Part shown: positions 1 through 64,000 of the stretch, in pieces | Position numbering within the stretch: the stretch's first letter is position 1 | Layout of the letters: every line of letters starts with the position of its first letter | From: Guillardia theta CCMP2712 | Taxonomy: Eukaryota > Protista > Cryptophyta | NCBI RefSeq assembly: GCF_000315625.1 | Contig: NW_005434645.1 | Location: 481,925-545,924, forward strand | Length of the DNA stretch: 64,000 bases | Reading direction: 5' to 3' | Notes under the pieces: generated by a model | What the model saw: the letters and a program-made list of their open reading frames with translations, nothing else | Told to the model about the DNA's origin: nothing | Databases searched by the model: none | Program-made: the position numbers and the translations under genes

Positions 1-1291
1 AAGAAAGGATCAGGCTCATCGTTTTCACCCAACACTTGATACCTTGATTCGGGATTGCAGAGGTTACATTGGGAGGTACAACATAATCACAGATAAAATC
101 GAGGGTCGGCTCAGCGATATGGATAGCGATTGCAGAAGCTGATGTTCACATTCAGCGCCTGGCAATCTCAACAAGAAAGATTTACAGAGATCAAGTATGG
201 CCAACGTGATAAAGCCGAACGTTTTGAAGTAAGGCATATTCTTGGACAGCTCTGGAGATCAGTCAGGGTTGGCACAAACTCTTAGCCTAATCACTTGTAA
301 ACACGTTGCTGTCATCTTCAACATCATCTTCTCCGAAGGGTCTCTTGTACTTAGACGCCCTGCCAGCTCATCAGCTTTGCGAATGATTCTTGAACAGCAG
401 TTACCTATTCACAGAGTCTTTCCATGTAGCTTGTCTGACATAACACGTCTATTCACATCATGCTGCTTTGGTCAAGAGAATTCTTACCGATTCGCTGGCT
501 TCGCTTCGATTTGTGGAATAGGATGCTCTAAGTAAATGTCAGTCTGATTGTTCGACACATTCCAGTTGCCCACTGCTTTCGATGACGGACTCTTGGTCAT
601 ACAACAAGCGAAGAGGGTGCGAAAGAGTTCTGCCATGAACAGGAGGCGGCAAACCGTTTTCGTAATCCTTCTCTTCGTCAAAACATCTAGCGGCACATTA
701 GAAGCTGCGAATTGACTACCTCTTTGTACCTCTCAGCGTCTCGGCATGATGTGTTTCTGTGCATCATTGACATAGAGACATCCGACAAGTTTGTTAGCCA
801 CTTGCCCATAGCAGCCACGCTCCCTCGACGTCCCTATGCAAATTCACACCAGGTCAAGGGCGAGCAAGGATGGTACCTGGCGATGAGGACGCGCTGGTTT
901 GGCTTTCCCATCATCTTGCATCGTCTCTTGCAGCTGATGTGAGTTCTTCACCCCTGCTCTCCAAAGTCACATCTATCATCATTACAGTAAGAACTAAATC
1001 ACCGTTGCTGAACTCAGATGTCTTGGACTCTTTCAGTGAGATTTCTACATCCTTGCTGAGTATCGAGGACCCTTCTTCTTCAAGGACATCAAGTTCGCGG
1101 CATATTTCAGAGATTTGCTGCAAGTACTCTTCATTCTCAGTCATGAGCTCGTGATACGAAATCCCTTCATTATGTAGAACCATTTCCAAGGTTCCCTGGT
1201 GAGGAACCCCCAGGTTCGAAGGCCTTTCCCGCTCGTTGTCGGTGTCGGTCATGGTGGAAGCAACGGAATGCGAGAGGTTTGAAGGCTCCAT
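1..1291 (-). CDS. Hypothetical intron-containing protein (runs off the left edge; 5' end may lie near 1520)
   Basis: ORF 911-1291 with acidic/helical composition and further plausible exons to the left; no recognisable domain. Confidence 0.35.
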
Positions 1292-1907
1292 GCGAGCTAG
1301 GAGGCTTTCATCTCATCTTGCTTGTTGATGAGGGGAGGTGGAGACATCGAGTCCCGCGGCATCAGCGAATTCTGCTACTTGTACGTTCGTCTACTCAGAG
1401 CGGTGATTCCGTGAGGGAGCCCTGTGTGGTCTAGCAGGTAACTGTTTCTGCTTCTCATCCTGCTATGATCGAGCTTCGATCGCTCTCCCTCTTCATCGCG
1501 TCGTCTTCTCCGCATCATGATGCTGCCTGGCCCCCTGCGTTGCCATTATGCGGGCCTCCGTCTTGCTCCTCCAACTCTGCATAGCATTTCAAGCTCACCT
1601 CAGTACCTTACATAGTTTGAATTATATGGCAGCGATTCAATCACCAACATCGATTAAGTCTTATCTCTCTGTCAGCTCCTGGTAGGTCCTTCTGACTGTC
1701 AGCACCAAAAAAAGGACCGAAGTTGCCTGTCACGTTTTTATCACTTCAGTCCGAGTCAGCAGCCTGCATGTCATCATGACTTGAAGTCACAGTGCACAGT
1801 TTTACTAGCGGTCGTTTTGCATGACAGTGTGAAACGCCGGACAGTAGATCTGAAGAAGTCTAGCGACATGGTGCAATCATAAGAACAAGACCTGATGGCG
1901 AAATTCC

Positions 1908-3240
1908 TTGCTGAAAGATCCGACGGAAAGACCAGAAGTGGCCCTGGAAATGAGAGCGGAGAAGAACAAGCTTTTCAAAGGTAATGCAGAAGCTGGTACC
2001 ATCGCAGAGGGAATTCCCAGCGAGTCCTTCGACGAAAGAGTTGAAGGCCTGGGGTTCGCTCCCATTAAAGTGGAGAATCTGCCAAGCAAGCCTTGAAACA
2101 CAACCCCACGAACGACAGGAGAGATCGCAAAACCCACGGCCATTAGGATGACGACACTGATGATTGCTGGCAAGCATTGAAGCAGGTGAATGGAATTCAT
2201 CGACGAGTTGTAAGGGCAAGAATTACAAGGAGCTCAAGGAAGAATTGAAACAAGCTCACAAGCAGGAGAAGAGAAGACTGAAGGAAGAGAAAAGTCGATA
2301 AAGAATGGATGCGGCACAATTGACCTTTAAGAGCATCCTGTTTTCCCTCGTAACTCAAAAGTAGTCACAATCCTGCAGGGACAAGCTCACATGATTGCGC
2401 TTGAGTGTCGCCTCGCGAGTGAGAGTTTATCTTTGTCGTCTTGTTTCCGTTCTGCGCCTTCTCACGTTTTTCCTGTCAAGGCGCAAGTGCTCTGCAACTT
2501 GAACTGCCTATGAAATATCAGGAGAGCGCGGGCAGAGAAGAGGGACGAGTATGACAAGCAGGACCATTCCATGTACGGGCCGACAGCAAACCCGAGGTGA
2601 GCTCAACTGCGCCCCTTACCTTTTTCGGTGAGACAATCATATTAGGACCCTTGCAAACTCCGGCTTCAATCTTCTCCTGTATACAGAGGTGCCAGTGCTC
2701 TCGCACCCTTAAAACGATCTGGTCTAGCGCAGAACTAGAGTCGTGATTGAGATTACTTCAGTACATCACTGAGATATGGGAGGCTTCAAAACATAAACTT
2801 GCTGATTTAAAGGTGATCAAAGAGACCCCGGGCCATACTGATGTTTGTATTGCTCTGGCATTATGCAAATACACTCAACTCGTGCTCCGTCATCACTGGT
2901 AGAGCCGGCACCCGCATAAACTCCCTCTTGCTGTGTTCAATGATCACAAGGACCATCAGGAGAGCCTCCGAGGAGACTTACAGACCATGACAGTGAATGA
3001 AATTTTGCAGCCCACGATGCAATTGCTGCCTTCGTGAGTTTTTTTAACCAAGACTTACACATTTGACGCTAGAGTGTACATTGAAGGGCCATCGCATCGG
3101 ATTGACACTATAGTTGGATGGTCCAGGGCTGTTGTCATCTGTCTTTGCTTAGCATGAGCTCATCCTCCAGCCCCCTGCAGAAAGCCAACGCACTCAAAGG
3201 CGATATTGAGAAAACAACACATTACCATGGGATGAATTCT
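1908..3240 (+). CDS. Hypothetical multi-exon protein with charged coiled-coil stretch
   Basis: ORF 1908-2096 and exon [24 protein letters not shown] (~2220-2297), separated by GT-AG intron-like segments; boundaries approximate. Confidence 0.3.
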
Positions 3241-5168
3241 TCTTTCTCCTCGTCAAACACATAGCAGAAAGCATTCCTAGGCCTCGCACAGGCGTCAAGG
3301 TAGCTGCATAACCACACCTCGACTTTGTCTACAATCATAAGCTTTCCGAGTCCACCCGTCTTGATGGCATTGTTCCTAGGGAGCTCTTGCCATTTCTGTT
3401 GCATTCGGCAGCCGAGATAGTCAGGATGGAGAGTCCAGACCTGAGGTGTTGGTCCTGGTGACGTGTCTCTGGTGTTTTTGCAATGAGTTTCGTTGAAGCA
3501 TGGTTCTAAGTTCATGTCCAGATGAGCAAAACTTGGCCAGGATGAATGATAGCACGGTAAATTGTTGCCTGTCAGGTCCAAATAGTAAAGCGAAGACAAA
3601 TTAGTGAAAGCCTGGGAGAAAATGCAGGAAATATTGTCGTTGTGTAAATCTAGCCACTGCAAGCTCGAGAGCCCGTCGAAGATCCCCGCAGGCAGGCTCT
3701 GAAGGCTGTTGGAGGCAAGATCTAGCCCCTGCAAGCTCGAGAGCCCGTCGAAGATCCCCGCAGGCAGGCTCTGAAGGCTGTTGGAGGCAAGATCTAGCTC
3801 CTGCAAGCTCGAGAGCCCGTCGAAGATCCCCGCAGGCAGGCTGTCCACTTTTCTTAGACCCAGATAGGACAAGCTCATCAGTCTGTCGTAAGGAACCACC
3901 CCGATATTGTTGATGTCAAGATATAGCAACTGCAAGCTCGAGAGCCCGTCGAAGATCCCCGCAGGCAGGCTCTGAAGGTTCATGTCTTCAAGATATAGGT
4001 CATGCAAGCTCGAGAGCCCGTCGAAGATCCCCGCAGGCAGGCTCTGAAGGCTGTTGGAGGCAAGATCTAGCCACTGCAAGCTCGAGAGCCCGTCGAAGAT
4101 CCCCGCAGGCAGGCTCTGAAGGCTGTTCTTGTACAGAATCAGCCCCTGCAAGCTCGAGAGCCTGTCGAAGATCCCCGCAGGCAGGCTCTGAAGGTTGTTG
4201 TTGTATAGATCTAGCCCCTGCAAGCTCGAGAGCCTGTCGAAGATCCCCGCAGGCAGGCTCTGAAGGCTGTTGGAGGCAAGATCTAGCTCCTGCAAGCTCG
4301 AGAGCCCGTCGAAGATCCCCGCAGGCAGGCTCTGCAGGTTGTTATTGTGTAGATCTAGCCACTTCAAGCTCGAGAGCCCGTCGAAGATCCCCGCAGGCAG
4401 GCTCTGAAGGCTGTTGGAGGCAAGATCTAGCCTCTGCAAGCTCGAGAGCCCGTCGAAGATCCCCGCAGGCAGGCTCTGAAGGTTGTTATTGTGTAGATGT
4501 AGCCCCTGCAAGCTCGAGAGCCTGTCGAAGATCCCCGCAGGCAGGCTCTGAAGGTTGTTGTTGTATAGATGTAGCTCCTGCAAGCTCGAGAGCCCGTCGA
4601 AGATCCCCGCAGGCAGGCTCTGAAGGTTGTTGTTGTGTAGATGTAGCCCCTGCAAGCTCGAGAGCCCGTCGAAGATCCCCGCAGGCAGGCTCTGAAGGCT
4701 GTTGAAGGCAAGATATAGCTCCTGCAAGCTCGAGAGCCCGTCGAAGATCCCCGCAGGCAGGCTCTGAAGGTTGTTATTGTATAGATGTAGCCACTGCAAG
4801 CTCGAGAGCCCGTCGAAGATCCCCGCAGGCAGGCTCTGAAGGTTGTTATTGTATAGATGTAGCCACTGCAAGCTCGAGAGCCCGTCGAAGATCCCCGCAG
4901 GCAGGCTCTGCAGGTTGTTGTTGTATAGATAGAGCGAAAACAAGCTCGAGAGCCCGTCAAAGGTCCCATTTGTTATATTTCGAATATCACGGGAGCTCAA
5001 AGACAAACTGTAACAGGTCCAAACACAGCTTCCCTCCCTTGACAGCAGACCCTCATCCGAGACATGAAACGTACATTCTCCACAGCTCACATTGCTTGCA
5101 GCCTGGGCCTGCGGGAACATACCGCCCAAGACTACGACCACAAGCACACAGCAAGAGAGTATCCTCAT
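3222..5168 (-). CDS. Secreted/surface leucine-rich-repeat protein with 24-aa VLR/typical-type LRRs and Cys caps
   Basis: ATG at 5168 gives signal peptide [23 protein letters not shown]; Cys cap CGEC..C..C; 17 LPAGIFD-containing modules; C-terminal Cys cap. True 3' end may be spliced (GT after PTPQ). Confidence 0.9.
3650..4960. repeat. 72-bp tandem coding repeat (LRR modules)
   Basis: Near-invariant core gcaagctcgagagcccgtcgaagatccccgcaggcaggctctg recurs every 72 bp, with one irregular module near 3845-3915. Confidence 0.95.
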
Positions 5169-5325
5169 CCTCCCTCCTTGACTCGTGCGGTCAGGTTTCA
5201 TTTTATCCTTTCCTCGCGCACTGCAACTGATTTGACTACCGGTCCTCTGGGAACCCTTCCAGTTGACAGGGACCACCCCACCCTTATCGGTATCGTGGAC
5301 TGTCGCCCAAAGCATGCCATCCGCG

Positions 5326-5355
5326 GTCTTCTTTACTCAAAGTTAAGTGAAAAAA
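5326..5355. other. Dyad-symmetric site copy 1 (TTTACTC-AAAGTT-AAGTGAA)
   Basis: 26/29 identical direct repeat of 7777-7805; related to 5447-5466 and 57821-57847. Confidence 0.6.
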
Positions 5356-5446
5356 TAGTGGTATTGACACCGATACAGACAACAGACAATTTATATATGG
5401 TGCATGCGCTATATATGTATAGAAAGAATAGCATGGAGCCCTTTCT

Positions 5447-5466
5447 TTTACTTAAAGTTGAGTAAA
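5447..5466. other. Dyad-symmetric site copy 2 (TTTACT-TAAAGTTG-AGTAAA)
   Basis: Perfect 6-bp inverted arms around an 8-bp asymmetric core containing AAAGTT. Confidence 0.6.
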
Positions 5467-5582
5467 CTTTCTTAGTTAAGTAACGTTCACAATGCAGGAA
5501 GCACAATGAAGAGCATCGACGCCGCCCTAGAGCAAGGATGATGGTGTTCTACATCCGATCACGTCTTAGGATCATTCTAGGC

Positions 5583-5748
5583 ATAGTTGTGCATTACTTC
5601 TACACATCTTTCAATCATGATAAGGATAGAAAACCTTTCATGTTAGAGAAGAACATGGTCTGAAAAATAGTTGCGCATTACTTCTACACATCTTTCAATC
5701 ATGATAAGGATAGAAAACCTTTCATGTTAGAGAAGAACATGGTCTGAA
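5583..5748. repeat. 84-bp tandem duplication (2 copies)
   Basis: atagttg(t/c)gcattacttctacacatc...gaacatggtctgaa at 5583 and 5667. Confidence 0.9.
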
Positions 5749-6172
5749 GAATCATACTTGTCTTGTTGAGATTCCCAAGTTGTCATTATCATGATGTCGT
5801 CCATCCCCAACTGTCTCCAATATGCAAGTCCCTTGAGCAACCATATCACGCTTGTTTCCTTTGTACACTGCACGATCATCCACACCCTAATCACAAAAGC
5901 ATCTTCAAGCTCCCCTTACCCCGCACTTGTCCCATGATCCCATCCCCATGAACATTATAGAAGTGACAAGGTGTAATCGTTGTTGCATGCAGGATAGCAT
6001 CCAACTTCCCAATGTGTCTGTACCTGATCCTGTCAAACCTGCGCATACTCCTTCACCCCCATCCCCAGTTATCTGGTATTGCACTTGCATGTTTGTAGAC
6101 ATCTCCGACAGGTACTATGCTCTTCTGTATTGCACATTAATGTATTACACTAGTAACTACACCAAAACATCT

Positions 6173-7335
6173 CTACATCCTTCGCCCTCGCCCGCTCTTC
6201 CTAAGCGAAAGTAAATTCCTGTGATATGTCAAGCGAGGGAAGATCCCCCTCCCACCCCAAACAAAATCATACTCACCCAGTGCTAGCAGAGGACATACTT
6301 CAGGTGAACACACGTTGCTGTAGACATGCTTTGGATCCCGCGGTTTCTCACCAGCCTGATCATTTTTTGCGTGAATTACGTAGAAGCGCAAGGCATCCCC
6401 GACGAATTCCATGTGATTGTACAACAGTGTGCATACGTTTCTGGATCTGGACATCAAATTCCAAGCCAGAATCAAAAAGGTCCTGGCCCAAACATATTCT
6501 CTTTCTGGTTTCTGTAGCATAACCTTGGCGAACACTGAGTACAAATCGTATGACAATGGTACATTGCCGGTTGTCACTTTTGCATCTTGATTGCAAGATT
6601 GAGAAAGATTCAACGTTCGCTTCAATCCTCTGAAGTCACTGCTCAATGTTTTCACCGCCTCGATGCTCAGTGTAACCCCGTAATTCTTGAGCATGTGCAT
6701 CTTGTACGACGAGCATGTTTGGAATGTTAGTTCTGGATTTTGTTGAACTTTATGGGTCACCCAGTCAAGAAACATCACTGGCGTGAATTTTTCAAAGTGG
6801 GTGGGATTAATTTGCTTCTGTAACATTATACTCTCTTCATGTAAGTTGTAGTTGGTAAACTCTCGTCCGTCGTCGCCGGCTCTGTCACCTGATCTGATCC
6901 GTTCAAGAATTTGTCACGTTCTTCACGCATGTTCGTTTTGAATTCATCAGTTCTGAGAGCATAATACTCGTCATTCGCGTATAACCATTCTATGAAGAGT
7001 ATCATGTAGTTCATATACATCTCTCTGGTCTTCTCCGATACATTGTTCTGCTGAATGCGTGTACGTCTTTCCTCGAATTCTCTCCGCTGTTGCACACATA
7101 ACACAGCAGCTGTGGATTGAGGACGCTTGCAACCTCGCCGTGCCCAAGGCTGCACCGGCGATTGATCCAATGGGGCTTCAGGTTGCAAGACGTTTTCGTC
7201 TCCTTCCACAGCAAAAGCTGGAACAGCCTGTTCCCCTCCTACCTCTGGCCCCGTTGAATCACTGTCATGAACCTCTTCCATTACCTCCTCCTCATCCCCG
7301 GAGTCCCCCCGATCCTCTTCCGCCGTCACTTCCAC
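6173..7335 (-). mobile_element. Crypton-like tyrosine recombinase gene, split and 3'-decayed (probable pseudogene)
   Basis: ORF 6173-6826 has WNLMSR..GDAL..HAKNDQAG..RDPKHVYSN..PEVCPLLALG, characteristic of Crypton/Ndc10-like YRs (first catalytic R and K). Upstream ORF 6826-7335 abuts via TAATG. HxxR and catalytic Tyr are absent from the ORF. Confidence 0.75.
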
Positions 7336-7776
7336 TTCAGCACTGCGTAAGACACTTCCCTCTGCGCCAGACAGACCTATGCTTCCGTAGTTAAAAGCTT
7401 GGTGCCGCTGAAGGACGTAATACCCCCCACCCCAGAATTCTGTTCAAAAGAGGGGTACTACTATGAATCCATCTTATTCACGTGTTTGCTTTTTTTAATT
7501 TCTTTTTGCTACTACCTGGGTCCTATTGTTTCATATGTACATAAGCAGCTATATACAAATGAAAAAAACGAATTTGACGGATTCCGTCGGGCTCTACGGT
7601 TTGCAAGCCCCTCATACAGCCCGCACATGCCCAGTTTTGGTCCGTGACGGCTGGTGCCGTGACGGCCCGTTATATTACAGATACATAGTACTCCTTCCAT
7701 GGATCCGGGCCCCGGGCCGGCGGCCCTGAAGAGGTACGGTCGGTTTAGCCGATCAGCGACGTCACTGACTCAGTGA

Positions 7777-7806
7777 GTCTTCTTTACTCCAAGTTCAGTT
7801 AAAAAT
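7777..7806. other. Dyad-symmetric site copy 3
   Basis: gtcttctttactccaagttcagttaaaaa, direct repeat of 5326-5354. Confidence 0.6.
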
Positions 7807-7827
7807 CACTGAGTACGAGCCTGCCCT

Positions 7828-7909
7828 ATCAGGAGAGTCGAGGAGGCTTGACCTGACACTGTCGCACAGGCCAAACGGCGAGAAGAGAAAAGACAGCGAG
7901 AACCAAACC
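7828..7909. repeat. 82-bp dispersed repeat copy 1
   Basis: Nearly identical to 28890-28971 (two 1-nt indels). Confidence 0.9.
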
Positions 7910-8495
7910 TATTTCTGCACTTAACTGATACATTCACTTAACACATTACAAACCATACTATAACATGTACTGCCAAATATCATCGCTTCTAGAGTCAGAT
8001 CCGTCGTGATGGTGACAGGCTCGGTTCTTTCAATTTACGAATCAAGGGCATGAATAGGAAGCTTGCCTTGTTGTACACCCTGAGCACTGCAGCGGTACTA
8101 ATTGATAGTGATTAATTGCCAATCATATTGAATATACAAGTTTATCTCATGGAGACCGTTCATCTTGACATTCCTGAGCTGCTGAGGCATCAATCTTCTT
8201 GAGTCTCACAATGGGAAGCACGCGACTCGTCATACAGGGACCACGGCCCTTGATGCGCACCGAGCATCAGGTCGAAGGTGGCCCTTTGACTCGAACCCCT
8301 GGGCCACATTTATTAGCAGGGGATTAGCCCTCCCCTTGACTAAAACATTTGTACCAGCAGCTGGGGTTATGAGTAAAACTGGCACCCACCGGTGGTACAA
8401 ATTTGACTCATCCGTTGATCGCGCATCGTCGAGACCGTAAGGACGCAGGAGAGGAGCGAAGAGGAGAGGATGAGATTGACATGCCAGTGAGTTAG

Positions 8496-9178
8496 ATGAT
8501 GAACAAGACAGCAAAGACCCTGTTTGTCCTTTGCTCCACCTTCCTGCTCGTCAGATCTCAAACCGAAAAGTGCTATACGGCAACCATGCCCGACATTGAT
8601 GGTGGTGCGTCTCATCCGTTATCTCCTTATCCTCGTTGCTGAGGTTGAGCAGGAAAGTGCGGCAAAATCACGGTCAGCTACGGATCCTGCATTTCTCTTC
8701 AAGATGCTCAGAATCATATTGCAAAATCAAAGGACCTTTCTATCACTGCGCCAAAGGATGATTCTGCATGCAAAACTCTAGCATCTAATGATTGTGGCAT
8801 CTACGAGGTGAGCAAACAACTGGTCTTGTTTCTTCTGACTCTTCCTTGCAGTCGCTGTCCTCCGTCACATGCAGCGACTACTGCAAGTTCTACATTCCCA
8901 ACAGGCAGAGCGGATGCTTGGTTGACTCTGATTGCTCGATAAGTCACGTTGCGACGTTGCGATGCTGCCGATCCTACCAGATGAGGAGTGAGACTCTATG
9001 CAACATGACTAGCTCTCAGATCACCGCGCAGATCGAGAATTTGAAGCTCGTCAGGTCCTGCACTGATGCTTCCAGTTGCTTCAACCCGTTCTCATCGGCC
9101 TCAGGCTCTCCCCCGGCGAGCATGCTGCAGTTGCTGTGTTTGTTATGCCTGCTCCTGTCTCTACAGCTCATCCAGTGA
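8496..9178 (+). CDS. Small secreted Cys-rich protein with GPI-like hydrophobic tail
   Basis: MMNKTAKTLFVLCSTFLLVRS signal peptide, two short introns, many Cys, ends SASGSPPASMLQLLCLLCLLLSLQLIQ. Confidence 0.7.
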
Positions 9179-9360
9179 GGATGATATGAGACATGTCAGG
9201 GTAGAGGGACATTTTGAGTTCGATCCTGAAGGGGGGAACCTGCAGCGAAAGTGTGCAACGGGATGATTGTTTGCTTCGATTTATCAACACGGAATGAAGA
9301 ATAGTGACAAAGAATAAAAGTTTCTACGAAGTAGTTGTGCCAGCAAGACAACTGCTTCTG

Positions 9361-12300
9361 TTATCGACGAGCTTCTGGTTGGAGTGGAGGGAAGGACCAA
9401 GAGTCTTCAGACTGCAAACTTGACTTGTAGTGGGGGTTCCGGCTTCCCTGTACCTCAAGTACTCTCACCCATGATGCGAGTCATCAAGCGCAGGAAGGGA
9501 ACGATTCTTCCTCCCTTCACCCTCCCTCCCTCACTGAGCAATGGTACACACTGATGGACCTTTGACGCCTCAGGGTGACAAGGGCTGTTCGAACCCCTCG
9601 CCAACAGGGTCGGACAAGATGCCGCCCTGCACTTGCTGCGGGAGACAAGTCAGAAGACGGAGGGAGGAGCATCGGGAGGTCCACCGAACGATCCAGTGCT
9701 CGGTTTGTGCGCTTCAAATTTGCCTTGAAGGAGAAGAGGACCAGGACGACGCTGTGACGACTCAGAGGGCAGTCGGAAGGGTTGGCATGTCACCTGACGA
9801 AGAACAGCACGTTCTGCAGCCAGAGGAAGTTGATGTATCCAGCCATGCCGGAGACGGCCATCACCTGACCGCCACCACTACAGGTCATCGCCCTCCAGCT
9901 CCCTCGCAGCCCTACCTGACTGAGCTGGACGAATCCGAAGGTGCTCACTCCAAACACTGTGAGGCAGACACCTTGTAGGAGGAAGCCGCAGGGGTTAGAA
10001 TGGCTGGGCCCCGATCGACCGGACACCGGGTACCTGCTGAGTAGATTTCTGGCTGGGGATAGGTGACTTCAGCTACCAACTCCTGCAAACAAGTTGAGTT
10101 CTAGTGGTTGCTTCCAACATAGCTGCAGATCGTCTCTGAGCCCAACTCCTCCCTCATTGCTGCCTTGATCCTTTTTCTCATCGTCTTTCTCCTGCATCTC
10201 ACCAGGAGGATTGGTGCAGCTGCAGAAGTGAAGAATCCGACCCAGAAGAAGCAAAACGCAATGGAGCTGTGGGGCAAGTCACGCCCTGTACCCTCCAACG
10301 AGAAGCATTCATCACCTGAACATCTTAGGAGCAAGAGAGAAGGTAAGACCGAGCTGAGCAATAAGACTTCCTGTCTGCGAGATCTGCATGATCCACACAG
10401 GCCACCTAACGAGGTTGTGGGTCAAGGTAGGAGCTCCGCGTCCCACCCCATCACCTCTCGTCCCGAGATCTCAACATGTCAGCGATAGGAGAGAAGATGA
10501 GTGGGGACATGGACCCCCATCCTGAAGGCGGGCGAGACAGCAATCAGCCAAGCGCGAGGTCGCAGGACACAGTCGGTACTTGCGATCGACATGACGATGT
10601 CTGCTTCATGCTGTCTCCCTGATCACAGTGCCACCTCCTCCGAACAAGCTGGGCCAGTACCTGCCCATAGCCGATGTCGCTGAGGATGCTAGTGACCAGG
10701 ATGAGACCCTGGAAGGAGCGTCACGGCCGGCCGGAGGCTGAGGAGAGAGGAACCCATCCGTATCCATCCAAGGTGAAGACGAAGAGAAGGATGAGGAAGT
10801 TGTAGTCCTGCAGGACATCCTCTCACGAGAGCCGCAGGGTCTTCCCACACCATAGGCCCACCTTGAGCATCGTGACGATGGAGGAAAGGGCGGGAGCGTT
10901 GGTGGAGGCTGATTCCTTTCTAGAGCGTCAGCGAATCTTTCCTCCGTAATNNNNNNNNNNNNNNNNNNNNNNNNNNNNNNNNNNNNNNNNNNNNNNNNNN
11001 NNNNNNNNNNNNNNNNNNNNNNNNNNNNNNNNNNNNNNNNNNNNNNNNNNNNNNNNNNNNNNNNNNNNNNNNNNNNNNNNNNNNNNNNNNNGGGAGGGGG
11101 AGAGAAAAGGTGCTGACTTTAGCAAGGAGCTCAACCCGAGTCACCGCAAACACATTGAATACAGCTCCAGCCACAGCGCCAGGTATCATCGAGCCAACTG
11201 ACAAGGTAAGGTAGGAAGAAAGCGGAGAGAGGGATTGAGTAGTAAGACGGCAAGGATGGAGTTGAGGGAGAAAGAGGGAGAATGGATGGATGGAGGGAGG
11301 GAGGGATGAAGGGAGAGAGGGAGCATGGATTGGTAAAGGGAGATAATGATCACGGGGACAAAAAAAAAGAAGGAAGACCAGGGCGCGAGAGAATTTTGAG
11401 TGAGAGGAAAGAAGGGAGGGTGGAATGTCAAATGTCCTTCAAGATGGTGTAAAAGAGAAAACTCACGCGCCGTCGGGAGGTTCCTCTCATGAAAACCGAA
11501 CCATTTAGCAGACAAACCTGCGGAAGTCTTGGTCAGCCTCCAGTGTCATCCTCCCCATACTCCTCCTCCTCCTTCCACCCCACCCATACTCCTCCTGATG
11601 ATNNNNNNNNNNNNNNNNNNNNNNNNNNNNNNNNNNNNNNNNNNNNNNNNNNNNNNNNNNNNNNNNNNNNNNNNNNNNNNNNNNNNNNNNNNNNNNNNNN
11701 NNACTACTCCTCCCTCCTCCTCCTGCTCCTCCTGCTCCTCCTGCTCCTCCTGCTCCTCCTGCTCCTCCTCCTCTCCCTCATGATCGTGATCCTCCTCCTC
11801 AACACGTAAGGCTCACCCGTGCATGCGTTTGCTAACATGGGCCCTCCCAACCCAGACATCACCGTGGCTGCGATCTGGCTCGAATCATCGGGGCTTTCCT
11901 AGTCAGACAAGAGACCTGCAGGTTCCAGCTCCTCTTGTACGCGGCAACCACCATCATCCATGCTCCCAGAGCCCCCAGAAAGAGGCCGATGCTGCAGGCT
12001 CGACCGAGTCAGGAGCAGCAGCGAGATGCCCATCTGCTCACCAGCACGTTCCCTTGATGCCGTACCGGGGGAACAGCAGGCTCGACATGGCGGTCCTGAG
12101 GCGGTCCGGCCCTCAGCGTCTTGATGGGGGGAGATGAGAGGGTCACCCGGGGAGTGTGAGGAAGACGAGCACCGACATGAGCGTGACGATGGGATACGCA
12201 TCGACCCCATACAGCTGCTGGGCCGGCAGCTGAGAGGAGGGGAGGGCGGAGGCGAGGACGGAGAGGGTGCACATGTTCAAGCTGTAGACGAAGAGCATGA

Positions 12301-12491
12301 GCCATCTCTCGGGGTAGAGCTTCGGCCCAGCAAGAGGCTTCACAGCACGAGATCCGGTACTGAACCCATAGTCCAGCGAGTCGACTGCGAGGAGCAGAAT
12401 TGAGGCGGGAAGCAGAGCGGGAGGGAAAGCTCATACCGTCCACGTACGGGGCGTCGGAGATCGACGACTCCTTAGAGACCTTTGGGTCCAT
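9361..12491 (-). CDS. MFS transporter, SLC49/FLVCR-like, multi-exon
   Basis: KLYPERWLMLFVYSL before TM1; many hydrophobic exons; last TM followed by FKANLKR; interrupted by two N gaps; 3' end approximate. Confidence 0.65.
10951..11091. other. Assembly gap (N run); others at 11603-11702, 43531-43756, 44766-44910
   Basis: Runs of n. Confidence 1.
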
Positions 12492-13548
12492 TCGTTTGTG
12501 CACAAAGACTCGAACGGCATAGGACCTGGCATGCTCTCTGTCAGTGGGGGGAGGAGGGAAGAGGAGGTAACTTACCCTACCAACAACATGCCGGATATGC
12601 CCATGTAGGTGAGCAGCTCCGTTGCTGAGGGATCTTCTCGCGTGTAGCCTGCTTTTGGTCATATATCCGAATGAAATGATCTTGAGAGAAGATGGTCAAG
12701 GGTAAGATAGTCCAAGATCCTAGTACATGAGAGTATCTACAATTCTTCAGGTTCCAGCCTAAGATGATCGTCTCTTCACGTTTCAGAGCTTGCATTCAAC
12801 TACATCTCAGTCTCTTATACATATCACTGTAGATTCGAACACGTGTAAGACATGATCTTCGCCATTCTTCCATCGCTCACACCGGCATAGCACTCGCTTA
12901 CCTTGTACTGTCTTCGTCACTGCCATCTGACCTTGCCGCCCTTCGGTTCCAAGGACACTTCCACTCTCATAGGAAATAATCACATATGAAGAATTGCTGC
13001 CCTTTTACCTCTTCTAATTCCGGATTACAAACTTTGTAACGTGGAAAGTTTGCGAAGTTTCTCCTCAAAGTTTCAAAGGTTGACCGTAGGAAGTTGGGGG
13101 GTCAAATGGAGGTTCCCCCTTTATATTTTAAGTTTGTACCGTAAGTTTTAAGGTTTTAAGAAGGTCGGTAGCCCGTACCAATCAGCTAAAAAGAAGCAAA
13201 CTGGTGGGTGGGGTACTCTCTCTTGATACAGAGAAGTGGGTGGGGTGTAAACTACAGCAGCATTTGTACCTGGAATGGAATACCAAGGACGATTGTATAA
13301 TATTTTCAACATACACAAGAGCTTGTAGAAACTATTTTTGGAAATGTAAAAATATGTAATATATTAAAAGTATTTTGTATTTTAGTTGGTTGGGAGAAGT
13401 GACGGGGACAGGGGCAGGATACGCTTGATAAGTTTGAGAGGAGAAACAAGGGAGCGGGAGAGGAAAAATGAGCAGAGGAACAAGAATGGACGAGTACAAG
13501 GTTGAGAACGTGTATGTTGAGGTCATGAGCCTGTCTAAGTGTTAGCAG

Positions 13549-13591
13549 AGGAGGAGGAGGAGGAGGAGGAGGAGGAGGAGGAGGAGGAGGA
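13549..13591. repeat. (GGA)n microsatellite
   Basis: About 14 GGA units. Confidence 0.95.
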
Positions 13592-13864
13592 TTTGCTGTT
13601 CGAGCACCGAGAGATGGATTTGAAGGAGCGGAAGCATGAGCCAGTAGCATGAGCAACGAGTTAGAACGCTCGTACCAGTTTGACGTGAGTATCCAACCAT
13701 CTGAAGGGGATCCGAATTAAGTAGAAGATACCAAGGTGTGGTGAGATGTACCAAAACGCTGCTCCAACAGATGACAACCCTGGTGTATGACAAACAGTGG
13801 AAAGCCTCCTGTTTTCACTCGACGAGATCATCTGCTGATTCTAATGTTTGCTCCATCGATCAGG

Positions 13865-16763
13865 ATGTCTGATGACGAGTGGGAAACGGATCCTGATTTC
13901 GTCAACAATCAATCTGAGGAGGAACAAAGATGGGGCAAGTCAAGAGATGGCGTGCAAAAGGTGGACATGAATTCCCTCAAGGAAGACGTGATGAATGCCG
14001 AGAAAGAAAAGGTGAGTGCAGAGCTAAGAATCCCTTGGTTCTGACAGTTTGTCCAGGCGAAGGCTAAGTTCGTGTGATCTCCAACGTACATCTTCGCACT
14101 TACTCCCACTCAGGAGCGGATTTCAACGTGGCTACGGAGGCGAATATGGACTGGAGTCCTCTGGCGATCAGACCACGGTTGTTCTTTGAGTTGCTCATCG
14201 GATTCACCGTTTTCTGATGGTTGACTAACAGGCAGCAAAGCCAGGAAAGAAAGTTTGGCAACCGTCAGTGTTTCACTGCTTCGTCCCCTCCCAATCTCAC
14301 ATGGTGGCCTTGCAGGAAGAACAGCTTCGACGACAAGATGGCCTCGCAGCTCGACAAGACGAACAAGTCGGTGGGAAAGGCTCAACCTTGATCCACCTTG
14401 TTCTCTCCATCTCATACCATGACAGCTCGGGGAACCCAACGACACTTCGTCGGCTCCAGCTCATCCTTTGGCATCGAGCACCCAGCATGTACAAACCACC
14501 TCCAGTCCGAACGAGCCCGCAAAGGCTGAATCTCCTCCCCCGCCCGCAAAAGCTGCTTCTCCCCCACCCCCCTCGAGCAGGCCGACTCCCCCACTCCCCA
14601 GCAAGGAGCAAACCAAGGCGGCGGCTCCCCCAGAGCCCAGCACCCCCCCTCCTGCAGTGGCCCCCAAGCCTCCTGCGAAGACTCCTCCCCCCAAACCTCC
14701 AGGTCCTCCTCCTTCTCAGGCTCCAGCGAGCCCAGGAAAGCCTATCTCCCAGGATGAGAAGACAGTCGAGGAGGGGAACCGGTTTTCTGCAGACCTGCGC
14801 GCGAAGGGTCTGGAGGTGAGAGAGGGCGCAGCCATTTCTTTGCACCTGCTAAATATGCTCAGGCGATCTCCACTGCAGACTCAAACTTGACCAGGAGAGA
14901 TGGCAAGCAACGAATGCTGACCATCCCTTCTTTCTGACTTGCTGGGCAGGTGAAGCTTTCGGGGCATATCACTCTTACGGTCAGGAGAAGGTCGAGGTAA
15001 GATAGCTCGCTTCCAATTCGAATGAATCTCATGCACGTTTCTCAAGGCATTCACGGAGTACATCAACTACACGCTGCAGTCAGATGCAGACCTTTCAGGT
15101 GTGCTCCCGATCGATCCGGTCTCAGGAGATCTCTTCAAGGTTAGGATGGGGAGGAGGGTCGGCGAGTGGCAGGGGCTGAACCTTGGTGGCAGGTGATTGC
15201 CGACGGCGTCCTGTTGTGCAAGCTCCTCAACAAGACTCAGCCTGGGATTGTTTTCGAGAAGGCCATCAACCTCAAGATCAAGTCAGTGCACCACAAGGTG
15301 GAGAATCAGAACTTGGCGATCAACTCAGCCAGAGCGATCGGTTGCAACGTCATCAACATCGGAGCACAAGACCTGATCGACGGCCGACCGCACCTTGTCC
15401 TTGGGCTCCTTTGGCAGATCATCAAGATTCTCCTCTTGAAACGAGTCTCCCTCAAGGAGCATCCTGAACTCGTCCTCCTCCTCAAGCCTGGCGAGGACCT
15501 GGCGACGCTGCTGAAGCTGCCCAAGGAAGAGCTGCTGGTGCGATGGGTCAACTTTCACCTGGTGAATGCGGGGTGCGAGAAGAGACTTTCCAACTTCAGC
15601 AGCGACGTGAAGGACTCTACCATCTACATCTACCTCATGTCTCGCATCTGCCCCGAGCACTGTGACCTCAGCCCACTCCAGGAAAAGGACGAGAGAAGAA
15701 GAGCGCAGAAAGTGTTGGATAACGCGGCCAAGATCGGGTGTAAGACAACCTTTGTGAAGGCAAACGACATCGTTGCTGGCAACAAGGACCTCAACTTTGC
15801 TTTCACCGCCCTCCTCTTCAACGAACATCCTGCGCTCTATGTGGACGACACGAGCAACCAAGTGGAGGTCGCAACGCTGTTGGAGGACGATAACGCAGAG
15901 TGCACGAGGGAGGAGCGCGTGTTTCAGAACTGGATGAACAGCCTGGGAATCGACGCGCAAGTGCACAGGCTGCTGGAGGACTGCAAGACGGCAGAGCCGC
16001 TGCTACAGGTGATGGAGAAGCTTAACCCGACGGTGGTCAACTGGAAGATGGTCAACAAGAACCCGCGCGTGCAGATCAAGACGATCGAGAATTGCAACTA
16101 CATGGTGGAATGCGCCAAGGCCCTCGGCCTTCACACGGTCAACATAGGGGGTAAGGATATTCACGATGGCAACGCGAAGCTCGTCCTCGGCCTCGTGTGG
16201 CAGCTGATGCGGCATGACACCATGTCGCTACTCGAGCGACTGGGAGGAAGCTCGAAGCTCTCCGACTCTGACCTGGTCCAATGGGCCAACGACAGAGTGC
16301 AAGCTCACTTCAACAGCTCCTCGCGCAAGGTATCAAGCTTGAGCGACCCCTCCATCGCTACCTCGCTCTTCCTCCTCCAACTCTGCGAGTCAGTAACTCC
16401 AGGTCGCTCTGCCCCCTCGTCTCTGTCCCCCTTCTCACAGGCGTGCAGGACTTGTCGACTGGGACATCGTCACCGAAGGATCGACAGACGAGGATCGCGA
16501 GCACAACGCTAAGGTCAGCTGGACTCTGCTGTGATGAGTTTGGTGTTAACGCTTGTCGGTGCAGTACGTTCTTAGTGTAGCGAGGAAGATGGGGTGCGGG
16601 ATCTTTCTCCTGTGAGTAGATGAGCCTTTGGGCATCATCAGAACTCAGTGACTGACGTCGAGGTGGTAGGTGGGAGGACGTCGTCGAGGTGAAGCCCAAG
16701 ATGCTCATGACTTTCCTCGGGTCTGTCATGGCAGTCCAGCGTCAGAAAGCTGCGCCATCATGA
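13865..16763 (+). CDS. Fimbrin/plastin-like actin bundler (4 CH domains) with cortactin-like N-terminus and Pro-rich linker
   Basis: [24 protein letters not shown] and GYGGEYG (cortactin/HS1 motifs); Pro-rich 14468-14750; fimbrin motifs HSY..EKVEAFTEYIN, DGVLLCKLLN, LGLLWQII, ELLVRWVNFHL, REERVFQNWMNSLG, LGLVWQLMR, EVKPKM. Confidence 0.9.
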
Positions 16764-18117
16764 GAGCACGGCCGGGCGTTGTACTAAGCTTAAGAGTGTT
16801 GAAGTTAAAACTTGAATCACGACAATGGCAGCCCCGGCAGCCCGACGCTGCCCGGGCCGGCGTCCATCATCGGAGTCCGGACCCGGCGGTGCCGGGGGCA
16901 ACTGATCAGTCAGACTCTCAGTTCCCCGGTCCCAGTGCCAGTGACTGAGTCACCGTGATTCCAGGTGTACATTCCTAGTGTCACATTCCCGGCGGCCCGG
17001 GCACGGGGAGGGATGAGGTCTGTGGAAGAGTCAAATGTGGGTGGGTGGGTGGGTAGGTGGGTCGACGGGTAGGTGGGTGGTGGAGCATCAACTTTTCCAA
17101 ATGGGTGGGTCTTCATTATGTTATCAGAGGGGGTCACAATATTGGATACGTTTGACTAAGGGGGTACGGTTGGGAGGGGTACCCCACCCCCTATGGGGGT
17201 AAATCCTTTCAGATATGGTACGTGGATGGGTCCAAGCATCCACCCACGTGGTACCCCTACCCCTCTGTACAAGCTACAACTATGTACCCTACCTTGGCCT
17301 TGAGAATAAGATATGTCAGTACCGGTAGTTGGATCATCTTTACCACCCCGGGTACCCTCATGCAATACCGGTGCTTTTTCGAATCGGAAGCATGCTGCGA
17401 AAATTGAGATGCGAAAGCTCAGCATTGCAGTTGACGATGAAGTGAAGGAGAGAAAGGATAGAGGTTTTCATGCGTGTGTTGAAAGAACATCAAGATGCAC
17501 GATGAAAGGTGCTCGTTCGAGTAGACAGATACGATGGAGATGTCGCGAAGAGACAAAAATTGGCAGAAAAGGACTGACCGCAGTATTTCTGGTCGAACGG
17601 CATCTGATAGCGAAGAGAAGGCATGATTCAGTCTCGTGTACTAGATAGTTGTGATTTTGGGCGGTTTTCTGATAAGATCCAAGCCGGGTATGACTCTTTC
17701 ATGGATAGACAGAGCTCTGTGCTCCTACATGATGAGAATCTTCGAAAGGTAGCCAATCGCAGAACCTATGAGACGATATCACAGAGCCACGTGAGAAGAG
17801 ATGCAAGGATAGTAGTCTCATAGGACTCGCAAGTATGTAGCAGATAGCAGTCGCCTTATTTAGTTGGCAGGGTAGCGTTCAAGGATAACAGACAGAAGTG
17901 TAAGCGCAACGGAGGAAAGGGGTTGGAGATGTAGATATTTTATACAGTCTCCTGGCTGTCTGCCTCCTCCATTTGCTCATGCTGACCCAATACCTCAGGT
18001 GTCTCCCATGGACCTAACTCTCCAGCGAGGATCCTGAGCAGCAAGCCGAGACCTTGCTGCTGCCCGTTGGAAGAGTGAAATTTGTGTTTGGTCCCTTGGT
18101 CAATCTATCACTTCAAG

Positions 18118-21100
18118 ATGAGAGATGATAGTCTGGAGGAAGGAGATTACGAGAACTCTGACTCTGCTGGGAACAACTTCAAGGTTGTCGTCCGTGTAAG
18201 GCCCCCGCTCCCCCGTGAGCTGAATGGAGACAAACGTTTCCAAAACATCTTCCGGATAGCCGAGGATAAACGTATCACCGTCTCAGAGAACCTCTCCGCC
18301 CTCGACGATCCTCGTGCAGAAGACTTGTCCTCTGGGAACTTCAGCACTTACACGTTCACGTTCGACCATGTTTACTCGGAAGACAGCAACCAGGCTGATG
18401 TGTACAACAACACTGCAAGGGACGCCGTCCTGTCGAGCTTGCAGGGTTACAACGCCTCGATCATCGCCTATGGACAGACAGGGACGGGAAAGACGTACAC
18501 GATGGAAGGAGAGCAGGCGCCGAAGCTGCGCGGCATCATTCCGCGAGCAACAGAAGAGATCTTCGACTTCATTGAGAACGCGGTGTCGGAGAGAAAGAAG
18601 TTTCTAGTTCGAGCGTCCTACCTGCAGATCTACAACGAGGTCATCTCCGACCTTCTGAAGCCTGAGAGAACCAGCTTGCAGATCCGAGAGGACAAGAGGA
18701 GAGGAGTGTTCGTGGAGGGGCTCTCAGAGTGGGTCGTGCGATCACCCAAGGAGGTTTCTGGGCTGATGCAGCGAGGGGCCATGACCCGCGCCACAGCGAA
18801 CACGAAGATGAACGAGATCTCCTCGCGGTCTCACGCCGTCTTCATCATCATCGCCGAACAGCTCGAGTACCTTGACGAGGACTCTAGCAACGGAGAGGAC
18901 CGCCGAGGGCAGACCTTCAAAGTCGGCAAGCTCAACCTCGTCGACCTTGCAGGGTCCGAGCGCGTCCGGCTGACGGGCGCAACAGGGCGGAGGTTGGAGG
19001 AGAGCAAGAAGATTAATCAGTCGCTGTCAGCCCTGGGGAATGTGATCGCAGCGCTGACGGACTCGAAGGGGAGGCAGCACATCCCCTACCGTGACTCGAA
19101 GCTGACCAGGATCCTGGAGGACAGCCTGGGGGGGAACTGCCGGACTACCATGATGGCGATGATATCCCCTGCTCTAGAGTCTTTCCCCGAGTCTCTCTCG
19201 ACGCTCAAGTTCGCTAACCGAGCGAAGAACATCAAGAACCAGGCGATGGTCAACGAGGACCTCGACCAGCGGGGCCTGCTGAGAAAGTACGAGCTCGAGA
19301 TCCGCAAGCTGAGAAACGCGCTCGAGAGCAAGTCGAAGGAGATTATCGACAAGAGAAAGATTCTGCAGCTGGAGGAGCTCAGGAGGAGGGCGGAGGCTGA
19401 CAAGGTCGCGGCTCTGAGCGCCCTGGAGGAGCGATCGCGCGAGTTCATGCGAGAGAAGCAGGAGAAGAGGAAGTTGGAGCTTCGCCTTCACAACATGAGC
19501 AGCCAGCTGCTCATAGGAGGAGGCGAGAAGAGCATGGAGAAAGATGTGGAGAGCACCGTGGCGTTTCGAACAGCGTTGCGCAACGAGCACGAGAGAATCC
19601 ACTCCGAGTACGTGAAGAAGTTGGAGGACCTGGAGAGGGAGCGGCAAGTGCTGGAGGAGGACAAGTCGCAGGTGGATCGGTACAAGCAGCTGCTGATCAA
19701 GCAGCGAGACATCATGATCGCCCTGACCTCGAGGCTCAACGAGCGCGACGACACGATCATGCGGCTGCAGGAGGAGCTGGACGCGTACGACAGGCACCAG
19801 CGAGACCTGGAAGACGAGCTGGACAGGAAGACAGCTGGGCTGATCCACCTGCAGAGGATCGCGATGGAGCAGGCAGGCAGCTCAGAGACGAAAGCGAAGA
19901 TCATGCAGGTGCTCTCAGAGTTCGAGTACGGAAGAGACTCGCCAGAGACTTCGGATGGGAACGTGTTCTCTGCCTCCGACGACCGAACCTCTCACGCCTG
20001 GACGGAGGAGGGGAGGAGCGAGCAGCGCAGTGCTCCTATGGACGAGATTCCTCCAGCGCTGCAGGCAAAGATCGACCGGATCATCCAGGAGGAGATCGAA
20101 GAGAGGATCGACAACCTGAGGAGGGAGCACGAGCAGATGAATGGGACGGGAGCAGACGCGAAACTGCAGGAGCAGGCGAAGAGTCTGCAGGAGGCCAACG
20201 ATAGACTGAGTCATCACTGCCGGTCACTGGAGGCGAGGATCCGGGAGATGGAGGCGCGAGACGTGAGCGGCACGAGCAAGAGCCTCGGGACAAGCACGAG
20301 GGAGGCTGAGCTGCTGAGGGAGCAGGAGGAGCTGCGATCGCAACACTTGAAGTTCAAGCAGGAGGTGACCGTAAGGATCAGTCAGAAGAACAAAGTGATC
20401 AAAGACCTGGAGGAGGAGTTGGCCGCCTTGAAGCAGCAGCCCAGCTCTGGTACTCCTTTGCTCCTACCTCCACTCCCCACTCCCCCCTTCTCCTTCCCCT
20501 TCCTCCTTGTTCTCTACTGTCCTACCACCATGGTCTTTTCCGTTCTTTTGTTTGATCACACCTCATATAGCAGACTCAAGCTTACCGTGGAAGAATGCCT
20601 ACAATGACGAGCAGCGATCAAGAATAGCGATGGAGAAGGTTCCTTCCGCACCAGTCGCCGTGGTTGTGACTTTACATCCTCAGGAACTAACAGAGGAGAA
20701 GAAAAGATCAGCAGAGCAGGTACACACTCGCTCGTTCTCTTTCCTCCTTCCTTGCATCCCTCCTCATCCTCCTCGCTCCTTCCCCTTCTTGCTTTCCCTC
20801 TCATCCTGCTTCATTCTTTGATTTTCGAGAGCAGCAACACAAGATTGGCGTTCTCAAGCACTACTGCTCCATGAACCAGAAGGAGAGGAACGCTCTTCGC
20901 ACCATCATGGAAGTGAAGATCAAGGGCCTGGTGCGCCTCCTCCTCTTCCTCTCCTCCTCCTCTTCCTCCTCCTCCAGGGATTGACTTTGTTCAGGTTGAT
21001 ATCATCAAGGGAGCAGCGCAGGAGGCGGCTCCTGATGCCTCCATGCTGCATGACCGACTGCATGCCCTGCAGAAGGTAAGCCAGCTCCCCCGCTCCTCCC

Positions 21101-21194
21101 TTGCTCCTCCTCACTCCTCGTGCAGATCGTTAACGCGAGCGTGAATGCGATGCGCACAGAAGACCAGAACGGCGACAGCAACAAGCAGGCTTAG
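18118..21194 (+). CDS. Kinesin (N-terminal motor, coiled-coil tail); subfamily not assigned
   Basis: VVVRVRP, P-loop GQTGTGKT, SSRSH, DLAGSE, HIPYRDSKLTRIL; terminal exons to TAG at 21194. Confidence 0.95.
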
Positions 21195-21257
21195 AGCAGC
21201 TGACCTCCAGCTGGGCTGATTAGAGCTAAGCTAGGCGATGAAGGGACTAGTCTTTAC

Positions 21258-22103
21258 TCACACCCGCCACACTGCCACCTCCTTCACGTCCCATCCTGAC
21301 TTGGTTCCTGCGAGCGAGAAGGGCAGGCTGGCTCCAGGAGGAATACGGTAGGAGCTGGGGGAGACGTCGCTCGAGGAGAGGGCGAGGACGTCGAGCTGCA
21401 GCGCAAGAGCTCGACCGAAGCAGGGGCCGAGGTCAGGGTCGTGGAAGACAGCATGCGAACTCGTGCTCCTCTGCGAGAGCTTCACCGGAGGCTTCTTGCT
21501 CTGACCGTCGCTGAGGACGAAGAGGAAGGCAAGTGGGTCCTCATGGAACTGCCCGCGGCTGCTGGATCGCCAGGAGAGGGAGGAGAAGCCTCCGAACATC
21601 CTGCCGTTGGCGAGGAGCACGACGGTCAGAGTCGGGCCCTTGAGGTCCACAGCCCTATGGAAGGAAGCGTTGAAGAAGCCGTCGCGGGAGCCGAGGTAGA
21701 GCAGATGCTTCTCGTCCAGCCTCTTGCTGCTGCCCGTCCCCTCGTACACCTGCTTGTTGATCCAAAAGCACTCTCTGAGCCCGAGTCGTAGCCCCCCGCA
21801 CTCAGCGTCCGGTCCCGTGTCCCCTCCTCCCTTCTTCTTCACCGTCCTCGACACGACGTAGGAGTCGAAGCTTGCCTTGAAGAAGTCGGTGTCCAGCTCT
21901 GTGGTGTAGAACCTCTTCATCCTCACCGGGGCCCTCCTCCGCTGGCGAGCGAGAATCTCATCCGCGCTCTTGGCATGCGACAGCCTGCCCCTCACCATGT
22001 TCGCATCCAGCTGGATGTTGGTACGAGGCAGCTCTCGCTTCTTGACTGTCAGTTCGTCGAGCGACTTGGAGGTATCGGTCATCATGATGTGATGAGACAT
22101 CAC
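21258..22103 (-). CDS. TLDc-domain protein (5' exons probably extend to ~22250)
   Basis: LLYLGSRDGF..FH..D.KGPTL..FGGFSS.SW..AFLF..GPCFG..EVAVW, the TLDc pattern. Confidence 0.85.
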   Translation of the reverse strand: MMSHHIMMTDTSKSLDELTVKKRELPRTNIQLDANMVRGRLSHAKSADEILARQRRRAPVRMKRFYTTELDTDFFKASFDSYVVSRTVKKKGGGDTGPDAECGGLRLGLRECFWINKQVYEGTGSSKRLDEKHLLYLGSRDGFFNASFHRAVDLKGPTLTVVLLANGRMFGGFSSLSWRSSSRGQFHEDPLAFLFVLSDGQSKKPPVKLSQRSTSSHAVFHDPDLGPCFGRALALQLDVLALSSSDVSPSSYRIPPGASLPFSLAGTKSGWDVKEVAVWRV

Positions 22104-22851
22104 CCCGGGGTTCAGTCGGAAGTCGTAGATGTTGATGCTGTCCGATCACTCTGTTGTCATGCTCGGATGGATGCTCACTTCCACTTCCTCCTCCTCGCGT
22201 CACTCGATGACGCTACGATATCTAAACCTTCAACGGGGCTTCGTCAAGCGGCATCGACAGTTCTCTCATCTCTCCTTTGCTTCTGCTCCCATCTTGTAAC
22301 CTCCCATGGCCCTATACCAAAGAGTGGCCGAATTTCGCTGTCTCTGAACGCAACAAGACAAACCTAATAAATGAGATCATCGCAATTTCTGCCCTGCATG
22401 ATAATCCTTGCATACCGATGAGGCGAGCCTGACAAGACGCTTCGGACCGTTGGAACAGATCCGACTGTCAAGTTTTTAGGTTCGGTCGCTATTGGCGGCC
22501 GCGGTCAACACGTGACGGCCCCAGTGACCGGGTGGCCCCCAGGCCTGGCGCCGGCCGGGCCTGGCGGCCAGTTCGGATTTTCGGCGAGGCCGTAGGCTCA
22601 GTGCAGTGCCATATTACTACGGCCGGGCAGTGATTTAGTATGGCTCCGGCGACGGCTGCCATCCACTGGCCCATACCGTCTACTAGTGAGGATGATACGG
22701 ATCGAAAGGTCCAGCATGTATTAAACAACATCATCGGGTGAAGGCTCAGTCACTGGTAGTGAAGTGCCTTCAACTGAGGCCGACCTGACGTTTGCTGGTA
22801 TGAAATAACAACTGAATAACTTGATTCCGATCCTATTCCCCGACTCGCGAA

Positions 22852-24311
22852 TATGGAGCTCGGAGAGATTCCCATGCTTCAGTCAGAGACCTATCTCCTC
22901 CCTCCCTCCCTCCCTCCCTCCCTCCGAGGCTCCCTTCCTAGTCATCGGTACTTCTTTGCTCCGGCAGCACTGGCACTTTCCAGGGCCAGCAGGAAGCGCA
23001 AGCAGGGGAAGCCAAGGACAAAGGCACCTGCGAACCAGGAGAGCTCTATGCTCCAGTGAGCTGTCTGCTGCCCATCGCCTCCTCCGCTCCCTCACCATTC
23101 AGGGTGCCTGCTTTAAGTTTCCTGGCCTTGACAAAGGCAACCTGGAAGCAGAGGCTCTCAGTTGGTCCAGCAAGGAGGCCGCACGCGTCTCTCACGCAGG
23201 CTTCGAGCAAGTGAGCGGCCCAGGCTGAGAGCAGGAGGACCTTGAGGGCGAGTTGGGACCTGAAGATGGCGAGCCCGAGCCCTCTGATCGGCTCTGACGA
23301 AGGATGAGGAGGAGGCAGCAAGTAACTTGGAGGACTCACCGAGGACTCCTAGGTCACTGGAGGGATGCGCCAGGGCGATGACGGGGAGAACGACGACCAT
23401 CATGACCACCTTGCAGCCGTCAGCAGCAGCAGCGATGAAACCACAAGCGCACGATCAAGGCCTCGAGGATCCCAGTCTCAAACCTCACGTGCAGATACTT
23501 GCGGGCTACCTCCATCACTCCTGCTCTTGTTAAGTCGCGGACGTGCGAGGCTGAGCCTCTGACCTCGCGGAGAGTCCGAGGCATATAGCATGCGGACCTT
23601 GTTTGTCTGCCGTCTGTGTTAGGAGAAAAGTGGTTTCAACCCTGCCGTTTCCAACCTCCCCCGACGGCAGCGTGTAGCTGACTATGAAGCCCTGCTCGTC
23701 GTCTTGAGATATCTCAGCTCTGCTCAATCGTCAGCGCACATCTCTCTCCCTTCTCACTAGCAACTTGGTCGCACTCCTGGATCCCCTGCTCCAGGCGATC
23801 GCAAGGGCTGCATGCCCTGACGCGCCCGATGTCTGCGACATCTGCAAGCAGAGTTAGCGATGCTCGCACACCAGGACAAGGAGGCCGGCACAAGGCAAGT
23901 GACAGGTATGTAAGAGTGAAGAGCCTGAGAGAGCTAGCGGAGAAACGAAGGGGCACAGAGCTGACGATTGGTACCAGTTGGAGGATGAAGAGGGGGGGGA
24001 GGAGGAGGAGGACGAGGAGGACGACGACGACGAGGAGGAGGAGGAGGACGAGGACGAGGACGAGGAGGAGGACGAGGACAAGGACAAGGAGGAGGAGGAG
24101 GACGAGGAGGACGAGGACGAGGAGGAGGAAGAGGAGGAGGAGGAGGACGAGGACGAGGACAAGGAGGAGGAGGAGGAGGACGAGGACAAGGAGGAGGAGG
24201 AGGACAAGGAGGAGGAGGAGGAGGAGGAGGAGGGAAGTTGAGAACATATGGGTGACGAGGAGCAACTTCGATGCGTGTAGAGCATTTTTGCAAGGGGAAT
24301 CGGTAATTTAA
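22852..24311 (+). CDS. Hypothetical multi-exon protein with possible Zn-finger (HIACGPCL) followed by acidic low-complexity tract
   Basis: Short exon-like ORFs with Cys/His motifs; whether the GAG/GAC tract is coding is uncertain. Confidence 0.3.
23980..24235. repeat. (GAG/GAC/AAG)n low-complexity repeat
   Basis: Direct reading. Confidence 0.9.
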
Positions 24312-24523
24312 AAGGAAGTGGTACCTTAAGCGACAAGCGTGTGGGATATGCGCCCGCTGGAAGACGCTGTGGTGGAACGACCGAAGTGGTGGTGATGGAG
24401 GAGGGAAGGGGGACGAGAAGAGGACACGACGAGGAGAGGAGAGGAGAGGAGGAGGAGGAGAAGGAGGAGAGAAAGAGGAGGGAATGAGTTAGAGACCAAG
24501 GCGGGAAGAGGAGGAGATCCGCT

Positions 24524-27200
24524 ATGAAACCACGCCCTGTGGGAAGCAAGAAACCGTCGGAGGAGGGGGAGAGAAAGAAGGAGTCGAGGGTTCTGATCCT
24601 GCTTCTACTCACCTTTGCGGCTGCAATGGCATCATGCTCGACCTCGTTCCCTCCTCGACACTCTTGCCTCCAACATCGAGCGACGGTTGGGCTGAGGCTG
24701 CGAGGGGGGAGGCCGAAGAAAGAACGCGATCCTGACATCTTGATGAGCAACATGCTGCGATCCTGCATCAAGAATAATGTCAAGCTCTTTCATGACATGA
24801 TGCATGCGGTTAACTTGCTGCAGGTGACAGCGAGTACCCCATGGCATGATTTGATGCCCAAGGGCGAAAGAGACAGAGACCCACTCAAGACGGAGTTCGA
24901 GGAGCTGAAGCAGGAGACGCGAGATAAGTCTAAGATCTGCTATCGATCTCTGAACTGGAAGCTCGTGAGAAAGTCCGTGCTGTGTATCACGATCGAAGAC
25001 GACCATACTAGACAAGCGGTCGGCAACATGCGGGTGAAGGGAGGGAGGAGCTTTGACACTTGGATGTTACTTGCAGATCATGGACATAAGAGATGAATTT
25101 GACAAGGAGAATGTGCGATGGAAGATCCCGACAATTATCTTGTTTCATTCATTCTTCGAACGCGAGGACTGCCATGAAGCTGGAGAGGTGATTTCTCTCG
25201 TTAGTGTTGCATGCTGTGTGAACCGATATGAAAGGCGCTGGAGCAAGAGCTCAAGACCTTGGAGACTTGCAGCATCACCTTCACAGGAGTGCGAACAGGT
25301 ACAAATTGTTGATGAGTGGTAAGATGATGGACTGATCCCACGAAGTCAACCGTGGGAAATACGCTCACTTGCAGTTGCTGGTAGATAAAGATGCCAATGG
25401 TGAGAGTGCAGTCGGATTCAACATTCTCACTTTTCCTCGAGCAGAGTGGATCAAGCGGTTGCGGAGAAGAGTCGTCAGCCGCTTTCCCTCCTTGGAGCCT
25501 CTAGAAGAAGTCTTCATGGCTCGGCAGCACATCTCCTCCTCACCCTCGTCGCAGGTAGACGAGGTCCCTTACGTCCCGCACGTTCAAATCGGCACCTTCG
25601 ACAGCGTGCGGGAAGCGGAGGCAAAGAGGGCAAATTTTGAGGTCTGTCTTGTCTTTGAGTGCCCATTGAGCTCATGAGAATGTTTCAGCAACGATTGATG
25701 AATCTAACGATGGAGGCGAACAGCGTTTCGATATGCTGTCACAGGTTTGTTTGATGCTTGCAAAACCTGTCATTGAATCACCTCACAGCGCAATGAAGTT
25801 CGAGGTGTTTTCTATCTTCAGGTATGACCGCGGGCGCCTTTGTAACTGCAGGTGTGAATTCGTTCTTCCAATCATTTGCGTGCAGAGATATTCCAATCAG
25901 CGGTCAGAACTATCTCAAGTTCCGAGAGAGTGAAGCGGAAGAAGAGCTGCATGTGTTCTCTGAAGCAGAGGAGAACCTCGATTCCTCCGAGCATGCGGAC
26001 GTGGCGATTGTCAAGGTACTCCATTCTCTTGTTTCTTGACGCTCTCAACAAGTGTAACGATGCAAACAGCGATGGAACCCGATCACCAAGAAGTTTGAGA
26101 ACGTTGGAGGCGATTTCCTGAGTCTTGAAAGTGCTCGCAAGGTTGTCTTGGCTACGTATTTTTTGCTGTGACCCTCGATATCAGGACAAAGACGATAAAG
26201 ATCTGATTGAGTTCAAACTCAAGGCGGAGGACGGCGCTCGGTTGTTCATGCGGCAGCCTTCGAGGTACGACGGTGGCGGACGAGGAGGGAATTGAGAGTG
26301 CAACCAGGAAATATGAAGAGATCAAGAACTCCATCCCGTTCGAAGTGAAATGAAAGAATATGATGGACAAAGAGGCTGATTTATGTCAGGTTGTCGAGAG
26401 AATCAGAGATCTAGTATCAGAGTTTGACGGCCAGCCTCTGACCAAGCTCGTCAAAGCGTAACATCAGCTTGTTTTGTCCCTGCTCCTCTGCAGCTGAAGT
26501 CCGTCTCTCTACAGGTACCAAAAGCGGCACAAGAGCAGCCTGAAGAAATTCGTTGAGTCCATGAACATGACGAAAGTGAGCAAGCTCTTCAAGTAAGGGA
26601 GGCGACAACCGCCGCTCTCTCGTTTGATCGCCTCCAGATACCTCAAAGACATTGGGCACCTTTCACGTCACTCCGGCTTCCTCATCGTGCACAAGAAGGT
26701 CTGGACGTCTCGCTGCCGCCCGTGGCCGCGTCCTGACCCCCTTGCAGATCTCGCGAGAGCTGAAGGCTAAGAATGCCAAGAGAGCAGACCTGAGAAGGTG
26801 GATATGAAGTTTCACTTGTCTCTATGACATGTCGTACCCCAGGCGCCTCAAGGCCATGAAGGCCAGAGACAAGGTGGGAGGATGCAGAGAGTAAGTCTGG
26901 GTCCAGCTGCTGATGCCATGGCAGACGGAGAAGGAGGAGCTGAAGAAGGTGAAGGAGAAGATGGAAGTGGCCGAGGAACGAGTCATGCGCAACTTCCGCA
27001 AGCGACTGTCAGACAGAGACAAGCGCATCCTTGATAAGAAGATGGCCAAGGTAAGGAGCTGGTTCTCCTTGTTTCTCTGTAAGATTGCCTGCTCACAGAT
27101 GCGTCAAGAAAACGAAGAGAGTGCGTCTAACATCGAAGATCCTCAGCTTCGAGACTTGTACAAGCGGTTTGATCCGGATCCCAACGAAACTTGGGATTAA
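24524..27200 (+). CDS. Hypothetical multi-exon protein with hydrophobic leader and LRLRGG motif
   Basis: ORF 24524-25096 (VLILLLLTFAAAMASC...LRLRGG); chain of + strand exons ending DPDPNETWD* at 27200. Confidence 0.55.
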
Positions 27201-27344
27201 TGAAAGCGACCTAATTCATTCTTGTCTCACATCTTTACTTCCATTACCAGTATACACGATCTTGCAGCTCTCCCAAGATCTCCCATTAGCTTGTCACACG
27301 TTTGTGCAGTTCTCGATCAATGTTGAGCCCTGGGCAGTGTTACT

Positions 27345-28729
27345 TTGAGTCGAGAGGAACGGGAAGTTACCTCAGGGCTCGTCAACCCAGCCGGGCAAGA
27401 AGTGCAGTTGATTGCCCCGAAGAAAGCATTGTACTTACCGGCCTCACACACCGTACAATTGACAGCAGCAAATATCCCCGAGTACGATCCTGGACATGCA
27501 TTACCGAGGATCCTTCACTCGTAACCCCTCATCCCTCAACGCTTTACCTGGCCCACAAGCCATGCATGTCGTTGCGCTCTCCATGTCTGAATACTTGCCG
27601 GGTTCGCACGATGTACAATTGTCATTGGATGTTGAGTTGTAGAAACCTGCCGATTCAATGAATTTGCGAGTCTTTCACATTGCTCGCCACCGTTCGGACA
27701 TGACAGGCAGGCCGTCAGCCCGGTGATTGGATGAAACTTCCCTTGTTGACATGGCAGACACTCAGCACTTGGCTGCGGATCTGAAGCGATGATGTTAGGA
27801 ATGTGTCGTTCTGATGTAGCAACACCACCTGGACAGTCATTGCAAGTGGTAGAAGCATACTCAGCAGAAAACTTCCCAGCGGCGCATGGAGGACAGAGAG
27901 CTGTTGCAGTCTGGTTGCTGTAGGATCCTAGATTGTTTGCATGTAAGTAGAAGCAGAACGTGCAGGACAGTAAGACACCTGGCTCACAACGCCTGCAGGT
28001 CGACGAGGAAACGGAACTAGCATACGAACCGACGGCACATTCATAACATGTTGTCATGGCAAACCCGGCAGTGTAGTGACCTGAAGACAATGTCTCTCAG
28101 TTGTTCAGTACTTTACTTCCAGTGAAACCTCGATCGCAGGATGTACAGGCTATGGTTCCATCAGAGAACGTCCCGGGTTCACAACGCAAGCAACCCAACG
28201 GCGATCCTGTAGTCACCGAGTGTCAAAGAATAGACTTTAGTGAAGGGCAGGCGATAGTTTTGAGGAATCCCGTCTGACCTTCATCCGCCCACCATCCGAG
28301 GTCGCAGTCCTCGCACCCGCTCACTGCAGCTACAAACTTCTTTGTCTTCCCCGCAGGACAACTGGTGCATTGATTCGGCAGGGGAGTGTCGAGCGGAGCA
28401 TACTTCCCTGAGGGGCAGTAGTAGCATCTCCTCCTCCCATCGTGCTTGACGATCTTCCCCAGAGGACAAGTCATGCATGTCGAGCTTCCTGCTAAAGAGA
28501 TTTTCCCCGCCAGGCAGTCAAGGCAGACTGGGAAATCGTGGCAGTAGTTGATCTGGAACTTGCCAGAGGAACAAGATACGCAGGAGCCCGTGCTTTCGTT
28601 CTTCCTCCTCCCAGCCCCACAAAGACCCTCCTCGCACAAAACTCCTCCTCCTATCTGAGCTCCTCTTGCCATCGTCACGCTAAGGATCGCCGTCAACCAT
28701 AGTCGCGCCTGCATTGCGGCAAGGGGCAT
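27345..28729 (-). CDS. Secreted Cys-rich repeat protein (GCC2/GCC3, TNFR/ephrin-receptor-like C-x2-C-x2-G repeats)
   Basis: Signal peptide; repeats such as CVSCSSGKF, CMTCPLGK, CYECAVGSY, CLPCQQGKF; 3' end approximate. Confidence 0.8.
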
Positions 28730-28889
28730 CCACCAAGTGACTTTTTTCTTCCCGGGGTTCTTTCACACCCGGAGCCGGACCAGCGGGCCGCCGGGAATTA
28801 TCAAACCCATGATACTGATCACTACTAGGCTGATCACTACTGATCTTCCACTCAAACTTTTCATTAAGTTAAAAGCTAGTACGAGGACA

Positions 28890-28971
28890 ATCAGGAGAGT
28901 CGAGGAGGCTTGACCCTGACACTGTCGCACAGGCCAAACGGCGAGAAGAGAAAGACAGCGAGAACCAAACC
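28890..28971. repeat. 82-bp dispersed repeat copy 2 (degenerate third copy at ~29147-29196)
   Basis: Matches 7828-7909; preceded by a degenerate dyad site and AGTACGAG as in copy 1. Confidence 0.9.
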
Positions 28972-29605
28972 CAATCCTGCCGACTGCTGTCCCCCAAACT
29001 GATCACTGACTTCCTCCTTTAACTTTTTGTCAACAACTACTACTAGCTAGGCTTGAAGTCCGATCTTCATGCCGGAAAGCTTGAAAATTTCCCAAAATCA
29101 AATCATCACGAGGACGATCGAATGACTCAGGAGAGTCGAGGAGACTTCAGTGACCCTGACAAGCCACACGGCGATGCTATGAAGAGTTAGATGAGGTTGA
29201 CTCGGAAGTTCCGTAACTTGAAGTTCAGGGTGACTCTTCAGTTGCCAGCCGCACTGGCAGAACGCCGGATTTGTCATGACACAGCGGGCAGCCAGGTACT
29301 GAAGCTGACATTTCGTGTATTCATCACTTCAATAGTTTTTTTAGTTGAGTCTTTCAGCTAGACTCTGGATACACTCAAGGCATATCATCTTTACCTTCAA
29401 ACATGTACATATGTTATCTCAAAAATGACAAGACATGGAACGAAACAAGGCCTCAGGCTGATTAACATTCGACGAAACTTCCGAAAAGCTTCGTAGGACA
29501 GGAAAAGGTGTCCGTTGCACACCCAGTCAACTGAGTCAGGATCCCTGATCGAAGCAATGCACGACAATTGTAGATTTCCTGCTCAGCGTTTGCTCTAGTA
29601 TCGTT

Positions 29606-29684
29606 CACAGGCCATCAATGTTCATCTGATCTTACAGGCCATCAATGTTCATCTGATCTCACAGGCCATCAATGTCCATCTGAG
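29606..29684. repeat. 27-bp tandem triplication
   Basis: acaggccatcaatgt(t/c)catctga x3. Confidence 0.9.
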
Positions 29685-30347
29685 CTCTCGCAACCGAGTT
29701 ACTAAACTTTCTCTTTGCCTCCAGGATATTCGACAGGCAGCTGTCCTTATCCAGCCGGTCAGCCTTTGAGTCAGACTGCACTGACATGCGATCCTTGATA
29801 GCCTCGAGGTACTGCTCCTGCCCTGGGTTGAGTCGCAGTCTTGGGACGGCCTTGCGAACGTCTGAAGTAACTGAAAAGCCTTCAATGCAGATGCGGGAGG
29901 CCATCGTTGAAGCTAGTCTTGACGTACTTCTTCGTTCCAATCTTCTCCTTCCCGTCAGTCTTCGTTGTTTTAATTGTTCTACTTGTTCAGTTCTCGTGTC
30001 CTCGTGTCCTCGTGTCCTCGTGTCCTCGTGTCCTCGTCTCGTCTCCTCGTCTCCTCGTCTCCTCGTGTCCTCGTCTCGTCTCCTTGTCTCCTCGTGTCCT
30101 TGTCTCCTCGTGTCCTTGTCTCGTCTCCTCGTCTCCTCGTCTCCTCGTGTCCTCGTCTCCTCGTTCTCCTCGTCTCGCTGTGGCGTATCTCGGTCTGACC
30201 GCTTGCTTGCAGCTCTTTGAACGTCCGTCTTCTCTTCCCTCTCGTGACCTCTCAGCCTGCCTTCTAGACACGGCACATGACCGAGATCTCCTTCGGACCG
30301 TGTGTCCGTGACCACCTGTAGGCCCCCACACCTGTCACATGGGCATC
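29659..30347 (-). CDS. Hypothetical protein (3' exon 29659-~29950 most credible)
   Basis: Normal-composition C-terminal part of ORF 29659-30399; middle is a simple repeat, probably intronic. Confidence 0.35.
29992..30176. repeat. (CTCGT[G/C]TC)n 8-mer minisatellite
   Basis: Direct reading; explains the low-complexity ORFs on both strands. Confidence 0.9.
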
Positions 30348-30391
30348 CAATCACACCTCCGAGCGGTTGAAGATATGTATCGATTCGTTTC

Positions 30392-32456
30392 ATGATCACT
30401 TTACCACACGGAACATATGTTGTAAAGAGGTATAAGGCACAGAGGGCGTCGCAGGTTCAGCGGGAATGGTTTCTGAGCGGGGCAAGAAGGTCACATCGCG
30501 CTACGACAATAGCGGAGAAGAGGATTTCTTACACGGCTACCGAGGTAGATGGCATCGGCCATGCATACTTGAGCTGCTGACTTGACCTATTGCATCAGAG
30601 ATCGGATCTGAAAGCCCTTCCCTTCTGCTGCTGGAACAGGTTGTGAGCGCTGCGTTGTTTCCATGGCGAACCCCTTGAACTGATTCATGGCAGGCGATTC
30701 AAGAGATAAGAGATGGCGAGATGTATCATCGAAAAGCTTCTTTCTCCCTGCCTCACTCGACCTCATTAGGTATCCGATCTCACCGAAGATTTTCCTGCTA
30801 GCAAGCTATGGTATCCCAACCCAGTACGACAACTCAAGGTCTGTACCTGGAGGGTGCTACCTTATGACTGCTCGTCTAGATATGCAATTGTAGATCTCGA
30901 CGAGTTTCTTGTGTACTTTCCGTTTGCTCAAGACTTTGGGCCCGTCGATGCCAGGTGCTGCGATGGAGTTCAATTTCGACTTTAAGTTCCTCATTCTGTC
31001 ACAGTTGCATCATTCGTTTCTGCCAATCTCTAACAAGAATATTGAGATGTCACAGCAACAAGGTTCAGTGTTCCCTGGTGGTGTTGTTCTTTTGTCTCTG
31101 ATTTGTTAACCATAGACGATTATCTTAAGATCCCCTCCCACTGCCGCGAGCATCACTAACGCCGTTCTGCTCATCGGCGCCTACGAGGTCAATGCTTGTC
31201 GAGGCTGCTTATCCATCAGTCAGTCCATGACCCATCTGTCTGAACCTTTACCGACAGATCTTATGCCAGTCATCATCATGCCGCGAGGCCTGTCTGTCTT
31301 GCCGGAGTGTTCCTTCCTCCCTCCTTCTTCCCTACCTTGACGGTTGGTTCGCTACCACCCGACCCTGTCCATGATGCGTGCACAGCAACCCGCACAGGAT
31401 CATGCTTGCTTCCTCACAAGCATGTGCTGGCAGGGCTGCAGAAAGCGCATGTGAGTGCTGCAGCACAACACTGACAGTCGCGGCTGATCCTGTTGCACAG
31501 GAGCAGGGCTGGCTTGAAGGAATGATGACAAATGTCTGGGAGCTCGAGGTAGCGTAAGCGCGCACGTCCTCCCACGAGACTGACAAGAGGAACAGGAGTA
31601 CGAGCACTATGCCGACCCCCTCAACGGTGACATCAACGTCATCATCCCCCACAAGCTTCTCGCTCTTCAGGTTCAGGCTTGCAAAACATCCTCTCAACGT
31701 GACCTCTGCTGACCTGCCGCTTTCAGAGCCCGACAGACAGGATTCCAGATGGCCAAGAGTGGACAGACGAGGGCTACGTGCGCAAGGTGATGGGGAGAGG
31801 TGGCATGCGAGGGACTAACGTGAGCCCTTCAGTTTCATCCCAAGTTTCTCCTCCGAGCCTTTCAAGCGATGGACGTCAAGTGCGTGGTCCGCCTCAACGC
31901 CAGTCAGTATGACCCCAAGATCTTCACGGTGAGAGAGGCGCAAGTATTCGTGTCTTGCTCAAGTGCGAGGCAGGACCGCGGGATCCAAGTGGTCGACCTC
32001 TTCTGCTCCGACTCGCCCGTGCCCTCCACTCAGATCATCTTTCGCTTCATTCAGCTCGTCGAGAAGGCCTGCGGCCTCGTGGCTGTTCACTGTGACAACG
32101 GGCTTGGACTCACTGGCTGCATCATCGGGACTTACCTGATGGCCATGCGTGGCTTCACTGCGAAAGAAGCTGTCGGATGGATACGAGTCATGCGTCCAGG
32201 ATCTGTTCTTGGGGCGCAGCAAGAGGTGAAAGCCTGCTGGGAGGCAGCTGGAGGCGCTGACAGAGACTAACGTGGTGCTCAGTTTCTCGAGAGCCATGAG
32301 CATGCGATGCAGAGGGCGGGGATGGTGATGGAGACGCGGAACGAAAAGATACCAGGGGAGGCGGAGGAAGCAGTCAGTTTGACGAGCCTTGAGGTTTTAC
32401 AATCAAGTCCATGGTGACCTAGATGCTTACGCTTTTGTGATTGCTGATAACACGTG
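30392..32456 (+). CDS. Cdc14-like dual-specificity phosphatase, probable pseudophosphatase
   Basis: DFGP, YEHYADPLNGDINVIIP, VVRLN..YD..F, AVHCDNGLGLTG, EAVGWIRVMRPGSVLGAQQ; both ends approximate. Confidence 0.8.
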
Positions 32457-33619
32457 CAGGAGACGACAAACAAACCCCTCACTTGCTGTGATGGATCTGA
32501 TAGATCACCACTGAAAATTTCATGTGACATTATGTAACTGCCATGTATGTAGCTTCGGAATCGTGTTTGATGGTTTTAAACATGTTCCAATCTGTAGTTT
32601 ATCCTCATCATCGGTGGGAGATGAGAGCTTAGTCCAAGAGATTGGACTAGAAGCCCTTACAAGGGTGTGTAGATTAGATGGAATGATGACAACTGATGCA
32701 GAGACTCAAAAGATAGAAAAAAGGCTACACACACTCAAAATTCAAACAGATCAGGTCAGTTGATCACGAAACATCATGACTTGATCTAGTGCCTGTTCTG
32801 GTTTACGGTTGGAAATAATTCCAAGTGACGAAAATGCACGAACGAATCAACATCATGCCGTCGGTTCACACCTCATATCGCAAGAGTCCCCTATTCGCAT
32901 CTTCAACACTTGAACACCACGTCTCCTGCCTCCAGATACCCCAGTTAGATGCACCTTGGCTTGAGGAGGTTTGACAGCATTCCTTCCGCCAGAGATGTTA
33001 GCTGATTGTTGTTTTGAAGAAGTGATTGCAAGTTTTAGAGCCCTACGAAGAAGTCGTAGATTCGAAGAGTGTGCATGCTTGAGGGGTTCGCGAATCAAGT
33101 TGGAGGAAGGCTTAAGAAATGATTTGAGAAGAGTCGTATCTCGATCATGCATGAAAGCCTGTCAACTCCCCGAGAGAAGCTGGACATATTGTCATAGGAG
33201 AGATCCAAGGACTGCAAGCTTGAAAGACCTAAAAATTTAGCAAAAACTTCATGTGAAACAGACTTGATCGTCGACCAGGTCACGTTCAATCACCAACAAC
33301 TGCTTGCACAGCTTCCTTGTCTCGTCAGGGTGCCGGCAACAGACACAACAAACGTGCAAGTACCACATGTGATGCCTCCAACTTCTTTCATGCTTCAGCT
33401 CGCAGCCAACATGATCACCAGCAACAGCAGTGACCATTGGGACAAAATTTAGGGTGATTGGGTGGACCCCTTACCAAAAGACAGAAGAACACTTCAAAAA
33501 ACAGCTCTAGATAAGATTTCAATGCCGAGATCATCATATACTCTAGGAACGATCATCCACTTTCATTAGCAGTAGTGTTCGATCAGCTTCCGTCAACAAG
33601 ATCGGGTACGTCTCTGACT

Positions 33620-36184
33620 TCACTCGTCGTGATATCTCATCTTTGCTTCATATGTCACATCGAAACGACTGCCAGGGGCAAGTCCGCTGACAAACTTGAC
33701 GAAATTAGAGACTCCCTGCCGCATCATGGTCAGCCTTTCATACTTCTCTAGTCTCCTCTTCGCCTCCCCCTCCCCCTCTCACACCTTTCTCACTCCTCCT
33801 CTGCCTCCTCTGTTCCTTCTCCTTCCTTCTCACCCATTCGTTTCTCCCTCTTCCCCTTATGCTGGACTCACCTCATCTCTGAGAGCGATGAACAAGCTGT
33901 TGTTGCAAGCAGTCGCCTAAGACATTGTCAGCTGATCTCTCTTGCATCTCTGCAGCACCTGAGCGAAGGGCTCATCGTCCTGCTCTTCTTCGCTCTTGCT
34001 TTCTCCCTGCATCGTGTCATGGGCCTCATGAATGAGGTCAGTTACCTTTTGCGATGCTCCTCCTTCATAAATGATGTAGGGCTTGTAATCATCCTGCCCG
34101 TTCATGTCAGGAGATCAGCTGACGTGTTTTCCATCACCTTGGCGACGAAGCTAGCATATCCTCCGATCAACGAGCTTTGCCACATGTCTGACTTGCTCTG
34201 ACACATCTCTCTGTCTTCACTTGCGACTGCAGAGCTGCCGTTGTTTTGCTGCTTTCGCCGGACTCCTGTTGATCTGCATCGTCGACGAAACACAGGGTTG
34301 CATCTAATCTCATTTCCTGGCCCGAGATATGACCAGCTGCTTGTACGTAGTCAAGCCCGGGGCGAAATCTTCGAATCAGCGATCTTGCTTCTGTCACCAA
34401 CACGCTGAATGCCCAAAAGAAAACCATCACTACCGCACAAGCTAGAGAACAGATGGAAAGAAGCAAAAGCTACCCAGTGAAAGCAGAAACGAGCTTGGCG
34501 AAGGCATCAGAAGCGAAGAGTTTCATCTTCAGGTCCATGAGAAGCTTTGCTGACTCATCTGCCCCTTCTTTTCTTCAGCCTTAAGAGTTAGATATCGACG
34601 GCAATTGCTTGGCCCTGTAAGATGCCAGCCATTGGAAACACCCTCAGTATAGCTCACGCGCTTGTTTTCCTTGTCTATACTGTTATCCAATTGAAACAGG
34701 TATTTCACGTGCTTCTGGACAAGAACACACTTCAGCTTCCATACACGTTCAATCATCACGATTGCCTTCAGCTCGTTTGCTACGAGGAAATCCTTCAGCT
34801 CAACAAACGAATCTTCTTCAAACTGTGAGCTGATCTGCGAGATCACTTCTTCATCCAGGTACCTGCACATTGTCAGGGGACATCCGGATCTTGAAAGGTT
34901 ACTTGGGGTTGACGTATTGAGACAGAAATTCCTTCTCCTCCTCGTTGATCTTTGAGTCACTCGAATGCTTCAAGAATTCTCCAGCTCCCACTAGAGCATC
35001 TTCCGTGCCTGGAGGAGCTTCTTTCCTCCCGTCTTGGCTATCAGAAGATCTGTGGAACCATCCTGGTGATAAACGTGAGCCCTTGAGACGAAGAGGAGCA
35101 GGCAGTGAATGTTCCACCTGCCAGGCAGAGCAATGTCTTGTCTGGAACACACACCTCCTGGAATCCGAAGAAATGCCCAGCTTCGAAGAGAAGCTAACAA
35201 GTGTCAGAGTTTGTCAAGTACACTTGAAGGGCACCATAGAGTTCCATTTCGGGGCGATCAACTTGGTGGGGATACAATCAGCTCCTCCTGTGGTCATCAC
35301 GCCTTAGACGCAACACCTGCAGGGCATCAAGGACCTTGCTCGCTCTGAGGATAGAGCTCGAGAAACCCCCCGTCCGACTCCCCCCACTCCTCTGACTCGG
35401 GCGTCATGAACAGAAGGAAGCCGATCGCTCTGGAGCCAGTCAGCCTGACGTTGGAGGTCAAGAGGCTAGGGAAGCACAGGACATTCCCTCATACCACATC
35501 TCATTGTTTGGGAGAATGTGGCAACCCTCGTTCAAGATGTACGCCGAGAAATCCACCTGCGGATCGCACCATCATCAGTCTCATCGCTCTTCGTACTCTC
35601 TCAAAATGCGCACCTTGTCCGACAGTGCTGCTGAACCAGTGATCTCCTGAACAGATCGGAGAAACTCCTCACCGTATATCGTTTGCTTCAAGGCCATAAT
35701 CTTGCAATGACATGCGATTACCGAGCACAGAAGTCATAGGATGCAGTAGCATACCTTCTTGATCGTTTGTAGCTCGTTATCATCCACGTCCTGAAAGTTT
35801 TTGGTCTGGTAAACTTTGAAGCTGCATCGAAGTAAGAATCGTCAAGCTTTCCCCCAAGAACAATGACCAATCGCTTTCTCTAAGGTCAGCCTTCATGTTC
35901 TCAAGGGCCTGGTCGAGCGCACCCTTGAGAGTCTCGGGGTTGCAAACATTCTGAATCAGAATGTGCTTGAATGGCTTACATTCCGTGTATTCCTTTTGAA
36001 ATTTCTGAACACTCTCAGCGGAAAACATGTTCTGATCGAAGAAAGATGCCTAAACAATTAGCACAGGTATGTCACGTATGCCATCATGTCTGGCAGCATT
36101 GAATCTTACATTTTCGACCTCCTTCCGCTCTTCTTCTCGCCTGCGCTTCGCTACAGATCCGATTCCTTTCGCTCCTCGCTTCAT
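33620..36184 (-). CDS. OGFOD1/Tpa1-like prolyl hydroxylase homologue, iron ligands apparently lost
   Basis: PFKHILI, DGGFLELYP, PKWNSM, GWFH, FLSQYVNP.YL, GW.LTGP...RRY, GGYASF, FVKFVSGLAPGSRFD. Confidence 0.75.
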
Positions 36185-37242
36185 TGTCGATTTTGTACGC
36201 GGTCTGTAAAACGTCAGGGTCGTTAAGGATTATGAAGATCAACGACTTCCCAAGGCTGTGAACCCCCTTTTGACAGATCAGTAGGCGAGAAATGAGCAGA
36301 GAGCAATAGTTCCTAGCTATGAAAGTCTCGACTAAGAGTCTAGTAAACTCAAATAATCATATCAAGATCAAGTGGTGGGTCCTAGCACTCACCACCAATA
36401 GGCTTCCCTTGTGAGTTATTGCGTGCTATGAGATCAACATCTGTTTCATCAAGCTGCTCTCACAATGCTACCTTCCTGGTGGTCTCATGGCCAAGTGGAT
36501 TTTCTCGAGCTTGCATCACCACCCTCACACTACTGACATCAGATCCCTGTACCATCTTCATCCATTCTCTTCTTCCTCTGCTCATTCCATGTATCTTCCT
36601 CAGCTATTCTCCTCCTTGCCCTCCTCCTCCTGCTCTCCTTCATCGTTCGCCATATCCCCAATCATCGCCGGTCGCATCTACGTAAGAACATGACATAACT
36701 TTTACTCAACGTGGATCCAGCTCCATTCCTTCACTACCCCTGTACACGGAATAAACGAAGGGGTGGGGTGGATGTTCCAAAGGAAGAGAGAGAACGCACG
36801 GGCAGGACGAGCAAATGCTGATGATGATGGCGGAGGAGGAGAAGGAGGATAGATGAATACGGTGCATGAAGATGATGAAGAGGATGAGTATGATAGGTGA
36901 ATGGGGTGAAACCAAAACAGAAAAGATAATGACAAGGTTTGGATTAGGAAAATAAGGAGCAACAGACGAGTTAGTGGACGGTAGAAGAGGACGATAGAAG
37001 AAAAGGATGAAAGTTGATAGGAGAGGGTGAAAGAATCTCTGAACTGTCGAAACTTATTGTAGCGGGAATAGACATTTACCAAAGGGCACACGATACCATA
37101 GAAGACTCAGTGAAGAAGTGGGCGATCTGATCTGCGGCTGACTGTATAGACCTGCAGTCGTCCGTTTTCTCATCTAGGAAGAGGCTTTAGTGCTTCCCTC
37201 GCCTATCCACCTCAAGGGAGGCAGCAAGTGGATCTGGAAGCG

Positions 37243-39660
37243 ATGAGGGCGCTGTTAGGAAGCTTTCCGAGTCTTCCACTCCTCCTCGTCTTCGTGCTCG
37301 CATCGCCTTTGGCAGAGTCTCAAGGCTCAGGGAAGAAGCCCTCAAGCTTCACGGTACCTGACTTATGCACTTGGCGCCGGGTGCTAACTTGCGTTAGCCT
37401 CTGTTCAAAGAGGGCGAGGAAGTTGACGTGTACGTCTACACCAGCATGTCCCAGTACCTTGCACATGGCGACGGCGCGATCTTCAACAAAGAGCTCAATC
37501 CTGACCAGCCCATCTTTCACAACACCTCCTCCTTCGGCTGGCAGATCTCTAAGGGCCCCTTTACCATCAACGTGACGGTCTGCCTGCCTCCCCCCTTCTG
37601 CTACAGGTGGGAGTGACTGCTAGCTCCAGGTGCCCGAGGCTGTGAAGAGGAATCAGAGCTTGTTCTACGCTCACGTCTTCTTCTGCAAGAAAGGGATCTC
37701 CCCGAACCCCTTCGATCCCAACAACCAGCAAGACAGGCAGTACAGTGAGTGGCGATGGCATGCCTGGTGTCGGCTGAGGTGGGCGGGTTTGACTCTGCCT
37801 TGCAGACATGAAGGTGTTGTGGAGGGTCATACCTCTTTCTCGCTGGATCCCTGAGATCTACGAGCCAGCCAAGTACAACCTCCTCTTCGGCTTGCCTCCT
37901 CCTCCTCCCAACAAGACAGAGGCAAGACACAGAGTCTAGGTCGGAGACCGATGGCTCACGCTGTTGGCAGGAGAAGAAAGTCCTTCCGTACTGGAGTCCG
38001 CGCCTGGCGATCTTTGTCGTCACCGACACGAACTCTTACCCCAGCATGTCGGAGGAATATATCAGCCCCTTTCTCCTCTACTCCTTGCAGCAAACGGAGG
38101 TAAGGATGAACCTCTCTCTCCCTATCTTGGCTGTGCCCAAATTCTCACACTGTCCCGCAATGCTCTTGTCCTGATGAATCTTTGCTCTGCTGATTCGATG
38201 CTTGTAATCAGCTTTTTATTTCCAGGGGATTGACAACAGGAGGAAGCAATACGCACCTCTCCTTCATATCGATGAGCTTGGAACCTTGTCAAAAGACCTT
38301 CTCAAGATCAATGACACTGTGACCCAGCTTCCTCTTTCGGTTCGTTCCTCCTGCTCCCCGTGCCCGTGCTCTTGCTCTTGCTCTTGCTCTTGCTCTTGCT
38401 CTTGCTCTTGCTCTTGCTCTTGCTCCTCTAAATTTCTCTGATCTCCTCATGCTGCAGATTAGCTTGCAACCTTTGGGCATCACCAGGTTCGTGTGGATGC
38501 TCAAGGTTGGTGGGAGGGCAAGGATCTCGAGTACGCGAGCTAATCGTGTCACAGATGGAACACAGTGTTCAGATGCACAAGGAGATAGGAACTCCCGAGA
38601 AAGAGATGGAAGAAGTACGAAGGCATGCATCATGAGAGGGATAGAGGAGGGGGGACTGACTGGGTGGAGCAGGATGTTCGTTGAAACTAACTCCTGGCTA
38701 CTTGTCACCACCATCGTCGTCTCCTTCCTCCATCTCTTGTTCGACATCCTCGCATTCAAGAACGACATCAACTTCTGGCGAGGGCTTCAGTCTACCAAAG
38801 GAATCTCCGTTCGCTCCATCGGTACTTCTCCCTTCCTTCCACCACGCAGCCGATAACGCTCGCCGTCAGCTGTCTCCTCCATCATGGAACTTGTCGTGTT
38901 TCTGTACCTCCTTGACAACGACACGTCTTACCTCGTTCTCTTCACGGTTGGCGGCGGGCTGCTCGTCAACGTCTGGAAGGTTCCCCGTCCTCAACCTCGG
39001 CAGCCTCCCGTGCTCTGACTCGCTGCAGCTCATCAAGGCATGGTCTCTCATGCGAGGCCGAGGAAGCGACAAGGAGGCGGAGGACTTGCGAGCAGAGCAG
39101 GTGAAGCAGCAAGGAGACGGGGCATGCTCGTCCTGACTCCCTGCACAGGCGATCTCACGCCATATCGACTACATCGCATCCGCCTACCTCCTCAACATCC
39201 TCGGCCCGCCCATCGTCGGATACGCTGTCTACAGTCTGGTGTATGAGGACCAGAGGGGCTGGTACAGCTGGGCGCTCCAGAGCGGGGTGAACGTTGTGTA
39301 TGCTGTAGGTAGGGGGCTGCTGCCTCCTGTTCTTAGACGCCTGAGATTCAATGCAGGCTTCATGATGATGACGCCGCAGCTCTTCCTCAACTACAAGTAC
39401 AAGAGTGTCGAACACCTTCCTTGGAGAGCGCTCATATATCGTGCTCTGAATACTTTCATTGACGACCTGTTCGCATTCGTCATCACCATGCCAGGGCTTC
39501 ACAGGTACGATCCCTCTCTTGCGCTATCTTTCTTCGTTTTCACAGTGATGTCAGGATGTCTGTCTTTCGAGACGACATTGTCTTCTTCATCTACCTCTAT
39601 CAGCGTTGGATCTACCGCAAGCGAAGGCCTGCCTCGGAGACCTCCATGCACGAGCTCTAG
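37243..39660 (+). CDS. CLPTM1: CLPTM1-family membrane protein
   Basis: ETNSWLL, FDILAFKNDINFW, FMMMTPQLFLNYKYKSVEHLPWRALIYRALNTFIDDLFAFVITMP..HR..FRDDIVFFIYLYQRWIY. Confidence 0.9.
38369..38424. repeat. (CTCTTG)n intronic microsatellite
   Basis: Direct reading; source of the spurious (RA)n ORF. Confidence 0.9.
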
Positions 39661-40062
39661 ACTCTGGGACGGCCCTAATTCGGATCATCATAGCTGTGAA
39701 GTTCTTGATGCATTGCGATATGAGTAGCGTTCTTGACGAAAGCCTCCTTCTCTCCTACCGCACTCTGAGCCTTGTCTTGACCGCACTGTCTGGTCTTTGA
39801 GTGCCAAACCTACCTCAAGCTGCCAGATGAACCCATCAGTAGCAAGCTGACGACGAGCCGCGCTTCCCGAGGCCCTCAAGGTAGCGAAGCCCAGGCTTGC
39901 TCCATGCACTGAGGCGCACTCACTGGCTGGGGTCTCAAACCCACTGCCAGGCAGATGCATCAAGCTTGAAGATTCCTCAAGTCTAGAATTAGTCTCAGAA
40001 CCCTCCTCTCGGACCTTGCTGTTGTCGACAATCCTACCAAGAGTCTCCGAGTCCCGGCCCTA

Positions 40063-41614
40063 TTGTTCTACTTTGTAGAAATGGCGAGATCTGCAGCGGA
40101 TAAATCGAGAAAACAGGAGAAGAGCATTCTGAAGCTGAACAGAAAAACGTCCAGCAACTGGTTTGAAAGTCAGGTGTATGCAAACCTGCCTGCTATCATA
40201 GTCGAGATGTTGATGTTTCTCAACTTGAAGAATCCTCAGCACCTCGATCATATCAACAGAGCAGAGTATCGACGCGCGATCAACTCCACGCTAGTGATGG
40301 GAAGTTCAGGAAGCCTTGAAGGTATACCAGAAGAAAGCTGCACCTTCAAGGGAAAGTTCAAGCTCAAGTTCGACCTTTACTTTCGAGCTCGATCCAACTC
40401 CTCCAACTCCTCGAGAGTTTCTTTGAGAGATGTGCTGAGAAGCTTGGTAGACTCGGAAGATGCCGACGACGGAGTCCCCCAGGTCATAGCGCTACATTCA
40501 TACGACGACGACAAGGTCGCTGACGCCAGAGACGAGCTCGAAGGTCTCTTGCTCTCCGAGAACGCTCTCATCCATTTCGAGATCACAGAAGAACCGTCTT
40601 GTATGGTACGAAAGCTGTGGCAGCTTGAGGTAGGTTTGGCACTCAAAGCCCAGACAGTGTGGTCAACACAAGGCTCAGAGTGCGGTGACAGCAAGCTGCT
40701 GGCAATGGGCATAATAGTCGGAGGAGAGAAGGAGGCTTTCGTCAAGAACGCTACTCATATCGCAAGGCGCTGGAAATCTGCTAGGGAGGCTGACATCTTG
40801 TTGGCGAAGAGCGGAGTACCAGTCTTCTTTTGTTACGCTGCGCCTCAAAGCGTCCACAGCATGTTCAACAGTTTGAGGATGGACCTCAAGGTACTTGAGC
40901 ATATCCCTCTGCTCCTCGAATCTCTCTGTGACAGTGACTCCCGCGGCTTGTAGGAGCTTCGTGAGGACAACGAGGACAAACACATGGTCTGTAGAGGGTG
41001 TTGACTCACCGTTGCAGAATCCGACTGAAAGAGGAGTTGCAGGCGCACCAAAAGGAGATCCAGGCTCTTAAGGAGAACATGGACGGGCTCAAGCAGACTG
41101 TGCAGACAGTCGAGCGCAAGATGGACGAAGGGTTCTCGGTGTGTGTTGGACTCTAGCGAGGCGAGAGGGAACTGACTGACTTGCGATGTAGGAGCACCAA
41201 AAGGAGATCCAGGCTCTTAAGGAGAACATGGACGGGCTCAAGGAGAACATGGACGGGCTCAAGGAGACTGTGCAGACAGTCGAGCGCAAGATGGACGAAG
41301 GGTTCTCGGTGTGTGTTGGACTCTAGCGAGGCGAGAGGGAACTGACTGACTTGCGATGTAGGAGCACCAAAAGGAGATCCAGGCTCTTAAGGAGAACATG
41401 GACGGGCTCAAGGAGAACATGGACGGGCTCAAGCAGACTGTGGACGGGCTCAAGCAGACTGTGCAGACAGTCGAGCGCAAGATGGACGAAGGGTTCTCGG
41501 TGTGTATCAGGGCCCTGAGAGGGGTGTCACTGTACTGAGAATAATTGCCGTGCACAGATGATCAATCGACTCCTGAGAGATGTTTCAAATCTCACCTCCT
41601 CGCGACCAATCTGA
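40063..41614 (+). CDS. Gene A copy 1: putative PD-(D/E)XK-fold protein with repeated coiled-coil exons
   Basis: Long exon with FE..V, FDLYF, FEIT, KLWQLE; then spliced exons (A/E)HQKEIQALK(ENMDGLK)n..TVQTVERKMDEGFS; 5' end uncertain. Confidence 0.6.
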
Positions 41615-42066
41615 AGCTATTGTAGAACAATATTACTTAGTCAGCCTTTCTCTCAGTCTTCTGTGCATTTCTAGCTTTCTTTTGCATCTAAGAACATTTC
41701 TAATTTCCCATCACTGATGTCGTCTTCGCTCCGCTCATGGGGATGTCTGGTCGTTTCAATGCGTGTAGAGGAAGCGCAGGTCCTTGCAGCTCCCCGCCGC
41801 CTTGCAGCCTTTTGGCGGCCTGGATCCGCTGGAGGAAGTCCGCGACCTTGATCAACCTCTTCCTCAGGCAGGATGTGGAGGGGAATATTTTCAGGCTATA
41901 AGTCTCAGTTTCCGATTTCGTAGCGGTTTAATTAAACACACAATAGTGGAAGCACACGAAGGTTGAAGAAGGGATATGCCATGGCATTGCTTCTTACGGG
42001 GCCTCTTATGAGGGACGTGGGGCTCAGCGTCGCCACATGTTTGTTTCGTGACAACTTACTGTCCGG

Positions 42067-43073
42067 TCAGTGAGGACACAGACGACTGGATAGCCCTCTG
42101 ACCAGGGCTTCCTCGACTGCCAGCGCCTCCTTGATCTCAAGGATACACTGGTTGCGCTGGATCTTGGCGGTGAGAGTCTCCACGGTCTCCGGTTTCTCCG
42201 GGGCCTTCCTCTTCCCAACAAGCGGCTTCGATCCGTTGGTGCGCTCGGTCTGAAGGCTCGTTAGTTGTTCTTGCAAGGTCGCCAGTCTCTGTTGAGCCTT
42301 GGCGATCTCACTCTGCTTGGCTTCGATCTTCTCATCAATGGACTTGGCCGCTGTCGGCGTGCGCGTCTTGCCCTCGATCTTGTTCTTTCGCATTTCGGCG
42401 AATCCGTCTATCGATCCCTGCAGAGCTTTTGTGTCCATTTTCGTAACGGCTGTGAGGCGCTTGGCCGCGTTGCCAGTAATGGTACCATCGGGTGCAACGT
42501 CACCAGGATTGGTGACGCGTGCTGCCGCGATGATCACGGGGTGGTAGAAGAACGCGGCAATGCGCTCCCTCTCCTTGAGCTCTGCATCAGTCGGTGCGGA
42601 CTTGCCCTCGTCGTTGGACTTCTTGACCTTTTTTCACCGCCGCGGAAGGGGGGGCCAGCACCCAGTTCGGGGTCTACAGCGGGTTCGACGACACTCCCTT
42701 CTGTTCGCACAAGTGGGTCTTCTGCACGGAGACGAGCCGCAACCTGACGACGGGCGCCTACAACCGCCAGTGCTTCGGGACGGTGAGCAAGGCCAACTGG
42801 ACCGACCCCCTGACGCGCTTCGACTCCTGCAAGAGCGCCATCCTCAACGACGCCCCGAGCAGCTCCACCATGATCCCCATCCGCATCTGCACGCTCGACT
42901 CGACGATGAACGAGCTCTGCATCAAGGTCGCGGACTTCCTCCAGCGGATCCAGGCCGCCAAAAGGCTGCAAGGCGGCGGGGAGCTGCAAGGACCTGCGCT
43001 TCCTCTACACGCATTGAAACGACCAGACATCCCCATGAGCGGAGCGAAGACGACATCAGTGATGGGAAATTAG
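42067..43073. pseudogene. Back-to-back headless coding fragments B1 (-, 42067-~42628) and B2 (+, ~42630-43073), copy 1
   Basis: Two divergent coding-like frames with no room for promoters or 5' ends; repeated at 46155-47161 and, inverted, at 54968-55976. Confidence 0.5.
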
Positions 43074-43158
43074 AAATGTTCTTAGATGCAAAAGAAAGCT
43101 AGAAATGCACAGAAGACTGAGAGAAAGGCTGACTAAGTAATATTGTTCTACAATAGCT

Positions 43159-44707
43159 TCAGATTGGTCGCGAGGAGGTGAGATTTGAAACATCTCTCAG
43201 GAGTCGATTGATCATCTGTGCACGGCAATTATTCTCAGTACAGTGACACCCCTCTCAGGGCCCTGATACACACCGAGAACCCTTCGTCCATCTTGCGCTC
43301 GACTGTCTGCACAGTCTGCTTGAGCCCGTCCACAGTCTGCTTGAGCCCGTCCATGTTCTCCTTGAGCCCGTCCATGTTCTCCTTAAGAGCATGGATCTCC
43401 TTTTGGTGCTCCTACATCGCAAGTCAGTCAGTTCCCTCTCGCCTCGCTAGAGTCCAACACACACCGAGAACCATTCGTCCATCTTGCGCTCGACTGTAAG
43501 CACAGTCTCCTTGAGCCCGTCCATGTTCTCNNNNNNNNNNNNNNNNNNNNNNNNNNNNNNNNNNNNNNNNNNNNNNNNNNNNNNNNNNNNNNNNNNNNNN
43601 NNNNNNNNNNNNNNNNNNNNNNNNNNNNNNNNNNNNNNNNNNNNNNNNNNNNNNNNNNNNNNNNNNNNNNNNNNNNNNNNNNNNNNNNNNNNNNNNNNNN
43701 NNNNNNNNNNNNNNNNNNNNNNNNNNNNNNNNNNNNNNNNNNNNNNNNNNNNNNNNTGCAACGGTGAGTCAACACCCTCTACAGACCATGTGTTTGTCCT
43801 CGTTGTCCTCACGAAGCTCCTACAAGCCGCGGGAGTCACTGTCACAGAGAGATTCGAGGAGCAGAGGGATATGCTCAAGTACCTTGAGGTCCATCCTCAA
43901 ACCGTTGAACATGCTGTGGACGCTTTGAGGCGCAGCGTAACAAAAGAAGACTGGTACTCCGCTCTTCGCCAACAAGATGTCAGCCTCCCTAGCAGATTTC
44001 CAGCGCCTTGCGATATGAGTAGCGTTCTTGACGAAAGCCTCCTTCTCTCCTCCGACTATTATGCCCATTGCCAGCAGCTTGCTGTCACCGCACTCTGAGC
44101 CTTGTGTTGACCACACTTGGTCTTTGAGTGCCAAACCTACCTCAAGCTGCCACAGCTTTCGTACCATACAAGACGGTTCTTCTGTGATCTCGAAATGGAT
44201 GAGAGCGTTCTCGGAGAGCAAGAGACCTTCGAGCTCGTCTCTGGCGTCAGCGACCTTGTCGTCGTCGTATGAATGTAGCGCTATGACCTGGGGGACTCCG
44301 TCGTCGGCATCTTCCGAGTCTACCAAGCTTCTCAGCACATCTCTCAAAGAAACTCTCGAGGAGTTGGAGGAGTTGGATCGAGCTCGAAAGTAAAGGTCGA
44401 ACTTGAGCTTGAACTTTTCCTTGAAGGTGCAGCTTTCTTCTGGTATACCTTCAAGGCTTCCTGAACTTCCCATCACTAGCGTGGAGTTGATCGCGCGTCG
44501 ATACTCTGCTCTGTTGATATGATCGAGGTGCTGAGGATTCTTCAAGTTGAGAAACATCAACATCTCGACTATGATAGCAGGCAGGTTTGCATACACCTGA
44601 CTTTCAAACCAGTTGCTGGACGTTTTTCTGTTCAGCTTCCGAATGCTCTTCTCCTGTTTTCTCGATTTATCCGCTGCAGATCTCGCCATTTCTACAAAGT
44701 AGAACAA
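43159..44707 (-). CDS. Gene A copy 2 (contains N gap)
   Basis: Reverse complement of copy 1. Confidence 0.6.
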
Positions 44708-44911
44708 TAGGGCCGGGACTCGGAGACTGTGGCACCGCCCGATCATAGCGTGACTCAGCAAGGANNNNNNNNNNNNNNNNNNNNNNNNNNNNNNNNNNNN
44801 NNNNNNNNNNNNNNNNNNNNNNNNNNNNNNNNNNNNNNNNNNNNNNNNNNNNNNNNNNNNNNNNNNNNNNNNNNNNNNNNNNNNNNNNNNNNNNNNNNNN
44901 NNNNNNNNNNC

Positions 44912-45700
44912 ACTCAGAGTCGGTGACAGCAAGCTGCTGGCAATGGGCATAATAGTCGGAGGAGAGAAGGAGGCTTTCGTCAAGAACGCTACTCATATCG
45001 CAAGGCGCTGGAAATCTGCTAGGGAGGCTGACATCTTGTTGGCGAAGAGCGGAGTACCAGTCTTCTTTTGCAGCATGTTCAACGGTTTGAGGATGGACCT
45101 CAAGGTACTTGAGCATATCCCTCTGCTCCTCGAATCTCTCTGTGACAGTGACTCCCGCGGCTTGTAGGAGCTTCGTGAGGACAACGAGGACAAACACATG
45201 GTCTGTAGAGGGTGTTGACTCACCGTTGCAGAATCCGACTGAAAGAGGAGTTGCAGGCGCACCAAAAGGAGATCCAGGCTCTTAAGGAGAACATGGACGG
45301 GCTCAAGGAGAACATGGACGGGCTCAAGGAGACTGTGCAGACAGTCGAGCGCAAGATGGACGAAGGCTTCTCGGTGTGTGTTGGACTCTAGCGAGGCGAG
45401 AGGGAACTGACTGACTTGCGATGTAGGAGCACCAAAAGGAGATCCAGGCTCTTAAGGAGAACATGGACGGGCTCAAGGAGAACATGGACGGGCTCAAGGA
45501 GACTGTGGACGGGCTCAAGCAGACTGTGGACGGGCTCAAGCAGACTGTGCAGACAGTCGAGCGCAAGATGGACGAAGGGTTCTCGGTGTGTATCAGGGCC
45601 CTGAGAGGGGTGTCACTGTACTGAGAATAATTGCCGTGCACAGATGATCAATCGACTCCTGAGAGATGTTTCAAATCTCACCTCCTCGCGACCAATCTGA
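44912..45700 (+). pseudogene. Gene A copy 3 (3' part only, 24-nt in-frame deletion)
   Basis: Begins at gap; reads FFCSMFN instead of FFCYAAPQSVHSMFN. Confidence 0.6.
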
Positions 45701-46154
45701 AGCTATTGTAGAACAATATTACTTAGTCAGCCTTTCTCTCAGTCTTCTGTGCATTTCTAGCTTTCTTTTGCATCTAAGAACATTTCTAATTTCCCATCAC
45801 TGATGTCGTCTTCGCTCCGCTCATGGGGATGTCTGGTCGTTTCAATGCGTGTAGAGGAAGCGCAGGTCCTTGCAGCTCCCCGCTGCCTTGCAGCCTTTCC
45901 TCATGCCCACGGTGGATACAAGGCTGGACACCGTGATGATCAACCTCTTCCTCAGGCAGGATGTGGAGGGGAATATTTTCAGGCTATAAGTCTCAGTTTC
46001 CGATTTCGTAGCGGTTTAATTAAACACACAATAGTAGAAGCACACGAAGGTGGAAGAAGGGATATGCCATGGCATTGCTTCTTACGGGGCCTCTTATGAG
46101 GGACGTGGGGCTCAGCGTCGCCACATGTTTGTTTCGTGACAACTTACTGTCCGG

Positions 46155-47161
46155 TCAGTGAGGACACAGACGACTGGATAGCCCTCTGACCAGGGCTTCC
46201 TCGACTGCCAGCGCCTCCTTGATCTCAAGGATACACTGGTTGCGCTGGATCTTGGCGGTGAGAGTCTCCACGGTCTCCGGTTTCTCCGGGGCCTTCCTCT
46301 TCCCAACAACCGGCTTCGATCCGTTGGTGCGCTCGGTCTGAAGGCTCGTTAGTTGTTCTTGCAAGGTCGCCAGTCTCTGTTGAGCCTTGGCGATCTCACT
46401 CTGCTTGGCTTCGATCTTCTCATCAATGGACTTGGCCGCTGTCGGCGTGCGCGTCTTGCCCTCGATCTTGTTCTTTCGCATTTCGGCGAATCCGTCTATC
46501 GATCCCTGCAGAGCTTTTGTGTCCATTTTCGTAACGGCTGTGAGGCGCTTGGCCGCGTTGCCAGTAATGGTACCATCGGGTGCAACGTCACCAGGATTGG
46601 TGACGCGTGCTGCCGCGATGATCACGGGGTGGTAGAAGAACGCGGCAATGCGCTCCCTCTCCTTGAGCTCTGCATCAGTCGGTGCGGACTTGCCCTCGTC
46701 GTTGGACTTCTTGACCTTTTTTCACCGCCGCGGAAGGGGGGGCCAGCACCCAGTTCGGGGTCTACAGCGGGTTCGACGACACTCCCTTCTGTTCGCACAA
46801 GTGGGTCTTCTGCACGGAGACGAGCCGCAACCTGACGACGGGCGCCTACAACCGCCAGTGCTTCGGGACGGTGAGCAAGGCCAACTGGACCGACCCCCTG
46901 ACGCGCTTCGACTCCTGCAAGAGCGCCATCCTCAACGACGCCCCGAGCAGCTCCACCATGATCCCCATCCGCATCTGCACGCTCGACTCGACGATGAACG
47001 AGCTCTGCATCAAGGTCGCGGACTTCCTCCAGCGGATCCAGGCCGCCAAAAGGCTGCAAGGCGGCGGGGAGCTGCAAGGACCTGCGCTTCCTCTACACGC
47101 ATTGAAACGACCAGACATCCCCATGAGCGGAGCGAAGACGACATCAGTGATGGGAAATTAG
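46155..47161. pseudogene. B1/B2 fragment pair, copy 2
   Basis: Near-identical to 42067-43073. Confidence 0.5.
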
Positions 47162-47246
47162 AAATGTTCTTAGATGCAAAAGAAAGCTAGAAATGCACAG
47201 AAGACTGAGAGAAAGGCTGACTAAGTAATATTGTTCTACAATAGCT

Positions 47247-48625
47247 TCAGATTGGTCGCGAGGAGGTGAGATTTGAAACATCTCTCAGGAGTCGATTGAT
47301 CATCTGTGCACGGCAATTATTCTCAGTACAGTGACACCCCTCTCAGGGCCCTGATACACACCGAGAACCCTTCGTCCATCTTGCGCTCGACTGTCTGCAC
47401 AGTCTGCTTGAGCCCGTCCACAGTCTGCTTGAGCCCGTCCATGTTCTCCTTGAGCCCGTCCATGTTCTCCTTAAGAGCCTGGATTTCCTTTTGGTGCTCC
47501 TACATCGCAAGTCAGTCAGTTCCCTCTCGCCTCGCTAGAGTCCAACACACACCGAGAACCCTTCGTCCATCTTGCGCTCGACTGTCTGCACAGTCTGCTT
47601 GAGCCCGTCCATGTTCTCCTTAAGAGCCTGGATCTCCTTTTGGTGCGCCTGCAACTCCTCTTTCAGTCGGATTCTGCAACGGTGAGTCAACACCCTCTAC
47701 AGACCATGTGTTTGTCCTCGTTGTCCTCACGAAGCTCCTACAAGCCGCGGGAGTCACTGTCACAGAGAGATTCGAGGAGCAGAGGGATATGCTCAAGTAC
47801 CTTGAGGTCCATCCTCAAACCGTTGAACATGCTGTGGACGCTTTGAGGCGCAGCGTAACAAAAGAAGACTGGTACTCCGCTCTTCGCCAACAAGATGTCA
47901 GCCTCCCTAGCAGATTTCCAGCGCCTTGCGATATGAGTAGCGTTCTTGACGAAAGCCTCCTTCTCTCCTCCGACTATTATGCCCATTGCCAGCAGCTTGC
48001 TGTCACCGCACTCTGAGCCTTGTGTTGACCACACTTGGTCTTTGAGTGCCAAACCTACCTCAAGCTGCCACAGCTTTCGTACCATACAAGACGGTTCTTC
48101 TGTGATCTCGAAATGGATGAGAGCGTTCTCGGAGAGCAAGAGACCTTCGAGCTCGTCTCTGGCGTCAGCGACCTTGTCGTCGTCGTATGAATGTAGCGCT
48201 ATGACCTGGGGGACTCCGTCGTCGGCATCTTCCGAGTCTACCAAGCTTCTCAGCACATCTCTCAAAGAAACTCTCGAGGAGTTGGAGGAGTTGGATCGAG
48301 CTCGAAAGTAAAGGTCGAACTTGAGCTTGAACTTTCCCTTGAAGGTGCAGCTTTCTTCTGGTATACCTTCAAGGCTTCCTGAACTTCCCATCACTAGCGT
48401 GGAGTTGATCGCGCGTCGATACTCTGCTCTGTTGATATGATCGAGGTGCTGAGGATTCTTCAAGTTGAGAAACATCAACATCTCGACTATGATAGCAGGC
48501 AGGTTTGCATACACCTGACTTTCAAACCAGTTGCTGGACGTTTTTCTGTTCAGCTTCCGAATGCTCTTCTCCTGTTTTCTCGATTTATCCGCTGCAGATC
48601 TCGCCATTTCTACAAAGTAGAACAA
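47247..48625 (-). CDS. Gene A copy 4
   Basis: ORF 47738-48625 plus two coiled-coil exons and terminal exon. Confidence 0.6.
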
Positions 48626-50958
48626 TAGGGCCGGGACTCGGAGACTCTTGGTAGGATTGTCGACAACAGCAAGGTCCGAGAGGAGGGTTTCCGGTCAGTG
48701 AGTGCGCCTCAGATCATGAGCGAGCCTAGCCGGCCGGCAGAAATTTTCTCGGTAGGCTCGACGCGTTCGATCTCATCGGCAGCAGAGACAGCAAGCTTTA
48801 ACGGCTAGTTGATTGCAGCACTGATGGGGGCAGCAGACGTAACGGCTCAGTCAGTCACGGCCTCGGAGGGGTCTCCATGAGGGGCAGCAGCTGTGAAGAA
48901 GCTACGGCCTAGAGAGAAGCCATAGGGGCAGCACTGCGGCAGACTTAACGGCTTGTTGAGGGTTGATTTCTGAAGCCTTTTAAATCCGGGGTCCGGATTT
49001 TCCAAGCTTGGTTATCAAACAGGTGAGATAATGATGTTCAGGATTACACTCTAACTGACAAATTGATGGTGCTGGTTTGTAACTAGGGCAAGGGCACAAG
49101 CAACTTTAAAGAGCAAGCGCACAATTCTTGTTGGAGTGATTGCAAAAACCTAAGCCTGATATATATTAAGTTTTTTTTGTGCTGTTTCTACTATATCTCT
49201 TAATGTGTCACCATCTCCTGAATGCCATATTTTGAACTACTTCCATTAAGCTATTTATACTATTTATGTGGTAGACTTGAACGCTCACATAACTGCCGTC
49301 TTCTCTCCTGAAATGGATCTTCTAAATATCATCAGGTTCATCATAAGCCATCTTCAGAATATCTACATTGCTATTGTATATCGTTGTATAGTTCCTATTA
49401 GGATTAGTTTCCAGGAGCACATTGGGAATTATAGATGCTAAGTTTTAGAAACATGATTCGAGCCTTTAATTCAAGTCAAATTTCTACGTGATTCAGCGAA
49501 GAACATTGAGTTGTGGCGCAGATGATGAAGCACTTGGGAACGTTTGTTAGGGTTTGAGGCGTGTAGAGATGTCAGATTTGCGCTATTGGTCAGTCAATGT
49601 GATGCTTGAAGAGCATTGGAGACAGTCCTTCAAGACTTCGATCCTGGAAGCACTGCATTATCTCTCTTCCTCCGGGATTTCTGCAAACAAACTCGTCGAG
49701 GTCATGCTGAAGTCGCTCAACGTCCCAGAGGATGAAATCAAGGAGCTTGACAGCGCAGTACTCGTAAACCGGGTAAAATAGATGAAAGGTCCGTCCGGTC
49801 ACAGAAGAACCTTGGCTGCCCTTTAGGGAATGAAATGGGTTAGAAAGCCTCCTGGAATTTCGAGTTATCATCAGCAAGCAAGGGAAGCTGGTCAAACCTG
49901 CAATAGCACATGAAACGAGATAAGAACTCCTGTTGTGTTGTCATTGTTGCTGGACTTAACTGCCCGGGAAATCGCGAGTTTCAGAGCATCCTTGAGATTG
50001 TTGTTGTTCCTTTGCAGGTGTGTCCTGAGGCACGTGACTCACTGATCACTGCCTCTGCGCAGTCTTTGAAACCAAACTGTTTGAAGTTTCACATTTCACA
50101 AACTTGACTCTGCAGCAAACCATAAGGGACTCCAGAAGGGAGGGAAGGAAGAAGTCGGAGGGAGGAGTAGTGGGAGGAGTAGTGGGAGGGAGAGATGGAG
50201 AACAACGTAGAAGAAGGGAAGAGAAGGGAGGGAGAGAGAGAGGTCTTCCTGATACTTCGGGGTTTACATTACTTCTCTCATCGCAAGCTATAGAGGTTTG
50301 AGGACTGACATGCTTCGAGGCCAAGGCCAAGATCAAAGGGCTCTCAGCTGAGCCAGAAATCTTCCAGACCAGTATCACGGATCAGCACGAGCTCCTACTT
50401 CTGGCCTCAGATGGATTTTGGTCGGAGAAGAACGGTCAGGGCTAACATGCATGTTGCTGTTTACCGCCTGCACTTGCTGGCTGGTTATATCTCGATCATC
50501 GCATCTCGGGGAAGTAGAGGAGGTTCCAAAATAGTCTCGCCTTGTGTGCCTGCGCGGCTGTTGCTCCTTGACACCTGAAATGGGATGAGCGAACACAGTG
50601 AACATGCAGGCAAGAGACTACAAGTGCAGATGAGAGGTGGCGCCATGAGGATAAGGAGAATTCAAATCGCAATCAAGACGGATGTTACTCACTGTTATCC
50701 GCTGTCCGTAAAGATAGACATCGTTCACCACCTACCCGGTCAGACCATCATGATCAACAAATCATCCTACTTGCGCAAGAAAGGGATCTCCCCGAACCCC
50801 TTCGATCCCAACAACCAGCAAGACAGGCAGTACAGTGAGTGGCGATGGCATCTGTGACACGATTAGCTCGCGTACTCGAGATCCTTGCCCTCCCACCAAC
50901 CTTGAGCATCCACACGAACCTGGTGATGCCCAAAGGCTGCAAGCTAATCCATCGCCAC

Positions 50959-51822
50959 TCACTGGTAGTAGTATCCGCCGAAGCAGAGGCATTCGGAGAT
51001 CGAGGATGCTTGGAACAAGGATGTGGAGTTGTTTGGGCAAGCATAGAACAGATTGTCCCCAGGGCAGAAGTATCCGTAGGGGCAGGGAATGCATGTGCTG
51101 CCCGATCTGTAGAATCCCTGGTTGCAGACGCAAGACTCTACTACGTTCTGCCCGTAGTAGTTCATCGAGTTGTCGGGACATGCAAAGATCTCCTCTCCAG
51201 AGCAATAGGAGCCCCTGGGGCAAAGAGTGCAGTTCTTGGGTGTGATGGGACTGTTTGCCCAGTAGTAGCCCTCGTAGCAACGGCATTGCGATGTCTCTGT
51301 GTCGGTGAAGGTCCTGATGGCATATGAGTTGGGAGGGCAGGATCCACTGGTGTAGTAGCAGTCCTGGGTCTCGCCGCAGGGGTCGCAGAACTTCGATTCG
51401 CAGTATGTTCCGGTGCCCTGCCAAAACTCGTTGCAGGTGCAGGTGAAGCTACCGAGCGTGTTGTTGCACCGGGCATTGATATCACAGTCGTTCAGGTAGC
51501 TATTGCACTCATTGATGTCCTCACATAGTCCTTGACCATTCTTAACGAAGCCGTCGGAGCAGATGCAGAGGAAGGAGCCAATGGTATCGATGCAGACACT
51601 GTAATCATCACAAGCGGACCTTTCACACTCATTGACGTTGACACACAGGTTGTTGCTATCGAACTCGAAACCTGTGTCGCAGGTACAGAAGAAGCTCCCC
51701 ACTGTGTCGGTGCAGAATGAGTTGTCAGGGCAGAACCTCGCTTGGAAGCACTCGTTGACGTTGGTGCAAGTTGTGAGGTCGACGGATGCATGGCCGGGCC
51801 TGCACTCGCAGTATTTTCTCAA
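50959..51822 (-). pseudogene. Intronless fragment of a calcium-binding EGF / Cys-rich repeat protein
   Basis: NVNEC, DINEC..C.NTLGSFTCTC, CPRGSYC, CPYGYFC; both ends are junctions with CLPTM1-derived pieces. Confidence 0.75.
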
Positions 51823-51870
51823 TGTAATTCAATACGATGAACCTCTCTCTCCCTATCTTGGCTGTGCAAA

Positions 51871-52777
51871 ATTCAAGAACGACATCAACTTCTGGCGAGG
51901 GCTTCAGTCTACCAAAGGAATCTCCGTTCGCTCCATCGGTACTTCTCCCTTCCTTCCACCACGCAGCCGATAACGCTCGCCGTCAGCTGTCTCCTCCATC
52001 ATGGAACTTGTCGTGTTTCTGTACCTCCTTGACAACGACACGTCTTACCTCGTTCTCTTCACGGTTGGCGGCGGGCTGCTCGTCAACGTCTGGAAGGTTC
52101 CCCGTCCTCAACCTCGGCAGCCTCCCGTGCTCTGACTCGCTGCAGCTCATCAAGGCATGGTCTCTCATGCGAGGCCGAGGAAGCGACAAGGAGGCGGAGG
52201 ACTTGCGAGCAGAGCAGGTGAAGCAGCAAGGAGACGGGGCATGCTCGTCCTGACTCCCTGCACAGGCGATCTCACGCCATATCGACTACATCGCATCCGC
52301 CTACCTCCTCAACATCCTCGGCCCGCCCATCGTCGGATACGCTGTCTACAGTCTGGTGTATGAGGACCAGAGGGGCTGGTACAGCTGGGCGCTCCAGAGC
52401 GGGGTGAACGTTGTGTATGCTGTAGGTAGGGGGCTGCTGCCTCCTGTTCTTAGACGCCTGAGATTCAATGCAGGCTTCATGATGATGACGCCGCAGCTCT
52501 TCCTCAACTACAAGTACAAGAGTGTCGAACACCTTCCTTGGAGAGCGCTCATATATCGTGCTCTGAATACTTTCATTGACGACCTGTTCGCATTCGTCAT
52601 CACCATGCCAGGGCTTCACAGGTACGATCCCTCTCTTGCGCTATCTTTCTTCGTTTTCACAGTGATGTCAGGATGTCTGTCTTTCGAGACGACATTGTCT
52701 TCTTCATCTACCTCTATCAGCGTTGGATCTACCGCAAGCGAAGGCCTGCCTCGGAGACCTCCATGCACGAGCTCTAG
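51871..52777 (+). pseudogene. Duplicated 3' half of CLPTM1
   Basis: Direct repeat of 38754-39660 (offset 13117; identity continues to 39892/53009). Confidence 0.9.
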
Positions 52778-53336
52778 ACTCTGGGACGGCCCTAATTCGG
52801 ATCATCATAGCTGTGAAGTTCTTGATGCATTGCGATATGAGTAGCGTTCTTGACGAAAGCCTCCTTCTCTCCTACCGCACTCTGAGCCTTGTCTTGACCG
52901 CACTGTCTGGTCTTTGAGTGCCAAACCTACCTCAAGCTGCCAGATGAACCCATCAGTAGCAAGCTGACGACGAGCCGCGCTTCCCGAGGCCCTCAAGGTA
53001 GCGAAGCCCGACTGAGATGAATACTGACACTGCCATGATGATATCACTGCTCTTTGACAAGCTGCAAATGTGTGTATCATGGCTGTTTTTGGCTCTTTCT
53101 ACTCGACCTCAGATCAGACATCTACTCTCTGACAGTGATATCAGTCACGTCGCATCCTTGAAACCTCTACAGCGCCTCGCCTGTCTCAGTTGTCATCGCT
53201 GACAGGCTTGCTCCATCACTGAGGCGCACTCACTGGCTGGGGTCTCAAACCCACTGCCAGGCAGATGCATCAAGCTTGAAGATTCCTCAAGTCTGTTGTC
53301 GACAATCCTACCAAGAGTCTCCGAGTCCCGGCCCTA

Positions 53337-54882
53337 TTGTTCTACTTTGTAGTAATGGCGAGATCTGCAGCGGATAAATCGAGAAAACAGGAGAAGAGCA
53401 TTCTGAAGCTGAACAGAAAAACGTCCAGCAACTGGTTTGAAAGTCAGGTGTATGCAAACCTGCCTGCTATCATAGTCGAGATGTTGATGTTTCTCAACTT
53501 GAAGAATCCTCAGCACCTCGATCATATCAACAGAGCAGAGTATCGACGCGCGATCAACTCCACGCTAGTGATGGGAAGTTCAGGAAGCCTTGAAGGTATA
53601 CCAGAAGAAAGCTGCACCTTCAAGGGAAAGTTCAAGCTCAAGTTCGACCTTTACTTTCGAGCTCGATCCAACTCCTCCAACTCCTCGAGAGTTTCTTTGA
53701 GAGATGTGCTGAGAAGCTTGGTAGACTCGGAAGATGCCGACGACGGAGTCCCCCAGGTCATAGCGCTACATTCATACGACGACGACAAGGTCGCTGACGC
53801 CAGAGACGAGCTCGAAGGTCTCTTGCTCTCCGAGAACGCTCTCATCCATTTCGAGATCACAGAAGAACCGTCTTGTATGGTACGAAAGCTGTGGCAGCTT
53901 GAGGTAGGTTTGGCACTCAAAGACCAAGTGTGGTCAACACAAGGCTCAGAGTGCGGTGACAGCAAGCTGCTGGCAATGGGCATAATAGTCGGAGGAGAGA
54001 AGGAGGCTTTCGTCAAGAACGCTACTCATATCGCAAGGCGCTGGAAATCTGCTAGGGAGGCTGACATCTTGTTGGCGAAGAGCGGAGTACCAGTCTTCTT
54101 TTGCAGCATGTTCAACGGTTTGAGGATGGACCTCAAGGTACTTGAGCATATCCCTCTGCTCCTCGAATCTCTCTGTGACAGTGACTCCCGCGGCTTGTAG
54201 GAGCTTCGTGAGGACAACGAGGACAAACACATGGTCTGTAGAGGGTGTTGACTCACCGTTGCAGAATCCGACTGAAAGAGGAGTTGCAGGCGCACCAAAA
54301 GGAGATCCAGGCTCTTAAGGAGAACATGGACGGGCTCAAGGAGAACATGGACGGGCTCAAGGAGACTGTGCAGACAGTCGAGCGCAAGATGGACGAAGGG
54401 TTCTCGGTGTGTGTTGGACTCTAGCGAGGCGAGAGGGAACTGACTGACTTGCGATGTAGGAGCACCAAAAGGAGATCCAGGCTCTTAAGGAGAACATGGA
54501 CGGGCTCAAGGAGAACATGGACGGGCTCAAGGAGACTGTGCAGACAGTCGAGCGCAAGATGGACGAAGGGTTCTCGGTGTGTGTTGGACTCTAGCGAGGC
54601 GAGAGGGAACTGACTGACTTGCGATGTAGGAGCACCAAAAGGAGATCCAGGCTCTTAAGGAGAACATGGACGGGCTCAAGGAGAACATGGACGGGCTCAA
54701 GCAGACTGTGGACGGGCTCAAGCAGACTGTGCAGACAGTCGAGCGCAAGATGGACGAAGGGTTCTCGGTGTGTATCAGGGCCCTGAGAGGGGTGTCACTG
54801 TACTGAGAATAATTGCCGTGCACAGATGATCAATCGACTCCTGAGAGATGTTTCAAATCTCACCTCCTCGCGACCAATCTGA
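53337..54882 (+). CDS. Gene A copy 5 (24-nt deletion allele, three coiled-coil exons)
   Basis: ORF 53337-54200 plus repeat exons. Confidence 0.6.
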
Positions 54883-54967
54883 AGCTATTGTAGAACAAAA
54901 TTACTTAGTCAGCCTTTCTCTCAGTCTTCTGTGCATTTCTAGCTTTCTTTTGCATCTAAGAACATTT

Positions 54968-55976
54968 CTAATTTCCCATCACTGATGTCGTCTTCGCTCC
55001 GCTCATGGGGATGTCTGGTCGTTTCAATGCGTGTAGAGGAAGCGCAGGTCCTTGCAGCTCCCCGCTGCCTTGCAGCCTTTTGGCGGCCTGATTCCGCTGG
55101 AGGAAGTCCGCGACCTTGATGCAGAGCTCGTTCATCGTCGAGTCGAGCGTGCAGATGCGGATGGGGATCATGGTGGAGCTGCTCGGGGCGTCGTTGAGGA
55201 TGGCGCTCTTGCAGGAGTCGAAGCGCGTCAGGGGGTCGGTCCAGTTGGCCTTGCTCACCGTCCCGAAGCACTGGCGGTTGTAGGCGCCCGTCGTCAGGTT
55301 GCGGCTCGTCTCCGTGCAGAAGACCCACTTGTCGAACAGAAGGGAGTGTCGTCGAACCCCGCTGTAGACCCCGAACTGGGTGCTGGCCCCCCCTTCCGCG
55401 GCGGTGAAAAAAGGTCCAAGGAAGTCCAACGACGAGGGCAAGTCCGCACCGACTGATGCAGAGCTCAAGGAGAGGGAGCGCATTGCCGCGTTCTTCTACC
55501 ACCCCGTGATCATCGCGGCAGCACGCGTCACCAATCCTGGTGACGTTGCACCCGATGGTACCATTACTGGCAACGCGGCCAAGCGCCTCACAGCCGTTAC
55601 GAAAATGGACACAAAAGCTCTGCAGGGATCGATAGACGGATTCGCCGAAATGCGAAAGAACAAGATCGAGGGCAAGACGCGCACGCCGACAGCGGCCAAG
55701 TCCATTGATGAGAAGATCGAAGCCAAGCAGAGTGAGATCGCCAAGGCTCAACAGAGACTGGCGACCTTGCAAGAACAACTAACGAGCCTTCAGACCGAGC
55801 GCACCAACGGATCGAAGCCGCTTGTTGGGAAGAGGAAGGCCCCGGAGAAACCGGAGACCGTGGAGACTCTCACCGCCAAGATCCAGCGCAACCAGTGTAT
55901 CCTTGAGATCAAGGAGGCGCTGGCAGTCGAGGAAGCCCTGGTCAGAGGGCTATCCAGTCGTCTGTGTCCTCACTGA
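54968..55976. pseudogene. B2/B1 fragment pair, copy 3, opposite orientation
   Basis: ORFs 54968-55483 (-) and 55380-55976 (+). Confidence 0.5.
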
Positions 55977-56430
55977 CCGGACAGTAAGTTGTCACGAAAC
56001 AAACATGTGGCGACGCTGAGCCCCACGTCCCTCATAAGAGGCCCCGTAAGAAGCAATGCCATGGCATATCCCTTCTTCAACCTTCGTGTGCTTCCACTAT
56101 TGTGTGTTTAATTAAACCGCTACGAAATCGGAAACTGAGACTTATAGCCTGAAAATATTCCCCTCCACATCCTGCCTGAGGAAGAGGTTGATCATCACGG
56201 TGTCCAGCCTTGTATCCACCGTGGGCATGAGGAAAGGCTGCAAGGCAGCGGGGAGCTGCAAGGACCTGCGCTTCCTCTACACGCATTGAAACGACCAGAC
56301 ATCCCCATGAGCGGAGCGAAGACGACATCAGTGATGGGAAATTAGAAATGTTCTTAGATGCAAAAGAAAGCTAGAAATGCACAGAAGACTGAGAGAAAGG
56401 CTGACTAAGTAATATTGTTCTACAATAGCT

Positions 56431-57192
56431 TCAGATTGGTCGCGAGGAGGTGAGATTTGAAACATCTCTCAGGAGTCGATTGATCATCTGTGCACGGCAA
56501 TTATTCTCAGTACAGTGACACCCCTCTCAGGGCCCTGATACACACCGAGAACCCTTCGTCCATCTTGCGCTCGACTGTCTGCACAGTCTGCTTGAGCCCG
56601 TCCACAGTCTGCTTGAGCCCGTCCATGTTCTCCTTGAGCCCGTCCATGTTCTCCTTAAGAGCCTGCATGTTCTCCTTAAGAGCCTGGATCTCCTTTTGGT
56701 GCTCCTACATCGCAAGTCAGTCAGTTCCCTCTCGCCTCGCTAGAGTCCAACACACACCGAGAACCCTTCGTCCATCTTGCGCTCGACTGTCTGCACAGTC
56801 TCCTTGAGCCCGTCCATGTTCTCCTTGAGCCCGTCCATGTTCTCCTTAAGAGCCTGGATCTCCTTTTGGTGCGCCTGCAACTCCTCTTTCAGTCGGATTC
56901 TGCAACGGTGAGTCAACACCCTCTACAGACCATGTGTTTGTCCTCGTTGTCCTCACGAAGCTCCTACAAGCCGCGGGAGTCACTGTCACAGAGAGATTCG
57001 AGGAGCAGAGGGATATGCTCAAGTACCTTGAGGTCCATCCTCAAACCGTTGAACATGCTGCAAAAGAAGACTGGTACTCCGCTCTTCGCCAACAAGATGT
57101 CAGCCTCCCTAGCAGATTTCCAGCGCCTTGCGATATGAGTAGCGTTCTTGACGAAAGCCTCCTTCTCTCCTCCGACTATTATGCCCATTGCA
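56431..57192 (-). pseudogene. Gene A copy 6 (3' part only)
   Basis: Similarity stops abruptly at ~57192. Confidence 0.6.
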
Positions 57193-57254
57193 AGCAGCGA
57201 TGGCATCGCTGAGACGGGTGGAGCCTACCGAGCAAATCTGTCATGGTTGCTCCA

Positions 57255-57729
57255 TGATCTGAGGCCCGCCGCACTCACTGGCTGGGGTCTCAAACCCACT
57301 GCCAGGCAGATGCATCAAGCTTGAAGATTCCTCAAGTCTAGAATTAGTCTCAGAACCCTCCTCTCGGACCTTGCTGAGTCACGGTTGTCGACAATCCTAC
57401 CAAGAGTCTCCGAGTCCCGGCCCTATTGTTCTACTTTATAGTAATGGCGAGATCTGCAGCGAATAAATCGAGAAAACAGGAGAAGAGCATTCGGAAGCTG
57501 AACAGAAAAACTTCCAGCGTTGAACTGGCAGTTGAAAGTCAGGTGTATCATATGCAAACCTGCCTGCTATCATAGTCGAGATGTTGATGTTTCTCAACAT
57601 GAAGAATCCTCAGCACCTCGATCATATCAACAGAGCACTGCGGCAGCCGCGCGCATCGACGCGCGATGAACTCCACGCTAGTGATGGAAGTTCAGGAAGC
57701 TTTGAAGGTATACCAGAAGAAAGCTGCAC
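57255..57729 (+). pseudogene. Gene A copy 7: decayed 5' fragment with short insertions
   Basis: Aligns to ~39900-40343 with a stop and frameshifting insertions. Confidence 0.8.
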
Positions 57730-57820
57730 TCGCCCTCTTCCGAGTTCCCCCTGCACCTGCATCGCTGTCGGTGGTGAGCGCATCAGTGAGCGCATCCTAC
57801 AACGCTGCGGGCTTACTGGC

Positions 57821-57847
57821 GGGCTTACTCAAAGTGAAGTAAAGCCC
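57821..57847. other. Dyad-symmetric site copy 4 (GGGCTTACTC-AAAGTG-AAGTAAAGCCC)
   Basis: Same arms and near-identical core as 5332-5351 and 5447-5466. Confidence 0.5.
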
Positions 57848-58264
57848 GGGCCCGGGCCCCGGGCTGGGCCCCGGGCCAGCAGTATGGCCCGGCCGCATTC
57901 TGGCAGGGTCGCCGGGCGCAGACTTTTACACGAATTCGATTAAACAGTTTTAGTCAATATATCTATCAGTACTGATGCCCCTTCATGCAGGGTGTTAATT
58001 CGAACAAATCTATTTTAGATCAATTTATATCAAGTTTTAGGTATTTTTGTCATCTTTTCTACAGTGTCCAGTGACTCTTGGGGTCCAGAAGGTTTTTCGT
58101 TCCCCCTGCCCCACTTGGTTTTACCTTGCTCCACCTCAAGCCGGTTCCCTCCTGTCACTTCCGAACCAACTTAACATACAGTCGCAAGGCTTGATCTTAC
58201 CTGCTGCTCCTCTCCTTCTCCTCCCTCTCCCTTTATTCATTCCTCTTTGGTTCTTAAGATAGAC

Positions 58265-58981
58265 ATGTCTGCAAGCTCACAGTCAACACACTCAGAAAAT
58301 GGAAACTCTAAAAAAGAGTCACCAGTGCCCCAATTGGAGAAACCCAAACACAGAAAAATGGCAAAAGGTCTTCGGAGTAATTTCTTGGACTATCTTGAAA
58401 AGCAAATCTCAGAGAAAGAACGATTACTTGAGCTTAACCTGAAGAAACAAAGGGCTGCAGAGAACGACACTGATCTCCAGGTGACTTGAACGTAATTGAC
58501 CCCTTGTCTTGACTTGTGCTCGTAGGATAGCATTCAACGTCAAAACCAAAAGTTTCGAGACGATCTTGACATGTTGCAGAAACTCCTATCAGAGCAACGA
58601 GAAGCTTTGATCCATGAAACGGTTGAGGCCATGGAAGCTAGGAAGGCAGCAGAACAAAGCATGAAGGCTGAAGCAGAACCGCATGTCTCTGACTCTCAAT
58701 CGATTCCTGTTCATCATCGTAACAGAATGTATCGGCAACTTCCTGCCTGCCACGTCAACTCTCCGACATTGACTGTTGCTCGATCTCGAGCCGACCCAGC
58801 TCCAACGGTGGTTTCTAGAGTGGCAAGCGCGTATTGTTCAAGATTCACAGCTGGCGTTGCCAACCCGATTTTGAGGCCTCTGGACAGTTGGCTAGGAAGA
58901 CTCTCTAGCTTCTTCTATGGGAGACCTAGTGCACGGACTGAAGGTGAGAGGGCGCTGTCTTTGTTTTACATTGCCTCGTGA
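58265..58981 (+). CDS. Hypothetical coiled-coil protein
   Basis: Exons 58265-58480 and 58526 onward joined by a GT-AG intron; 3' end uncertain. Confidence 0.5.
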
Positions 58982-60111
58982 CACGGCTCCGTGGCTGCAG
59001 CACGATACCCAGAGCGACGAGGAAACGGATATCCTTTCTTCTGCTGTGGCAATCCGGCAGACAGAGACTCTGGTACCTCCTCCTCAACTTTGAGCATTGT
59101 TTCTGAATAGGCTCTGCATAGAGTCGATTCCGGAGAGAGTCACCGTGGACAACCGCGATTATTACGTCCACAGGTTATCACTTGAACTAGGGTCCTGGCC
59201 TTGGCTCATTTGAATTTGCAGAGCCTTGAACATTCCCAAGAGAGACGATGAAGCTCATGATTATGTGCTAGTTTAACAGCGAGTAGCGTTGATCGGATCG
59301 GATCGCGGTGATCGGACACCAGGTCCTAGCTCGACTGAGCCTAGTAGTCGCCAATAGTACTTGCCACTCGAAAGTCGATCTTCCGAGGAAGAACAGGTTG
59401 AATAAAGTTACATGGCGGTCACCCAGAGGGTCTCAGACTTTCATCACAGACAAGGGCAGTCACGCTGCCCGGGAGATCATCCCGATTCTGTCCGGCAGTA
59501 AAGTGCAACCACTGAGGAGTGCACTGAGAACCGTCGCAGGAACCGTCGGTGCGATGATGGTCCGAGGAGGGATGTGGTCATACGTATGAAGCTGACGTGG
59601 TTGCGACCCTCGTCCTTGACCCCTACCCACCATATTTACCATGAAAGTACCCCTTATCTCTGGTTTCCTCCTACTGAACAGAGAAAGGTGTCTAAAATTA
59701 GAAACTTTGTGGAGAAAACCAGCCAAACGTCATAGCTCCGTGTTTTAAATACATTTTAGACGTCAGCGTCGACAGCAGTTCCAATCGTAGTTGGCTCACA
59801 TTTAGAGCCCCTTGAAGATCTTCGTCTATATTATCTCCCGAACAATAACAGTAAAGGCCCTTGATGACAAGCCAACAAAGTTCCAAAGGGAGACCATCCC
59901 CCACTGCCCGTCGTTCCTGGTTTGCCCCCCCCCCCCCCCCCCTTCCCCTTATCGTTTCAAACTTCACGACAGCGTCTCCTCCCTCCCTTCTGCTCCTTGC
60001 ATCCCTCCTGCCTTCCTGCCATACTCTCCTCACTTCCTTCCTCACATACCTCTTGCTACACTTGCTAGTCGGACCTGCTGGTCCTTGTGAACAATCAAAA
60101 TTCTCTCGAAA

Positions 60112-60336
60112 ATGTTTGGCATCGTCCGTCAGTATGTGGACGCAAAGAACAAGAGCTGGATTCTTCCTTCCAGCAAGGCTGGCGAGGCAATGAGCACACT
60201 CTCCGCCATCTCTCTTGGATCATCATGGGAGACCAAGGAAGTCGAGAACCTTGTTGCTTTCGTGGACGAGTCCAGCCCGACTCGTCAAGTCATGAACCGC
60301 CGGCCACTTACCAAGAGGCCCCACAAAGTTCTCTAG
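60112..60336 (+). CDS. Small hypothetical protein (74 aa)
   Basis: ATG-started ORF with coding-like codon use after a pyrimidine-rich upstream region. Confidence 0.4.
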   Translation: MFGIVRQYVDAKNKSWILPSSKAGEAMSTLSAISLGSSWETKEVENLVAFVDESSPTRQVMNRRPLTKRPHKVL

Positions 60337-60497
60337 TGCATCATGATCACTGTTGATTGATACGTTACCTTCCCTGCGTTGTAAATGACTGATCCCGTAG
60401 ACTATGACACTCAATCTGGTTGTATATAAAACTCGTTCGTGATATCACAGCTCCCCGACAAACACTCTTCATTGGACAAAATCTGATTAGCAAAAAC

Positions 60498-62591
<2,094 letters not shown>

Positions 62592-64000
62592 GGTGGTACT
62601 TGCAGCGATCAGCTAGTAGCGAGCTGGGGTGGGGGGGTGGGGGGGGGACGGGCAAATAGATCATCATCGACATTGCATCTGAGTGTGCAGAGGAGAGAAC
62701 CAGCATAGTTCTCCTTTTCTCACAATTCACTACCAGCACATTTGAGGTCCCTGCACTTTGGGTACAAACATGACAAAGAGATGCACTAGAGATCACAAAC
62801 ATGTATCAGCAACCCGTGTAAACACACTTCTTGACAACATGACAAATTTACAACCACAACAATATATCTGTCTTTGAATTCCCATTCCATCACCCTCCAG
62901 AGTTGTCCTTACCGAAGTGCATGGCGGCCGCCGGCCTTGTTAGATGGCTATCCACCCCCGATTATCCCCTAGAAAGCTCGATTTTTACCTGGTGGGGTAG
63001 GCTGTAATACATTTGAGTAAACATCCGGGGCTGGCATTCTACTAGTACGGTTCCGAACAACTTGCGGCGAATCATAGTACGGTCCGGCGGGCCGAGTTCC
63101 TGACACCCGCCGCCGTCGGACCGTACTTGAACTGAGTTCCGAGTCCGATCACTGCCGGGCCCGAACCCGGGGCCGCCGGCCGCGCAACTCAGACCGTGCA
63201 CCGTGGAACCAGGGAGGCCAGGCTCCGGCTCAGCTGTTCACTAACCTGATCGGATCCGAGTCGGACCGTTCGTGACAGGCCGGGCAGAGCGGCTGTCTGA
63301 CGTGTGCCGACGAACTTCGGACTCGGGAACTTGATCGGACGGCGTGACGGCAAGTATCGATCGGATGATGACCGTACTGTGTTGGACTCCGGATCATTGA
63401 AAGCTCGAGTCCGTCCGACGGTGGCCGCGCCGTCCGGATCTCCGGCCCGGGCGGGGGCCTCCGTCGCTCAACAATCATTGAAACTTCAAATGCAAGTTGC
63501 ATTCGGAAACCTCATTGGCGGTCACACGGAACCATGACGGTCCGTCACGTAAGGCGCCTGTAAGCCTCATCTCAAGATCTTTATCACGCGTCAGCAACTT
63601 CTTCGACGTGTGGCCTCCGTGTGTCCCTCGTGACCTCCGTGCCTGGCACTTACACGATTCCACCCCCACCCACCCCTTCCTGCAACTTACTACTGCTACA
63701 CCCTTCACCCACCCCCTCCTCCCCCCCGGCCTCCTTGTCTTTACTACACGGAGCTAGTTTCCGGACGGTCGGACCCTGTGATCCACCCCATATCACCGCA
63801 AGTTGATCCTGCCCTGCTCGCCCATCCCACGCCAGACGCAGCATCAGCGACTCGCCCCGCCAGCATGTGCAACATCACCGTCTACTGGTCCGAGGTCTCT
63901 CTGTCTGCCGCTCCCCGACAGTGCCGGCCTGCAGACTGCGCTGCTTTGCCTTGCAAGCGACGGGCAGAGCAGTCATCTGCGAGCGTGAGGGGGGTTACAA

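What the first reader, a model, noticed from the sequence alone, without database searches (positions are those of the whole stretch)
57255..57920. Decayed gene copy records chained fold-back micro-insertions centred on a single base
Seen: aligning copy 7 to intact gene A shows AACTGGTTTG->AACTG-G-CAGTT (57523-33); GTGTATGC->TAT-C-ATA (57546-52); GCTGTTG->TGA-G-TCA (57375-81); AGAGCAGAGTATC->three overlapping palindromes GCA-C-TGC, CTGC-G-GCAG, GCGGC-A-GCCGC (57635-50). The intact coding copies lack these, and copy 7 abuts a palindrome island (57730-57920). Established: hAT transposases (Hermes, Ac) leave hairpinned flanks whose opening gives such odd-centred inverted footprints, akin to RAG P-nucleotides. 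Inference: a locally targeted, repeated cut/hairpin/repair process rewrites DNA at these loci.
Basis: partly seen in the sequence, partly recalled or inferred. Interest (0 to 1): 0.85.

Follow-up and report, generated by a model that had tools for sequence, protein, structure and literature searches.

The report
Recurrent hairpin-type micro-insertion scars
A dead gene fragment in the alga Guillardia theta carries small palindrome-making insertions, and the largest begins with an 8-base scar of fixed design (three bases, C, their reverse complement, G, the three bases again) that recurs at unrelated places in the genome, pointing to a specific cut-hairpin-rejoin process not so far described for this organism.

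Summary
The window is nuclear DNA of Guillardia theta CCMP2712. Copy 7 (57247-57729) is a truncated dead copy of a Guillardia-only gene at the edge of a segmental-duplication array.

Six small insertions separate copy 7 from four other copies. Of the inserted bases, 30 of 38 lie in odd-centred palindromes, against about 10 in shuffles (16 of 20000 reach 30). Even-centred palindromes are not enriched. The 13-base insertion and the island are confirmed in contigs of two independent sequencing studies.

New here is a rule: XYZ becomes XYZ-C-rc(XYZ)-G-XYZ. Five polarised insertions at unrelated loci obey it:
- three at GCA, giving the same 12-mer
- one at TTG
- one at GTA

In 104 kb the pattern with junctions C,G occurs 15 times against 2.0 in shuffles. 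The other 15 junction classes reach at most 7. Odd palindromes with C/G centres also dominate the GC islands, one of which reads as a nested scar.

The best reading is two hairpin-capped break ends, each tipped by one fixed base and rejoined through the 3-base duplication. The most economical source is excision of a transposon with a 3-bp (sometimes 2-bp) duplication. hAT membership fails. No donor element or enzyme was found. First-stage notes on other pieces of this genome describe the same thing.

The parts
57247..57729 (+). Copy 7: the 5' fragment (upstream region plus first ~95 codons) of the gene-A family. Its frame is broken by the insertions, and homology ends at 57729.
   Evidence: BLAST and MAFFT against copies at 39897-40343, 53199-53617, 48345-48689 (rc) and 44427-44763 (rc). 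Family identified as GUITHDRAFT_107513/107509/107516.
56540..57198 (-). Inverted 3' fragment of another gene-A copy, joined to copy 7 by a unique 48-base junction (57199-57246).
   Evidence: Matches 40695-41314 in reverse at 86.7%. A 47-base remnant of the same arrangement lies upstream of copy A (39710-39756).
57266..57271 (+). 5-base insertion giving GGC-cc-GCC. It is not canonical.
57377..57384 (+). 8-base insertion carrying TGAGTCA (odd palindrome 57375-81). It is shared with copy D and is not derived from the flank.
   Evidence: 15-base match to 44749-44763
57519..57522 (+). 4-base insertion GTTG giving C-GTT-G-AAC. This is the scar core with the left duplicate missing.
57529..57531 (+). 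T replaced by CAG, giving AACTG-G-CAGTT (57523-33). The centre is a pre-existing base, so it does not follow the C/G rule.
57546..57550 (+). 5-base insertion giving TAT-C-ATA. This is the left half of a scar.
57638..57645 (+). Canonical 8-base scar CTGCGGCA inserted after GCA, so that GCA-C-TGC-G-GCA spans 57635-57645.
   Evidence: Absent from 4 paralogues. Present in contigs of X1 and X2. The same 12-mer occurs at 48931 and at L003 12203. One rule operation takes the edit distance from ancestor to derived sequence from 15 to 8.
57646..57654 (+). Further 5-base insertion GCCGC with A>C (57652) and T>C (57654), giving GCGGC-A-GCCGC. The rule does not explain it.
57730..57925 (.). GC island upstream of the next gene. 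It holds two 11+1+11 direct repeats (57774-96, 57807-29) and a dense run of palindromes (57844-57920), five of them odd-centred with C/G centres.
   Evidence: confirmed in X1/X2 contigs
48931..48942 (+). The same scar GCA-C-TGC-G-GCA as an 8-base insertion in one unit of a degenerate repeat upstream of copy B. Sibling units have GGGGCAGCAG without it.
7761..7780 (+). Island segment reading TCA-C-TGA-C-TCA-G-TGA-G-TC. Two nested applications of the rule to a TCA site give exactly this.
   Evidence: the derivation is by hand
40081..40953 (+). Intact gene-A reading frame used as the reference (copy A).

Best explanation
Copy 7 is a truncated, unselected fragment of a multi-copy Guillardia theta gene. 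It has picked up micro-insertions of a class that is common in this genome's neutral DNA.

The defining product is XYZ -> XYZ-C-rc(XYZ)-G-XYZ. A 3-base target is duplicated, an inverted copy lies between the duplicates, and the junction bases are always C and G.

Inferred mechanism:
1. A double-strand break forms whose two ends both carry the 3-base target, either as a transposon's target-site duplication or as a filled-in 3-base stagger.
2. Each end has one extra 3' base (C) and is closed into a hairpin, XYZ-C-rc(XYZ).
3. The hairpins are opened 3' of the tip.
4. The two 3' tails end in complementary triplets, anneal and are filled in.

Read on one strand, this gives C at the first junction and G at the second.

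Trimming of one side gives the half scars (C-GTT-G-AAC, TAT-C-ATA). Repeats at the same place give chains and nested arrays, and over time the GC-rich islands of odd palindromes.

The most economical source of such breaks is excision of a cut-and-paste transposon with a 3-bp (sometimes 2-bp) duplication and 5'-C...G-3' ends.

Shown: the insertions, their polarity, the rule, its enrichment, and read support for the main scar. Inferred: the hairpins, the order of steps and the transposon.
For: Polarised insertions with identical architecture occur at unrelated loci:
- copy 7, 57638-45, 1 against 4 paralogues
- L003 12206-13, 1 against 2 copies of a Crypton-like element
- L002 10658-65, TTG-C-CAA-G-TTG against L003
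- L001 13400-04, GTA-C-TAC-G, 1 against 4 repeat units
- window 48931, against sibling units

The 12-mer GCACTGCGGCAG occurs 3 times in 125.6 kb, where 0.015 is expected.

Pattern scans:
- Pattern scan on 104 kb without the duplicated array: junction class C,G 15 observed against 2.0 +/- 1.4 in dinucleotide shuffles (maximum 6 of 300). The other 15 classes reach at most 7.
- For a 4-base target, class C,G gives 0. For a 2-base target it gives 66 against 29.6.

The C,G class exceeds C,C and G,G (15 against 6 and 7). This fits two ends each receiving C on its own strand, not one nascent strand switching twice.

In the islands, odd palindromes with arms of 4 or more number 20 against 3.7 expected, while loop 0 gives 9 against 3.2. 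Of the 20 centres, 19 are C or G.

Flank hairpins, palindromic additions and microhomology joining are established for hAT, Transib, MULE and RAG (PMC5499845, PMC5873905).
Against: - No donor element was found. There is no excess of inverted-repeat pairs with 3-base flanking repeats, and no matching transposase, in 125 kb.
- A density of about one scar per 7 kb is high for footprints of a family with no resident copies in the sample.
- GCA is the target in 4 of about 15 sites, which is unexplained.
- Two copy-7 palindromes (AACTG-G-CAGTT, GCGGC-A-GCCGC) and the insertions at 57266-71 and 57377-84 do not obey the rule.
- A fresh 12 kb gave only one C,G site, which is underpowered.
- The hairpin route is deduced on paper and not observed.
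- Insertions at 57266-57551 lack read support.
Confidence: 0.5

Rival explanations
1. Short-range template switching during replication (quasi-palindrome or four-point model). The polymerase copies a few bases from the complementary or nascent strand and returns, creating inverted copies and mutation clusters.
For: The inserted arms are reverse complements of adjoining sequence. Some copy-7 substitutions lengthen inverted repeats: T>A at 57599 takes an arm from 5 to 7, and T>C at 57654 with C>G at 57668 extends a stem. A replaced segment at 45899-45936 gains a 7-base inverted repeat. The L001 copy of the Crypton-like element has GAGAAGA turned into TCTTCTC. The mechanism is documented in PMC5453318 and PMC7954356.
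Against: Every base of a switch product should be templated, but the junction bases are C and G whatever the flanks are (3 of 4 polarised sites lack the needed C-XYZ-G). A single nascent strand adding the same base twice would give class C,C, not C,G. Most of the 13-base insertion has no template nearby. The substitution test is not significant (P 0.33).
Confidence: 0.15
2. Polymerase-theta-type end joining (SD-MMEJ) with snap-back synthesis and terminal-transferase additions at ordinary breaks, with no dedicated hairpin-forming enzyme or transposon.
For: It produces short templated insertions in both orientations plus untemplated bases (PMC4912351, PMC2943611, PMC5728401). The island also holds direct 11+1+11 repeats. 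Neutral copies carry tandem micro-duplications of 5, 15, 46 and 85 bases.
Against: Snap-back needs the 3' end to pair upstream across a loop of several bases, and it copies what lies beyond the pairing site. It does not predict a 1-base centre, a constant C, or an exact 3-base direct duplication. Its products are heterogeneous, whereas here the same 8 bases recur.
Confidence: 0.15
3. An endogenous, non-transposon nuclease or topoisomerase-like enzyme makes 3-base staggered breaks, preferentially near promoters. The filled ends, extended by one C, are sealed as hairpins and rejoined.
For: The same scars fit as for the best explanation. No donor transposon was found. Scars and islands lie 5' of genes (and first-stage notes). 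Density is high.
Against: It needs more steps: fill-in, untemplated C, then sealing. No candidate enzyme was identified. Transposons also prefer promoters.
Confidence: 0.15
4. Chance, or selected palindromic motifs such as transcription-factor sites of the TGA(C/G)TCA type, or an assembly or cloning artefact.
For: TGAGTCA/TGACTCA occurs in islands and in the 57377-84 insertion. Positions 57204-57607 are not covered by contigs. The region has assembly gaps.
Against: Polarised insertions occur in dead gene and transposon copies where no site selection is expected. The shuffle tests argue against chance. The main scar and the island are identical in contigs from two studies ten years apart.
Confidence: 0.05

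Closest known systems
hAT (Ac/Ds, Hermes) excision footprints
   Same: Both show inverted copies of the flank around a single central base, joining through short microhomology, and variable trimming (PMC5873905).
   Different: In hAT the centre is the complement of the flank base next to the element, and the duplication is 8 bp. Here the centre is a constant C (G on the other strand) and the duplication is 3 (or 2) bases.
P nucleotides of V(D)J joints and Transib/MULE flank hairpins
   Same: Both involve hairpin-capped break ends opened off-centre, giving palindromic additions (PMC5499845).
   Different: A nick at the exact border gives even-centred palindromes. Here loop-0 palindromes are not enriched at the insertions. 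Those duplications are 5 or 9 bp.
CACTA/CMC-type transposons (2-4 bp duplication, ends beginning with C); my own knowledge, not checked in a paper
   Same: The duplication length, and a terminal C...G that could supply the fixed junction bases.
   Different: No such element or transposase was seen in 125 kb. Whether this superfamily makes flank hairpins is not known to me.
Short template-switch mutations and quasi-palindrome mutagenesis
   Same: Both create or extend short inverted repeats in clusters (PMC5453318, PMC7202029).
   Different: Those products are fully templated. The fixed C/G junctions and the forward-reverse-forward triplet with an exact 3-base duplication are not predicted.
Polymerase theta snap-back insertions (SD-MMEJ)
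   Same: Both give short inverted templated insertions at repaired breaks (PMC4912351, PMC2943611).
   Different: Those products are heterogeneous, with loops of several bases, and show no recurrent fixed scar.

Membership tests
hAT excision footprint | Footprint lies between two copies of an 8-bp target-site duplication | tested here: not met
   The duplicated target is 3 bases in all full scars. The pattern scan peaks at 3, with a weaker signal at 2 and none at 4.
hAT excision footprint | Palindrome centred on the complement of the flank base adjacent to the element (PMC5873905) | tested here: not met
   This would need an ancestral C-XYZ-G. Only L003 (C-GCA-G) has it. Copy 7 (A-GCA-G), L002 (A-TTG-C) and L001 (G-GTA-G) do not.
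hAT excision footprint | Odd-centred inverted copies of flanking DNA | tested here: met
hAT excision footprint | hAT transposase or elements in the genome | not tested
   None appears in the 125 kb read here. A first-stage note (s1-431702) mentions a hAT remnant elsewhere, which I did not check.
RAG/Transib-type P-nucleotide joints | Even-centred palindromic additions (hairpin with no unpaired tip base) | tested here: not met
   Loop-0 palindromes are not enriched at the insertions: summed maximal arm length 8 against 12.4 in shuffles, and 6 inserted bases covered against 7.7.
CACTA/CMC-type transposon footprint | 2-4 bp target-site duplication | tested here: met
   A 3-base duplication in the full scars, and enrichment at 3 and 2 only.
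CACTA/CMC-type transposon footprint | Resident elements with C...G inverted ends flanked by the duplication | tested here: inconclusive
   One pair with a 16-base inverted repeat and GTA flanks lies at 50833-50964, but it looks like an intron. There is no excess of such pairs.
Short template-switch mutation | Whole inserted or replaced tract is the reverse complement of nearby ancestral sequence | tested here: not met
   The junction bases are constant irrespective of flanks, and the 13-base insertion has no nearby template.
Quasi-palindrome correction | Substitutions preferentially perfect imperfect inverted repeats | tested here: inconclusive
   3 of 13 substitutions lengthen an arm by 2 or more, and random substitutions do as well (P 0.33).
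Polymerase theta / SD-MMEJ | Insertions primed from microhomology with a loop, varying between events | tested here: not met
   The same 8 bases recur at 3-4 loci, and the centre is 1 base.

The most novel reading that the evidence does not exclude
Guillardia theta has an endogenous break-and-hairpin pathway, not a resident transposon. It repeatedly cuts near gene starts with a 3-base stagger, tips each end with C, and seals and reopens hairpins. In this way it writes nested XYZ-C-rc(XYZ)-G-XYZ scars that build the GC-rich palindrome islands found 5' of genes. This would be a lineage-specific mutational process that shapes promoters.
Probability: 0.15. Interest if true: 0.88.

Novelty: new variant of a known kind. 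Interest (0 to 1): 0.7.

Why it matters
If the rule holds genome-wide, a fixed 8-base scar becomes a countable marker of one specific break-repair or transposon-excision route in a cryptophyte. It would allow that activity to be dated and mapped from sequence alone. It would explain where the odd-palindrome GC islands in front of genes come from. It would also give a concrete target, namely an enzyme that makes hairpins tipped by one base on 3-base staggered breaks. Hairpin-forming transposases are the ancestors of the V(D)J recombinase, so a new geometry of this reaction would interest that field. If it is only a transposon footprint, it is still an unusually clean and abundant one, and a source of new palindromic sites in promoters.

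Tried and rejected
1. Rfam scan of the window: nothing.
2. Pfam on gene A: only coiled-coil noise in the C-terminal part, and no nuclease or transposase domain.
3. Test of whether copy-7 substitutions perfect hairpins: not significant.
4. Whole-window enrichment of odd palindromes: weak (z 2.1 for arms of 4 or more, none for 5 or more). The signal is local to insertions and islands.
5. Indel census among the array's paralogues: almost all other indels are 21-base coding-repeat units, so there was little to polarise inside the window.
6. Search for a template for the 13-base insertion: only the 13-base match at 48930.
7. Explaining the rest of the 13-base insertion by further rule operations: failed.
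8. Search for inverted-repeat elements with 3-base flanking repeats: no excess. The best hit looks like an intron.
9. The large insertion in L001 is a MULE with a 9-bp duplication, so it is not the donor.
10. Search for many copies of the L002 retroelement, to get more neutral alignments: no Guillardia paralogues of suitable length.
11. Walking along scaffolds gave only 12 kb of new DNA, too little to replicate the result.
12. Literature searches found nothing on palindromes or introners in Guillardia nuclear DNA.
13. hAT geometry with a 5-base C-XYZ-G target: rejected by the ancestral contexts.

Full report
**Identity and setting**

The gene family used as reference (copy A, 40081-40950) matches three Guillardia theta CCMP2712 proteins and an MMETSP transcript at 96-99% identity, and nothing else. 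Loci fetched later come from assembly GCA_000315625.1.

Positions 38.7-57.7 kb are a tangle of direct and inverted segmental duplications with two assembly gaps. Copy 7 (57247-57729, + strand) holds only the upstream region and about the first 95 codons of the gene. To its left lies an inverted 3' fragment of another copy (56540-57198). To its right homology stops at 57729 and a GC island follows, about 350 bases upstream of the next gene.

**The observation**

A five-way alignment and a pairwise one show that copy 7 differs from the other four copies as follows:
- about 13 substitutions
- one 1-base deletion
- six insertions: +5 at 57266-71, +8 at 57377-84, +4 at 57519-22, T>CAG at 57529-31, +5 at 57546-50 and +13 at 57638-50

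Insertions outnumber deletions six to one, and there is about one indel for every two substitutions, which is unusual for a decaying copy.

I tested how many inserted bases lie inside palindromes with arms of 3 or more and a 1-base centre:
- 30 of 38 observed
- 10.1 +/- 6.1 when the inserted bases are shuffled in place (16 of 20000 shuffles reach 30)
- none of 20000 random inserts reaches it

Even-centred palindromes show no excess.

**Limits of the observation**

- The 8-base insertion at 57377-84 is shared over 15 bases with copy D. It is not made from its flank and carries TGAGTCA, a word also seen in the islands.
- The substitutions are not significantly palindrome-perfecting.
- Read evidence is good for the most striking part. 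In two studies ten years apart a contig begins exactly where copy 7 becomes unique (57608) and runs to 58400. It is identical in X2; in X1 it differs only by one substituted and one inserted base near 58090. It takes in the 13-base insertion and the island.
- Nothing covers 57204-57270 or 57377-57607. These stretches sit between repeats with up to about 17-fold depth, where contig building drops minority paths. The gap says nothing either way.

**The rule**

A first-stage note pointed to the same 12-mer upstream of copy B. It is there (48931-42). Compared with sibling repeat units it is an 8-base insertion after GGGGCAGCA.

To get independent neutral DNA I fetched three other copies of the Crypton-like element that sits at 5.4-7.7 kb and aligned the four. 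The L003 copy has, relative to two others, an 8-base insertion that recreates the same 12-mer at a third, unrelated locus.

All three sites read GCA-C-TGC-G-GCA: the triplet, C, its reverse complement, G, the triplet again. Further polarised cases:
- L002 against L003: an 8-base insertion giving TTG-C-CAA-G-TTG
- one unit of an L001 tandem repeat against four others: CTACG after GTA

Two of copy 7's other insertions are trimmed versions, C-GTT-G-AAC and TAT-C-ATA.

**Statistics for the rule**

| Test | C,G observed | Expected | Other classes |
|---|---|---|---|
| 3-base target, 125.6 kb, sites de-duplicated by context, counted by the two junction bases | 17 | 1.9 | at most 7 |
| 3-base target, 104 kb without the duplicated array | 15 | 2.0 +/- 1.4 in 300 dinucleotide shuffles (maximum 6) | at most 7 |
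| 4-base target | 0 | | |
| 2-base target | 66 | 29.6 | C,G is the highest |

The 12-mer itself occurs 3 times where 0.015 is expected. A fresh 12 kb gave one site, too little to count as replication.

**Islands**

In the four clearest islands (chosen by density of palindromes with 0-3 base centres), 1-base centres are the most enriched class. For arms of 4 or more there are 20 against 3.7 expected, while 0-base centres give 9 against 3.2. Of the 20 centres, 19 are C or G.

The segment 7761-7780 reads TCA-C-TGA-C-TCA-G-TGA-G-TC, which is what two nested applications of the rule to TCA would give. Nesting also produces C,C and G,G triplets, the next most common classes.

**Mechanism**

Everything in this section is inference.

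The scar maps onto itself under strand exchange: each strand, read 5' to 3', has target, C, inverted target. That points to two ends treated alike rather than one growing strand switching twice, which would give C,C.

A scheme that yields the scar exactly:
1. Both ends carry the triplet.
2. Each has one extra 3' C and is closed to a hairpin, XYZ-C-rc(XYZ).
3. Opening 3' of the tip leaves 3' tails ending in rc(XYZ) on one strand and XYZ on the other.
4. The tails pair, and filling in gives XYZ-C-rc(XYZ)-G-XYZ.

Flank hairpins, off-centre opening and microhomology joining are established for hAT, Transib, MULE and RAG (PMC5499845, PMC5873905).

A transposon supplies the duplicated triplet and the fixed end base most simply. 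The alternative is a filled-in 3-base stagger with an added C.

hAT itself is excluded. Its footprints centre on the complement of the flank base within an 8-bp duplication (PMC5873905). That would need an ancestral C-XYZ-G, and three of the four polarised sites with a clear ancestral context lack it.

No donor element was found:
- The one inverted-repeat pair with GTA flanks (50833-50964) looks like an intron.
- Such pairs are not in excess.
- The large insertion in L001 is a MULE with a 9-bp duplication.

**What is left unexplained**

- AACTG-G-CAGTT and GCGGC-A-GCCGC have a pre-existing base at the centre. They would need hairpins on ends with a templated 1-base overhang.
- The second half of the 13-base insertion, with two adjacent substitutions, is not reached by further rule operations.
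- It is unclear why GCA is hit so often.
- The 11+1+11 direct repeats in the island are unexplained.

**Rivals**

- Replicative template switching and polymerase-theta snap-back both make inverted micro-copies. They may account for some events in these copies, such as the inverted heptamer in L001 and the replaced segment at 45899. Neither predicts constant junction bases, a 1-base centre or an exact 3-base duplication.
- Motif selection cannot explain polarised insertions in dead copies.
- An artefact is excluded for the main scar by the two read sets.

**Verdict**

First-stage notes on other pieces of this genome describe the same words and polarised palindromic insertions (s1-435547, s1-433737, s1-431648, s1-430701, s1-429684). 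These are unchecked notes, counted as leads only.

I found no paper describing this in Guillardia.

Noticed in passing
window 50833-50964: A 132-base stretch bounded by a perfect 16-base inverted repeat (CAGTGAGTGGCGATGG) with GTA on both sides. It starts at a GTGAGT donor-like site and ends near TAG, so it may be an intron with complementary ends or an introner-like insert. The paralogue at 37743 shares only the left end.
   Followed up: partly
window 45899-45936 and its inverted duplicate 56199-56236: A 38-base segment replaces the 36 bases found in four other copies. It is recognisably homologous but riddled with small indels, and it gains CCAC-G-GTGG and a 7-base inverted repeat (CACGGTG...CACCGTG).
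   Followed up: partly
window 57774-57796 and 57807-57829: Two direct repeats of 11 bases, each separated by a single base (A and G). The single base is not part of the repeat unit, unlike a plain 12-base tandem duplication.
   Followed up: no
L001 13590-18826: A 5.2-kb insertion in a tandem-repeat array with 13-base inverted ends (GGGGTATTCGACA), a 9-bp duplication (TTGTCTCCG) and a weak MULE hit. It is a Mutator-like element.
   Followed up: partly
window 5413-7684; L001 9276-11341; L002 9438-11065; L003 8782-12768: Four copies of a Crypton-like element at 81-98% identity. They differ by tandem duplications of 5, 15, 46 and 85 bases and by a 1.8-kb internal deletion in two copies. In L001, a 257-base end segment lies in the opposite orientation. 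The L002 copy is followed by a Pox_VLTF3-like gene (E 5e-50).
   Followed up: partly
L001 12876-13759: A cluster of scars within 900 bases of non-coding DNA (CAT, TGT, TTG and TAC targets, a core-only GTA, and ATG-C-CAT-G at about 12945).
   Followed up: partly
window 40833-40856, 43917-43940, 47835-47858: An in-frame 24-base indel present in three gene-A copies and absent from three others. It contains an ACGCT...AGCGT inverted repeat.
   Followed up: no
window 57782-58014: Contigs of a freshwater metagenome (X6, low depth) match the island with several differences, including C>A at the centre of GCCC-C-GGGC (57860). They diverge completely around 57922. This could be another strain or a relative.
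   Followed up: no
window 57137-57203: This 47-67 base piece of the gene-A tail has about 17 times the unique depth in run X2, so the family or this fragment has many more copies than the assembly shows.
   Followed up: no
L002 2227-2474 and 7995-8242: Identical 248-base direct repeats flank a 1251-codon Ty3-type reading frame. This is a young LTR retrotransposon.
   Followed up: no
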